Shown here: one piece after another, positions 1 through 64,000 of the stretch
Layout: each line of letters opens with the position of its first letter
How positions within the stretch are numbered: the first letter of the stretch is position 1
NCBI GenBank assembly: GCA_976226885.1
Contig: OZ320322.1
Location: 65,038,001-65,102,000 of the forward strand
From: Iphione sp. A-MEVVRFRX5
Lineage: Eukaryota
Length of the DNA: 64,000 bases
Reading direction: 5' to 3'
Notes under the pieces: generated by a model
The model's input: the letters and a program-made list of their open reading frames with translations, nothing else
The model's database searches: none
Told to the model about the DNA's origin: nothing
Program-made: the position numbers and the translations under genes

Positions 1-69
1 TTTGGCTTGCGTATCACTCTTTTTACCTGAAGTTATCCACTGCGTGTCTCCTTCCGCCACTATTTTCGA

Positions 70-819
70 CTAATCAATATTTTCTGAATTTTCCAGCGGT
101 GGGGCATCATCAATCGTCTTCGGGATCGTTTGTTCTGGATCATCCTCAATATCCATCCCGGTGTGTTCCTTAGAAGTTAGGGGAGTACTCCTTAATTGGT
201 GCCCTTCACGCCGCTGTCGTTTTGCCCTTAGAGCCTCTCTTTCCTCCCTTGTTTGATCTCTGTTTATCCATATGGGGGAGCCCTTCAATTTTGCCTTGGC
301 AATCATTATAGACTCGATAATTGAAACTTTCGTCAGTCGAAGGAAAATACTTCGCTTCGATCCCTCTGTTCTTCTCCCCACACGGTAGCAACAGTCAACA
401 TCATCAGGGACAATGTTTACTCCAATATTTTTGCATAGGTTCAGCACAGTAGTTTTGGTGTTTTCAGCCGGCACTTCCTCGACCCCAACTATGTAGATGT
501 TATATTTCCTCATAATGCGGGCTTGCGCTTCTCGCTGGTGTCTTTCCGAATCCAGTCTTCGATGAAGATCATTCATGTCTTCTTCTAGGGTGTCTAGCTT
601 AGCCCCCAAGGTAGATGTCTTTTCGATATGTGAGACAAGGTTCTTGTCCAGAGTTGATATGTTTTCTGCATTTATATCGATGCCTTGCTGTATTTCGGAT
701 ACTGTCTCCTTGATACTTGTGACTTCGAGCCTTATCGCCTTAAGGTTATTCTCCATCATCGACGTTAGCTTGTCAATTTTCTTCTCCATCCATTCTGTAT
801 CCATTGTTACTCTCTTCAC
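70..819 (-). mobile_element. LINE (L1/Tx1/CR1-type) ORF1 protein; element runs off the left edge
   Basis: Coiled-coil N-terminus followed by RRM/CTD-type motifs typical of LINE ORF1p (NIYIVGVEE, CYRVGRR..RSIFLRL, IWINRDQTREER). First ATG is at 804 (track start 819 is GTG). ORF2 would lie outside the window. Confidence 0.8.
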
Positions 820-1995
820 CGGTTGTTGGATGGGTGAAGGGGTATGTCCAAGTTGATCCGGAGTCGGTTCTCTAAGCCTCTTTCTGTCATCGCCTTGTTG
901 TGGTGTATAATATTGTTGGTCCGGTCGTCTAGGCTTCGTCCCTCCACCGAGAACTGGTGATCGTTCTAGCAGGCTAGATCCCTCAGAGTGGGGGGAACGG
1001 TGGGTTGCATCCTTTCCAAGAGTTGACCCTTCAGAGTGGGGGGAACGGTGGGTTGGGTCTTTGTTAGGTCAGTCCCGACTCGGATGAACGAGCAGGGAAT
1101 AGCCTGAGGACGCCATATTCGCCGATATCGCCGGTATCCGATTTCCTTGTGGAAAAAATAAAGCCGAATATCTCCGGTAATTCCAATTTTCACTTGTTGT
1201 ATAGCTGCTCTCGTCAATCTCAGCACATTCACATTTAGTGTTATCCTGTAGTGTTCGTATAGAGGTTCGTGTACTCGTAAGCTAACCCGCTCACAAGCTC
1301 ACAGATCGGAGAGTCGACATTCTACTCCGCCATGTTTTTGTCAAATATCATGGGAAAAACACAACAATGGCTCAAAGAGAGAAGTCCCCTTGTTTTCACC
1401 TCCACCCGAGGCAACCTGACCTATATGTGACTGAAGCTACAAGGCTTATCAGGCACTGTGACGTCGTGCCGACTTCGAGAATACGGTCAACCGTGAGTAA
1501 AACGTCAGTCCTTGTGAAGACATTATGTAAGACACTGCCCTTGTAAGTCATATTTTCTTATTACAGTGAATTTAATTGAGTTGAGGGGGAAATCAGATAA
1601 GGGATTTTAATGTCATTTGTCTCCTTACTGTACGGAAAATGTGGTGGTCCGGTTGTTGTTGTTGGGGGGGGGGGCTCTAACTGCATAGGCTAGATATGCT
1701 GATGGGAATATCACAAGGGCACAAGTACTGCCATCTTTCCAAAACATCCCGAATTAGCGCACGTTGGGAAAGAACGGAGCAGCTAGCTGTAGTTCAACCA
1801 TGTGAGAAGTTGTCTGAACTCAGGACAGTGGTGTATGGGGGTTTATTGTGATATCACATTAAGATAGCGAGGAAAGTTACCCACACTAGGTGGGAATTAC
1901 TCACATAGCTCTATGTCGAGATGTTAGTCTTCAAACAGTCAAAAGTGACTTATTTTCCTATTACTGTCTTTCATAGTGCATGATAATTCCACCAG

Positions 1996-2133
1996 AAGGC
2001 ACATGGGCACTTGTAAAACGGTCTCAAATCTGGCTGTGAACAGTTTCCGAATGAAGCATGTCCTGATGAGAGACGCCAGACTGCACTTTATTATGAGCCA
2101 ATGTCCACCATTGCCTTGGCTAGCTCACCAGTT
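1996..2133 (+). CDS. Candidate internal coding exon of an unidentified gene
   Basis: ccaccAG acceptor, TT|GTGAGT donor, 138 nt, only one open frame (RHMGTCKTVSNLAVNSFRMKHVLMRDARLHFIMSQCPPLPWLAHQ). Phase 2 end matches the acceptor at 3365/3366. Confidence 0.45.
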
Positions 2134-2159
2134 GTGAGTCTCCATTCTTAATGTCATTG

Positions 2160-3460
2160 TTGCTTGCAGCCAACTGGGTAATGAGCTGACAGTCACCAGC
2201 ACAGTATCCACCATTCCCACCAGTCGCCCACAGACCACTGATAGCAAGAGTCTCATGCATGTACTTGTGGTTTGCAGCCAGCAGTCATGGTCGGGTAATG
2301 AGCTGACAGTCACTAGCAGAGTACTCACCATTCCTACCAGTCACCCACAGACTGCGGATAGTAAAGAGTCTCATGCATGTACTTGTTGTTTGCAGCCAGC
2401 AGTCATGGTCGGGTAATGAGCTGACAGTCACTAGCAGAGTACTCACCATTCCTACCAGTCACCCACAGACTGCGGATAGTAAAGTCTCTCATGCATGTAC
2501 TTGTTGTTTGCAGCCAACAGTCATGGTCAGGTAATGAGCTGACAGTCACTGGCAGAGTACTCACCATTCCTATCAGTCACCCACAGACTGCGGATAGTAA
2601 AGAGTCTCATGCATGTACTTGTTGTTTGCAGCCAACAGTCGTGGTCAGGTAATGAGGTGACAGTCACTAGCAGAGTACACACCATTCCTATCAGTCATCC
2701 ACAGACTGCGGATAGTAAAGAGTCTCATGCATGTACTTGTTGTTTGCAGCCAACAGCCGTGGTCAGGTAATGAGGTGACAGTCACTAGCAGAGTACTCAC
2801 CATTCCTATCAGTCACCCACAGACTGCGGATAGTAAAAAGTCTTATGCATCTACTTGTTGTTTGCAGCCAACAGTCATGGTCAGGTAATGAGCTGACAGT
2901 CACTGGCAGAGTACTCACCATTCCTATCAGTCATCCACAGACTGCGGATAGTAAAGTCTCTCATGCATGTACTTGTTGTTTGCAGCCAACAGTCGTGGTC
3001 AGGTAATGAGGTGACAGTCACTAGCAGAGTACACACCATTCCTATCAGTCATCCACAGACTGCGGATAGTAAAGAGTCTCATGCATGTACTTGTTGTTTG
3101 CAGCCAACAGTCGTGGTCGGGTAATGAGGTGACAGTCACTAGCAGAGTACTCACCATTCCTATCAGTCACCCACAGACTGCGGATAGTAAAGAGTTTCAT
3201 GCATGTACTTGTTGTTTGCAGCCAACAGTCGTGGTCAGGTAATGAGCTGACAGTCACTAGCAGAGTACTCACCATTCCTATCAGTCACCCACAGACTGTG
3301 GATAGTAAAGAGTCTCATGTACTGCGGATAGTAAAGAGTCTCATGCATGTACTTGTTATTTGCAGCCAGCAGTCGTGGTCGGGTAATGAGCTGACAGTCA
3401 CCAGCACAGTACCCACCATTCCCACCAGTCGCCCACAGACCGCTGATAGCAAGAGTCTCA
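2160..3460. repeat. ~120-bp tandem repeat, ~11 copies, spanning a splice acceptor
   Basis: Unit catgcatgtacttgttgtttgcagccaacagtc...gatagtaaagagtct. The last copy runs into the coding exon. Confidence 0.95.
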
Positions 3461-4098
3461 TCTCCATGACGTCAAGTGTCTCCTTCGCCAGCCGTCATGA
3501 TACTCAGTCCATGGTGCCACTACCTGGCTCTCTGACGTCACACACCAGCTATTTGTGTGGTGACGACCTGCCTGCCCAGCCCCAGCACCTGCCACCTGCG
3601 CCCACCAATGAGCAGCTGGCCACTGATCACGTGGCCGAGGACGGGCAGCCCCCGTTGGTGGGGAGGGGGACCCGGAGGAGGGTGTCGGGAGGCTCCTCCG
3701 CCTACTCCTCCCCCATCATTCGTCAGGGTCACGTGACCGAAGACCAGGACCCGGAGGAGGGTGAGGGACCCTCCCGTCACAAGGGGGCAGCACCAGTCGT
3801 CAGCCTGGACACGCCGCACCTGGAGGACAGGCTGGGCTATGGCGATGGCAGCGGAAGTGGTAGCGCAGACGAGGAGATCATTATCGTCGTCGACCGCGAT
3901 GCTCCGAAGCCCGACCTGGTGACGAGCTGCGACTCAACCTTCGAGTCAGAGAGAGACAGCGACCCCGACAAGGCGCCATCCAAACAGACGTCAGCTGACG
4001 ACGTGGAGGCCCTGCCCGAGGATGAGGGCTCCTCAGCTGGGGGGGCAGCCCCCCCAGCAGGGGGGGGTCCACAGGAGGCAGCGGTTGGTACCAACTGA
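3366..4098 (+). CDS. Terminal coding exon of an unidentified protein (acidic/Ser/Pro/Gly-rich); frame continues past TGA to 4311 with a hydrophobic segment
   Basis: tttgcAG acceptor at 3364-3365, GC-rich coding-like codon usage, open frame to TGA 4096-4098, same frame open again to TGA 4309-4311. Confidence 0.6.
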
Positions 4099-4889
4099 CA
4101 CAAGTCACCGCGCAAGGAGCGTGCGGGGGGGCGGACATGGGGGGGAGGACCCAGCCTGAGGCACGTGCAGGTGCTGCTGGTGCTCAGCGTGCGGGGACTG
4201 GCCTGCCTCCTGGTGGTGGCGTCCGTACTCCTCACCATGCTGGTCGGGGGAGGGCCCGAGGACGGCGACCTTATTGGGAAGATGGCGGCTCTCTCCCTCA
4301 TGTTCATCTGAGGCTGGGCTGGTGTCGTCACTCTCTCACTAATGGCTTCTTCCTGCTCTAGATGCTGTTTGTTTACGTGTTGTCAAGGGAACAGGGAAGG
4401 TCGAGGTGATAATCGAGAGAGTCTTTGATATTCGCCCATTCCTAGTTTTAATATGCAGTGTGTCCACTAGAGGGCTGTTGTGCATGGTTTGCTGCCGACC
4501 GTGGTGCCCCGTTCCGCTCTGCCGCTGCTGCTGTTGCTGTTGCTGCCTGTTTTTGTCGGATTGATGTCTGAGTGGTCTCGTCGTGGTATTGGCTCAAGCT
4601 GCTCTCGTTGCATCCCTCTGTAGACACACACCTACATAAAATCAGGTTCATATTTGACGAGCTAGGCTCACCCATCATCACCTAATCACCCATCAAACGT
4701 CAACATAGCTAGCTTTATAAAGAGGAAGGTTGAAGGGGAGACACAGCCCGGCTGACAGCCAACAGATGAGATGCACAGTCTGAACACATACATCGCTATC
4801 TTCCATCACATGGGACGGCCTGGGGTAGGACACGTCTATATGCTACATGATTAAGTTTGGGGAGAGGGTCCTGTTTGATCATTGACTTC

Positions 4890-5480
4890 AAGCAGGTGAA
4901 GTCTTCCAGTATCTGACTGAGTGTACACAGAAAGCGATGACCTCACACAGGGGAAGTCCTCCAGTAGTCCACTGAGTGTACACAGAAAGCGATGACCTCA
5001 CACAGGGGAAGTCCTCCAGTATCTGACTGAGTGTACACAGAAAGCGATGACCTCACACAGGGGAAGTCCTCCAGTAGTCCACTGAATGTACACAGAAAGT
5101 GACGACCTCACACAGGGGAAGTCCTCCAGTATCTGACTGAGTGTACACAGAAAGCGATGACCTCACACAGGGGAAGTCCTCCAGTAGTCCACTGAGTGCA
5201 CACAGAAAGCGATGACCTCACACAGGTGAAGTCCTCCAGTATCTGACTGAGTGTACACAGAAAGTGATGACCTCACACAGGGGAAGTCCTCCAGTAGTCC
5301 ACTGAATGTACACAGAAAGTGACAACCTGATGAAGTCATTCAGTATCCTACTGAATGTACACATAAAGTGATGACCTCATGAAGTCATTCAGTATCCTAC
5401 TGAGTGTACACATAAAGTGATGACCTCATGAAGTCATTCAGTATCCTACTGAGTGTACACAGAAAGTGATGACCTCATGC
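4890..5480. repeat. 55-bp minisatellite, ~10 copies
   Basis: Unit gtgtacacagaaagcgatgacctcacacaggggaagtcctccagta(tctga/gtcca)ctga; the two variants alternate. Confidence 0.95.
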
Positions 5481-5689
5481 AGTTGAGATCCCCCAGTACC
5501 TCCCATAGGTAGATTGGCATCTTTCGCTGTAGGTCTACATGAGAAGTGAGCCACAGTGGGCTTGGTACACAGCGTGACTGCAGGTCTGGCGGACGGCACA
5601 CATGTGAGCTCACATACACATACACACATGCACACGTGCCATGCTTGTACGTCAGTGAACATGTGAGTCATCCAGCTTGTGTCAGCTGT

Positions 5690-6090
5690 TTGATGGTGGC
5701 CTGTATTACTACTTGGTGTGCAGTCATCTCCGGTGCCATGCCTGTGCAGGAAAGTCAAGACACTAAGGAGTTGGCCATCATTAACAGTGGTTTGTCACGT
5801 GATGTACTTGGTGTGCAGTCATCTCCGGTGGCCTTATGGTGGCCTGTATTACTACTTGGTGTGCAGTCATCTCCGTGCCATGCCTGTCCAGGAAAGTCAA
5901 GACACTAAGGAGTTGGCCATCATTAACAGTGGTTTGTCACGTGATGTACTTGGTGTGCAGTCATCTCCGGTGGCCTGATGGTGGCCTGTATTACTACTTG
6001 GTGTGCAGTCATCTCCGTGCCATGCCTGTCCAGGAAAGTCACAACACTGAGGAGTTGGCCGTTGTTCACAGTGGTTCATCACGTGATGTT
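5690..6090. repeat. Composite tandem repeat
   Basis: Recurrent tacttggtgtgcagtcatctccg and caggaaagtcaagacactaaggagttggcc blocks. Confidence 0.85.
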
Positions 6091-6489
6091 CTCTTTACAG
6101 TCAGCCATACTTAAGCACCCTTGATGTGTGTAGTGTCCCCCCCACCCCCCAAGGCATCTATCTCATTCTTAATTTATCGTGAAATACACGCCTTGGACAT
6201 CTGTAGTATTATATAAACATGTGGCCATGATAAGTGTGTTATGTGTGATGTTGTATGTGCTCCTAATGCAGCCATTAAAAGTACAGTACGTACACCAAGT
6301 GAGCTTCTTTGATGTGTGCAGTGTGATATGTTGAGGAATGATCAGTTGCTCCTGGCCCGGTGATAAGGTCAGTCAAAGATTCAATGTAATGTAAAATGTC
6401 AATTTAAACTTACTTGATGTGATAAATAGACAGCAGAACTGCTAAGCAGCTACCTAGTGTTATCAGTAGAGTAGAGTGCAGTCACTGAG

Positions 6490-7460
6490 ACTGGTGTTTG
6501 ACGGGAAGAGGAGATGGCCAGACAGGCACTGGAGGTTGAGGTGATGAGATGGCAGGTCAGTGACTGGTGGTTGAGGTGATGAGATGGCAGGGCGGTGACT
6601 GGAGATTGAGGTGACAAGATGGCAAGGCGGTGACTAGAGGTTGAGTTGACGAGATGGCAGGGCAATGACTGGTGGTTGAGGTGACGAGATGGCAGGGTGG
6701 TGACTGGAGGTTGAGGTGACGAGATGAAGGGGAGGTGACTGGAGGTTGATATGATGAGATGGTGGGACGGTGATTAGTGGTTGAGGTGATGAGAAGGCAG
6801 GGCGGGATGTGACTAGAGATTGAGGTGAAGAGATGGCGGGGCAGTGACTGGAGGTTGAGGTGAAGAGATGGCGGAGCAGTGACTGGAGGTGGAGGTGATG
6901 AGATGGTGGGATGGTGACTGGAGGTTCAGGTGATAAGATGGCACAGCAGTGACTGGAGATTGAGGTGACAAGATTGCAGGGGGGTGACTGGAAGTTGAGG
7001 TGACAAGATGGCAGGGCGGTGACTGGAGGTTGAGGTGAAGAGATGGCGGGGCAGTGACTGGTGGTTGAGGTGACGAGATGGCAGGGCGGTGACTGGAGGT
7101 TGAGGTGATGAGATGGCGCGGCAGTGACTGGAGGTTGAGGTGATGAGATGAAGGGGAGGTGACTGGAGGTTGACATGATGAGATGGTGGGACGGTGATTA
7201 GTGGTTGAGGTGATGAGATGGCAGGGCGGGAGGTGACTAGAGGTTGAGGTGATGAGATGGTGGGACGGTGACTAGTGGTTGAGGTGATGAGATGGCAGGG
7301 CGGGCGGTGACTGGAGGCTGAGGTGACGAGATAGCAGGGTGGTGACTGGAGGTTGAGATGATGAGATGGCAGGGCAGTGACTGGAGGTTGAGGTGACGAG
7401 ATGGCAGGGCGGTGACTGGCGGTTGATGTGATGAGATGGCATGGCGGTGACTGGAGGTTG
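6490..7460. repeat. ~30-bp GA-rich minisatellite
   Basis: Unit approx. gcagtgactggaggttgaggtgatgagatg; explains the SSPQPPVT pseudo-ORFs. Confidence 0.95.
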
Positions 7461-8269
7461 AATAGATGAGGAGAGAGTGGATTTTGCTTTTTTCATGTAT
7501 TTCTTGTGCTACATTGATCTGTTTTGCCAATGTGCTTCAGAACAACAGTGTCATTAGTACTGTTTTAGTGGCACTGTATTTACCTTTATCTGCTGTACAT
7601 GTATTGCTGTTTCTAGACTTAATTGCAGGTAAATATTGTACAAACTCTATAGGAAATCTCACGAGCACCAGTAGCCAGGTCTGCCTTGCTGGGGATGTCC
7701 TGATGATAACTGTTGTGGTTAAAGCATGGGATGTATCTATTGTCTGTGATGCAGGCGCACAGGGTACTCTGGTCATGAGGACTGTGCTAATGTAGCCTGT
7801 ATGTATCATATTATGCAGATTTGATTCGTACTCTAGACATAAATAACACAGTCACTGCATTAAGCATAGTGCTGGCTGTATCTCGTTTCTGATTCCAGTT
7901 TTAGTTGAGCAGCAGGTGTGGTAGTGTTCATACTGTGCCCAGTGCACTATGATTTCAGGCCTGAATTTAACCAACTGCTCTGCAGCTTTACTCATTGGGT
8001 GTGAGCTGAAGACACCGTTTACAGTATTGGACTTTTTCAATCATTTTTCACATTCTATTTGACTTTGTTTATTCAACTGTAGCCAGATAGGAAAGGAAAC
8101 TCGCACTTAGAGACCAAATCACAGGGGAAACCAGACTGCCACAGAGACCACACTTTCATGCTACCAAACATACATTTCTGTATAAAAAAAAAAAGGTCAC
8201 CGAGGAGACCAGGCCACAGTTGCGACTGGATTTCTCCAGTTTCATAGGTGGTCTTCAGTTTGAGAATCG

Positions 8270-8840
8270 ACTACCATAGGTGGTGTCCTAAGGGAGAGAG
8301 TAATGCACTATATGTGGTATCCTAAATGAAAGTTTACTGTACCATAGGTGGTCTCCTACATGGGAGTTTACTGTATTATAGGTAGTCTCCTAAGTGAGAG
8401 TTAACTTACCATAGGTGGTCTCCTAAGCGAGAGTTAACTTACCATAGGTGGTCTCCTAAGTGAATTTACTGTACCATAGGTGGTCTCCTAAGTGAGAGTT
8501 TACTGAAGGTAGTCTCCTACGTGGGAGTTAACTGTAACATATGTGGTCTCCTAAGTGATTTTACTGTACCATATGTGGTCTCCTAAGTGAGAGTTTACTG
8601 TAGGTAGTCTTCTAAGTGGAAGTTAACTGTAACATGTGGTCTCCTAAGGGAATTTACTGTGACGTGGTTTCCTACATGGGATTTAACTGTAACATATGTG
8701 GTCTCCTAAGGGAATTTACTGTAACATGTGGTCTCCTAAGTGAGAGTTAACGGTAACATATGTGGTCTCCTAAGTCAAAGTTAAATGCAATATATGTGGT
8801 CTCCTAAGTGAGAGTTTACCCTAGATGGTCTCCTATGTGA
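8270..8840. repeat. ~31-bp minisatellite
   Basis: Unit approx. atgtggtctcctaagtgagagtttactgtaac. Confidence 0.9.
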
Positions 8841-9529
8841 GAGTTGATTGTGCTGTATGTGTCTCTTAAATGAAAGTTGACTGTGGAATATTCTCAAAAT
8901 AGTTTATATATCCATGGTAGTACATAATATTTATTTATGGAACAAAAAAAAGTGCCCTCACTTTTTACTTATGCTGGTACACCTGAAATGCCACGAGCAG
9001 TGGCCTCCACGGCTGGGGTCAGGGTGACCTGACCTGTGATGTTTCAATGGACGATGGTTATACATCGTATTTAGTTGATGAGATTGACTCGTGTTATGCC
9101 CCCAGGGAAGGGAAAGAGTGTGTGATAAGGGAGGTACATGGTACCTGCTGTGTATTTAAGGATCTTGAGGAGCACTTATCTGAGCAGACTTTTATTATTC
9201 AAATATGGAGACTATTGGGGAATGATTTCGATCGGCCACTCTGAGAGAGCTACTTTGGTGTTAGGCTTTTGCTTACTCAGGCCTGGCCCTAGCCAGGCCT
9301 GTTTTTTTCCTGGTCATTTCCAGGGCTGGTCTTGCTCTGGTCCTGGCCAGGGCTGCTTTTTGGTTTGGCCTTTCCAGGCCAGGTCTCAGCCTAGTCTTGT
9401 CTGTACCTGTAATGATTAAGTCTTGCCACAGCCTGGCCTGGTCTTAAACTTGCTCAGACCTAATCAAACCTATCAAACCTATTTTAGTCTCAGTTCTAGC
9501 TGGCTTGGTCCTGGCCTGGCCTGATCATA

Positions 9530-9930
9530 GCCAGGCCTGGTCTTAGCCTGGGCTGGTCCTGGCCTGGTGTGGTCCTAGACTCACACAGTTTTAGCTGGCC
9601 TGGTCCTTGCCCGGCCTGGTCCTTGCCTGGCCTGGTCCTTGCCTGGCCAGGTCCTTGCCTGGCCTGGTCCTTGCCCGGCCTGGTCCTTGCCCGGCCTGGT
9701 CCTTGCCTGGCCTGGTCCTTGCCCGGCCTGGTCCTTGCCCGGCCTGGTCCTTGCCTGGCCTGGTCCTTGCCCGGCCTGGTCCTTGCCTGGCCTGGTCCTT
9801 GCCCGGCCTGGTCCTTGCCCGGTCTGGTCCTTGCCCGGCCTGGTCCTAGCCTGGGCTGGTCCTTGCCCGGCCTGGTCCTTGCCTGGCCTGGTCCTTGCCT
9901 GGCCTGGTCCTTGCCTGGTCTGGTCCTAAA
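9530..9930. repeat. 15-bp minisatellite
   Basis: (ggcctggtccttgcc[c/t])n-type unit; gives the WPGPC/LVLA pseudo-ORFs. Confidence 0.95.
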
Positions 9931-10204
9931 GTTGGTCAGGTTTAACCAAAGCTATTATAGTCTCAATTCTACCTGGCTTGGTCCTAGTGTGACCTGGTCC
10001 TAGCCAGGCCTGGTGCGTGCCTCATACAGTCCTAGCTGGGTCAGTCTTAAAGAGGTGCCATCCCAAGCAGACCTGATTGTAGTTTTGCAAAATGCTAGTC
10101 AGACCTAGTCCGATCCGGCTCTACCACAGCCTGGTCCTAGCCAGACCTGTCCTCACCGACCTTTTCTCAGTCTCACCGCACCAAAGTCTGGCTAGGCCCC
10201 TGTA

Positions 10205-10720
10205 GTTGGACTTGGTTATTCAGGCCCAACATTAGTCTTGCCTGATGCTAGCAGGCGTTTCCTTGTCTCGTGAGTGGTATCTAGCCTGATCTCCTGGTTC
10301 AACCCACGTCATGGATACACTGGTGTATTGCTACCATGCGGTAAGTCAAACCCAACGTTAGTCTTGCCTGATGCTAGCAGGCCTTTCCTCGTCTCAATGA
10401 GTGGTATCTGGCCTGATCTCCTGGTTCGACCCATGTCATGGATACACTGGTGTATTGCTACCATGCGGTAAGTCAGACCTAACATTAGTCTTGCCTGATG
10501 CTAGCAGGCCTTCCCTCGTCTCAGTGAGTGGTATCTGGCCTGATCTCCTGGTTCGACCCATGTCATGGATACACTGGTGTATTGCTACCATGCGGTAATT
10601 CAGACCCAACGTTAGTCTTGCCTGATGCTAGCAAGCATTTCCTTGTCTTGGTGAGTGGTATCTGGCCTGATCTCCTGGTTCGGCCCATGTCGTTGATACA
10701 CTGGTGTATTGCTATCATGT
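10205..10720. repeat. 127-bp tandem repeat, 4 copies
   Basis: Period 127 (equivalent positions 10274, 10401, 10528). Confidence 0.95.
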
Positions 10721-11939
10721 ACTTACATAAATTTACTATTCAATATTATATACATATTCTATTGATACTGTTTGTCTGATATTGCTGTGATTAATGTAAC
10801 AGGGCTTTGTCACTGTGGCTGTATATGTTGTTTCCTGATAGAGCACCACCACTGCCCACTAAACTTTATCTGAAAAGTATTTTATTTCAGTAATGGCCAA
10901 AATGTTGTACCGACTATTCATGGGTCCTAATCCTTTGCCAACGTTTCTCCTTCTCTACATTCTTAAATATATTGATGGAAATAAAGTATTTGTGTTAATT
11001 TATTCCTGTATAGTTTTGTTATTTTGTTCCAGTAATCTTCTCTCTCACGCATGTTAATGGGAGCATGTGAAGGGAACCATACCATAAAGAGGAACTGTAC
11101 ATTATGAGCATGAATGGACTGTATCTTTATATATTAGGGAGGATAAAGAGGGCTGTAGTATAGTGAAGACTATTAGAGAGTCACTGTGAAACTGGTATAT
11201 GGTAAATAAAAATAGCAATCACATGCTATTTTGGGGTTTGGGCAGGTGATGACCTTCAGTTGTCGGGAAGGGAAGATATCCTCTTCTGTCTTTCCCTCCT
11301 GCTATCTCCTGTTTCCTAGTCTCTCCCCGTTTCACCATCGCCCCCTCTTCCTCTCACTCTGCTCTATGTGATGCTCTCTCTCCGTTTCCATCTCTCTAGT
11401 GTGGTGAAACTTGCAAACGAGAGGATGTGAAATTAACTTGTAGATTTGAGAATGTAAATGTACTTGTAAATGAGAGTTTGTGTATCTAACCATTAGTGAG
11501 TAGTGAATCTGTGTCAGTTTTCTACCATAAACTTAATGATTCCCTCGTGCAGGGGGCGGGGGGGGCATTTGCTTAACTAGACTGTAGGAAATCTGCTCCG
11601 GCATGTGTCTTATTTAATCGGTGCACCTGTGTTGTTCAGGCCCCTTTTGGTTGATATTATTGTCAAAATGTATATTTTCATACGCCATCTCCGTTTCAGA
11701 TTAAGTTGGATTTATTACCAATATAGGTAAACTGAAGGGTTCTCAGTGATGACGTCATCAGAGCATATTCACCCACGCTGTATAAACACCCGGTGCAAGT
11801 GCCAAAGGCGGCTTGTAGAGGTCAAGGAAATAGAGATGTGGGTTATAGGAATGAGGGATAGACTTGTAGAGCTAAAAGCCAAAAGCTGTAAAGGTGAGGA
11901 TTAAAGAGTTGAGCACTGGCGAGGTGACGGATAGAAAGC

Positions 11940-12180
11940 AGGACAGGTGAAGGTCAGAAAGTGGGAGAGGTGAAGGTTAGAAAGCAGCAGAAGAGAAGGT
12001 TAGAAAAGTGGAGAGGTGAAGGTTAAAAATCAGGAGAAGTGAAGGTTAGGAAGCAGGAGAAGTGAAGGTTAGAAAGTGTGAGAGGTGAAGGTTAAGAAGG
12101 GGGAGTAGTGAAGGTTAGAAAGCAGAATTGAAGGTTGGAAAGCAGTAGAGGTGAAGGTTAGAATGTGAGAGAGGTGAAGG
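11940..12180. repeat. gaggtgaaggttagaaag minisatellite, left part (DIRS target)
   Basis: The same unit resumes at 16996-17160, right of the DIRS element. Confidence 0.9.
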
Positions 12181-12466
12181 TTAGTACCAGTGTTCGTCGC
12201 TTCGGGGCGACGAAGGGAGATGTGCTCGACGCCACCTGGTGGAAGACAGTGAAAACCTCGTTGTTAGCCAGGTGGAAGTACGGCACATCATTGGAATTTT
12301 TTATCCTCGGACATCGATACGCTAAGGACTATTTTCCTCCGGATTTTTTCTTCATCGTTATTTTATAGAGGTTACTGCCCTCTTTCGTGCCGCTTTTGTT
12401 TCGGCTGGTTTGAGGAGCTGTTCATTACAGCCCATTCTTGTCGCCACCAACTGACCGCTGGCCAAC

Positions 12467-13678
12467 ATGGCGACTGACCAAGAGGGTCGACGTGATTTGT
12501 CGGCAGAGTCTGACTCTGAGGGTTCTATCATGGACCGTGGAGGACCCAGTTCAGACACAACTCGCCAGAACAATCAGGGCGAGTCTTTGGCACAAGTCCT
12601 TGATGCTATTCATTCCTTGGGGGAACAGATGATAACGTCGATCCAACAAAGCGGCCACCGGTCCAGGGACCACTCCCATTGCCGCGATAGATCCAGGGGC
12701 CGCTCCCGCTCCGGTGAGCGGGACAGACGTTCCCGTGACGCTGATGCTCGTTCGACGACAGGCAGTTACTTGTCGGATAGAACCTCCACCTTCTCAGAAG
12801 ATGGACTGTTGGCAACATTACCGGAAGACCCCAACATGCCGGCTCTGTCGGAAGTGGGAGAATCGGAGGGCGGTGCCTACTTTGACGAGATGACACGTGG
12901 CATCGACCAGGATAAGTCGGTTTCACATGCTACACACTCTAGGGTGGCAAAATTCGTGGGAGGTCGAGTGGCCAAACCAATGGAAACGGACACGATCAAA
13001 GAACTGCGAGACAAATATGCGCGGCCAACCAACATTTCCCAACTGAAGGTGCCCAAGCTGGATGCCACACTCTGGCTTCATATGTCACCAACGGGACGGA
13101 ACAGAGACAAAGCGCTACAGAAACACATGCATAGCGCTAATGCTGTAATCTGCGCGATAACCCGACTGGCGGAGATCTTGATAGCTAATGAGCAAAACAA
13201 TCCATGGGTCCGCGACGCCCAGAAGCTGCTAACGGACATCGTCAATTTGGAAGTGGGATCTCGAATGGATGTACTGAAGCTACGCAGGCACGAGGTGCGA
13301 CTCAGTCTGCCGGACACATACAAAAGGCTGGCCGAAGACGCTTCACCCACGGCAGAGTTTCTGTTTGGAGACAACTTCCGTCAGCGATGCAAGGAAATGG
13401 AGGAAGATGAGAAGTTCGCCAAAAAATTTGACAAAGGCAAGACAGGAGGCAAACAGAAGCCAAAGAATGGCAACACTTCCAACAGGACTGAGCCCTACAA
13501 CAAGCAGCGTCAAACCAACCAGACCGGCAACTCCAACAGGGGCCGCTATAATAAGTCGCGCGGGGATTATCGCCAGTCCACCACTTACAAGAGCCTGCTG
13601 GAATCGTCAGACCAGGCACATCAGGGAAACGGCAAAGGGCTGGGGTTTGGCCAGAAACCCCAGCCGAAATCCCAGTAG
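12467..13678 (+). CDS. DIRS gag-like ORF1 (403 aa)
   Basis: First long ORF inside the ITRs, with the P..LFG-type motif (AEFLFGDNF) and a basic C-terminus usual for DIRS gag. Confidence 0.85.
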   Translation: MATDQEGRRDLSAESDSEGSIMDRGGPSSDTTRQNNQGESLAQVLDAIHSLGEQMITSIQQSGHRSRDHSHCRDRSRGRSRSGERDRRSRDADARSTTGSYLSDRTSTFSEDGLLATLPEDPNMPALSEVGESEGGAYFDEMTRGIDQDKSVSHATHSRVAKFVGGRVAKPMETDTIKELRDKYARPTNISQLKVPKLDATLWLHMSPTGRNRDKALQKHMHSANAVICAITRLAEILIANEQNNPWVRDAQKLLTDIVNLEVGSRMDVLKLRRHEVRLSLPDTYKRLAEDASPTAEFLFGDNFRQRCKEMEEDEKFAKKFDKGKTGGKQKPKNGNTSNRTEPYNKQRQTNQTGNSNRGRYNKSRGDYRQSTTYKSLLESSDQAHQGNGKGLGFGQKPQPKSQ

Positions 13679-13680
13679 AG

Positions 13681-15573
13681 GTGAGTACACCACAGTTGGC
13701 ACGTAAAACTACCATTGCTGATTTCCTTGACCACTGGGAAGATATTACTTCCAACCCAGAGGTTTTGGACATGGTACGAGGGGTGCGGTTGCAGTTCGCT
13801 CAGAACCCTACGTGCCCAGGGGCCCTCAGACCTTATGGACTGACGCTTGAGCAGGCCATGGCCGCCACGAACATGGTGTCAGACATGCTCCGCGCAGGTG
13901 TAATTTCACAAGTCCCCTTGAGTCAGGCAAAATTTGTATCAAACATTTTCTTGCGACCAAAACCAAACGGCACCTACTGCCTCATTGTGGACCTCTCGGC
14001 CCTTAACGAATTCTTAATCAAAGAACATTTTAAGATGGAGACCTTCCAGTCGGCCTTGCTTGCAGTGGGACCCAGTTCTTTCCTTACGTCCTTAGATTTA
14101 AAAGACGCATACCATTCTGTAAGTATTCGACCACAGGACAGAAAGTTTCTGGTTTTCCAGTGGGACCAAGCCTGGTATCAGTTCGATGTGCTCCCCTTTG
14201 GGCTTAGTTCGGCCCCTCGTGTTTTCACAAAGTTAATGAAGCCAGTGCTGACGAGTTTCAGGGAACGCGGCATTAATGTAATAGCTTACCTAGACGACCT
14301 GTTGCTAATAGCAAATACACCAGAACAAGCACGCCAAAACACACAGTGGGTTGCGCAACACCTAGAGAGTCTAGGATTCGTGGTGAATGAACAAAAATCT
14401 CATAGGATACCCACACAGAACATCGTGTTCTTGGGATATCATATCTGTACGGCCCCCCGAACAGTGGCACCAACACCAGACAAAGTAAACCAGGTGGTAC
14501 AATCCCTCCAATCACTCCTGTCAAACAACACATGCTCTGTTCGACGCGCAGCCTCCCTCATTGGGTCGCTCAATGACCTTACTAAGGCAAGTCTGTATGG
14601 CCCGGCACACATGAAACACTTAGAGCTTAGGAAAATCAAATGCTTAAGGAGAGCGGGCAGAAAAGCCTTCGAAGGGACTTTCACTCTCACGCATAGATGC
14701 AGGGGAGACCTGCAATGGTGGTCCTCCACACTACCACAAACTATTCGCAGTTTTGTCCCAACTTCTCCGACAACTACCTTAATGACAGATGCCTCCCTCT
14801 TGGGCTGGGGAGCCTGCTTTGAGGGCAGCAGCACGGGGGGACTGTGGTCGATAGCGGAAGCGGACCTCCACATCAACGTACTTGAACTCCTAGCTGTACT
14901 TTTCGGCCTTCGCACTTTCTGTGACCAACTAACGGGAACACATCTACTAATCATGTCAGACAACACCACTACGGTGGCATACATCAACAATATGGGGGGC
15001 ACTCGAGCGGGGAAGTGCAACCTAGTCGCCTTAGACATTTGGAAATTTGCGGAGGATAGACACCTTTTCCTTCAGGCCACACACATCCCGGGGGACCGTA
15101 ACGTCCTAGCTGATGCAGAGTCTAGGGAATTTAACTTGGAGATTGAGTGGGAGCTAAACCACCACATCTTTCACAGGATTACATGTCAGTGGGGTACCCC
15201 GGAGGTGGACTTGTTTGCCTCTAGAGTAAACCACAAGGTACCACGTTACATCAGTTGGAGGCCAGACCCACAAGCAATTTTTGTCGATGCGTTGGCGTTA
15301 TCATGGGGTCAATTTGATATAGCATATGCTTTTCCTCCTTTCAGCTTGGTCGGAAAGGTGATCCGCAAGGTGCAACAAGATCGGGCAAACATCTTCCTGG
15401 TAGCTCCAGCGTGGACAGGACAGTGGTGGTTCCCCCTGCTGACCCAACTCTCCGCCAGACCTCTCCTCAAGTTCCGGGGACAACCGGACAATCTAACGGG
15501 GCCCCTAGCAACATCTCAACCACACATCGCAAATATGGGTCTAATTGCAGCGCACTTATGCTTCAGGCAGTAG
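13681..15573 (+). CDS. DIRS pol: reverse transcriptase, RNase H and Dam-like methyltransferase domain
   Basis: RT motifs LDLKDAY, LPFGLSSAP, YLDD; RNase H TDASLLGWG, HINVLELLAV, SDNTT, LADAESR; MT-like VDLFAS...YAFPPF. Frame is open from 13552, overlapping gag. Confidence 0.97.
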   Translation: MSTPQLARKTTIADFLDHWEDITSNPEVLDMVRGVRLQFAQNPTCPGALRPYGLTLEQAMAATNMVSDMLRAGVISQVPLSQAKFVSNIFLRPKPNGTYCLIVDLSALNEFLIKEHFKMETFQSALLAVGPSSFLTSLDLKDAYHSVSIRPQDRKFLVFQWDQAWYQFDVLPFGLSSAPRVFTKLMKPVLTSFRERGINVIAYLDDLLLIANTPEQARQNTQWVAQHLESLGFVVNEQKSHRIPTQNIVFLGYHICTAPRTVAPTPDKVNQVVQSLQSLLSNNTCSVRRAASLIGSLNDLTKASLYGPAHMKHLELRKIKCLRRAGRKAFEGTFTLTHRCRGDLQWWSSTLPQTIRSFVPTSPTTTLMTDASLLGWGACFEGSSTGGLWSIAEADLHINVLELLAVLFGLRTFCDQLTGTHLLIMSDNTTTVAYINNMGGTRAGKCNLVALDIWKFAEDRHLFLQATHIPGDRNVLADAESREFNLEIEWELNHHIFHRITCQWGTPEVDLFASRVNHKVPRYISWRPDPQAIFVDALALSWGQFDIAYAFPPFSLVGKVIRKVQQDRANIFLVAPAWTGQWWFPLLTQLSARPLLKFRGQPDNLTGPLATSQPHIANMGLIAAHLCFRQ

Positions 15574-16499
15574 CGGAACTGTGCCCACATCCAGCCTTAA
15601 CCAAACACATCATCAGGTCATGGCGCCCGAAGACCAGGCGCCTGTACAAATCATACCTTGACAGGTGGCGTACATTTTGTGTGGAACAGGGCTTCCACCC
15701 GCGCAAGGCTACGACGGTGCAGGGCCTACTTTTCCTGAATAAACTTTTCCTACAAGGGGTGAGATACAACACCATCAACACAGCCCGATCTGCGTTATCG
15801 ACCATTTTGCCTAGAGACGATGGGGTCCCATTTGGCAAACGCTACGTCACAACCAGGATGCTTCGAGGCATCTTCAACGTCCGGCCACCAAGAGCCAGAT
15901 ACACCCAAACATGGGACGTCGACTTAGTGCTTGAGTTCCTAAGAGAATGGACACCGAATGCATGCTTATCTTTGAAGCAGATCACCTTGAAAACGAACAT
16001 GCTGCTGCTGTTAACATCGTGCGGCCGTACGCAGACAATCTACAAAATCCTTCGACACAACATCAAGTTTTCTACGGATGGGTCTTTGATGATCCTTTAT
16101 GCATCCGTACTGAAACACTCCACACCGGGAAGAGGTTCCAGCCAGGTGCACCTCTTGCCATGCAACGCAGGCAAGTCATTGTGCGTAGTCCGCTGTGTCC
16201 ACGAATACTTGAAGCGGACATCGGAAATAGCAGACGAGAGGGGACCCCTCTTTGTAGGAACCATCCCCCCACACCGACCAGTAGGGCAGTCGACCATAGC
16301 TCGCTGGGCCAAAGATGTCATGCATCAAGCGGGTGTGGATACCACCGTCTTCACTGCGCATAGCACTTGCGGAGCATCCACATCAAAGATGTTTGCACAA
16401 GGGATGCCCATCAGAGAGATCCTCAAAAAGGGCATGTGGCGCTCTGACTCCAGCTTTTTGCGTCACTATAAGAAAGACATTATGCCTGTTCAACGCTAA
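15558..16499 (+). CDS. DIRS tyrosine recombinase (H-x-x-R motif reads HSTC)
   Basis: SAM-like N-domain (WRPKTRRLYKSYL..W), LTSCGR, HST[C]GAS, GMW....F.RHY. ATG at 15558; the track ORF starts 15411. Confidence 0.95.
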   Translation: MLQAVAELCPHPALTKHIIRSWRPKTRRLYKSYLDRWRTFCVEQGFHPRKATTVQGLLFLNKLFLQGVRYNTINTARSALSTILPRDDGVPFGKRYVTTRMLRGIFNVRPPRARYTQTWDVDLVLEFLREWTPNACLSLKQITLKTNMLLLLTSCGRTQTIYKILRHNIKFSTDGSLMILYASVLKHSTPGRGSSQVHLLPCNAGKSLCVVRCVHEYLKRTSEIADERGPLFVGTIPPHRPVGQSTIARWAKDVMHQAGVDTTVFTAHSTCGASTSKMFAQGMPIREILKKGMWRSDSSFLRHYKKDIMPVQR

Positions 16500-16639
16500 C
16501 ACCTGTCCATGGGACGGTGCACAACTGTACATACGTTCTTCTGACAGTTTGTTCCTCGTATTACCCGTTACGACGTTTGAACTTTCTTCTTACGCAGTTG
16601 ACATTCACCTGAACGCAGACTCTGCTCTGGGACTTTCAA

Positions 16640-16765
16640 CATCTCCCTTCGTCGCCCCGTAGCGATGAACACCGGTACTAATCAACACGTTTGACTAGAC
16701 TTACCTAGTAAGTTGCTGGTAAACGAAGGTTAGTACCGGTGAAGGAGCGAAGGGTGGACGAAGGG
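16640..16765. other. DIRS internal complementary region (ICR)
   Basis: 5' part is complementary to the left ITR start (3 mismatches); 3' part is the exact reverse complement of 16908-16991. Confidence 0.95.
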
Positions 16766-16995
16766 CCCACCCTTCCCACCCAACAAGATTGACTCCAGCG
16801 CATCATACCCTTCGCTCCTTCCTACATTGTCATTCGACCCATCGCAGGTCTTCTGCTACATCGGGTCTTTCAAGACTGTCTTCCACCAGGTGGCGTCGAG
16901 CACATCTCCCTTCGTCCACCCTTCGCTCCTTCACCGGTACTAACCTTCGTTTACCAGCAACTTACTAGGTAAGTCTAGTCAAACGTGTTGATTAG

Positions 16996-17160
16996 ATAGA
17001 AGGAGAGGTGAAGGTTAGATAGGTGGAGAAGTGAAGGTTAGAAAGCTGGAGAGGTGAAGGATAGAAAGAGAGGTGAAGGATAGGAAGTGGAAGAGGTGAA
17101 GGTTAGATAGGTGGAGAGGTGAAGATTAGATAGGTGGAGAGGTGAAGGTTTAGAAAGCGG
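16996..17160. repeat. gaggtgaaggttaga minisatellite, right part
   Basis: Continuation of the array at 11940-12180. Confidence 0.9.
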
Positions 17161-17229
17161 GAGAGGTGGTTTCTTTCTTTCTTGGCAGTCTTTGTAACCT
17201 ACTCCCACTTACAACCATCACATGACCAG

Positions 17230-18101
17230 CCGTGGCGCCCCTCGGAACCCGGGAGGAGGAACGCGCGCTCTCCGCCCCTAAGCCAGGTCGCTGGGGCTCT
17301 ACACCTTATACGTGAACGCGAATTAAGGAATTCACGTCAGGGTGGATGAGAGGGGAGCGCTGACCATGGCGAATCTCACCGACGACTCGCACGGTGGCCT
17401 CGTCCTCCTCGTACCTGTCCAGCCCGCTGTGCGGCGCTGGGGGAGCACAGCAGGTGTGGGAACTTCCTCCGCGTGCGTGGCGGGTCAGGAGGTCACCAGC
17501 GGCCCAAACGTCGAGAGCCCCTCGAGCGGGGGAAGTGAGGTAAGCGGGGGGGGGGGGGGGGGCGGAGCAGCCGCCCCCTTCCCTCGCACATACCACCCAC
17601 CATTGACCGGACCAGGAGGAGGAGGAGCAGGAGAAGGAGGAGCAGGAGGACTGGCGCGGTCACTCCCAGAGGTGAATAGAGCAGTAGGAGCGACAGCCTC
17701 AACACGAAGGTAAGTAAGACTAACTATAACCAAGACTAACAAAGATCCCTCCCCCAGCAAGTCGGAGTCAATCTCCTCAACTCCAGGAGGTAAATATCCC
17801 CGAAACCAAGGTTCCCCCGCTCTCTCTAGTACTCCGAGACAGAGAGAGAGAGAGAGAGAGAGCGACAGAGACAGAGACAGAAAGGGAGAGAGGGGAGAAA
17901 GCAGGAAGAAAAGAGAGTGAGAGAGAGAATGAAAGAAACGAGAAGACTTAAAAGGGACCTGGTAGGAGCAGGAGGAGGAGGAGGAGTAGACCCTCCGTCT
18001 ACGTGGCAGCGGCGGCGGCGGCGGCGGCGCCTTGGTAGGAGCAGCTGTTTTTATAAGGGAGCAATCTGGAGCAGCTCAGACCTGCTGCCTTTCCTACACC
18101 T

Positions 18102-18165
<64 letters not shown>

Positions 18166-18340
18166 TCTCTCCGCTCGACCCGACCCTATCTCTGCAGTCA
18201 GTGAGGAGCTGTGGGAGGTGCCCCCCGGCCTGCCCAGAGAGACTAGCTGGACTACTTGTGGCAGCCTACCTGCCGCCGCTCGCTTTCCCGAGCCTGCCTG
18301 CCCTGGCCTGACTGCTCCAGCCTTCTCTCTCACTCACAAC
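17230..18340. promoter_or_regulatory. CpG-rich promoter / 5' exon region of the GT31 gene
   Basis: CpG/GCC-rich; strong + strand donors at 17541 (GAG|gtaagc) and 17710 (AAG|gtaagt); TATAAAAA on the - strand at 18048-18055; (GA)n and (CT)n tracts. Confidence 0.5.
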
Positions 18341-18687
18341 TTACTCGTTGTATTTAATTCTTTTACTTAACATATTAACAGAAGTAAACATATATTGGTG
18401 TCTCTATGATATAAGAGACGCATGTCTTTTGGATATAACTGTTATACAATTGAAGTTGTAACAAACTTTGTTTTTCTTTATGTTAAATTTGCCTGAAACT
18501 GCACAATCTTGCTGCTGAAGAAAACACATCAAACTTTCGTATACCATTATCTGTTATGGCCTGGCTCTATTTTTAGCCAGGGAAAATAAAAGTTACAAGA
18601 AAAGCCTGCCTCCCCCCTGCCTGCCTGCCCTGTGGGATAGCTTGCCCTGACGAGTGCTGTCATTCTCTCCCATGCAGGTTCAGTAAG

Positions 18688-20004
18688 ATGGGGTGGCCCT
18701 GCCGTCCCGGTCAGCAGCGCTGTGTCGGCATCATTCTAGCCCTCTGTCTCCTTGGTAACGTGCTCCTGGTGCTCCGTTACCTGACGTCGCGCAGCCACGC
18801 GGCGGCCGACGTCCTCACCGACGACAATGGCGTCCCGCTCTTCCTGCACGAGCCGTTCGACGACGACCGGCACCGGAACAACCTGGAGCATGCGCACCAC
18901 GTGCGACTCCGGCTTCAGCACGGCCGCAACGACGGCCCCGGCCGCCATCACCTCGTCAAGAAGCGGCACTTCCCGGACACCAACCGGTCCATGCTGCACG
19001 TGCTCAGTGAGCATGCGCGGCGGCAGGTCCTCCACGTAGACCGGGAAGAGGTGGCGCCACCTAGTCTCCTCCGAGCAGGGACGCCCAGCAACTATGGCGG
19101 CCAAGGTCACGCGCCGGTCACGAATCAAGGATACGTGGACGGCTTACAACTTCCCTGGACGGGAGAACAGGGAGGTCTAGATTTCACGAAGATCAAGGCG
19201 CTGGCCATGCCATCCTCCTGTAGGGGGCAGCAGCAGCAGCAGCAGCTGGTAGTGGTGGTGTGCTCTGCTGCCGCTAGGTTTGAGTTGCGGGCGGCCATTA
19301 GAGAGACGTGGGGGAGGGCGGGCGTCAGCCTCGTCTTCGTGGTGGGCCGGGCGGCGGACGCGGGCTCGCCGCTCCTGTCTAGACAGGTGGAGACGGAGGT
19401 GGCGGAACAGGGGGACGTCCTTCTGCTGGACATGGAGGAGAGGTACACGCTGCTCACCTACAAGACGCTGGCGGCCTTCAGCTGGGTCCTCCACCACTGC
19501 AGCCACGGCGCCACGCACCTCCTCAAGGCGGACGACGACGTCTTCATCAACGTCCCCAACCTCCGCCACGAGCTGCGCCTCATGGAAGACAGCCTGCCGG
19601 GCAGATTCATGCTGGGTCACGTGATAGACGGCGCTAAGCCAATCACCGCCCGCCAGGACAAGTGGTACCTGGGGGCGGGTCAGTTCCGGGGTGGCACCTA
19701 TCCCACCTATCTGTCGGGCTCTGCGTATGTCTTTCCAACCTCACTGCTCAAGCCTCTTCTCCACGAAGCTCAACAAACGCAGCCATTTTGGATTGAGGAT
19801 GTCTTCATCTCGGGGGTGTTGGCCCAGCGACTCAAAGCGGTTCTCATCCACAATTCCAAGTTTGAGTACCAGAAGAGCAAGTTTGGACCGTGTCACTTCC
19901 GGTCTATCATCTCTGCCCACCAGGTGTCGCCTGCCGACCTCCGCAGAGTGTGGGCACAGATGGGCAACCAGCGACTAAACTGTGGCCCGCGAGTATTCAC
20001 TTGA
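18688..20004 (+). CDS. Beta-1,3-galactosyltransferase-like type II membrane glycosyltransferase (GT31 family), 438 aa
   Basis: N-terminal TM (VGIILALCLLGNVLLVL), R.AIRETWG, VFVVG, LTYKT, KADDDVFINV (DxD), YPTYLSGSAY, IEDVFISG. Acceptor 10 nt upstream of the ATG. Confidence 0.95.
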   Translation: MGWPCRPGQQRCVGIILALCLLGNVLLVLRYLTSRSHAAADVLTDDNGVPLFLHEPFDDDRHRNNLEHAHHVRLRLQHGRNDGPGRHHLVKKRHFPDTNRSMLHVLSEHARRQVLHVDREEVAPPSLLRAGTPSNYGGQGHAPVTNQGYVDGLQLPWTGEQGGLDFTKIKALAMPSSCRGQQQQQQLVVVVCSAAARFELRAAIRETWGRAGVSLVFVVGRAADAGSPLLSRQVETEVAEQGDVLLLDMEERYTLLTYKTLAAFSWVLHHCSHGATHLLKADDDVFINVPNLRHELRLMEDSLPGRFMLGHVIDGAKPITARQDKWYLGAGQFRGGTYPTYLSGSAYVFPTSLLKPLLHEAQQTQPFWIEDVFISGVLAQRLKAVLIHNSKFEYQKSKFGPCHFRSIISAHQVSPADLRRVWAQMGNQRLNCGPRVFT

Positions 20005-20315
20005 GGTCGGTGGTGGTTTAATGGACAAAAAGACCATTAGGGATCGTGAAACATATGATGGCATACTGTGCTGGCTGACTGAACAGCGGGGACTGTGACA
20101 TGGCATGCCTGACAGTCTACTCCATGAGAGTATAGATGGTGCTGTGAAGATTGTTACATGATGGTGTATAGTATGGGAATATAGATTGTGCTGCGGGGAC
20201 TTTGACATGATGGTGTACTGTATGGGAGTGTAGATGGTGCTGCAGGGGCTGTGACATGACAATGTACTGTATGGGAGTATAGATAGTGCGACAGGGACTG
20301 TGACATGATGGTGTA

Positions 20316-21090
20316 CCGGCGGCCCCCCTTTATCGGACCCCTCCCATCCGGAATCATCGTATAACCGGATGGTATTTGAATAACCAAGGTTTTTTCTATT
20401 AAAATTATATTACTTATCCGGACCCTGCCTTTCCGTATTCGGACGAAATTTAGCTGCATTTCAGAGCATTTAACATAGTAAAATCATTCAGTTAACCGGA
20501 GGAGTGTTGTGAGAGTCGCCTTATCGTCTCTGCGCGACAAGGGCGAACCAACGACAATGGATAGGGGTTTGTTTGAAGTGTAGTCGCTCGAACAACACAG
20601 GACATCCGTTGACACTCCTAAAGGAAGAAACAACAGAGCGCAGAGCGACTATCAGGGGTTTAAAGTCAAATACAGACATGCGAGATGATTACATAAGAGT
20701 GACGCCTGGGTGGTGACGTCCTAAAGGAGGAGACAACAGAGCACAGAGAACAAAGAAATTTGCCGTTTTTGACATTTTCTCCATGGAATATGCCTTAATC
20801 TCCATGAATTTTGCCGTTTTTTGTCACATTCTCCTTGAAATTTGCCGTTTTTGACATTTTCTCCATGGAATATGCCTCAATCTCCATGAATTTTGCCGTT
20901 TTTCGTCACATTCTCCTTGAAATTTGCCGTTTTTGACATTTTCTCCATGGAATATGCCTCAATCATGTTTTACCATTATGACAGTTTTCCCCACCAGGAG
21001 ACGCATGGTGCTCGACCGCCATTCCGGACCCCCTCCCAACCGGACATATTTTCGGATTCCCCTACTCCTCCGGTTAGGCGGGGCCGTCGG
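20316..21090. mobile_element. Non-autonomous TA-flanked TIR element (Tc1/mariner-pogo-type MITE)
   Basis: TA|ccggcggccccctttatcgga ... tccggttaggcggggccgtcgg|TA: imperfect ~21-bp TIRs with a TA duplication, inserted in a minisatellite unit. Confidence 0.75.
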
Positions 21091-21720
21091 TATAGTATGG
21101 GAGTATAGATGGTGCTGCGGGGACTATTACATGACAGTATACTGTATCAGAGTATTGATAGTGCTTCGGAGAGTAAGACATGACTGTGTACTGTATGAGA
21201 GTGTAGATGGTACTGCTGGGACTGTGACATGACTTTAGTGTATGAGAGTGTAAATAGTACTGCGGGGACTGTGACATGACGGTGTACTGTATCTATCAAG
21301 TATAGAGCTCAGTTTTGAATATTCTGGAGACTGCGACTTTCTATCTGGTATACTGATGTAGTGAATGGGTTACAGTAATTGATATATGGTAGTATATAGG
21401 ACTCATATGGCTTGAATAAGCTGAGCGTCGGCCTTTTACGTTTGAAAGTAAGTATATTTTTATAATTTTGTGATGACTACACCAAGATGCTCGTTCTTTA
21501 TAAGAGAGTTGTCTACATATCTGTACTTCCGGATGGATTCAAGTTGCTCTCCTTTAATAGTTGAAGTCATATCCTCAGGACATATTTGGCGTGTGTTTTC
21601 AGGCGGGATTGGCATTAACTGAGTCTTTTTTCATTTAGTATTGATTAATTTGTTATACACTATTGTTTCACTTGTGAAAATACAGTAATTGTCTTTTGCT
21701 GTAATTATTGTGTATCAGTA

Positions 21721-21945
21721 TCAGTGCAGATTATGACTATTATCAGCAGAAAGACCACAATGTCCACTTAGATCTGGCATGCCATTGATGGACATGTATA
21801 CAGTGTATACTGGAAACAATAGCGGACCTAAGGTTGACCCCTGAGGGACACCATCTTCAACTGCATCCATATGGGAGGTGACATCATTTATCAAGTAAAA
21901 GTAGAATGGATCAGTCCAGAACGATTCACACCAATGTAATGCCAT
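21721..21945 (-). pseudogene. Decayed non-LTR retrotransposon RT fragment
   Basis: GVPQGSTLGPLLF motif with degenerate surroundings. Confidence 0.75.
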
Positions 21946-23319
21946 GCGATTAACGTTGATGCTATGTTAACATTGAGTGACTTACAGAGATGGCTTGAGT
22001 ATTATACTCAATATGTATTATGTTCAATACTTGATGTATTTCTGTTTGCTTGAAAGCCAAATTGTTAAGGAATTTGTTATAAATGAGAGAAAAGTTGAGT
22101 GTACACATGTTTTCCAAGAGTTTTGGACGAAACAGGCTTGCGTGAGATTGGTTTATAGTTGGACATGTTATTTGTCGATCCTGCCTTTATAAAGTGGGAT
22201 TACTTTGGCAATTTGGAGCTTATAGGCAAATCACCTGTATTTATAGAGATTAATAAAATGAAGAAGAGGGTTGATGATGACTCTATAAAAGCAACGATGG
22301 TGCTGTGGAGCTGGTGACATGACAATGTACTGTATGAGAGTATAGATGGTACTGCTTTAAATTTAGGATTTCTCGCACGCTTGAAACCAGTAGTAAACAG
22401 AAACTGCCATTAGTGCACATGCTCGAGCCATATTTTATTAGGTTAAACATGCACACAAGGATCATCTACCATGATGCTTCCTTAGTAAACATGCCCTGTG
22501 TGAAAGACGAATAATTGACCACAAATTGATTGGAAATAGGCATGTTTCATTCAAAAATATGTAGAACAGGGCAGGGAATAAAAATAAGACCACTCTTTAG
22601 TGGTGGTTGACACATTGTGTGGACCTCTTGCATTATGTGAAAACTCATGCCGATGCGTAAACCAGGCTTACTGCATGGGGGTGTAGATGGTGCTGCAGGG
22701 ACCATGACAAAATGGTGTACTGTATGAGAGTATAGACTGTGCTGCGGGGACTGTGACATGAAAGTGTACTGTATACGAGTGTAGATGGTGCTGCAGACAG
22801 AGTGACATGATGGTGTACTGTATGGGAGTGTAGATGGTGCGTGGAGATTGTGATATGACAGTGTACTGTTTAGCAGTATAGATGGTGCTGTTGAGAGAGT
22901 GACATGATGGTGTACGGTACACAGACTAGAATAAAGAATGGCCTGGTGGAGCGCGCCATCAGTTGAAGTTGTTTCTGCTGGGTCATTATTGACTTTTTCT
23001 TCACACTATTGTTCTTTACAGCTCCCTTTACAATGATATATATGAGAATTTAAAAAAAAGAATATTTCATCTCTATCTGACTGTAAATAAAAGAGAGTGA
23101 AACAAAGAAAGTTCACTCCTGCATTACATGTATTTTACTCTCTAATAAAGTAATGAATGCAGGAGCCCAGCTTAACCAGCCGTGGACACCGACTTCAGTG
23201 GCCATTCATTGGATGTTTAAATTCAAATCACTCATAACATGATCAACAGAAAAGCACAATTAATACTTGATTAATACCATATAGCATTTAAAGATACGAT
23301 GGTTATGAAAGGAAGACTC

Positions 23320-23685
23320 CTCTCCAGCTGCAGCCCAGGGTTCGGGCTCCTTCCCCGGACACAACCTCAACCCTGGGTTCGGGGTTCCTCCCCAGACACA
23401 GCCTCAACCCTGGGTTCAGGGTTCCTCCCCAGACACAGCCTCAGCCCGGGGTTCAGGGTTCCTCCCCAGACACAGCCTCAACCCTGGGTTCAGGGTTCCT
23501 CCCCAGACACAGCCTCAGCCCGGGGTTCAGGGTTCCTCCCCAGACAGCCTCAGCCCGGGGTTCAGGGTTCCTCCCCAGACACAGCCTCAACCCTGGGTTC
23601 AGGGTTCCTCCCCAGACACAGCCTCAGCCCGGGGTTCAGGGTTCCTCCCCAGACACAGCCTCAGCCCGGGGTTCGGGGCTCCTGT
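23320..23685. repeat. ~37-bp minisatellite
   Basis: Unit gggttcagggttcctccccagacacagcctca(g/a)ccc. Confidence 0.95.
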
Positions 23686-24847
23686 GCCTTTAACTGGTCT
23701 GCAAGACATCCAGCAGACTCAAGCAAGGTCATCACTCAACATGCATGCAACCAAGGACAGGAATTGGGAAGACAAGTATTAAGAACTGAATTGTAAATAA
23801 AAAAAATGACAAACAGTGGGAGTTTACCTGACCTAAAGCCCCCCCACCCCCACCCCGACACACATACATACACACATCACACAGGTAGAGTCATGGCAGA
23901 GCCGCAACGTGTTCACACACCATATACATGTACTTGTATATTAAAATGCATTAATTTGACCTTTTAATTACTTGAAATCAAGTAGAAGTACATCAGTGCC
24001 ACACATGCATGTAGATGATCATCATATGAAAACTATAAGCTCATTTGACTCAAGGATATTGAAATATAAGACCCACCAGGTTGTGATGGAAGGTCCAATG
24101 GTCAGACACACGGGGTGTCACCTATTCTGGTGAAGCGTTATCGCTCGTTTAATTCAATGCAAAACGTTATTTGCCCGTACAATTAAGCGTGAAGCGTTAT
24201 GAAGCATTTACTGGTGAAGCACTACCAATGAATTCATTTTTGGTGAAGCCTATCAGCTATCTTCTAAAGCATTATGATGTTTTTGAATTGTTGGTGAAAC
24301 GTTATTGGGTACCCCCCTGACCCCCCCCCCCTGTTCAGACAGCAGTATTCCTAAGTATCCCCCCCCCCCATGTCATGGGGGTGGGGGAGGGGAGGTACCG
24401 GTTTTGTTAATTTACAGGTAACAAACCCTTTTATCCCTTAGAACTTCCAGAAGTTGTAGTGGTTCCTTCCCAGTCAAACCCTTTTATCGTATGTCCTGCA
24501 GTATCCTGGCATCTCTATAAGACAAGTCACTGAGTAAGTCGTACTTTGTTAGGAAGCAGGTGCTTATCTTCATTATATGTATACATCAGCCTGTATGCGA
24601 TCTTAATATCATATAAAGCGTGGACTGACCTACGTCATATTATATGCAGGATGGTCCATTTAGCCTATGTTATCAGTGCCCCTTCTGATGGGCTGAGTTT
24701 GACCTCGTCGTCATAACAAGGAGGATCGAATTTAACGAGGACAGGCCGAGAGATACAGAGAGAAGGTGAGACAGAGAGAGAGACAGAGACAGAGAGAGCG
24801 AGAGACAGAGAGGGAGTAAACAAGACTAATGCACTTGAAAACCTTTA

Positions 24848-26035
24848 GTGCCGATAGTTTAGTTGTGATGCTTAGGCAGGATTGAAATGTGAGGACATGG
24901 CAGCGATAGCACAGTATAGGAGACAGAGGCGACACTGAAATGTGAGGACATGGCGGTAGTAGTGTATTATAGGAGTAACAGGTGACATGTAAATGTGAGG
25001 ACATGGCAGCAGTAGTGTAGCATAGGAGTAACGGGTGACATGTAAATGTGAGGACATGGCAGCGGTAACGCAGTATAGGAATAACAGACACAACATTGAT
25101 TTGTATGAGTTTTATTTATTATTATCATTAATTGTTCATTGATACAATGTTGTATGATGGGAGTGTGATGATAACTGATTATTCGTGTTCATGACACAGG
25201 TATGACGTCATTGACGACATCGTGGACAGAACCAGTCGGACTCCAGCAGAACCCAGCTTCTCTGTCACTAATTAAGGAGTCTTTAAATTATTGCACGTTG
25301 AAATGTTAATGATAAATGATGCATACTGATGAAAGCTGAAGTAAAGGGGGGTAATAGGAGGAGCAGAGAAACTAGAGACAGAGACTGTCACAGATCAGCG
25401 ACTAGAGTGCATGAGCTGTAACCATGGCAACAAGCAGTGTGTGCCGATAGTTTAGTTGTGATGCTTAGGCAGGATTGAAATGTGAGGACATGGCAGCGAT
25501 AGCACAGTATAGGAGACAGAGGCGACACTGAAATGTGAGGACATGGCGGTAGTAGTGTATTATAGGAGTAACAGGTGACATGTAAATGTGAGGACATGGC
25601 AGCAGTAGTGTAGCATAGGAGTAACGGGTGACATGTAAATGTGAGGACATGGCAGCGGTAACGCAGTATAGGAATAACAGACACAACATTGATTTGTATG
25701 AGTTTTATTTATTATTATCATTAATTGTTCATTGATACAATGTTGTATGATGGGAGTGTGATGATAACTGATTATTCGTGTTCATGACACAGGTATGACG
25801 TCATTGACGACATCGTGGACAGAACCAGTCGGACTCCAGCAGAACCCAGCTTCTCTGTCACTAATTAAGGAGTCTTTAAATTATTGCACGTTGAAATGTT
25901 AATGATAAATGATGCATACTGATGAAAGCTGAAGTAAAGGGGGGTAATAGGAGGAGCAGAGAAACTAGAGACAGAGACTGTCACAGATCAGCGACTAGAG
26001 TGCATGAGCTGTAACCATGGCAACAAGCAGTGTGT
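24848..26035. repeat. Near-identical 593-bp tandem duplication
   Basis: Copies 24848-25440 and 25441-26035; identical ORF translations offset by 593. Confidence 0.95.
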
Positions 26036-26199
26036 GACACCAGAGGGAGAGAGAGGGGGGAGGGGGCCGCGATGTGAACACACACCTTAAATTCATGGTT
26101 TAATGTAGCCTATAATACAGCTGCTAATGTCACGGCAAGGTTGGCCCCTTGGGGGCGCTAGTAGTGCTACACTGTGGAATCCTCCCGGAACTAAGCACA

Positions 26200-26640
26200 C
26201 AGAACATCAGGTCATATATATGCCTCACAGTGGTACACAGACGTACCCGAGGCACACACTGCCGCCTGACACAGCCTCGGCGTGCCCTACACAGGTACAT
26301 TAACATCTCATACTCAAGGAAAACAAGATTTACTTGGGCTTCCCCGTGGTCTGGTACCCATGCCTCAGATGTACCAGAGACCCAAGCTGCTGCCACCTGA
26401 CACAGCAGCCGCGTGTCCTACACAGGTACAATAACATCTTGTACTCAAGGAAAACAAGATTTACTTGGGCCTCCCTGTGGTCTGGTACCCACGCCTCATA
26501 TGTACGAGAGACACGAGCTGATGCCACCTGACACAGCAGCCGCGTGTCCTACACAGGTACATGTACATCTCATACCCAAGGAAAACAAGATCTACTCAGG
26601 CTTCCTCGTGGTCTGGTACCGGTGCCTATGAATGTAGCCA
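26200..26640. repeat. ~130-bp tandem repeat, ~3 copies
   Basis: Recurrent ctacacaggtaca...tactcaaggaaaacaagatttacttggg. Confidence 0.85.
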
Positions 26641-27349
26641 GCATCCTACTGTGCTGGTGCGGTTACCACCACCGCCGCTGCGCTGCTAGGGTTTTGTTAT
26701 ACGTGTAATATCACACTAAAGAAGTAGAGCCAGCAGCAGCAGCACGCCATGTATTCCTGCCTCGTCACAGATATGGTAAGTCACTATGGTAAGGGTCGCT
26801 GCAGCCAGATCACTATGGAAACACCACAGATACTGAAGCCTAGTCATTATGAGGCTGTCACAGCTGCTGCAACAGCAAACATTCTATGGTATTGTAACAA
26901 TTACTGCAGCCAAGTTACTAGGGGAGGAACATAGTTTCTGTAGCCAAGTCGCTATTGTATCGTCACTGTTACTGTAGCCAAATCACTATCATACTGTTAC
27001 AAATACTGCAGCCAAGTTGCTGGGGTATTGTCACAGTTACTGTAACCAAGTTACCACTGTCACGTCACCGTTATTGTGCGTACCCCGAAACCAGCATAGC
27101 CAATAAAACCATGTCTGCCTTGACTGTCACGTGGGTAATGCACACAGAGACTGTGCTTCTTTACAAGTTACCTCTAGACATGCTCTTCAGGACTTGGGCC
27201 TTAACATCGACAAGATGGCGAAGGTCAGTGAGAGTTCACAGCCAACACCAAACACCCCCGCCTTTATCACCAAATAGATTTGCCAGGGCAGAGTACACTT
27301 TGAAGTGATGAATTCCTGTCAAGAACGAAGTAACAGTGATAAATGAGGT

Positions 27350-27830
27350 GAGCCGCCACTACTGCTCCTGTAGCCGCAGAAGTCTGGCCCGGGCACCACT
27401 ACTGCTCCTGTAGCCTGTAAAGTCTCACGTGGGCACCACTACTGCTCCTGTAGCCTGTAAAGTCTCACGTGGGCACCACTACTGCTCTTGTAGCCGCAGA
27501 AGTCTGGCCCGGGCACCACTACTGCTCCTGTAGCCGCAGAAGTCTGGCCCGGGCACCACTACTGCTCCTGTAGCCTGTAAAGTCTCACGTGGGCACCACT
27601 ACTGCTCTTGTAGCCGCAGAAGTCTGGCCCGGGCACCACTACTGCTCTTGTAGCCGCAGAAGTCTGGCCCAGGCACCACTAATGCTCCTGTAGCCTGTAA
27701 AGTCTTGCCTGGGCACCTCTACTGCTACTGTAGCCGCAGAAGTCTGGCCCAGCTGCCACTACTGCTCCTGTAGTTGCAGACATCACGGAAGGACCACCAC
27801 CGCTATTGCTTCCGAAGCTGTAAAAGGCTG
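27350..27830. repeat. 40-bp minisatellite
   Basis: gggcaccactactgctcctgtagcc + (gcagaagtctggccc / tgtaaagtctcacgt). Confidence 0.95.
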
Positions 27831-28369
27831 GGCCATCTGCTCCTGTTACTCAGAACCTGTGTATAGTCCTCACGTTTGTGACATAAGCTTATGGTATCCC
27901 AGGAGTGTCAGTTTCAGAGAACAGGGCACCTTCGGCTTCCCACGGGCAACCGAGAACCGAAGCAGTAGCTAATGGCAAAGGCAGTGACCACAACCAGAGG
28001 CAGGATGCGGCCAGCAGCAGCAGCAGCAGCAGGAGTCCCGCACGCCAACGTAAGAGTGAAAGCATTGTGGTAGAATAACTGACATGTTGACTAGCTCTTG
28101 GACCCACACACCCACACAACGAACACCCAGACACAAAGCAAGCCCGACTACAACACATATACAGGATAATATCAGAGTCACAGGTGGCAGTGTGCTGGCA
28201 AATGAGCCGGTACATGCCTAAGGAGAGCTCCTTGTGGTAATGGCTGCTACAGCACAACGGTCCCCAGTTAAGTCATGGTTTGAAGGCAGGACTAACTGTC
28301 CTGATGAGGGCAGTACATGGGTAGGTGATGACGGGAATACTCATGTTCAAGAGGCGTCAACAGTCCTGT

Positions 28370-28965
28370 TCGGGGGTCACAGACAGTTCAGGGTCCTGGG
28401 GTAAGGCATGGTGGGGTGGGTGGGGGAGAAGGGGTATGTGACGACGTAGTTGGTGACAGTCCTGGTCGGGAGTCACAGACAGTTCAGGGTCCTGGGATAA
28501 GGCATGGTGGGGTGGGTGGGGGAGAAGGGGTATGTGATGACGTAGTTGGTGACAGTCCTGGTCGGGAGTCACAGACAGTTCAGGGTCCTGGGGTAAGGCA
28601 TGGTGGGGTGGGTGGGGGAGAAGGGGTATGTGATGACGTAGTTGGTAACAGTCCTGTTCGGGGGTCACAGACAGTTCAGGGTCCTGGGGTAAGGCATGGT
28701 GGGGTGGGTGGGGGAGAAGGGGTATGTGACGACGTAGTTGGTAACAGTCCTGTTCGGGGGTCACAGACAGTTCAGGGTCCTGGGGTAAGGCATGGTGGGG
28801 TGGGTGGGGGAGAAGGGGTATGTGATGACGTAGTTGGTAACAGTCCTGTTCGGGGGTCACAGACAGTTCAGGGTCCTGGGGTAAGGCATGGTGGGGTGGG
28901 TGGGGGAGAAGGGGTATGTGACGACGTAGTTGGTGACAGTCCTGGTCGGGAGTCACAGACAGTGC
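28370..28965. repeat. 96-bp tandem repeat, 6 copies
   Basis: Period 96; the unit has a stop-free frame on both strands. Confidence 0.95.
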
Positions 28966-29199
28966 AGGGTAGCTTGGTACATGCAGATAGTCCTGGTGGG
29001 TGGGGGGGGGGTGGTGTTGCCCTGAGTTAGGTCCATGGCTGACATGCAGGGCTGAGACCACTCATCATACTCGCCTTACATGATCTACATGCGGACTGAC
29101 CAACTGTCAATGTTATTTACAATGCATGTATTCCTATCGGAGGCACCAATGACACTAACTCCCTACACCACACTGAGCGGCATTAGCAGCCCATGAAAG

Positions 29200-29800
29200 T
29201 ATCTGACATGACCACTACTCCTCCCAGGACTTGCCCAACCCATGTCCCAAGGGGGCATACCCTGCCTCTATAGACACCTTCACTAACCCACCTTCCAGGA
29301 CTCGCCTGACCCACGTCCCAGCAGGGCACAACCACCTTCTGTAAGCACCCCCACTAACCCACCTCCTTGGACTCGCATGACCCACACCCACTGTAGACAC
29401 CCCCACTAACCCACCTCCCAGGACTTGCCCGACCCACCACTCAGCAGGGCACAACCACCTACTGTAAGCACCCCCCACATGACCCACCACTTAGCAGGAC
29501 ACACACACCCACTGTAGACACCCCCACTAACCCACCTCCCAGGACTTGCCCGACCCACCACTCAGCAGGACACACGCACCCACTATAGACACCTCCACTA
29601 ACCCGCCTTCCAGGACTCGCCCAACCCACATCTGTGCCCACCCACTGTAAGCACCCCCACTAACCCACCTCCCAGGACTCGCTTCACCCACCACTCGGCA
29701 GGCCACAACAACCAACTGTCAGCACCCCCACTAATCCACCTCCCAGGACTCGCCCATCCGTATCCCAGCAGGGCATACCCACCTCGTAGAGGCACCTCTA
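29200..29800. repeat. C-rich tandem repeat
   Basis: Recurrent cccccactaacccacctcccaggact(t/c)gc. Confidence 0.85.
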
Positions 29801-30334
29801 GTACAACTACCAGGTCTCGCTCCGTCTGCATACCCAGCCACCATGAGGAGTTGTAGTGCTACAGCATACAGCAAGCTCCCCTCGCCCACCACCAGTACAT
29901 GGACGCCCAATCTCATACCATTTAAGCACTTTTCCTATTTGCTCAATTTTTCCCTTTCACACAAGCCATTCACAGTCGCTCAAAAGAACGTAACAGTTTA
30001 AAACTACAGCAGATAAAACGGTCCACTTAAAGAGCCCTCGTCGTTGCCGCAGCAGCTGGCGGCAAGCTGCACCCTGTGCACCAAGTGGCCCTCTAGAGGA
30101 CCTGTCACTTCAGCTTAGTCTGTGTGCATGTGTGTAGGTGCGCATGTATGTGTGGCTCACATCCGTCCGCACCCGCAGTCAGGCCTGCTGCTGCTTGAAC
30201 TGGCCGCCGCTTGGCGGCAGCACCGCTCAGCTGAACCAAGCCTGACTGTTGTGCGCCCAGTGGTCCATCTGGCGTGACCCGGCAATAACGGTGACGTCAT
30301 AGAAACGTGTGCAGCGGTACCTCCCCGGCCCCTA

Positions 30335-31785
30335 TCAGCAGGGGTAGTCGGCCGGGGGGGCGGCGCGTCCCCCCGTATCCCGCCGGCCACCTCCCCCGAA
30401 CTGTGCCAGGGAGATGGGGGCCGCCTGTCGCGCACCACCACGAGGTGGCGCCACCTCGCCGACGTCACGTGACAGTAGTCGCTCTTCCGGACCGGACGCG
30501 TGTCGCGCTCTGCCGCTACAGTCAGTCTCCCGCCCTGCCGTACTGCCGGTGAGAGGCAGCGTCTCGTCGGGCTCGTCCTGGTCCCCGCCCCCCACCGCGT
30601 TCCTCAGGCAGGGCACCGACTGGGGCGCCTTCTTGTAGTTGTGTCCATTGACTGACAGCGAGCAGGGCCTGCGCACGCGCGCCTCCTCCTCCCACGCCTC
30701 GCGAGCAGCGCCTCCTGTCGGGCTGAGGTCAATGCTACTTTGTGCCCGCAGTCGCACGGTCTGCGGCTGGCGACCCCCGGCGGCGGGCAGCCGGCTGGGG
30801 GGCTGCAGCTTGGCCACCCCGACCTCCGCCAGCTGCAGGGCCTCCTCCTCCTGCTCCGCCGCCGCCGCCGCCTGCTCGCCCTGCCGCCTGGCGGCCGGGG
30901 AGTGCAGCATGTTGGCCTCACTGTCCTCGCGGTACTTGAGCAGCGTCTCCTCGCCGGAACCGCTGGACTCCATCGACAGGTCGGTGGAGTGGCGCCGCGG
31001 CGGCGCCGGAAGCGGGCCCCCGCCGCGCGCGTCCTTGCGACCAGCACTGAGCGGAAGTGACATGGGCCTGACGACGGGCGCGCCGTTCATGAGGCGGACC
31101 TCGGTGAGCACGTGACCCCGCGGCCCCAGGTTCGACTTGCCCGGGTTCGTCTCCACCATCTCCTGGTACAGCGTCCCGGCACCGCCTCCCGCCGCCTGCA
31201 TGGACGACGGCGGTTTAGCACCGGATGCCGCCATTTGCGCCGGGTTGCGCAGGTTCTCGGTGGGGTAGTAGTTGGAGCCGTCGTCGCTGCTACTCTCATG
31301 CCCGCCTCCGCCGCCTCCGCCGGCTGCTCCACGAAGGAGGTTCTTCCCTAGCATGTACAGGCCGCTCATCTTCCCACTCAGCTTGTCCGTCCGCGGTTTC
31401 TTAAACCGGAAGCGGTTTTTGGGCTTGTGGGAATAAGTGGTGTGTGTGGGGGGCTGGGGCGGTGGGAAGACGCGGTGGTGTTGGGGGTAGGCCGAGCCGT
31501 TCCCAGGCACGTTGGGTTGCTTGGGTCGGGTAACGTACGGCTCAACCATCATCACTGGCGGCGGCTGCGGCTGCTGCGGCTGAGCCGTGCTGGGTGCGGC
31601 CGTCGCTGTGCCCGCCGCCGCCGCCGCCGGCCCTGCACTAGCCGCTGTGGCGCCCCCTGCCGCCGAGGACGGGTACTGCTGCTGGCCGAGCAGGTCGTTC
31701 TGGACTAGCGAGCTCTCCAGGTTGTCGGCGATGGCCTCGAAGAACTCCTCAGTGAAGTGGTTTCCACCCGTCGCTCCTCCTCCTC

Positions 31786-31816
<31 letters not shown>

Positions 31817-32355
31817 CGCTCGCTCGCCCTGCTGCGCCTGCACCTCCTCCGCCACCGACTGGTCGACCAGCGTGTTGCCCAGCACAACCAGCTTGTCGTC
31901 GCTGCGTTTGTGCGTGTTGCGCTCGACGGTGGGGTTCTGGCCCTGGTGTGGCTGCAGGGGCTGGTGGGGGCGGGCATACAAGTTACTCGCCTTCCCGACC
32001 GGAAGTACAGGTGGCGCCGCCCCTGAGGACGGCGGCAAAGCGTCCAGGCTGGACGGCGGAAGTGGGTCTGACGGGGACGTGGTCAGCGTTGTCTCCACTG
32101 TTGAACCGGAAGCGCTGTTCTCTAGCCGGTTACTCTGCAGCCTAACGCCTGGAGGAAGGTCGAGGCCACTGAGCGCAGGTCCGCCACCACCTCCTCCCCC
32201 TCCTCCGGCCTGGACACAGGCTGGGGTGAGGTGGTGGTCAGGCTCGTCTGTGAGATGATGACCGGCGGCAGTGGTTGCATCTGATGTCTGGTTGCGCAGG
32301 ATCTGGTCGGGCATGTTACCCAGCAACGTGACAGGATTAGTCGGAGTAACTCCCA
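30335..32355 (-). CDS. BMPR2: BMPR2 exon 9: long low-complexity cytoplasmic tail
   Basis: ctttccAG acceptor; RNK|VGVTPTNP resembles the human ERNKSVSPTVNP junction; RPMSLPL and RPCSLS motifs. Confidence 0.85.
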
Positions 32356-35300
32356 CTGGAAAGAAACAACAACACTGAGGATTACATGGGCATGTTACCC
32401 AGCGACGTGACAGGATTAGTCGGAGTAACTCCCACTGGAAAGAAACAACCACACTGAGGATTACACAGGATCTGGTCAGGCATGTTACCAAGCAACGTGA
32501 CAGGATTAGTCGGAGTAACTCCCACTGGAAAGAAACAACCACACTGAGGATTACATGGGCATGTTACCCAGCGATGTGACAGGATTAGTCGGAGTAACTC
32601 CCACTGGAAAGAAACAACCAGACTGAGGATGATACAGGATCTGGTCGGGCACTTGCAAGGAGAGACACTGCAGACAGGCGAGCAGTTTCGCATGATCTAA
32701 AACTTCCTGGACGAGACAGTGAAGCATCATCCGAGAGTTTCAGGGGAAGACAAGGACGGTAATTATGTGATAACACTGGCGGGAATATGACAACTCTCTG
32801 TTCTATCGTTAAAACTTAATGGAGTAACCTGGAATAACTACGCATCCATCTCTGTCCTTCACACCTCTCACTTCAGGCGCTGGCCAGAGACTGAGGGGGC
32901 GGGGAGCACAATGTTACTTCGCAAACCCTGTCACTGACACACCGACAAGGAAAGCTGCTGCAAGTGTATCTGTGCAAGCTGTGTGTGCAGCTGTGAGTGT
33001 ATGTTTCTGTGTGATCTGTGTGTGCAGCTGTGAGTGTATGTGTGAGTATATGTATCTGTGTTTGCAGCTGAGTGTGTATGTATCTGCATGACCTGTATGT
33101 GCTGCTGCGACTGTATCTGTGTGAACCGTGTGTGGAACTGTGAGTGTATGTTTCTGTGTGATCTGTGTGTGGAGCTGTGAGTATATGTATCTGTGTTTGC
33201 AGCTGAGTGTGTATGTATCTGCATGACCTGTATGTGCTGCTGCGACTGTATCTGTGTGAGCCGTGTGTGGAACTGTGACTGTATGTTTCTGTGTGACCTG
33301 TGTGCGGAGCTGTGAGTATATGTATCTGTGTTTGCAGCTGAGTGTGTATGTATCTGCATGACCTGTATGTGCTGCTGCGACTGTATCTGTGTGAGCCGTG
33401 TGTGGAACTGTGAGTGTATGTTTCTGTGTGACCTGTGTGCGGAGCTGTGAGTATATGTATCTGTGTTTGCAGCTGAGTGTGTATGTATCTGCATGACCTG
33501 TATGTGCTACTGCGACTGTATCTGTGTGAGCTGTGTATGGAGCTGTGAGTGTATGTATCTGTGTGTGGAGCTGTGAGTGTATGTATCTGTGTTTGCAGCT
33601 GAGTGTGTATGTATCTGCATGACCTGTATGTGCTGCTGCGACTGTATCTGTGTGAGCCCTGTGTGGAACTGTGAGTGTATGTTTCTGTGTGAGCAGTGTG
33701 TGGAGCTGTGAGTGTATGTATCTGTGTGTTCAGCTGTGAGTGTATGTATCTCCGTGAGCTGTGTGTGAAGCTGTAAGTGTGTATATCTGTGGGAGCTGCG
33801 TAAACCTACCTTTGTTCCGTGTCTCCCAGAGGGCGCCCATCTCCAGGATGCGCTCCTCCACACAGAGTGATGTCAGACGCGCCTCGGCATCCTGATCCCA
33901 GCTATCTTCTATTGTCTCCTTCAAAGCGCGGATTGCCTGGAACACAAGCCCCAACAAGAGTTAGTACTCCACATGACACTCTGTACACAAGAACATTTCT
34001 ATGCACACTTTACTCACATTAGAATGTTCGCACACACACCTTACATCCATAAGAATGTTCACACGCACACCTTACATACATAAGAATGTTCATATGTACA
34101 CCTTACTTAGGAAAAAAAAAAAATCGGTGCGTTTCTGGTAACCCACCCCTACCTAGTAAAACCTCACCCTACCTAAAAAATGTTGGCCCCAAAGAGTTTC
34201 CAAGGCTGAATTTCCTTAGATACATCTTTTCACAGCACATCTTTTTGGTAAATTCAGTAGAAAAACAACTCAGTCTATGGATATTCAGTAAAGAACTGTA
34301 AAACTCATTCAAATTGGTTAAATTCTTTAAATTATCCTTATTATTATTGAAAACCAGAGGAAGAAAGTTGAAAAAAAATTTAAAAAAAAAAAGATTACCC
34401 CCTCCCTGCCTAGATTTTTTGCTGCTGTTACCAGAAATATACCTATTTTTTTTTGGGGGGGGGGAAGGGGGGCTTGCATAAGAATGTTCATATGCACACC
34501 GTACATATATAAGAATGTTCACACACACACACACACACACATTACTTACATAAGAACGTTCAGATGCACACCTTATGTGCATACCTGTAGAAGATACTTT
34601 TACACATACAGGGGACTCTCCCTAATTGGATCTGAGAGTGGTCGCATTTAGTCACCATACAGATCGATTACCGCTCCAACCGGACGTGGAAGAATGAATT
34701 ATAGATACGAGGATGAGATATAGTGGACGAGCCCCCCCCCCCGTCTCCATCAGCCTGGTAGCAGACAGGCTGAGCGTACTAAGACTTGAGATTATCCCCT
34801 CCCACCCACCACCCACATCCCACCCCCAGCCCCTACCCTCAGCGTGGTGGTAAGCGGGCTGAGTGGGCGAACATGGCGATGGCTTGGTGGTGGGACGGAT
34901 GGTGGTGTAGGGACAATCTTACTTGATTTGTGGTGGGATGGTGGTGAGGTGGTGGCAGGGTGGTGAGACAGTGGCGAGGTGGTGGGGGACGGTGGTGAGG
35001 TGGGGGGGCGGTGGCGAGGTGGGGGGGGGACGGTGGCAAGGTGGTGGGGGACGGTGGCGAGGTGGTGGGGGACGGTGGTGAGGTGGGGGGCAGTGGCGAG
35101 GTGGGGGGGGGGATGGTGGTGAGGTGGTAGGGGACGGTGGTGAGGTGGTGGGGGACAGTGGTGAGGTGGTGGGGGACGGTGGCGAGGTGGTGGGGGACGG
35201 TGGTGAGGTGGTAGGGGATGGTGGTGAGGTGGTGGGGGACGGTGGCGAGGTGGTGGGGGACGGTGGTGAGGTGGTGGGGGATGGTGGCGAGGTGGTGGGG

Positions 35301-38300
35301 GACGGTCGTGAGGTGGTGGGGGACGGTCGTGAGGTGGTGGGGGACGGTGGCTTACCTGATTGGTGTCCTTCCAGACGTCAGGGAAGACAGGCCGGCCCCG
35401 CTTCCAGGACACGTGACGCTGCATGTCTTCAAAGGATGGATGGGGGCCTAGCTCAGCCTCAAAGGGCAGCTTGTAGTCGGGCACTGGCATGCCTGCAACG
35501 ACACAACCACCCATCAAGCCACACATTCACTCAACAGCACTGGAGTACGTAGGTATGTATGTCCGATTGTAATGTTTCTCTGTAAATGTGTGTGTAGACG
35601 TGTGTGTGTGTGTGTGTAGACATGCGCACCTTGGTAGAGGTCGGAACAGCGGCTGGCGATCTCCCAGATGACCAGTCCCATGGCGTACACGTCAATCTGC
35701 TTCAGGCTCGCCTCGCAGTCGCGCAGGTTGACAGCGCCGTCCAGCACCTCCGGCGCCATGTAGCGCAACGTGCCCACCTGAACACACAGCGACACAGAGA
35801 ATGAGAGTGTGCAGAAAAGTACAGGACTGATGCATGATGACTACACACTGTGGGGAAGAGCACAGACACACGACTACACACTGCAAGGAAGAGCACAAAC
35901 ACACGACTACACACTGCGAGGAAGACCACAAACACACAACTACACATGGTGAGGAAGACCACAGACACACAACTACACACTGTGGGGAAGACCACAGACA
36001 CACAACTACACACTGCGAGGAAGACCACAAACACACAACTACACATGGTGAGGAAGACCACAGACACACAACTACACACTGTGGGGAAGACCACAGACAC
36101 ACAACTACACACTGCGAGGAAGACCACAAACACACAACTACACATGGTGAGGAAGACCACAGACACACAACTACACAGGGTGAGGAAGACCACAAACACA
36201 CGACTACACATAGTGAGGTAGAGCACAAACACAAGACTACACACAGTGAGGAAGACCACAAACACACAACTACACATGGTGAGGAAGACCACAAACACAC
36301 GACTACACACTGTGAGGAAGACCACAGACACACGACTACACACAGTGAGGAAGGGCACAGGGGACAAATGACTACACACTGTGAGGAAGACCACAGACAC
36401 ACAACTACACATGGTGAGGAAGAGCACAAACATGACTACACACGGTGAGGAAGAGCACAGACACACGACTACACACTGTGAGGAAGAACGCAGACACACG
36501 ACTACACATGGTGAGGAAGAGCACAGACACATGACTACACATGGTGAGAGAGCACAGACACATGACTACACACGGTGAGGAAGAACGCAGACACACGACT
36601 ACACATGGTGAGGAAGAGCACAGACACATGACTACACACGGTGAGGAAGACCACAGACATACAACTACACACAGTGAGGAAGACCACAGACACACGACTA
36701 CACACTGTGGGGAAGACCACAGACACACAACTACACATGGTGAGCAAGACCACAGACACACGACTACACACTGTGAGGAAGACCACAGACACACGACTAC
36801 ACACAGTGAGGAAGGGCACAGGAGACAAATGACTACACACTGTGAGGAAGACCACAGACACACAACTACACATGGTGAGGAAGAGCACAAACAGGACTAC
36901 ACATGGTGAGGAAGAGCACAGACACACGACTACACACTGTGAGGAAGAATGCAGACACACGACTACACACTGCGAGGAAGAGCACAGACACACAACTACA
37001 CACGGTGAGGAAGACCACAGACATCACTCTACATTGCACGGAGGAGCACAGAACTGCAAGAGGCTGCAAACAAACAACTATGCTACAAGAAGGGAGTACG
37101 ACTTTAAGTTCATCTGTGTACAATGCATATGTCAGAGAGTGCTATCTCCTACTGTCATACATGTCATCCCGCCGGGGGGGGGGGGGGGGAGTGGCAACGT
37201 ACATCAGAGATGGGTGACTGCTCCGCGATCTCCTCCAGGCCATTACGGATGAACTTTGACCCCAGGATCTTCATGGCAAAGCCGAAATCACAGATACAGC
37301 AGGTGAGGTCGTCCTTGATGAGGATGTTGCGTGAGTTGAAGTCACGGTGAGCCACGGCCGGTTTCTCCTTGTCTGCAATCAAAGATGGCGGACATCACCC
37401 ACAGGCTGAGTTAGGAGGGGGAGAAGGAAGCGGTACAACGGCCCCAGCCCCCTCTCACTGCCTTCTGAATTTACATTCATTACAATCAGTTCCCCATTAC
37501 CCACCCCCCACCATTACAGTCCCCCATTACCCACCTCCCACCATTACAGTTCCCTATTACCCACCTCCCACCATTACAGTCCCCTATTACCCACCCCCCA
37601 CCATTACAGTTCCCTATTACCCACCTCCCACCATTACAGTCCCCCATTACCCACCTCCCACCATTACAGTCCCCCATTACCCACCTCCCACCATGTCCCC
37701 GTTTACCCACCAATCACGACTGTCCCCATTACCCACCTCCAACCATGTCCCTGTTTACCCACCAATCACGACTGTCCCCATTACCCACCTCCCACCATGT
37801 CCCCCCGTTACCCATCAATCACGACTGTCCGCATTACCCACCTCCCACTACGATGTCCGTATGCAGGTGTGCCAGCGCGCTGGCTGCTGACAGGGCGAAG
37901 CGGCACAGCTGTGCCCAGTCGACCGTGTGTTCCTTAAGGTACTGGGTGAGCGTGCCGCTGGGCACGTAGCCCGTCACGATGACGCTGACGGTGCTGCGCC
38001 CGCCGTCCATGGAGAAGTGCTCCTCGGAGCCGTAGAAGCGCAGGAGGCCACTGTGCTCCATGTGGGGCAGGGTGAAGAGGTCGCGTTCGTTAATGAAGTA
38101 CTGCTTCTGTAAGGGCCCGAACATCTTGATGGCCACTGGGTGCTCGTACAGGCTGCCGCGGTACACGTCGCCATAGCGACCCTGACTGATGAGGTCCCAT
38201 ACCTTGAGCTGGTCCAGGTCGAACATGGGCGTGGGCGGCGACTCGATGAGCTGGCCGGGCTTGTAGGGGCGGCCATTCCTGGGGGTGAGGACCAGGCGGC

Positions 38301-41300
38301 AGGCCAGGTAGGCGAGGGCAATGACCAGGGCCACCACGAACACGGACACCAGTGAGATGATGATGGTACGGTCCCGGTAGCTGGAGTCTGGCAGGATACG
38401 GTAACCTAGAGTAACGGTGCAGACAGGGTTAGTGAGGGAGGGACTCTTACCATTCGAGGACTTGGTGTGGGTTATAATGACAAGGACGTCGCCAGCGAGG
38501 GAGGGACTGCCACCATTGGAGGACTTGGTGTGGGTTATAACAACAAGGACGTTGTCGGTAAGGGAGGGAATCCTACCATTGGAGGACTTGGTGTAGGTTA
38601 TAATGACAATGACAGACTCCTACCATAGGAGGACCTGGTGTAAGTGATAATGACAAGGATGTTGTCTGTGAGGGAGGGACTCCTACCATTGGAGGACTTG
38701 GTGTGGGTTATAATGACGAGGATGTCGTCAGTGAGGGAAGGACTGCCACCATTGGAGGACTTGGTGTGGGTTATAATGACAAGGACGTTGTCTGTGTGGG
38801 AGGGAATCCTACCACTGGAGGACATGGTGTGGGTTATAATGACGAGGACGTTGTCTGTGAGGGAGGGACTCCTACCACTGGAGGATTTGGTGTGGGTTAT
38901 AATGACGAGGACGTCGCCAGTGAGGGAGGGACTCCAACCACTGGAGGACTTGCTGTGGGTTATAACGATGAGGACGTAGTCTGTGTGGGAGGGACTCCTA
39001 CCACTGGAGGACTCGGTGTGGGTTATAACAACAAGGATGTTGTCAGTGACGGAGGGATTCCTACCACTGGAGGACTTGGTGTGGGTTATATTGATGAGGA
39101 GGTCATCAGTGAGGACTTGGTGTCAGCTATAATGATGAGGACGTTGTCTGTGAGGGAAGGATTCCATCTACCAGAGGAGGGCTCGGTGTGGACTCGGGAC
39201 CTCCCTTAAAAGCTAGGCCACCAGCAGTATGAGACAACACCAAATACGACAAACACTGACTTCACTAAGCCCACTAACATATATCCAGTGTTGCTCATGT
39301 AGCTCTGCTCATATATACCCACTGCCACCTACCCCACTGAAAGGCTAGACACGGAGAAATTGGCTATAAGCAGAAAAATGACAGAAAGTCTAGAATGTAG
39401 AGAGAGTGAGACCACAAGGTCCATAGGCAAGTCTAATCAGAGGACGCTACAGGAACCCCTCAAGTGGACTGGTGACAGCCTGACCTCTGCCCAAGCAGGT
39501 AGGTGGCTGCATGTTGGTGAACCTATAAACTGAGGACAGCAACTCATGTGGAGTGGAGGTCTGGTGATGGCCGGACCTCTGCCCCAGCACGAAGGTGACT
39601 ACACGTTAGAGAATCTATAGACTGAGGACAGCAACTCATATGGAGTGGAGGTCTGGTGACAGCCTGACCTCTGCTTAAGCAGGTAGGTGGCTGCATGTTA
39701 GTGACCTATAAACTGAGGATGGCAACTCACGTGGAGTGGAGGCCTGGTCCGGAGGCTCCCCCACCTCAGGGCCATATTCGCTGGTGACGTTGACATTACA
39801 CAGATCACCTGTGCAGCAGCAGAAGTGGGTGTTGTTATGACTTCGTGTGGTGGGCGAGCGAGCGACACATGATGACTGGGAGCAGGTCTCCGGCTGCTCC
39901 CAACAACCTGCACAGAAAGAGATGAGCATCAGACTCAGCACACAACACTAGAATCGGGGGGGCGGGGGACAGGGACAACAGATGGTGAGAGACAGGGAGA
40001 ACAAAGTGAATGAGAGAGGGAGGACAGACAGAGCTAGTCCCCAGTACCCGTTCGACTGTATGCTCTTCAAAGATGTAACGTCACTGGGCACAGGGAGAGA
40101 CAGAGCGATATAAAGAAGGAATAACCAGAGCAAGCGGGGCAGGGGGAGAGCTAAGCAGAAACTAGAAAACAGAAAGGGAAAACAACAAAGGGGGAGTAAC
40201 ACAATGAGAGAAGGAGAACAGAGGAGAGTTAATGGAGAAGAGAGATAAAAAAGGGAAACAAAAGACAGAGAAAGGGAAACAATAGGAGAAACTCAGATGG
40301 AAAGCATTAGACACAGAAAAGAAGCAAGAGAGAGATGACCCATGGGTTGGGATGACCTTGTGTACTCACCCTGTTTGATGATGTTGACCTTGCCTCCGCT
40401 ACTTCCATCGCCCTCCCACAGCGTGTAGCAGAAGGCTCGTGAATTGGGGCAGCGGATCGTGCGGTTGTCACGCTGTACCTCGCCATTGCTGCCAGGGTCA
40501 ATGTAGCTGTTGTCACGGGACTTGATCTTGTTGGCCAAGTTGTCCTCAGCAAACATCCCAATACCTGGTGGCCATGTTGCAGCCATGGCAGCATCCCGCT
40601 GGGCGAACCACGCCTCATCGACAAAGGCACAGAGGATGCTTCCACTGTCAGCACCTGCCCGACCTGAGAGAGACAACACCACCATGAGCCACCCTACCTG
40701 ACATTGTCTACAAGCACAGTTCGTCTACAAACGTCATCCCTGATGAGATGGTGAATAAAAGTCCAATCCTTGGGGAGGTCATTACCGCCCTACTGATGAG
40801 AGCTCTATTCCCACACATACTTCTCATACACATCATTGTACCTCTCACCGTCACAGTGAGTAAACTCTCTATCCTTGGGAACCATCCACCTACAAGAGCA
40901 CTACTCCCACACATACTTCTCATACACATCATTGTACCTCTAACCGTCACAGTGAGTAAACACTTTATCCTTGGGAACCATCCATCCACAAGAGCACTAC
41001 TCCAACACATACTTCTCATACACATCATCGTACCTCCCACCGTCACAGTGAGTAAACTCTCTATCCTTGGGAACCATCCACCCACAGGAGCACTACTCCC
41101 ACACATACTTCTCATACACATCATCATACCTCTCACCGTCACAGTGAGTAAACATTCTATCCTTGGGAACCATCCACCCACAAGAGCACTACTCCCACAC
41201 ATACTTCTCATACACATCATCGTACCTCTAACTGTCACAGTGAGTAAACACCTTATCTTTGGAAACCATCCATCCACAAGAGCCCTACTCCTACACATAC

Positions 41301-44300
41301 ACTCAAGCGCCACTATGCGACCAACCCTCCATTCTTCATCGAGGTGGATGCCCTAGTGGTTTCGGTCACATTGTGGTCTAAGCTTATGGCCATTTCTAAA
41401 AATTTGGTTCTGAGGAAATTTGCCAAGCGTCGATACTTTGGTCACCTCCAACCGTCAGAGTGAACAAACACCCCACCCTTGTCAGGTGCTTACCACTTCC
41501 ACCCTCACCCCTCCGCTGCTCCCTACTCCTAAATACACGTAACATATTAATCGTACCTCTTACAGCAATGTTCACCAATGTACGTCAAACTTGCAAATAT
41601 TAAATCCATCCATGAAATTCTATCCACCTAAAACTAAATCTGGAGTGTGTTTTTACGATGCCCAGACACGTTTTACTCAGTTATCATCGCCAGGCTTCAT
41701 CCAGGGATGTACTAAAGATCATTTGTCTGTCAGAAAAGAAAATGCCACGTGACTAGATATTATACATTGTAACTTTACTAAGGAACATAAATTGACTGCT
41801 ACTTACAGATATGAAATAAACCGTCTCTTCATTAAGCAACACGTACATCCTTCAGCTGCCCTGTGCAGGTCATTTCCTGCTGGCTAATCCCTGTCATAGT
41901 CAACCTTATACAGTCTCTACCAGGGTGGAAGTAATGCTGAACTTATTCAGAGAGCAGAGACAAAACTCTGAGGTCTACTTAGTCATGACTGACGACCAGA
42001 CTAACACCACAAAGCATGCCCAACGATTTTAATATAATAACCTATTGAAAACGGCTGCACGAAGTAAATTCGTTCTGTATATAGGCTACTCCCACCAGCA
42101 GGCTCACACTAATGTGATTTGAGTATGGTTGTGGTTTACTTTTTTCATGTCCCATTGATCTTGTATGCAGTTCTAAGTGTTCTAGAATAATGGACACACA
42201 CACACGGTCATGGCTGGCGGAGCAGATCAGGCTTGGAACTCGCCAATTCTGGTCTCACGAAAGGCTTGGTCTCATCAGACACAATCTACATAGAGGGAAG
42301 TATTTTTTTCACCGTTACGACGTACACGTTAGCCACGTTTCCATCGATACATAAAGGGAAGTAATCTGTGATCTGGTCTCCACTTTATCTGAATCCGTAC
42401 ATCTCATAGTCTACAGATGTGTGAAATAAAGGCTGTGAACCACAACTGGTTTTGACTCAAGCTTCCGTGTGTCAAGCGCGCACTTCATCAGGTGACCATA
42501 CCAATTTCATAGACTAGTCAAGGTCTCTAAATGCTGCTGTTAGCTGCAACATGAGGTGTCCCCTCGACCACTGTTCAGAGCTACAGCAAGCGTCTGCCTA
42601 CCATCGTCCAGTGCTACATCAGGTGTCCATTTTACTGCCAGTCAGTGCTACACCATGTGTCCCCTCTGCATCTGGTTAACATATGATAGCAACATATAAC
42701 CATCTCTTCAGGGGCCTCTCTGCGTCTGTACCCTTACCTGTAACTTTCGTAAGGACAAATGTAAATAGCCCCTACCAACATTCACTGCTACACCAGTGTC
42801 CCCTCGACCTTCCAGTGTTAAAACAGGTGTCACTCGGTTTTGTGTAAAATGTCCTTTTCCTCCAGCCTTCTATCACTGCCGAGCCCAGCATTAGGTAATC
42901 TCCCAAGTCCATACAGTACGGAAATTACCAAGCTCTGCAAATTAGCTGACCTGGAATGCAAGGGGTTTCCTCCCAAAAGGACGCATTTTTTCTTGGATAA
43001 GGACAAAAAAGTCTATTCAAGTGTTCTTCCTCTTCAGTTTTTCCACCAGTTTTCCCATTCTTGGTCCTATTCCTAAATTAGTCAATTCTTAATATTTCCT
43101 TTAGTTCCCACCTAAAGTGTGTCTGACCGTCTGTCTACATCTTGTTCTAATCAAAATTCAATACCAGGATATCTGCCGCTCTAATATTTTGGGAAATTAT
43201 TCTGTCCTATCAACTCTTTTGCCACCAATGACAGCCCAAGAGACTGGGGGGGGGGGGGGGTTCACACATGCCAATCTGTCTGAATAGCTTCACATTGAGA
43301 CATGGCAAGCTGCTGGTAGAGAGACGTGGGAGCATGTTGGTCAGCTTACTACTGTGGTGGGGAATGGACCCGTCGATTTTCGAGTTACTTCGAGATATGT
43401 TTTACCCTTTCCGAAGAGGTGTGGCCTGTTGCCATAGTAACTAGGGCTCTGCGCATGGGCAGTGACAGTCCCACCTCGGCAAACATTGCGCACATGGCTA
43501 AGCTGACATATTAGAAGAAAGAGGGTGATCTTTCTCAGGTCACGATGATAAAACTAAGCAAGGTAGGAAGAAATGGTTTGGCATATATATAGTTAACATA
43601 TTAAAGATTATTCATTCAAATTTTCAGAGATTTCTGTGAAGAAATAAGAGAACTGGAACTGGTCAAAGTGACAGATTTTACACAGGACTTGGTAGAGATT
43701 GTAAACCCTTGCCGAGGTCTAGCGTATATAGGTCATATTCACTCCCGCCAACTGGTGTTAATTTTTCTTAATCGACGGGTCCATAGACCACTGTGGTCGT
43801 GTTTCAGCTGGCAAGGCCCTGCAACTGTACGTTTAGCACTGCCAGTCTCTAACGTTAAATGATGAGTTACATTTGACAGTATGAAGAAGATCTTTTGGTC
43901 CAGATACCCCAGTTGTTATTCCACTACATATATCTTCTTCCCCCTCCCCTCCATTTCACAGATCACTGTGGAAGGGTAAGAAAAAAACACCTGTCAGAAT
44001 ATTTCTTCCATTCATTTTCCCCTCACCTCATCGACAAAAGAACGGTTTGAAGAGGTTGATGTATGTGCGTGCTTTGCTTCTATCTGTGTGGGTTATTTTT
44101 TGGCTGAGCGCTGGGGGCGTGGCTTTCACATATACAGCAGCGCAGCCTGCAGGTCTTCAAGCTAATAATGATATGACCTTAGCGAAGTTGAGGGGGTATT
44201 TCCAAACAAAAAAGGCTGGGCAATGCCAGATGTTGTACATCCACCGGGCACTATAGTGACGCCACATAATAATGTTGATGATTTGCAGCAGATAAATATG

Positions 44301-44953
44301 ACAAATGCATTATTAAAGCCTTTCTACTAACGGGAGATCTTTCCCGATCGCCAGTATTGATCGTAACCGATCAGCGCACTTCATTCCCACCCAACCGTGC
44401 ACAGACGCCTGCCTCACGAAGAACTGAAACCATGAAACGAGGAGGTCAGGCTGTGACATAACACTATTTATTTATAGGTGGATGTGAGACGGGGACGGCA
44501 ACACACACTGAGTAGACCTAAGTCCCTGCAGTCGGTGGCGAGTCCGGGGCTGCCAGACAGTGCGGCTTCAGACACTAGACTTGCTCAGGCCTCACATCCC
44601 TGACGCACAGTCCTCTTTATTGACAGCTGGCTGAGACCTCGACACAGATAAACATACTTGTCCACTGCCACTCCACATAGACTGCATTAGTGGTGGGATC
44701 GAGCGACGAAAATATTGTCAAATGAAGGAACAAACAGAGAAAAACCTAATGAAGGCCGTAACAGAGACGGGGGCATGTCTAGTCTAACTCGAACGATCGC
44801 TGTTTTTTTTATTACACTAAGTCTCGGACAAATGCAAATATCTACGCAATAGCAAAATATATCGGGAACTGGACATCGGAACAAAACTGTCGACTCACCT
44901 GGCATTGCCATCATGACACTTGCTAGTGTAAAATACATTCCGTAAGTCGCCAT
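30335..44953 (-). CDS. BMPR2: BMP receptor type II (BMPR2 / wishful thinking-like), 9 coding exons, ~1230 aa
   Basis: Exons (- strand): 44899-44953, 40370-40663, 39731-39907, 37842-38405, 37203-37372, 35630-35777, 35356-35492, 33810-33936, 30335-32355. All introns GT-AG and phase-consistent, total 3693 nt. Cys-box ectodomain, TM, Ser/Thr kinase, long C-tail. Confidence 0.93.
32290..32645. repeat. 79/90-bp repeat containing four copies of the exon-9 acceptor
   Basis: ttgtttctttccag|tgggagttactccgac (- strand) with AG at 32356-57, 32435-36, 32525-26 and 32604-05. Confidence 0.95.
32930..33790. repeat. TG-rich intronic tandem repeat
   Basis: Recurrent gtgtgtatgtatctgcatgacctgtatgtgctgc blocks. 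Confidence 0.9.
33810..33936 (-). CDS. BMPR2: BMPR2 exon 8 (kinase C-terminal end)
   Basis: [33 protein letters not shown]. Confidence 0.95.
34950..35350. repeat. 21-bp G-rich intronic minisatellite
   Basis: (ggtggtgaggtggtggggacg)n-type unit. Confidence 0.95.
35356..35492 (-). CDS. BMPR2: BMPR2 exon 7
   Basis: [33 protein letters not shown]. Confidence 0.95.
35630..35777 (-). CDS. BMPR2: BMPR2 exon 6
   Basis: [39 protein letters not shown]. Confidence 0.97.
35830..37040. repeat. 33-bp intronic minisatellite, ~36 copies
   Basis: gaggaagaccacagacacacgactacacactgt unit. Confidence 0.97.
37203..37372 (-). CDS. BMPR2: BMPR2 exon 5 (catalytic loop and DFG)
   Basis: [31 protein letters not shown]. 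Confidence 0.97.
37485..37850. repeat. 30-bp repeat overlapping the exon-4 donor
   Basis: gtcccccattacccacctcccaccattaca unit, i.e. GTGGGAG|gtgggtaatg on the - strand. Confidence 0.9.
37842..38405 (-). CDS. BMPR2: BMPR2 exon 4 (TM and kinase N-lobe)
   Basis: [23 protein letters not shown]; [12 protein letters not shown]; VAIK. Confidence 0.97.
38425..39200. repeat. 63-bp intronic tandem repeat
   Basis: gagggagggactcctaccactggaggacttggtgtgggttataatgacgaggacg unit. Confidence 0.95.
39731..39907 (-). CDS. BMPR2: BMPR2 exon 3 (Cys box)
   Basis: GCW...[13 protein letters not shown]. Confidence 0.95.
40370..40663 (-). CDS. BMPR2: BMPR2 exon 2 (ectodomain)
   Basis: ILCAF...[15 protein letters not shown]...IIKQG; phase 1 at both ends. 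Confidence 0.92.
40780..41300. repeat. ~108-bp intronic tandem repeat, ~5 copies
   Basis: cacacatacttctcatacacatcat...gtcacagtgagtaaac unit. Confidence 0.95.
44899..44953 (-). CDS. BMPR2: BMPR2 exon 1 (signal peptide)
   Basis: [19 protein letters not shown]|gtgagt; phase 1 matches exon 2. Confidence 0.7.
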
Positions 44954-46169
44954 TCTTGGGGAGTATCGAGGAGCTGGTTGGGCTGCGAGGACAGAACCAA
45001 AATGGCTGCTGGCTGCTGGCTGGTCGTCTGTCTGGCCCAGACCGACCCACGACTCGCCTTTTTACCAGAGCGCGGACGTATTTCTGTGCACTTTCCCCAC
45101 TCCTAACGCAGCAGGCCTTCACTCGTGCTGCTCCATAATTTGTAGAATAATCCTGTGAAGAATTGTTTAAGATTTGGTGGTTCTAAAGCCCCATCCCCAC
45201 CAACCAGCCGCCATCTGACCCATATGGTCTGCAGGCTAGTTCACTCACCGGACGAGGGGGAGACGGCATGTTAACTGGGTCGGCCAGCTGCCTGGCGCCA
45301 GACTATTCCATTCACTCAGACAGGGGTGGCGAGGAAGCTGGCTCCCCGTCCCGCCCTCCCTCCCCGTATCTATCCGACTGTTGACCGTCGCACAGACTTG
45401 TCAGTTCACCTAGTCCGGTGAACTGAAAGAAGTACATGTGATTGTGAAACAGAGAAAAAATACCAGGCACATGAGATGTGTAGCTTGCTTTCGGGAAGGA
45501 ATGGGACTTGAGGTATCATGGGATTTGGGGGGAAAAGGAAATTATCATGATTCGTGAACAAACAAACGAACAAAAATAGGTACCAGTATAACTCCAAATG
45601 AAGTAATCTAAATTTTCACAATAACTTTTGTATGGTTAATTGAAAGGGCACGGACATTATTTCACCAGATCTATTATATAATAACTGCAGAATGATACAA
45701 TCGGTATGTGTAACTGTGCGTATTAATGAAAAGACAATAAGTGTTTTTGCCACTAATGAAACCTTTTTCTTTAACAAAGTGTTGAGGCATTTTTTTCTAT
45801 AAACATAGAGTAGAATAAAAACGTTGATTACCATGCACAGTTTTGAGGTTCTGGCAGGTCATATGACTACTACTCAATGGAAACCCTGTCTTGTCCAGAA
45901 TTTTGGATTAGTGAGGTCACCTTTAATTTTGTCATGAATTTTTCTATGGGCGGTCAGAAGGGGTTTTTAAGCTCACTTCCTACCTTTCACTTAAAATGAG
46001 CGAGTTGTGGATTGCTATGGGTGGTCAGAAGGGGTTTTTAAGCTCACTTCCTACCTTTCACTTAAAATGAGCGAGTTGTGGATATTCTTATGCATTTTTA
46101 ACTACAAAAAACGTTTTTGCAATTTACTTCTTAAAAAAACATACTCGGTGGTTGCTCAATAATTGTCTC

Positions 46170-46446
46170 CCTCTCCACATCACCCCTCTCTGTCTCTCCA
46201 CATCACCCCTGTCTCACCACATGACCCCTCTTCGCCTCTCCACACAACCCCTCCTGTCTCTCCACATGACCCCTCCTGTCTCTCCACGTGACCCCTCCTG
46301 TCTCTCCATATGACCCCTCTATGCCTCTCCATATCACCCCTCGTGTCTCTCCACACGACCCCTCCTGTCTCTCCATGTGACCCCTCCTGTTTCTCCACAT
46401 GACCTCTCCTGTCTCTCCATGTGACCCCTCTCTGACTCTCCAGGTG

Positions 46447-46501
<55 letters not shown>

Positions 46502-46850
46502 CATGACCCCTCCTGTTTCTCCACATGGTCCCTCTCTGTCTCTCCACATGACCCCTCACTGCCTCTCCACACGACCCCTCCTGTCTCTCCATATGAACCC
46601 TCCTGTCTTTCTATATGACCCCTCTATGCCTCTCCATATCACCCCTCTCTGTCTCTCCATATGACCCCTCCTGTCTCTCCACATGACCCTTCTTTGCCTC
46701 TCCACGTGACCCCTCTCTGCCTGTCCATATGACCCCTCCAGGTCTTCCTTCCCCAATCTCTCTCTGCTCTCCCTTTCTCTCCCCTCTCTCTCCCTCTCTC
46801 TCTCCCCTCTCTCACCTTCTCTCTTTCTCTCTCCCTCCCTCTTTCTCATG
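46170..46850. repeat. CT-rich ~24-bp minisatellite plus (CT)n
   Basis: ctccacatgacccctcctgtctct unit. Confidence 0.9.
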
Positions 46851-47260
46851 ATACACCCTTTGTTATAGGTCCAAAGAGGTGGAATTCCTGGCTTTTCTGA
46901 ACAGAATACATACGTGTAATTCCCCTGGAGCAAATGATATACAACAAAAACTGAAGTAGAAAATAACGAAAAATAATGTCAGACGCGTGTGGCTCTCCCA
47001 CAACGAAGTCTTGTCATGGAACGCATGTTTAGGCCTATAGAGACATCAATAATTGCTATGTGGCATGGGTCTCCCCTGATTATGCCAAAGTTTAACATTA
47101 CGAACTATAAGCTTAAAGAATATAGCGTACATTGACAACTTTGTGGTGTACGTCCTCCTTTGAGTCCCTATTCAACATTGGACTCGGCGGCGGGTGCTTG
47201 GCGGCTGCCGATACTGTGGCGCCCTCTACCAGCGGCGGCGACTCCTGGCGCGAAAACAAG

Positions 47261-47307
47261 ATGGCGTTGACGGGAGATTGGTGTCCCCTCGGAGATGTAT
47301 TTTACAG
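47261..47307 (+). CDS. VPS16: Probable VPS16 (HOPS/CORVET subunit) exon 1
   Basis: aacaagATGGCG start in a CpG-rich region; MALTGDWCPLGDVFYR resembles the VPS16 N-terminus as recalled (human MDCYTANWNPLGDSAFYR); phase-2 donor AG|gtttgt after FY. Exon 2 was not found in the window. Confidence 0.6.
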
Positions 47308-47834
47308 GTTTGTATCACTTGGACAAGTAGTTACAAGCTGTGAAAGTAATTCCCAGCAATAGGAACATTTTGGATGACATGTTTTGAACATTTTGTCCAC
47401 ATAAGTCTGTTATAGTTAGAGTGTGGGCGAAGCTGCATCAGCGTCCGTCCCTCTATACCGAACCCGCCCCTCTCCGTGACCGCCTCTTTCTGATCTCCAA
47501 TATCGCCCAGCATTGCGAACAGTGACTGTAGAGGCGATATTTTCTGTTTGTTTGAATAATATTAGCATGACTAAGAGGTATTGGGTAGGTTGAAGTTTAG
47601 AACGCCAGGTATTTTTATTAAACAGGTTAACTGGTTTTCGTATTACATGTGCATGTTTTGGCGTGGAAGCAGCCTGGACATTTGTTCATTGTGTCATGTC
47701 ATTTCTCATTTCTTCCGGAGAGGAAATCAGGAATATACTGAATGGAGGGAGTGAAAACAAGTAAAGAAAGGCACACGACGTGCCACTAGGATATGCATCA
47801 CAATGTGACCTTAGTCTCTTCTAGGTCTTACTTG

Positions 47835-48110
47835 AATTAGCTCAGTGGTAGAGCACTGGTCCACTGAGAGGTCGTAGGTTCAATCCCGGGCTTGGGACTC
47901 TTGATTACGACCAGACAGATTTACTGTAGCCCCAACCCAGAGTGGTCCACAACTCGTAAAAAGGCCGTGGGTGTATAGGATTCTGTCCCCTATGCACAAA
48001 GACACCCCAGAAACCTATTCGAAATAAGAGTAGGGAGCAACCCCGGATATTCTGGTCTCTCAATTCTCAACAATAGATGGTAGTATGCTACCCCAGGAGG
48101 ATATGGAAGA
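47835..48110 (+). mobile_element. tRNA-derived SINE
   Basis: Pol III A box TAGCTCAGTGGTAGAGC (47838) and B box GGTTCAATCC (47877), no complete cloverleaf, followed by a non-tRNA body. Confidence 0.65.
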
Positions 48111-49395
48111 GCTCTGTCATGTGATAGAGAATATCTAATTCCTGGTTATTAAAGATACAATGAAATGAAATGAAAATGAGGCAGGCAAGTGCTTCCTGCT
48201 TGAAATGGGTACACTGTGATGCAATGATGAGGGGCGCTGTGAATGCTCCAGTAGGTGCCCCTCACTTCAAACCAGTGGTAGGGAGTAGTGATGGCTAAAG
48301 TACGTCTGGTCGTGCTTTGACGGAAAACAAGTGCAAAATTGGCTGGTTGAGGTCGCCCCAGTGGACCTGACCCCCTCCTATCTCGCACAACGAAAGAACA
48401 GCTGAGCGGATGGCATTAGGTTGGTACAAACTGAGTGTACAGATGTGCCTCATTATCCAGAGCACCTTGGGATATTGATATTTTGTATGGATGATGAAAA
48501 ACCTGGGATGCGAAAATGCAACTCATACATCTCCTGGTGGGGAAAAATGGCATCTCATGGAGATTGAGGTGAATTCCATGGTGAAAGTCCAGGGAGAAAG
48601 TGCCGAAAAACAGTTATAACATGGAGATCGAGGTAAATTCCATGGAGAAAGTGACAAGAAATGGCAAATTTCAAGGAGAAAGTGCCGAAAAATGGCAAAT
48701 TTCAGGGAAAACTTTTAGCCTATGTTACTCGCTCTGCCTTTTGTTCTCTTCCTTTAGGAGGTCGTGGCCTGCATCTCGCTCTTATGTAATCATTTCTATG
48801 TTCTCTGCCCTGTGTTGTCTTTTACTTTAGGAGGTTGTTGCCTGCATATCCCTCTTATGTAAACATTTGTGTTCTCTGTGCTGCGTTGTTTCTTACTTTA
48901 GCAGGTCATGCAATGACACTTCCTTTGTTCTCTCCATTCCGGTTAACTGTGTCTATTTCCTATAGTAAAGCATGTAAGAATGAAGTTATATACACTCCGA
49001 TTACGGAATGGAAAATTCTGGTTAACTAGTACATTTTATAAGGAAGGCATTCGGGTTGTTGCATCTCTGGTTGGCAAGGTGCACCTGTATTGATATTCTG
49101 TTCAGTGAAAATGTATGCTGACACTGACTGCCAGGATGGTGGGCGGTGGCTCCAAGCCACAGGCCAACCGTGTCCCATCGGGCCTTAGACTCCACCATCG
49201 TTTAATTGATGGCATTCACATTGGGCACTAACACTTGTTTAAAGTGAAGTGTCAGGTTTTTTAAAACATTTTTTCCCAGACGTTTGCTGTATACAGAAAT
49301 CCTCTTCTGTGAGTAGTCATCCTGTCATCTGTTTACCTAGGACCTGTTGTAAGATGTTTCTCAGTTGAAAAATCAAATTGACATATGTCCATCAT

Positions 49396-50701
49396 CATGG
49401 TTCCCAGCCCATCAGGGAAATCAGGGAAAATTATTTTACTCTTTTCCAGTCAGGGAAAAATCAGGGAATTTGATAAAAATGCCTCATATCAGGGAAAAAT
49501 CAGGGAATTTGATTGACCCAAAAGTCAATCATACTTATACTTTGTTGTACATCAAAACAACATCCATTGTATGATTGCCTATGGTGGTTTTTTTAGTGTA
49601 GCTTGTTTGACCGTAGTACAAGTAGTTGAAGTGCCGTATCTAAATAAGGCCTTTAACTTTAAACATGATTGTGTACAGTAAAATACCAAAAGAGAGTAGT
49701 GCCCTTGTCTCCAGAGCTGGTTCTCCTTACACACCATGATGGGGAACTGTACATTGTGGCCCAGACAATAGACATACCACCTTGAACTCTATGCCCAGAC
49801 TGAAGCCTTGGTGTTTTAAGAGAAGACTGCCCCTGAGTGGAATAAAATTATTGACATATTCAAAGCTGCAACTATCAATATTCACAGAGTTCCACTCAAT
49901 CTGGGCTTCATTAAATATAAATCTCTCAAAAAAGTTCTGCAATTTGACTTTGACACTAAATAGTATTTTAGTAACTTTCAGTTACCCTTGATTTAAATAT
50001 CATTTGAAAGCTCATCTATCCCCCTTTACTTGTTCAAGTTTGAGGATTATGAGTTAGTGTTTCAACATAGTTTGGACATACTGTTCACACAGGCTATTTC
50101 ATAACAGAGGTTGATTCAGTTTAATCCTATGAAGCATTGTAGCCATCATTTTCAAATTTGAGATAGGCTTGTGACATCACGAAGTACTATAAAACAATAT
50201 GTCTATGTACAGAATTTTGCTGATATCCTCATTTTTCTCTGTTCGAAATTTTATGTATTAATAATGGTTCTAAATGCCAAGAGACTTAAGTAATTTTTTG
50301 TATCATTGTAACTGCAGTTGTGCTAATTAAACCCTCTACATCATGTAGATCTTCATGTCTTCACACATTCCAATGTAATCCAGTATTGAAATTGGTACCT
50401 TCAACATAGTGTGCTGTGATTCATTGATGTGAACTTGAATTACCTTGAATCAATCTCTTTCTGTATAAGGTGAGGAAAGGATTACTGTAAGGGGAGAAAG
50501 GAGGCCATTACATGCCTATGTAATAGTACAAATTTCTTTTACATGACAATGTTTTAAACTGCAAATAGTTCACTGCAACAACATAGAAAACATGAAACTA
50601 GAAATGAGTTGAAGTAAATATCATGGAATTTTGAGACTTCATCAGGGAAAAATCAGGAAAATATCAGGGAATTTTGTTTTTGTGAAATGCTGGGAACCCT
50701 G
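49396..50701. mobile_element. Non-autonomous DNA transposon, superfamily unassigned
   Basis: TIRs catggttcccagc / gctgggaaccctg (12 of 13 match), subterminal tcagggaaa repeats at both ends, ATCAT flanking both sides. Confidence 0.7.
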
Positions 50702-50826
50702 ATCATTTTGTATGTTTACATTTTGAAGTAAAAGTCATGTTCCAAGGGATATTCCTACTCAAGTCTGAAAAAGTAGTGTCCATTTAGAAAATCATTTAAA
50801 TGATGATATATTTTCACACACATATA

Positions 50827-51098
50827 AATTTTTAACAATTTAATATTCAACATACCGATCGATTTTTTAATTGCAAATGGTAATTCAATTTTTAACCAGT
50901 CACATTCAAAGTACATATTCACTGCTGATTGTTACTTGAAACTTCCTGGATACACCTAGCTACCGATGTTTGTTGTCATTTGAAACGTATCCCTGAAGAA
51001 GGGTGGATCACACCCAAAAGCTTGGAACTTAATATTTTGACTGTTCTCTGAATACAGAGATCGTTCTGAAACAGCGTGTTGGTTTTTATTTACTAAGA
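50827..51098 (+). repeat. PLE 5' pseudo-LTR
   Basis: Near-identical to 60415-60711 but lacks a ~25-nt TATA-containing segment. Confidence 0.93.
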
Positions 51099-51281
51099 TT
51101 CTTCTCAAACGACCAAACGCATCCCTCAGGATCCACTGTTTACGGAACAGCCCACCCCCAGACAGTGTTCGGCGGCCAAAACACAACAACCTGGCACTAA
51201 CGTGCAACACACACACCCCCGGGCATTCCACAGAATCCACTGTCATCAGGCCTAACAGCCATCCACAAGGGCACAACAATC

Positions 51282-53567
51282 ATGAACGATACCAGACAAC
51301 AGTCTAAAAGACCAAGGACCGAACCAGACGTTCCGAACCCAACACAACCAACAGGCAACACCACGACGCCCCATCCAAACATTACGTCACAAGACGGACA
51401 AAACAACGTCAACCAACCACCAAATGACGCACCCGCGAATACCGCCCAACCAACATACCAGAGCCTCAGTAGCGAGGCCATGATAATCTTCAAGACACTT
51501 AAAGAGGTCAAGAAGGGAATAGTCACTGCCAAACACCATGACTTATTCATGACAACACACCTGAACAATAACACAATCCCGAAGGGCCTACAACCAACAT
51601 TATCCGCACAGATTCCAGAAATTTTAACGCGCTTCCAGATACAGTGGGAAACCGCCCTAGCTGAATTAGGCTCCAAACTCACAAGACTCCTCAAAGTGTA
51701 TTGGGAAGAGAGAACACACGCACTCGAAACAGAATGCAACCACATAATAGACAGCTCCAAAACCCAAATAGGGGGAGAACAAACCAACAGAATCCTAGAA
51801 CTACTGGAACAGCACGAAACAACCCTCCGGCAAGAGCTGGAGAACCGCCGCACAAGAAAAACCGCCGCTTTGTCAAACTCCGACAGACCGGACCCCAACC
51901 AACAATAGTCTTCAACCTCTCAAACTACACCCTTAATGATGCCGAATTAAAGTTACTGAATAAAGGTCTTTCGTTCATTCCTGCCGTACACACACCACAC
52001 CCAGCACACGAACTAAGAGATTTCTATCTTTTCACACGTAGAATAAGATTACAACATCTTTTCCAAGACACTGACAAACCACTAGACAAATCTCCATTCC
52101 ATGAATTACAAGGTTCAAGTGGGTGGACCCCACAAGCCGGAAAAGACAAGTTTGTTGACTGCTACCTAACGACACTAGAAAGACACATACAACATACTAG
52201 ATTACACAAACCCAAATCAAACATCACTTCCGAAGAACTCAGTGCACTTAGGACACTTGCAAACAACCCCGACATAGTAATTAAATCCGCAGACAAAGGC
52301 GGTGCTGTCGTAATTCAAAATTCAACGCAATATGAAACCGAAGCCATATGGCAACTTTCAGATCAGAACCACTATGAAATTGTTGACACTGACCCAACAA
52401 ACCTGTATCAAGAATCAATCAAGAAATTTGTAACAGATTGTATCGCATCAGGCTTTTTACCATCAGAAGCTAAATGCCTCATCACCAAGAATTTCAAAAC
52501 TCCTAACATCTACTTCCTTCCAAAAATTCATAAAGCAAACAACCCAGGTCGCCCTATTGTAGCCGCTTGTGATTCCCCCACTGAAAAAATCTCAGCATAC
52601 GTCGATCGCATTTTGGTGCCCTTTGTCAAACAATTACCTAGCTACATCAAAGACACAAAACACTTCATCCGCACTATTCAGAACATCCCAATTAACAATT
52701 CAGACTTCCTAGTAACAATAGACGTGTCATCTCTCTACACCAACATTCTGCACAAAGACGGCATTTTGGCCGCAAGAGGATACCTACTAACCAGACGAGA
52801 TGACACCCCACACACTTGGTTGTTACTACGACTAATTCACTTCATCCTAACTTGCAACAGCTTCAAATTCAACAACAGACATTACCACCAGAAACAAGGC
52901 ACTGCAATGGGCACCAAAATGGCGCCAAACTATGCGAACCTTTTCATGGGGGCCCTTGAATCAAAACTACTGGCAAATGCACCGAGCAAACCACTAACAT
53001 GGCTAAGGTATATCGACGATATCTTTATGATCTATAGAGGCACAGAAGCAGCACTCATACAATTCATCAACTGCCTGAATGCCCAACATCCAACAATATC
53101 AAATTCACTCACGAATACAGCCAAGAGAAAATCTCCTTCCTAGACACAACAGTATACAAACTCAATGGAAAGTTGGCCACAACATTGTACACAAAACCGA
53201 CAGACGCACACATCTACCTACACTACAACAGCTACCATCCAAAACACCAGAAAACCTCGATCCCGTACAGCCAACTACTACGCATACGATCCATTTGCAC
53301 TGAATTACAACAATACGAGCAACACGCAACCAACATGATCACATACTTCGCCAATCGTGGCTATCCAAAGAAACTACTACTACAAACATACAGAACAGTA
53401 AGAAACACTCCACGCACTGACCTGTTGACTGACACCGATCACACCCCACAAAAAATCATCCCCTATGTCAAATCCTATCACCAACCTTCTCAACATGAAT
53501 TCTCACTCGCACTCAAACACGCACACAACATCCTGACACAATCGCACAGCAATGACGAATTCCTTAA
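51282..53567 (+). pseudogene. PLE polyprotein, N-terminal and RT part (2 frameshifts)
   Basis: IPKGL N-domain; VFNLS, KSADKGGAVV, LPKIHK, GRPIV, DVSSLYTNI, GTAMG, WLRYIDDIF, SFLD, LYTKPTD, HPKHQK. Frameshifts near 51895 and 53100. Confidence 0.92.
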
Positions 53568-54289
53568 CCCTATACTGGCCACCACAACCGGCCGGATCGC
53601 AGTGTGTGTGTGTCATGTAGTGATGTATTTTGTCTCTAATTGCAAAACAACAATGTGTATGACCATGATTTTTGTAGTTTTGGAAAGTAGACATAGAGGA
53701 CAAGACGCTAGGATAAATTTTTAGTTGAAATGTGGAATATGAAATATTTAAAAATTAAATTTATGAGCGGATCTCTTGGTATTTTCTTGCCCGAAAAAAA
53801 CAGTATTTCATCTTTGCATGTAAAAATCAAGCAGAACTGTTGATCAAAGAGGTGAAGTGTAATCGTACGAAATGTTACTATTTTTATTTGCTTTGCAATG
53901 ATATATGGCATGTGTATCTACATGGACTATACTGAAAGTTAATGTGTGTTAAATGAACAAATGTCATTTTGCCGAAATGAAACACCAGGTGTCCCTGACA
54001 GTTGACGCGTGAATGATCCGTTCGGGGCGCCAGCAACTCCAGAAATTATGTAGATTTATGCTAAAATGCATTACGAAAAATTTCAAGAAATAGCAAAAAC
54101 ATAAAGATAACAATGAAATTAAATGTTATTGACTTTGTAAAATAAGAATCAAATGAATGTTATTGTGCTGATTGAAAAAAAGTAGCAAAGGTGAAGTGGT
54201 AACGTCACGTCATAAACCGCCGGTTTCCACAACGATCGGACACATACTCAAGTAGTTCTGAGAAAAGGGAAATAAATCAACCAAGGAAG

Positions 54290-55452
54290 ATGCAATCGAT
54301 GATCAAAGCTTTCCAGGAGAAAGGGTAAGTGTTGAGGCATACATATATTGCATTTAAATGCATTTGATATATCATTATTGTGCTTTCTTTTGGCATATTG
54401 TAGTGGGCACCTTGAAATATGAAAAAATGGCGGCGTGACGTGTTGAAAACGTGGTCCTGCATAAAGCCGGGCAACCGTGCCCATGCAATAAGCAGGATGA
54501 GTGAAATGAAACAATGATTTTAATAATAAGATGCAGTTGAAGAAGTTTTTATTGTCGCCAATAACCGACATGTACTATAGTGTTCTGACTTGAATATGCA
54601 CTCATCCTCTGTAACATAACCGAATGTTACGAAATTTTACCTGAAAAAGATGATTGACTGTTCACTTCTAATCCAGGTTAGAGCCACCCCATGGACTCAT
54701 AAATTTGATCGAACTATCAAAGTCACGCAGGGATGTCTATAGGCGCCTGTGGGCAGCCGCCAAGGTAAATCATATATATGTACACATAGGCATATTCAGA
54801 CAAATAGGCATACTCACATTAATATGCAACAATGTATATTGCCATTCTCATTTTTTCCCTTATAATATGGCAGGTCAAAAACATGGTAAAAAAGACACGT
54901 TAATACGAAAGCAAGCAAGATGTATGCTGTACATCACACTTGATAGAACCATGTTTCCCATCATCCTGATTAAATGGAAGTATGTACATGGCATAAAGAG
55001 TGATTTTGTTCCTATCTTATGTATAATACATATCAATGTCGTTCAATGTTGTGCCTCTGGATGTTACATTGCCACCTGTGTTCTCATTTCTCCAATAGTT
55101 CGGCGCAGGTCTTGGTGCAGAGTTTGCTACGTACGTGTTTCCTGCAGCTGTAAGGGACGCAGTGAGAGAGCATCACCCTGAAACACCCAAAGGAGCATAT
55201 GATGAGCAGTACGATGGACGTGGCGATGTATGTGTTCATTGAAATTTGCATGTCTATGTTTATTTGCAGTAATGCACGTGCCGTAATGATCCTGCAACAC
55301 ATGTGTTGAAATTCAAGCAACCTGACAATACTTGAATATTACTTGTTGCTGTATGATTTTTACATAAATTGTGTCTGCTTATATTGTAGGTCTATTACGT
55401 TTCACTGGACGAAATGTGCATCCTGCCATATCCAAAAATAAAGAAGCAGTGA
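54290..55452 (+). CDS. Candidate second, 4-exon gene inside piggyBac (~102 aa)
   Basis: Exons 54290-54323, 54682-54764, 55099-55227, 55390-55452; donors gtaagt/gtaaat/gtatgt; phase-consistent open frame. Confidence 0.5.
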
Positions 55453-55605
55453 ATCCAACCATGCAGTGCAGCAGATGGGAACAGCGACATAAGTCTACAA
55501 GGTCGTTTACATAGATGAAGCAGAGGAATTTTGGTTGTATGGTAATAATATTTGTAAAATGCCTGGAAACCTGAAATAAAAAGTTTTTCATTTACATGTA
55601 CCTTT

Positions 55606-58560
55606 TCAGTGTGCCTTTCCTTGAGGGTATCTGTGCTTGTCGAATTCAGCAGAGTGCCATGTGGGAAAGCAGTTGCGGCGTTTATTCAGACATAGGTGCA
55701 CTTGGCATTGGCTGTCGGCGCAGGTGATGTAGCTCTTTACTTGCTTGCCGTACAAGGTGTAACACACCTGGCAATTCCTTCTGAACTTAGACACATGAGG
55801 GTCATGTGGGCCTGTGAGGTTCATACTCTTCTTCCTCTTCAGGGCTGGAACATAGATTGGAGGGTACTCATCATCCCAGATCTTTGCAAGTTGCCTCACA
55901 AGTTCTTCCCGGAAATCCAGGTGTGTGTATCTTGCGCAGCGGGCGAGGCCAGGGAAATCAGGATGACTCTCTTTCCACGTCTTGAACAGTATATAGCTGT
56001 TCAGTACTGCCTGATCTATCATGTGGAAAAAGAGAGTTTTCCACTAACGGCGGACCTTAGTGAGGCAATTATAAGTCTCGATCATTTGGTCCGCCAAGTC
56101 CACGCCACCCATGAACTTGTTATATGCATGGATGCAAGATAGCTTCCTGGCGACTGTGGGTGTGTACTGTCCTGCTTTGTTCCTCCCACGGCGCACAACA
56201 AGGATGTGGTCATGTCCCCTGTGTGCTGTGCTAATCATTGTGACGGGCTTCTTATCACACCATTGGAGAAAGAGAATTCCGTCTTCCCTGGTGAAACGCA
56301 TGTCTCCTTCCTTCGCAGTTTTCGCCCACTCTTTTCCTTTGAGAATCTGAGGAAACGAAAACAAGAGACTCATGTCAGTGGTTACTTTAGGGAGGTAGAA
56401 GTAGAGGGCAGGACAGAATAATAATATCATGACACATTGTCAGTGAATCCATCTGCAAATATTACTGCATGTCACTTACTGCAGGGAATCCTTTCCTCCA
56501 AGGCTGCAGAGTGCCACACATTGCTGTACCCTCTTGGAGTAGGTCCTTTGCTAGTTGGTACGAACTGAAGTAATTGTCACAATGGACGACATGACCACGG
56601 TGCTTGTATGGCTCCACCAGATTCATCACCACGTCATATCCTAAACCTTTGCCACTGCGCTCGGTGCTTTTTCCCACATACACACTGAAAGATCAGAACG
56701 GATTGATTGAGAAAAAATGGATATGCAGTCACAGTTGATTTTTTTTTTGTCACAGTAAAAATTTTTGTGAGTCTACAATGCAGCATTGTATGTGGTGTGC
56801 CCAGTTGCAGCTAACTATAATATCATACTTCATCCTATTGACATCTTATTATTCCACCCGATGATATAAATTAACCATAACACAATGATGTACTCACTTG
56901 AAGTTGAATGTGTATCCTGTTTCTGCATCGCATATACACCAGAGCTTATAACCAAAGCGGCATGGTTTGTCTGGCATATATTGACGCACAGGGGATCGCC
57001 CCTTTGATCTGACCATCCTCTCATCAATTGATAATGTTTTTCGTGGATGGAACAGAGCAGTGCAGGCAGCTTTCATATGGTTCAGCATTGGCCTTATTTT
57101 AGCCAACTTGTCGGACGGGTCTTCCTCACCTGGTTTACTGACTTGCAACATGGCACTGAGTGCCTTGAATCTGTAAAGATATAAGACAATTTTTAAGAAT
57201 CATTATTTATGCATCATTACATACTTCCATATGAAAAATTTCTCAGAAGCTCATGCAACCAAGTCTTAACCATCAGCTCCTTGCCATGATATTGATTCAA
57301 TTTAATATTTCCCAATATAGAACACCTATATATTCTGAATGCACTGCTCACCTGTTCCTGGATAGGAAACGTCTGGCCCACCCGCCAGAATATAGAGTTT
57401 CTTGGGACCAGGTCCTGTCAATATCCTTCCTTCCACAAAATCCATTGTAGATGGTTAGAGCAATATAGTGTTTCAATTCAGCCAGGCACATCTCATCCCA
57501 CGCACCGTCTCTTCGCCTAGCATAGCTAGGTTTATCATGGATGTTCATCCAAGCATACAAGTTTGTATTTGTCACTATCGTCTGAAAATAATGACAAACA
57601 GAAGATGCAATCCACGTAAAACTCATCAGTTATCACATTGGGACATCCACAGCACTAGCAATATTTTATTGAAGTTCCCCAATACATGCCTACACGAAGT
57701 CCCACGTTGTTCACCCGACTTTGATATGGCTGTGTACTGATCGGTTCTTTTCTCATCTCATTTTGCATTTATTAGGACTATAATAAATCTGTTTGGAAAA
57801 TATCACACACACCTCCAAGAACTCATCGGGCAAGAACAATTCAAAGAAGTCGATAGCTCGTGTGAAGTTGTTCATGCCCAAACGTGTTATTCTCTCCGCT
57901 AGATGGGGACCGGGTACTTGTGAGGGCCTGTATTTAACTACAGGTGGCTCCACGTCCTCGTCATCAAACGACAGGAATCTACAATAAATCAACACCCCTA
58001 AACATTTTTTCGGCATTTTTTGTATGTATCGGTCAGAGAACATCTCACAACAATCAAAATTAAGCTTAAATAACATTATATATGTTTATAATCAACAAAA
58101 CCTAACAGCTACATATGACGTTATGTGACGTCAATGTTGTTGTCAACAAACGTATCGGCAGACGACAAACCAATGGTTTTCCCATCTGCCAGAGAAGCCC
58201 AGATAGGTATGTCTTCAATAACCACTTCAGTCCCTAAATGAAATGATTGCTTACATAATGTATATTTCGGATTTCATTTTAGTGTATTTTGGCCCATTGT
58301 AGATATATTTTTGTATAAAAAAGGTTAACTTACGTGACGTTCTTCCTATTGCCACTACCGCTGCCATCACCCATGCCAACTTCACCGTCCAAACACCTAT
58401 TGAATTCTTGATATCTTGCTGCCTGAATTTCAAGATTCAGTTCATCTTCTTCTTGTTCACTCAATCCTGGTGATCCTATTTGATCTATTACCTCCACATT
58501 ATAGCCTTTTGCTATTAATTCCCTTGCTTCCAACGCAGCTTTACGCTTGGGGCGTGACAT
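55606..58560 (-). pseudogene. piggyBac (PGBD4-like) transposase, 6 exons, one premature TAG
   Basis: Exons 58334-58560, 57813-57978, 57352-57581, 56898-57170, 56480-56684, 55606-56346. DDD motifs SIDE, CDNYF, GGVD; C-terminal Cys-rich domain; TAG at 56044-46 in KVRR*WKTLFF. Confidence 0.92.
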
Positions 58561-58781
58561 TATGGCGTCAGGCAATGAACAGGCAACACAGTGCGGGATT
58601 GATGTAATATCTTTTATTTTATTTTTTTTCAATGAACCAGGCTTTTCTTTTGTTTGGCAGTTAATAGAACACCTCCATTAATTTCACCCTTGATCGCATT
58701 TTAAAACAATGATTTTTCGCTATGTATAATGCATCATCCAGATACGGATGATTCAGCATTGCGCGGCCAGTATAGGGTTAA

Positions 58782-59279
58782 ATACAACATACTGCAGGCA
58801 CACAAGAGAGGGAGAAATCTGAGAGAGACATTGACACGAGCCGAGTATCCGAAACCAGAACCAAAAAACGGCACTCACCCATGCAACAAACCACGCTGCC
58901 GTACCTGCCCCAGAATAATCCAAACATCCTATGTTCACTCCTCTGACCAAACACGTAAGTTCCGCACTGTGGGATATGCCGACTGCCAGACATGTGACGT
59001 TGTGTATTGCATCCACTGCAAGAAATGTAAAAAAATGTACGTTGGCCAGACAAGCAACTCCATCCACAGACGTCTAACGCAACATCTAAATGACGTTACC
59101 AACATGCGCGAACTCAAGCCGGTTGGCCTACATTTCAACGCCAACTGCCAGTCAAGTGACGTCACAATACAACACCTCAACACTGTGCACGTGACCTCAA
59201 CCAACGTCTCCGATTGGAGGAGGCATGGATTAGCATCCTTAGAACGTACCGCCCACTTGGTATGAACATACGCGAGTGA
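58782..59279 (+). pseudogene. PLE Cys-linker and GIY-YIG endonuclease (1 frameshift)
   Basis: KRGRNLRETL, PCNKPRCRTC, VVYCIHCKKCKKMYVGQT; after a shift near 59190 the frame reads RLRLEEAWISILRTYRPLGMNIRE*. Confidence 0.92.
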
Positions 59280-59320
59280 ACCAGTTGAAGAATTGTACGC
59301 ACCGCTGCAATTAAGCAATA

Positions 59321-60325
59321 ATGGCTAGCAATCAACCATCCATCTCGACTGCAAAAGACCTGCCCGTCTTCCAGTGTACCATATGCGCGAAGACATACAA
59401 CAGACTAAAGGCAGTCAAGAAACACATCACTATGGAGCATGAAGACTCTACGAATAAACGCCACGAATGCCCATTCTGCGATCACATCTACAAAACTAAA
59501 TCGTCTTTGCTACGGCATGTCAAGCAAAGCCATGGGACAATGAACACTCTACATCCGTCCCAAATATCCGTCCCGGTTCCTTGGAAAGGTACGATTGAAT
59601 CAACCACATGCCCCAAGGGGTCATCTGCCAGCTTGAACCAGCCCAGAGACCCACGCTTACACAACCGCCAAGTACCGCCGATAAACTATGAGGACGAGGA
59701 AGAAGTAGCGACCCACAACCTGCTTGAGCTGATGGGCCGACTAGACGAAGCCACAACAACCCAAGACAACACCACGTGCAACAGTGTCAACAAACCGAGC
59801 GTGCTGCCAGTAGTCAACAAGACCGTCCCCGCCCCAAACCACCACTCGACGTCAATCAAGAGGCCGTCAACACCAGAGAGGGCCCCTGCAGCAGCCACAC
59901 ATCCGTCAGTCGCCCTTGTTCCGACGCCCGTGCGGGCTCCAACCAGCCGCCAACCCTCGAAGTTCCCACGTACGCTGTCCTTTGTGAGTTCCTCCGGTTC
60001 AACCATAACAACCACCAGTGCTGATTCAATTAACACCAATACTGATGTCTCGAGGGCACCGTCTACCAGCACACCAAAGTCTGCTACCAACGATGCCACA
60101 GCTACATTCACCCCTAACCTTGCGGCCAACGGTTTTAAGCCACCAACAGACATTGTTAATAACGGCCACGATGAGAGTCCTCACCCCACGCCGTATTCTA
60201 CTACACCGTATGGTTTGGATTCGGACATTTTAGCCTCTTGGTTGGTAATGACCCGTATAATGTCATCAGCCCTGGCTGATGACATCAAGTTACTGATTAA
60301 GTTGAAATTCGGACTTGACATTTAA
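59321..60325 (+). CDS. C2H2 zinc-finger ORF (334 aa) inside the PLE
   Basis: Two C2H2 fingers (CTIC..HITMEH; CPFC..HVKQSH), S/T/P-rich middle, helical C-terminus. Lies between the EN stop and the 3' repeat. Confidence 0.85.
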   Translation: MASNQPSISTAKDLPVFQCTICAKTYNRLKAVKKHITMEHEDSTNKRHECPFCDHIYKTKSSLLRHVKQSHGTMNTLHPSQISVPVPWKGTIESTTCPKGSSASLNQPRDPRLHNRQVPPINYEDEEEVATHNLLELMGRLDEATTTQDNTTCNSVNKPSVLPVVNKTVPAPNHHSTSIKRPSTPERAPAAATHPSVALVPTPVRAPTSRQPSKFPRTLSFVSSSGSTITTTSADSINTNTDVSRAPSTSTPKSATNDATATFTPNLAANGFKPPTDIVNNGHDESPHPTPYSTTPYGLDSDILASWLVMTRIMSSALADDIKLLIKLKFGLDI

Positions 60326-60414
60326 AATGCCCAACGGACAATGAGTAACAAACATCGTTTTTAACTGTGATATATCATATGTGTTTATTCCAGCACTCAC
60401 AAAGGACTATTTTG

Positions 60415-60711
60415 AATTTTTAACAATTTAATATTCAACATACCGATCGATTTTTTAATTGCAAATGGTAATTCAATTTTTAACCAGTCACATTCAAAGT
60501 ACATATTTACTGCTGATTGTTACTTGAAACTTCCTGGATACACCTAGCTACCGATGCCTATAAAAGGCAGCGCTTTGATTGTTTGTTGTCATTTGAACCG
60601 TATCCCTGAAGAAGGGTGGATCACACCCGAAAGCTTGGAACTTAATATTTTGACTGTTCTCTGAATACAAAGATCGTTCCGAAACAGCGTGTTGGTTTTT
60701 ATTTACTAAGA
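60415..60711 (+). repeat. PLE 3' pseudo-LTR
   Basis: Direct repeat of 50827-51098; includes cctataaaagg. Confidence 0.93.
60600..60641 (+). ncRNA. Minimal type I hammerhead ribozyme-like motif
   Basis: gtatcc-CTGAAGA-a-GGGTG gatca CACCC-GAAA-gctt-ggaac: core boxes, stem II and a palindromic AAGCTT in place of stem III. Confidence 0.6.
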
Positions 60712-62479
60712 CAATATACATCAATTAGCATCTTCATTATAATTTCTAAATATATGCATAAATGAAATGAATAATATATATTCCTAAAATCACAGTATGA
60801 TGAAATGAGACTTTTATGCCCAGAACTACTTTCAGGAAATGTTAGATATATTTATAATATATATATAGTGTATAAAACTACCACATGAAAAGCCTACCCT
60901 TTTGCAGTGGTTACTGCAGTTGTTGTACCTTGACCCTTGTTATATAAACATTTGACTTACTTTTGAGGCAGATTTCATTTGTAATTACACTACCTATATA
61001 AAACATTGCCTGAAAGTAGTATCGACCATGGGGAGGATGTCTCATCCAGGTGAGATTTGGAAAAAATTACTTTTACCATTTAGGTACATATTCACTTAAG
61101 ACACTGAAAAAAGGAGATATGTGCTTCCTAATTTGTCTTGTGCATGATTTAACTGAAATCAGAGAATTACACCAGACTATTTTTCAGTTAGACGTAAGGA
61201 TATGAGAGGGAGGCTCAGCAAAGTGTGTATGCATGCATGGCAGTCTGTACTTTGAGCCATGTCAGAACCTGGCCACCAACTGACTCGGCGACAGCTCCAT
61301 GTAACAATAACTACACCACACGTAGGTTCTTCTTGTCAGGCCTTTATTGCAGAGCACAGCACAGGTTTCATAGTCGTTCACAAGTGAGTCCCTCTAGAGG
61401 TGTACAACTCCTTACTGATATACACGTTAGTGATGTAAACACTTTATCATAGGTATGCGAAACTCGTATAATCTCAACGGATGTCCTGCAGACAGTACAA
61501 GATTGACTACCCATTGTGTTAGTTCCGACCAGGGGTAGGATCGAATGTTCATTAATGACTACCATGCGTAAATCCTAATCGTCACCTCATTACTAAGATA
61601 AGGAATGGATGTGTACAACTACATGGTGTCACATACGCCAAGAAAAATTTTCAATTGTGTCTTAGTTAAAAGGCCATTCTTACAACTTATATCCATACAC
61701 TTTACGTACACAGTACGCCTGCATACATTTTCTTACTACAAATAGTACTGTGTTACATCCACGTGGCCGCACACTTGATTGGCTCCGTGTGTGTGTGTGC
61801 ATGTGTGTGAGTGCAAGTGCTGAAGGTGCTTGTAAAATATAAAACTGCTATGTACTATCACTTTTCCTTGAGCATAGACTTTTCTATGTGGATTCTTATA
61901 TTCAATGGAGGTCATATCAGCGATGTCAATGCCTGGTGTGTAGCGGATGATCTGATTTCCATTAAGGAGCCGGGTGTGGAGTGTTGGAGGTGGGAGGAGC
62001 CTATTCTTTAATGTCTGAGCCGGCTCCTTGCCTGTTACATCAGTTTTTGCTATGACAGGAAGGCCTATGGAGAATCCTATGTTAAACTGAGAAACGTGTT
62101 CACTTTGATGTTTGAGGGCTGACTGGGAGGGAATGACCCCCCTGGCTGCTCAGAGCTGGAGGGAAGCAGGTGGCAGTGTCAATCACCCTGTACTGATGGC
62201 TATCTGTCTTCCCCAACCTCTAACAGACCCCTGTAGCCAGGAAGCGCACCCTGGGCCGTCTTGGCCGTCACATGACCTCTCCTACCGGTGCTAGGTCGCC
62301 TCCCGCCGTGCTAGGCTGCATCCCGCAATGCTAGACCGCCCCCATCCACACTACCCTATTACATAACGTGGAGTAGTTCCCTGGGCTGCCTCAGCTGCCA
62401 CAGGACCTCTCCCAGCCGCCCCAGGCTGCTCTCCGCTGTGAGAAGTCCTCGCCCAGCACTACCAACACCCTCTGACTCC

Positions 62480-63460
62480 AGCCGCATTTTGTGCAAAAAT
62501 TAGGGAGAAAACCACTGGAGAATGACCAGGATCTCCCTAGAGATATTTTGGTTCAAGTCCAGTCCTTCTATGTGCAATAGTTCCAAAGCTATGACAGTTT
62601 TTCTATTTAACATAAAATTTGTATCAGAACCACTATAGAGTGACCAAGGTCTCCTTAGAAGTATTTTGGTTCATGTCCCGTCCTTGTATGTACAATAGTT
62701 TCCAAGTTATCACAGTTTTTCTCTTATACATTAAAAAAGCATGAGAACCACTATAGAGTGACCAGGGTTTCCCTAGAGGTATTTTGGTTCAAGTCCTGTC
62801 CTTCTATGTGCAATTTTCCAACTTATGGCAGTTTTTCTCTTTAGCTGCCCCTTGACTGGGTCACTCTAGCCTTGCTGCCATCACCTGCGTCATTCTGCAC
62901 GTAGCATTTTGGTTAATGTCCCATCCTGCTATGTGTAATGGTTTCCGACTTATGGCAGTTTTTCTCTTTACCCGCCCTCCTAACTGGGTCACCCTATTGT
63001 GCCCCTATCAACTGCGTCATTCAACCCATAGTATTTTAGTTCAAGTCTTGTTCTTCTATGTACAATAGTTTCTGACTTATGGCAGTTTTTCTCTTTAGCC
63101 GCCCCTTGACTGGGTCAGCCTAATGTGCCCTTATCAACTGCATCATTCGGTGTGCAGCATTTTTGTTCCAGTCTGATCCTTCTATGTGTAATAGTTTCTG
63201 ACTGATTCCAGTTTTTCTCTTTAGCTGCCCCTTGACTGGGTCACCATAGCCTGCCGCTATCACCTGCATCATTCAGTCCGTAGCATTTTGGTTGAAGACC
63301 CTTCTGTTAGGCACAATAGTTTCTGAGTTATCACAGGTTTTCTCTTTACCTTTCTCATGACTGGGTCGAAGTCCTGTCCTTCTATGTGGAATAGTTTCTG
63401 ACTTATGGCAGTTTTTCTCTTTGACACACAGTGGCAAATATCTCAACTCTTGGTACTGTG
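62480..63460. repeat. Degenerate ~120-bp tandem repeat
   Basis: Recurrent ttttggttcaagtcctgtccttctatgtgcaatagttt...cagtttttctcttt...gactgggtcac. Confidence 0.85.
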
Positions 63461-64000
63461 TTACCACATTTAGGCTGGCTTTCAATGTGCAAGTTTTTTT
63501 TTTCCAGGGCATGTGGTAGTCTGGAAAATCAGCCTATTTTCTGAACAACCTTCGATGACCACTTTCCATGTATTTGGGTCATAGAGAGAGAGACAGAGAG
63601 AGAGGTGACAGACAGACAGACAGACAGACAGGTAGACAAAGATAGAGAGCAACCATGAAAATGTGTGTCAGAGACAGAAAAAGGGTGAGAGTGAGATGGA
63701 CAGACATAGGTGCACAGACACAAATAGTGAGACAGAATAAGACCATTTACGACAGGGGCTGAGAAACTGAGAGACAACGTGAGATAAACAGAAACACTGA
63801 GAGTGAGAGCGCGAGAGGGACATGGAAAGACAGTGAGAGTGAGAGCAAGAACGTGTCTAAGTATCGTCCCTGTAGATGGCAAGGGGAGCCTGTGTCCTGT
63901 TTTGGTCCCACTCAGCCATTCACCTGCATGTATCAAACTCACCAGTGAAAACAGTGAGTGTGGAAGTACTGAGAAGGAGAACGAGGAAGAGAGACAGACA

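Follow-up and report, generated by a model that had tools for sequence, protein, structure and literature searches.

How does a DIRS retrotransposon translate its polymerase when the pol frame has no start codon of its own? The question is raised by an element in a 64,000-nt stretch of contig OZ320322.1 from Iphione sp. A-MEVVRFRX5 (the window; positions are counted from its first nucleotide, and all features lie on the + strand). DIRS elements make up a whole retrotransposon order whose gene expression is almost unstudied, and reviews of the order mention only overlapping ORFs (PMC3266345, PMC9210276, PMC6681497). A sequence-only reading of the window proposed that the element makes a Gag-Pol fusion by programmed −1 ribosomal frameshifting (−1 PRF), a mechanism that its author did not know to have been shown for DIRS elements. 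This remark agrees with our search of the full-text literature and the reviews, which found no mention of frameshifting, slippery sites or native splicing in DIRS elements; the older papers of Goodwin and Poulter were outside the scope of that search, and an earlier passing suggestion is possible. Frameshifting by −1 is a classic retroelement device, and the sequence features described below very probably document it newly for DIRS elements. A canonical and strongly conserved cassette for gag-pol expression aligns the order with retroviruses and many LTR elements, and it gives annotators a rule for joining DIRS ORF1 and ORF2.

Organization of the DIRS1-like element

The window contains a complete DIRS1-like tyrosine-recombinase retrotransposon at 12174-16995. 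Its left inverted terminal repeat (ITR; 12174-12250) starts with sequence complementary to an internal complementary region (ICR), and conservation among the sister copies of the same genome begins at about position 12175. The right ITR (16875-16995) combines complementarity with a conservation peak, and the ICR (16639-16765), itself such a peak, pairs with both termini. The DIRS identity proposed earlier is borne out by these repeats, by a pol ORF with matches to RVT_1, RNase H-like and Dam in Pfam, and by a tyrosine-recombinase (YR) ORF; for protease and DDE integrase, no enzyme ORF beyond pol and YR was found in 12174-16995. The ICR and ITR arms of the window copy are 100% complementary over 88 nt despite the lack of a near-identical second copy in the genome. 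The noncoding block at 12180-12320, which comprises the left ITR and the 5' leader, has a mean pairwise identity of about 0.7 among sister copies, well above that of the adjoining gag N-terminus.

ORF1 (12467-13678, frame 2) encodes 403 aa and is called gag by its position. Most sister copies keep it intact, with an unchanged stop position. A word-based protein search returned no gag relatives at E <= 1e-5, and comparison with Pfam and PDB sequences gave no credible match, neither to LAP2alpha nor to PNMA. The pol ORF (13555-15573), which encodes reverse transcriptase, RNase H and a Dam-like methyltransferase, is in the −1 frame relative to gag and overlaps it by 124 nt. The sequence-only reading had placed pol in this frame with no ATG before the conserved region, and both statements held for the window copy: the first ATG of the frame falls within the conserved pol N-terminal region. 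It had rightly described the frame as open across the overlap but had set its start at 13552; since 13552-13554 is a stop codon, the frame is open from 13555. Absence of an ATG between the upstream stop and the conserved domain was a feature of 19 of 20 lineages from the element's own genome.

The YR ORF was placed at 15345-16499, in a frame that is open from 15318 (a start at 15411 was also given) and has its first ATG at 15558. Its sole Pfam match was a weak one to the SAM-like N-domain, and it can be aligned with the PF00589-containing recombinase ORFs of distant loci. The HxxR...Y tail of tyrosine recombinases is seen in sister copies. In the window copy the motif reads AHSTCGA (about 16330-16350), with Cys in place of the HxxR arginine; one sister copy also has Cys there, and 18 of the 20 sister copies having the motif have Arg. 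The window copy is probably defective for integration, judging from this substitution, although all its ORFs are open.

In the genome, no near-identical second copy of the element was found; about 40 places match it at 67-73% and two short fragments at 79-88%, and nearly all of the genome matches stop just past the gag/pol cassette described below. The DIRS group of this genome consists of many lineages about 30% divergent from each other, several of them with all ORFs intact. An intronless ORF at 18688-20004, 1.7 kb downstream of the element, has a strong match to Galactosyl_T (PF01762) and is presumably a host gene.

A slippery heptamer and hairpin in the gag/pol overlap

Within the overlap, the gag codons CAG GGA AAC place the heptamer G GGA AAC (13624-13630) in X XXY YYZ phase. 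It is followed by a spacer of 7 nt (13631-13637) and a candidate stimulatory hairpin (13638-13665) with an 11-bp stem (13638-13648 paired with 13655-13665) and a 6-nt loop (13649-13654). The gag stop codon TAG (13676-13678) lies 52 nt past the first base of the heptamer. The in-phase heptamer, the spacer and the stem had been located correctly to the base by the sequence-only reading. The hairpin alone has 11 perfect pairs and a predicted folding energy of −20.9 kcal/mol, and its 77-nt context reaches −30.6 kcal/mol (z = −2.9 vs shuffles). By a rough count, the chance of an in-phase heptamer in a 124-nt overlap is about 0.06, onto which the chance of a perfect 11-bp stem at a distance of 5-9 nt, about 1e-5, has to be multiplied. 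A search of the genome for the exact cassette pattern gave 122 occurrences, vs 0 for the reversed control, and the genome matches listed all have the 7-nt spacer.

We oriented and aligned 30 sister lineages of this genome, which are about 70% identical overall; in pol protein most of them share 55-66% identity with the window copy, and 2 of the 28 compared are near 40%. These copies share ancestry, so that binomial and rank statistics overstate their independence. The heptamer is GGGAAAC in 29 copies and GGGAAAT in the remaining one, in gag phase in all 30, and a gag stop (TAG, TAA or TGA) is found at the same distance in 29/30. In many sister lineages gag, at about 370 codons, and the −1 frame are both fully open. 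The 5' arm of the hairpin is invariant, the core 10 stem pairs are formed in 30/30 copies, and the loop varies freely. All 22 variant cells of the stem alignment are wobble-compatible changes in the 3' arm, from G-C to G-U or from U-A to U-G. A 12th pair, joining G13637 with a C at the position of 13666, is formed in 22/30 copies and shortens their spacer to 6 nt, while the window copy has G-G there. The sequence-only reading had suggested looking in relatives for heptamer phase and for covariation in the stem: phase and pairing proved to be conserved, and double-sided compensatory changes were absent among the 30 copies. The 5' arm never varies, so a shuffle control carries no information here; support for the stem rests on invariance together with one-sided conservative changes.

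The cassette also stands out from its surroundings. Of all 42-nt segments in the 3 kb compared, the one that begins precisely at 13624 is the most conserved; its mean pairwise identity is 0.87 vs 0.5-0.7 elsewhere, a level equalled only by the ICR and the ITRs. Conservation at synonymous sites is in excess across the cassette: gag third-codon positions inside it have a mean identity of 0.74 and are invariant in 40% of cases, compared with 0.38 and 1.2% for gag outside it, and the invariant share is 57% in the stem arms and 0% in the loop. The locus thus combines an in-phase heptamer, a predicted stable structure 6-7 nt behind it that pairs in 30/30 copies, and a downstream −1 ORF that is open across the overlap and has no start of its own. 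Phase, spacing, structure and such an ORF are the sequence-level hallmarks of −1 PRF, and their joint presence supports the earlier proposal.

Distant DIRS loci, known signals and competing explanations

We then considered DIRS elements from outside this genome. The pol protein has more than 1500 relatives, the best of which is 47% identical. A metagenome scan with a single pol protein as query found no relative, and an alignment-based scan yielded 80 DIRS loci from metagenomes, to which protein look-ups added 4. The distant set comprised 43 distinct loci, related by shared ancestry, in which gag spans 250 codons or more and pol is 35-47% identical. In these 43 loci pol is in the −1 frame relative to gag, with overlaps of 37-307 nt, and a canonical heptamer in gag phase lies within the overlap in 39 of them. 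The heptamers differ by lineage (TTTTTTA, AAAAAAC, TTTAAAC, GGGTTTT, GGGAAAC and TTTTTTG), and the counts in the three phases were 48/16/4. Folding of the 70 nt downstream of the distant heptamers is stronger than that of gag controls (mean z of −1.36 vs −0.24; Wilcoxon p = 0.001). Given the shared ancestry, p-values computed on these loci are upper bounds on significance. As a negative control, the pol/YR overlaps of the distant elements showed no phase preference (18/22/8), and most of them were without any heptamer. Some other distant DIRS lineages, represented by 8 loci, have gag and pol in a single continuous frame, with a 1091-aa product in one example, and would need no frameshift.

When the cassette was compared with all of Rfam, the sole match was RF01093, the human Ma3 (PNMA3) frameshift signal, with a score of 18.2 bits for the window copy and 22.6-26.7 bits for 7 sister copies, all below the gathering threshold of 35. 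In 8/8 copies tested, the alignment takes in the full model, beginning with the first base of the heptamer and finishing at the gag stop. The two signals share the heptamer GGGAAAC, a similar spacer length, an 11-bp stem whose arms are almost identical in the two (GGGCU.GGG with CCC.AGCCC) and, about 10 nt past this stem, a UAG. They differ in loop and 3' tail, and the DIRS cassette shows no sign of the Ma3 pseudoknot partner; in addition, Ma3 belongs to a domesticated gag gene of Ty3/gypsy type, whereas the cassette sits in an active-looking DIRS family. The Ma3 signal has reportedly been proven experimentally, by Wills and colleagues in 2006. The likeness to it is strong, short of membership in RF01093, and it may reflect either homology or convergence.

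GGGAAAC sites with H-type pseudoknots are known from the gag-pro junction of SRV-1/MPMV and from PEG10. The DIRS cassette resembles these in having G GGA AAC at the overlap of gag with the next ORF, a structure 6-8 nt downstream and a Gag fusion as the predicted outcome. In contrast to them, it supports a simple hairpin only, and we rejected a pseudoknot because the loop is variable and no conserved downstream partner is present. Simple-hairpin −1 PRF sites are found in HIV-1 gag-pol and human astrovirus 1a/1b. There, as in the DIRS cassette, a GC-rich stem-loop of about 11 bp takes the place of a pseudoknot as the stimulator, but the heptamers are UUUUUUA and AAAAAAC, which are the two commonest in the distant DIRS loci. 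The DIRS cassette is a compact candidate signal of the hairpin type, closely like that of Ma3.

Other explanations of the conserved block were weighed against these data. The idea that a heptamer and a hairpin met by chance in a decaying element might draw on the window copy, which is unique at high identity and has Cys at the catalytic Arg position of its recombinase; it is for practical purposes refuted by the 122 exact genomic copies against none for the control and by retention of the cassette in many lineages with intact ORFs. It is also very unlikely that the need to encode two proteins in the gag/pol overlap accounts for the conservation by itself, with no function at the RNA level. Both frames are indeed open here, and gag third positions are first positions of the pol frame, but the pol-frame peptide is not conserved in the overlap and the variable columns alter its residues. 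Moreover, the loop is just as dual-coding and yet varies, whereas 30/30 copies agree at the four-fold degenerate sites of the stem arms, and in the remaining overlap (13555-13620) conservation does not exceed that of gag generally.

What speaks for a splicing or RNA-processing role lies next to the cassette: a strong, conserved donor-like GTRAGT sits 15 nt past the stem, and high conservation continues through it. On such a reading, which we regard as improbable, the block would mainly serve RNA processing, with the hairpin presenting or masking a donor at 13681, and Pol would be made otherwise, for example by non-AUG initiation at GTG 13681 or by ribosomes that reinitiate once past the gag stop. 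This leaves unexplained why the heptamer is invariant in the exact phase of gag at 6-7 nt from the stem, and why other canonical heptamers, always in phase, take its place in distant lineages. The two features can be separated in the distant loci, where 7-181 nt lie between the heptamer and the gag stop and the donor comes 5-41 nt after it. As for reinitiation, it is inefficient in eukaryotes when the preceding ORF is 400 codons long. Dual coding or the donor-like site could still add to the conservation of the cassette.

We consider it highly likely, from the features described above, that 13624-13665 is a working programmed −1 frameshift cassette that makes Gag-Pol. Phase, spacing, fold and conservation are observed, and from them we infer slippage, its efficiency and the fusion protein. 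A ribosome translating gag would pause at the hairpin that begins 7 nt downstream of the heptamer, with GGA in the P site and AAC in the A site. In a minority of ribosomes, both tRNAs would re-pair one base back, on GGG and AAA, by tandem slippage. Slipped ribosomes would read the −1 frame beyond the gag stop into the reverse transcriptase, RNase H and methyltransferase regions and so produce a Gag-Pol fusion, whereas the majority would terminate at the gag stop and release Gag alone.

A candidate intron downstream of the cassette

The donor-like site next to the cassette raises the further question of how the YR ORF is translated, as no conserved ATG marks the 5' end of this ORF, which in many lineages contains no ATG at all. 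At 13678-13686 the window copy reads GAG/GTGAGT, a 5' splice-donor-like sequence that would be cut after GAG, so that the last exon base would be 13680, at which a codon of the −1 frame is complete. A 3' splice-acceptor-like pyrimidine tract with CAG lies at 15328-15344, within the pol codons for AFPPFS, and 15345, in phase 0 of the YR frame, would be the first base of exon 2. Joining 13680 to 15345 would remove a 1.66-kb intron with the reverse transcriptase, RNase H and most of the methyltransferase domain, and would put the YR ORF in the same −1 frame, so that the same slip would yield Gag-YR. On balance we lean, with little more than even confidence, towards a single frameshift site that serves two mRNAs, with the unspliced form giving Gag-Pol and the spliced form Gag-YR.

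Both ends of the candidate intron are conserved. Directly after the gag stop, a donor-like GTRAGT is present in 29/30 sister copies. A donor that scores 8 bits or more with a hand-entered matrix lies between −6 and +60 nt relative to the gag stop in 32 of the 43 distant loci, compared with 0.9% of control windows; a donor count that needs no matrix was made as well. These distant donors are in phase 0 of the −1 frame in 31/32 cases. On the acceptor side, the tract CCTTTCAG is invariant at synonymous sites in 16/16 copies, and branch-point-like motifs occur 20-30 nt upstream of the acceptor at 15344/15345. The Ser of FPPFS is encoded by AGY in 22/24 distant loci, against a background of 25%. 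In 9 distant loci the acceptor AG is the very point at which the YR frame opens, and in others the opening lies no more than 25 nt away. Between the acceptor and the pol stop, a single stop interrupts the YR frame across 16 copies, leaving it open in 15/16, vs 56 stops in the third frame.

Several other routes to the recombinase were examined. A second −1 PRF, from pol to YR, was rejected: in-phase heptamers are not enriched in the pol/YR overlap, and in 9 loci a TAG of the YR frame sits at the acceptor. An acceptor at 15566 would be in frame in the window copy, but its AG is not conserved in sister copies, and 15344/15345 was preferred. The YAG 8 nt before the recombinase ATG gives no in-frame product as an acceptor and is absent in two copies. 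Pattern searches of the genome found no intron-less copies, their matches being a mutated donor, a small deletion and unrelated DNA, and a look-up of Logan contigs with a related gag returned only unspliced forms. Searches for RNA runs, made with the element and with the neighbouring host gene as queries, listed none.

Spliced subgenomic gag RNAs are made by Ty1/copia elements, namely Drosophila copia and Arabidopsis EVD (PMC5580714). The candidate DIRS intron is similar to theirs in that it would remove pol, which in Ty1/copia elements leaves a shorter mRNA that favours Gag. It differs in that the predicted spliced DIRS RNA would also carry a recombinase ORF reachable only via the frameshift. 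Should the intron prove real, one DIRS transcript would give three products through recoding together with alternative splicing, and this would settle how a recombinase ORF that lacks a conserved start codon is translated across DIRS1-like elements. This splice-linked dual use is the part likely to surprise specialists. As regards the junction of the two downstream ORFs, the pol stop overlaps an ATG of the YR frame (TTATGA) in most sister copies, and in the window copy the corresponding positions are ATG 15558 and pol stop 15571.

What the first reader, a model, noticed from the sequence alone, without database searches (positions are those of the whole stretch)
54290..55452. piggyBac carries a second, convergently transcribed spliced gene in its 3' arm
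Seen: the 2 kb between the transposase stop and the TIR holds four + strand exon candidates that join in frame into ~102 aa: MQSMIKAFQEK-EPPHGLINLIELSKSRRDVYRRLWAAAK-FGAGLGAEFATYVFPAAVRDAVREHHPETPKGAYDEQYDGRGD-VYYVSLDEMCILPYPKIKKQ*. It ends ~150 nt from the transposase stop. Established: piggyBacs normally encode only a transposase. Inference from memory, unverified: the YRRLW..G.GLG....VFP..VR..+RE..P...G.Y pattern resembles the P2X7-intracellular-like domain seen in some transposon accessory ORFs. The exon 2 acceptor is ambiguous (CAG at 54674-76 vs TAG at 54679-81; only the latter is in phase).
Basis: partly seen in the sequence, partly recalled or inferred. Interest (0 to 1): 0.78.

Follow-up and report, generated by a model that had tools for sequence, protein, structure and literature searches.

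The report
piggyBac copy with small second gene
A young piggyBac jumping gene, sitting inside another mobile element, probably carries next to its (here broken) transposase a small spliced gene whose protein resembles the tail of the KolX / P2X7 'ballast' domain; such genes were mentioned briefly in a 2022 paper, so this is a further example and not a new kind of thing.

Summary
The element is real: piggyBac 53568-58777, perfect 13-bp inverted ends, TTAA duplicated, inserted cleanly into a Penelope-like retroelement. Its six-exon transposase (minus strand) has one premature stop at 56044-46.

The four plus-strand exons exist and join in frame to 104 aa.

A spliced frame of this length is not beyond chance: 30% of simulated arms give one. 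Two other results support a gene:
- The exons are GC-rich and the introns AT-rich, as in the transposase (P about 0.0015).
- Exon 3 holds the conserved tail motif of KolX / P2X7 ballast, absent from 300 simulated windows.

Every exon-wise database test of that kinship was blank (Pfam, PDB, word search). The one hit of the large search is a local match to HMG boxes.

Kojima and Bao (2022) already reported cysteine-poor KolX-tail-like proteins in two non-animal piggyBac families. This scan has noted the same layout at least seven times on other DNA of this genome.

The joined product was neither searched nor folded. Verdict: probable new member of a known kind, of moderate interest.

The parts
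53564..53567 (.). left TTAA target-site duplication
53568..53580 (+). left terminal inverted repeat CCCTATACTGGCC (the 3' end of the element relative to the transposase)
   Evidence: pair I8, 100% complementary, only two matches in the window
54290..54324 (+). accessory gene exon 1 (ATG, 11 codons plus GG, donor GTAAGT); weakly supported
   Evidence: donor 8 of 9
54677..54764 (+). accessory gene exon 2 (acceptor CAG 54674-76, donor GTAAAT); holds RRDVYRRLW, the part aligned by eye to R546-Y550 of P2X7
55099..55227 (+). accessory gene exon 3 (43 aa, GC 0.53); holds the KolX / ballast tail motif PAAVRDAVREHHPETPKGAY
55390..55452 (+). accessory gene exon 4 (20 aa plus TGA); weakly supported, since a 3-exon form ending at 55243-45 is possible
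55575..55580 (+). only AATAAA after the accessory stop, 26 nt before the transposase stop
55259..55264 (-). only canonical poly(A) signal downstream of the transposase stop; it lies in accessory intron 3, so the two mRNA tails would overlap by about 350 nt (inferred)
55606..56346 (-). transposase exon 6, with GGVD motif, Cys-rich C-terminal domain and TGA stop
56044..56046 (-). premature TAG at codon 468 (context VRR*WKTLFFH), which cuts off the last 145 residues including the Cys-rich domain
56480..56684 (-). transposase exon 5
56898..57170 (-). transposase exon 4 (best Pfam DDE_Tnp_1_7 match, E 4.6e-23)
57352..57581 (-). transposase exon 3
57813..57978 (-). transposase exon 2
58334..58560 (-). 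transposase exon 1 (ATG at 58560; an in-frame ATG also lies at 58632)
58765..58777 (-). right terminal inverted repeat
58778..58781 (.). right TTAA target-site duplication

Best explanation
This is a recently inserted copy of an intron-bearing piggyBac family that carries two genes tail to tail.

The first is a six-exon transposase on the minus strand, killed in this copy by one nonsense codon. The second is a small four-exon gene on the plus strand for a 104-aa protein with a single cysteine. The core of that protein (end of exon 2 plus exon 3) is a remote relative of the C-terminal, guanine-nucleotide-binding end of the KolX / P2X7 'ballast' domain.

Inferred mechanism, none of it shown:
- The protein is made from its own promoter in the 722 nt between the left end and the ATG.
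- It keeps the arginines that contact GDP in P2X7 but has no zinc site.
- It acts as a small nucleotide- or phosphate-binding helper that works with the transposase, as KolX is assumed to do in Kolobok, the other TTAA-targeting superfamily.
- The poly(A) signals are placed so that the two mRNAs overlap by about 350 nt at their 3' ends. This could couple or dampen their expression.
For: - Element anatomy: perfect TIRs and TTAA duplication.
- Clean insertion: with the element and one TTAA removed, the host retroelement's frame stays open for 161 more codons.
- Transposase: Pfam DDE_Tnp_1_7 in four exon pieces; five GT-AG introns and 613 codons.
- Accessory model: canonical GT-AG sites with donor scores 8, 8 and 6 of 9 and pyrimidine-rich acceptors; no internal stop; only the model's frame is open in exons 2 and 3.
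- Composition: exon/intron GC contrast like that of the transposase, P = 0.0015.
- Codon score: like the transposase CDS (0.014 against 0.009) and above the introns (-0.09 to -0.24).
- Tail motif: drawn from published conserved positions, found once in the window, in exon 3, and in none of 300 simulated windows.
- By-eye match of R546, Y550, I/V568, P570, R574, I577, R578, P582, G586 and Y588 to Fig. S6 of PMC9587614 and to the conserved positions listed in PMC7016195.
- Helix predicted over AAVRDAVREH, at low confidence.
Against:
- No other copy or species could be compared.
- A spliced frame of this length arises in 30% of simulated arms.
- The codon score is not significant per exon (P 0.1-0.2).
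- Pfam found nothing in any exon even at E up to 10.
- PDB sequence search was blank for exons 2 and 3.
- The word search was blank.
- The full HMMER search with exon 3 found no KolX or P2X7 protein. Its one hit is a protein of eight HMG boxes.
- The motif was chosen after seeing the sequence and leaves out C572, which even the two published piggyBac proteins keep.
- The W after Y550 is 2 residues early, and the Y550-to-P570 spacing is 3 residues longer than in KolX.
Confidence: 0.55

Rival explanations
1. The gene is real, but its product is an orphan small protein with no common descent from KolX / P2X7. The tail motif is convergent or a generic helix. One version of this reading: an HMG-box-helix-like DNA-binding peptide.
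For: - All exon-wise homology tests for P2RX7_C / KolX were blank.
- The only database hit of exon 3 is to HMG-box repeats (VRDAxxxEHP; E 2e-8 summed over 5 stretches; 25 bits and 10 of 29 identical for one repeat).
- The product has 1 cysteine against 7 in the domain.
Against: - Pfam HMG_box does not match exon 3 even at E up to 10.
- The HMG match covers only helix 1, and nothing in exons 3-4 corresponds to helices 2 and 3.
- Eight to ten conserved ballast-tail positions line up in order, with the same spacing from P570 to P582.
- Published precedent exists for exactly this kind of protein in piggyBacs.
Confidence: 0.2
2. There is no second gene. The exons are a chance spliced frame in the non-coding 3' arm, and the GC-rich patches are regulatory or transposase-binding sequence.
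For: - 30% of simulated arms yield a frame of at least 104 aa with sites of equal quality, and the real arm allows a different 183-aa model.
- The arm has other GC-rich patches that are not in the model, at 53968-54040 and 54428-54490.
- The codon score is not significant.
Against: - GC peaks coincide with exons 2 and 3 and stop at their splice sites.
- The motif is absent from 19 Mb of simulated sequence.
- The literature offers a precedent.
- As unchecked leads only: the scan's notes report the same layout in several other piggyBac copies of this genome.
Confidence: 0.17
3. The exons are a captured fragment of a host KolX-like / ZCD gene (transduplication). It is carried along passively and is without function for the element.
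For: - Only the tail of the domain is present and the zinc cysteines are gone.
- ZCD / ballast-like genes are common in invertebrates (PMC7016195).
Against: - The fragment has its own ATG, intact frame, stop and poly(A) signal, and three clean introns.
- The same truncated, cysteine-poor form is reported from piggyBacs of a red alga and an oomycete. This argues for a retained module and against a one-off capture.
Confidence: 0.08

Closest known systems
KolX-like second proteins of piggyBac-2_GrCh (red alga) and piggyBac-14_PI (oomycete), Kojima and Bao 2022, Mob DNA 13:24, Data S6
   Same: A second protein encoded by a piggyBac. [quoted passage not shown] The tail pattern is Y..(about 20)..P.C....[IV]R...P...G.Y.
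   Different: - Those families are non-animal, their proteins are longer (about 115-175 aa), and both keep the cysteine after the proline (C572 position).
- Here the host is an animal, the gene has three introns, the product has 104 aa, and that cysteine is alanine.
- Orientation and splicing of the published ones are not stated in the text I could read.
KolX of the Kol0 lineage of Kolobok transposons
   Same: An accessory protein of a TTAA-targeting DDE transposon. The conserved tail positions line up by eye.
   Different: KolX has the full ballast fold with 7 cysteines binding 2 zinc ions. Here only the last 55 or so positions are recognisable. The transposon superfamily also differs.
Cytoplasmic ballast domain of the P2X7 receptor (Pfam P2RX7_C; PDB 6U9V / 6U9W)
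   Same: The positions equivalent to the GDP-contacting R546, R574 and R578 are present, as are Y550, P570, P582, G586 and Y588.
   Different: - No channel and no zinc site.
- H547 is R and K583 is E.
- No Pfam or PDB sequence match exon by exon.
HMG box (helix 1)
   Same: Local match AxFxxYxxxxxVRDAxxxEHP to repeats of an eight-HMG-box protein.
   Different: One helix only. Pfam HMG_box is not matched, and there is no counterpart of helices 2 and 3.

Membership tests
piggyBac superfamily | TTAA target-site duplication | tested here: met
   TTAA at 53564-67 and 58778-81. The host frame is restored when the element and one TTAA are removed.
piggyBac superfamily | Short terminal inverted repeats beginning 5'-CCC and ending GGG-3' | tested here: met
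   13-bp perfect TIR CCCTATACTGGCC.
piggyBac superfamily | DDE_Tnp_1_7 (PF13843) transposase with a Cys-rich C-terminal domain | tested here: met
   Four exon pieces match PF13843, E 2e-5 to 4.6e-23. The Cys-rich tail was read directly. The gene is broken by TAG at codon 468.
KolX / P2X7 ballast (Pfam P2RX7_C) | Significant match to the family profile | tested here: not met
   No Pfam family for exons 2, 3 or 4 at E up to 10. The exons are short (29, 43 and 20 aa), the joined product was not searched, and no positive control could be run.
KolX / P2X7 ballast (Pfam P2RX7_C) | Seven conserved cysteines binding two zinc ions | tested here: not met
   One cysteine in 104 aa. No Cys-rich open stretch on the plus strand of the arm that would fit an N-terminal half.
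KolX / P2X7 ballast (Pfam P2RX7_C) | Conserved C-terminal positions (R546, Y550, I/V568, P570, R578, F/Y581-P582, G586, Y588) | tested here: inconclusive
   All but F/Y581 are present, in order. The P570-to-P582 spacing is identical, judged by eye against Fig. S6 and PMC7016195. The motif has 1 match in the window and 0 in 300 simulations. However, the motif was set after seeing the sequence, and the spacing from Y550 to P570 differs by 3.
KolX / P2X7 ballast (Pfam P2RX7_C) | Ballast fold and guanine-nucleotide binding | not testable with these tools
   Only exon 3 could be folded by reference: pLDDT 64, with one helix over AAVRDAVREH. That is too weak for a fold search.
piggyBac-borne KolX-tail-like proteins (Kojima and Bao 2022) | Encoded inside a piggyBac, similar to the KolX C-terminal part, most of the 7 cysteines lost | tested here: inconclusive
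   Location inside the element: met. Cysteine loss: met. Similarity: shown only by eye and by the motif.
HMG box | Match to PF00505 / three-helix L-shaped domain | tested here: not met
   No Pfam hit at E up to 10. A single-repeat comparison gives 25 bits over 29 residues.

The most novel reading that the evidence does not exclude
Cysteine-free KolX-tail proteins are a functional module shared by the two TTAA-targeting transposon superfamilies (Kolobok and piggyBac) from algae and oomycetes to animals. On this reading, a minimal guanine-nucleotide-binding unit controls TTAA-specific cut-and-paste. It would also show what the P2X7 ballast did before the receptor captured it.
Probability: 0.1. 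Interest if true: 0.7.

Novelty: new member of a known kind. Interest (0 to 1): 0.33.

Why it matters
If the gene is real, this piggyBac family is a two-gene transposon, which is rare for the superfamily. Its helper would be related to the domain that became the 'ballast' of the vertebrate P2X7 receptor, whose nucleotide-binding role is still unexplained.

A 104-aa version without the zinc site would be a simple object for testing what the conserved tail does: GDP/GTP binding, or an effect on excision and integration.

The value of this particular copy is limited. Its transposase is dead, the phenomenon was published in one sentence in 2022, and the scan has already met it repeatedly in this genome.

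Tried and rejected
Steps that gave nothing:
- Exon-wise homology was blank in every search: Pfam at E 1 and 10, PDB phmmer for exons 3 and 2, and the word search with exon 3.
- Attempts to reach related piggyBac loci through transposase pieces found nothing. This covers the word searches and the metagenome and viral contig scans. Exon 3 is too short for the search for related loci.
- No second copy of the element or of the exons lies in the window.
- Rfam, tRNA and bacterial promoter/terminator scans found nothing relevant.
- The codon-usage score has little power with this training set.
- Folding exon 3 alone gave pLDDT 64, so no fold search was run.

Readings rejected:
- The TAG acceptor at 54679-81 is out of phase.
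- HMG-box membership fails.
- The open stretch at 54416-54514 ('RRDVLKTW'), an echo of exon 2 inside intron 1, has no in-phase splice sites.

Steps left out by rule:
- Any search, alignment or fold of the joined 104-aa product. Joining was done only inside scripts, to check frame, length, composition and codon score.
- A computed alignment or profile against the KolX / P2X7 sequences of Fig. S6 and the two piggyBac proteins of Data S6 of PMC9587614.

Full report
**Anatomy**

Reading 50500-61500 and the inverted-repeat scan (pair I8) define a piggyBac element at 53568-58777, 5210 bp long. It has perfect 13-bp ends (CCCTATACTGGCC / GGCCAGTATAGGG), each flanked by TTAA. The end sequence occurs nowhere else in the window, and no other copy of the element lies in the window.

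The element sits inside a Penelope-like retroelement. With the element and one TTAA removed, the retroelement's reading frame runs on for 161 more codons, from its reverse transcriptase towards the GIY-YIG part. This is therefore a clean, genuine TTAA insertion.

**Transposase**

On the minus strand, ORF pieces match Pfam DDE_Tnp_1_7 in the order of the profile. A splice-site search, refined, gives six exons:
- 58560-58334
- 57978-57813
- 57581-57352
- 57170-56898
- 56684-56480
- 56346-55606

They are joined by five GT-AG introns of 133-355 nt, for 613 codons in all. There is a GGVD motif at residue 447 and a Cys-rich C-terminal domain.

A TAG at 56046-56044 (codon 468, context VRR*WKTLFFH, where piggyBac transposases usually have W) truncates the protein before its last 145 residues. 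This copy is therefore not autonomous. Its perfect ends and single lesion suggest it is young.

**The observation**

The four plus-strand exons exist at 54290-54324, 54677-54764, 55099-55227 and 55390-55452. All introns are GT-AG: GTAAGT...CCAG, GTAAAT...ATAG and GTATGT...GTAG. Joined, they give 315 nt with no internal stop, that is 104 aa plus TGA, with a single cysteine.

Exon 1 ends in phase 2, so the CAG at 54674-76 is in phase. It adds Gly-Leu at the junction. The TAG at 54679-81 leads to a stop.

The accessory stop lies 153 nt from the transposase stop.

**Is it more than chance?**

The join alone is not. An exhaustive search for ATG-to-stop frames with up to three introns and sites at least as good as the weakest observed ones finds at least 104 aa in 30% of 200 simulated arms. 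It also finds a 183-aa alternative in the real arm. A codon log-likelihood score places the model level with the transposase and above the introns, but it is not significant per exon.

Two features do exceed chance:
- **Composition.** Exons 2 and 3 have GC 0.52-0.53 and the introns 0.33-0.37. The transposase shows the same contrast. Random placement of four segments of the same lengths in the arm reaches the pooled exon GC in 0.15% of trials.
- **Motif.** Exon 3 contains PAAVRDAVREHHPETPKGAY. A motif built from positions conserved in the published KolX / P2X7 alignment (P570, S/A571, I/V577, R578, P582, G586, Y588) matches once in all six frames of the window, here. It matches in none of 300 simulated 64-kb windows. 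The caveat is that I fixed the motif after seeing the sequence, and I left out the cysteine at 572.

**What the protein resembles**

The scan's earlier notes gave the lead 'KolX' and 'a 2022 paper'. I checked the paper.

Kojima and Bao (Mob DNA 2022, PMC9587614) show that KolX, the second protein of Kol0-lineage Kolobok transposons, is homologous to the P2X7 cytoplasmic ballast (residues 476-595). [quoted passage not shown] Data S6 lists two such proteins, from a red alga and an oomycete.

I compared by eye against their Fig. S6 and against the conserved positions listed by Rump et al. 2020 (PMC7016195). The end of exon 2 plus exon 3 lines up as follows:

| P2X7 position | Residue here |
|---|---|
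| R546 | R |
| H547 | R |
| Y550 | Y |
| I568 | V |
| P570 | P |
| C572 | A |
| R574 | R |
| I577 | V |
| R578 | R |
| P582 | P |
| K583 | E |
| G586 | G |
| Y588 | Y |

The arginines that contact GDP in rat P2X7 are thus kept, and the zinc cysteines are not. The tryptophan after Y550 is two residues early. The Y550-P570 distance is three residues longer than in KolX.

**Tests of that kinship**

The joined product was not searched, aligned or folded.

- Pfam finds nothing in exons 2, 3 or 4, even at E 10.
- PDB sequence searches are blank.
- The word search with exon 3 has no candidates.
- The full HMMER search of 1.84 billion representatives with exon 3 returns one protein, P0001, made of eight HMG boxes. 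Its score is summed over five repeats. One repeat alone gives 25 bits with 10 of 29 identities over A.F..Y.....VRDA...EHP, and Pfam HMG_box does not match exon 3. I read this as a local helix-like similarity, not homology.
- AlphaFold on exon 3 alone gives pLDDT 64 with one helix over AAVRDAVREH. That is too weak for a fold search.

Kinship with KolX is thus plausible from ordered conserved positions and from the literature. It is not demonstrated here. By the family's own defining features (profile match, seven cysteines), this protein is not a full member.

**What could not be done**

- Attempts to reach related elements through transposase exon pieces all failed, because full-length relatives lie outside the length window of the word search.
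- The cross-copy and cross-species conservation claimed in earlier notes of this scan therefore could not be reproduced. I do not count it as evidence.

**Mechanism (inferred)**

The gene has 722 nt of upstream sequence inside the element, an ATG in the context GGAAGATGC, and a single AATAAA at 55575-80.

The only canonical signal for the transposase lies at 55264-55259, inside accessory intron 3. If both signals are used, the two mRNAs overlap tail to tail by about 350 nt. This could couple or restrain their expression.

I think the protein most likely acts as a small phosphate- or guanine-nucleotide-binding partner of the transposase, by analogy with KolX in the other TTAA-specific superfamily. 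I put the chance of nucleotide binding itself at about 0.3.

**Verdict**

This is probably a real second gene of a two-gene piggyBac: about 0.75 for the gene, about 0.55 for the gene together with KolX-tail ancestry. It is an animal, spliced and even more cysteine-depleted example of something reported briefly in 2022. The scan has already noted it at least seven times elsewhere in this genome. It is a new member of a known kind and of moderate interest.

Noticed in passing
window 50828-51100 and 60408-60700; 51282-53563 and 58782-59280: The host of the piggyBac is a Penelope-like retroelement with direct terminal repeats of about 270-290 nt (one 27-nt indel), read directly. The piggyBac splits its ORF between the reverse transcriptase and the Cys-rich / GIY-YIG part. 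The frame is continuous across the empty site.
   Followed up: partly
window 54202-08, 54435-41, 58125-31, 58334-40: GTGACGT (a CRE / ATF-like half site) occurs 18 times in the window against 6.9 expected, in none of 100 shuffles. Four of the sites lie in the 5.2-kb piggyBac. One is 85 nt upstream of the accessory ATG and one is in transposase intron 1.
   Followed up: no
window 54424-54434, in the GC-rich patch 54428-54490: AAAATGGCGGC, which from memory resembles a YY1 site, lies in the GC-richest 60 nt of the arm, inside the proposed intron 1. It could mark an internal promoter or an alternative first exon. A second GC-rich patch at 53968-54040 is also outside the model.
   Followed up: no
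window 55099-55227 versus P0001: Exon 3 shares A.F..Y.....VRDA...EHP with helix 1 of the HMG boxes of an eight-box protein. This is probably a chance or generic helix similarity.
   Followed up: yes
window 54416-54514: An open stretch in intron 1 reads ..KKWRRDVLKTW.., echoing RRDVYRRLW of exon 2, with different codons. No in-phase splice sites were found.
   Followed up: partly
window 54782-54816: An 18-bp unit is repeated 1.9 times in accessory intron 2.
   Followed up: no
ARAGORN and Rfam find nothing of the kind in this element.
   Followed up: yes
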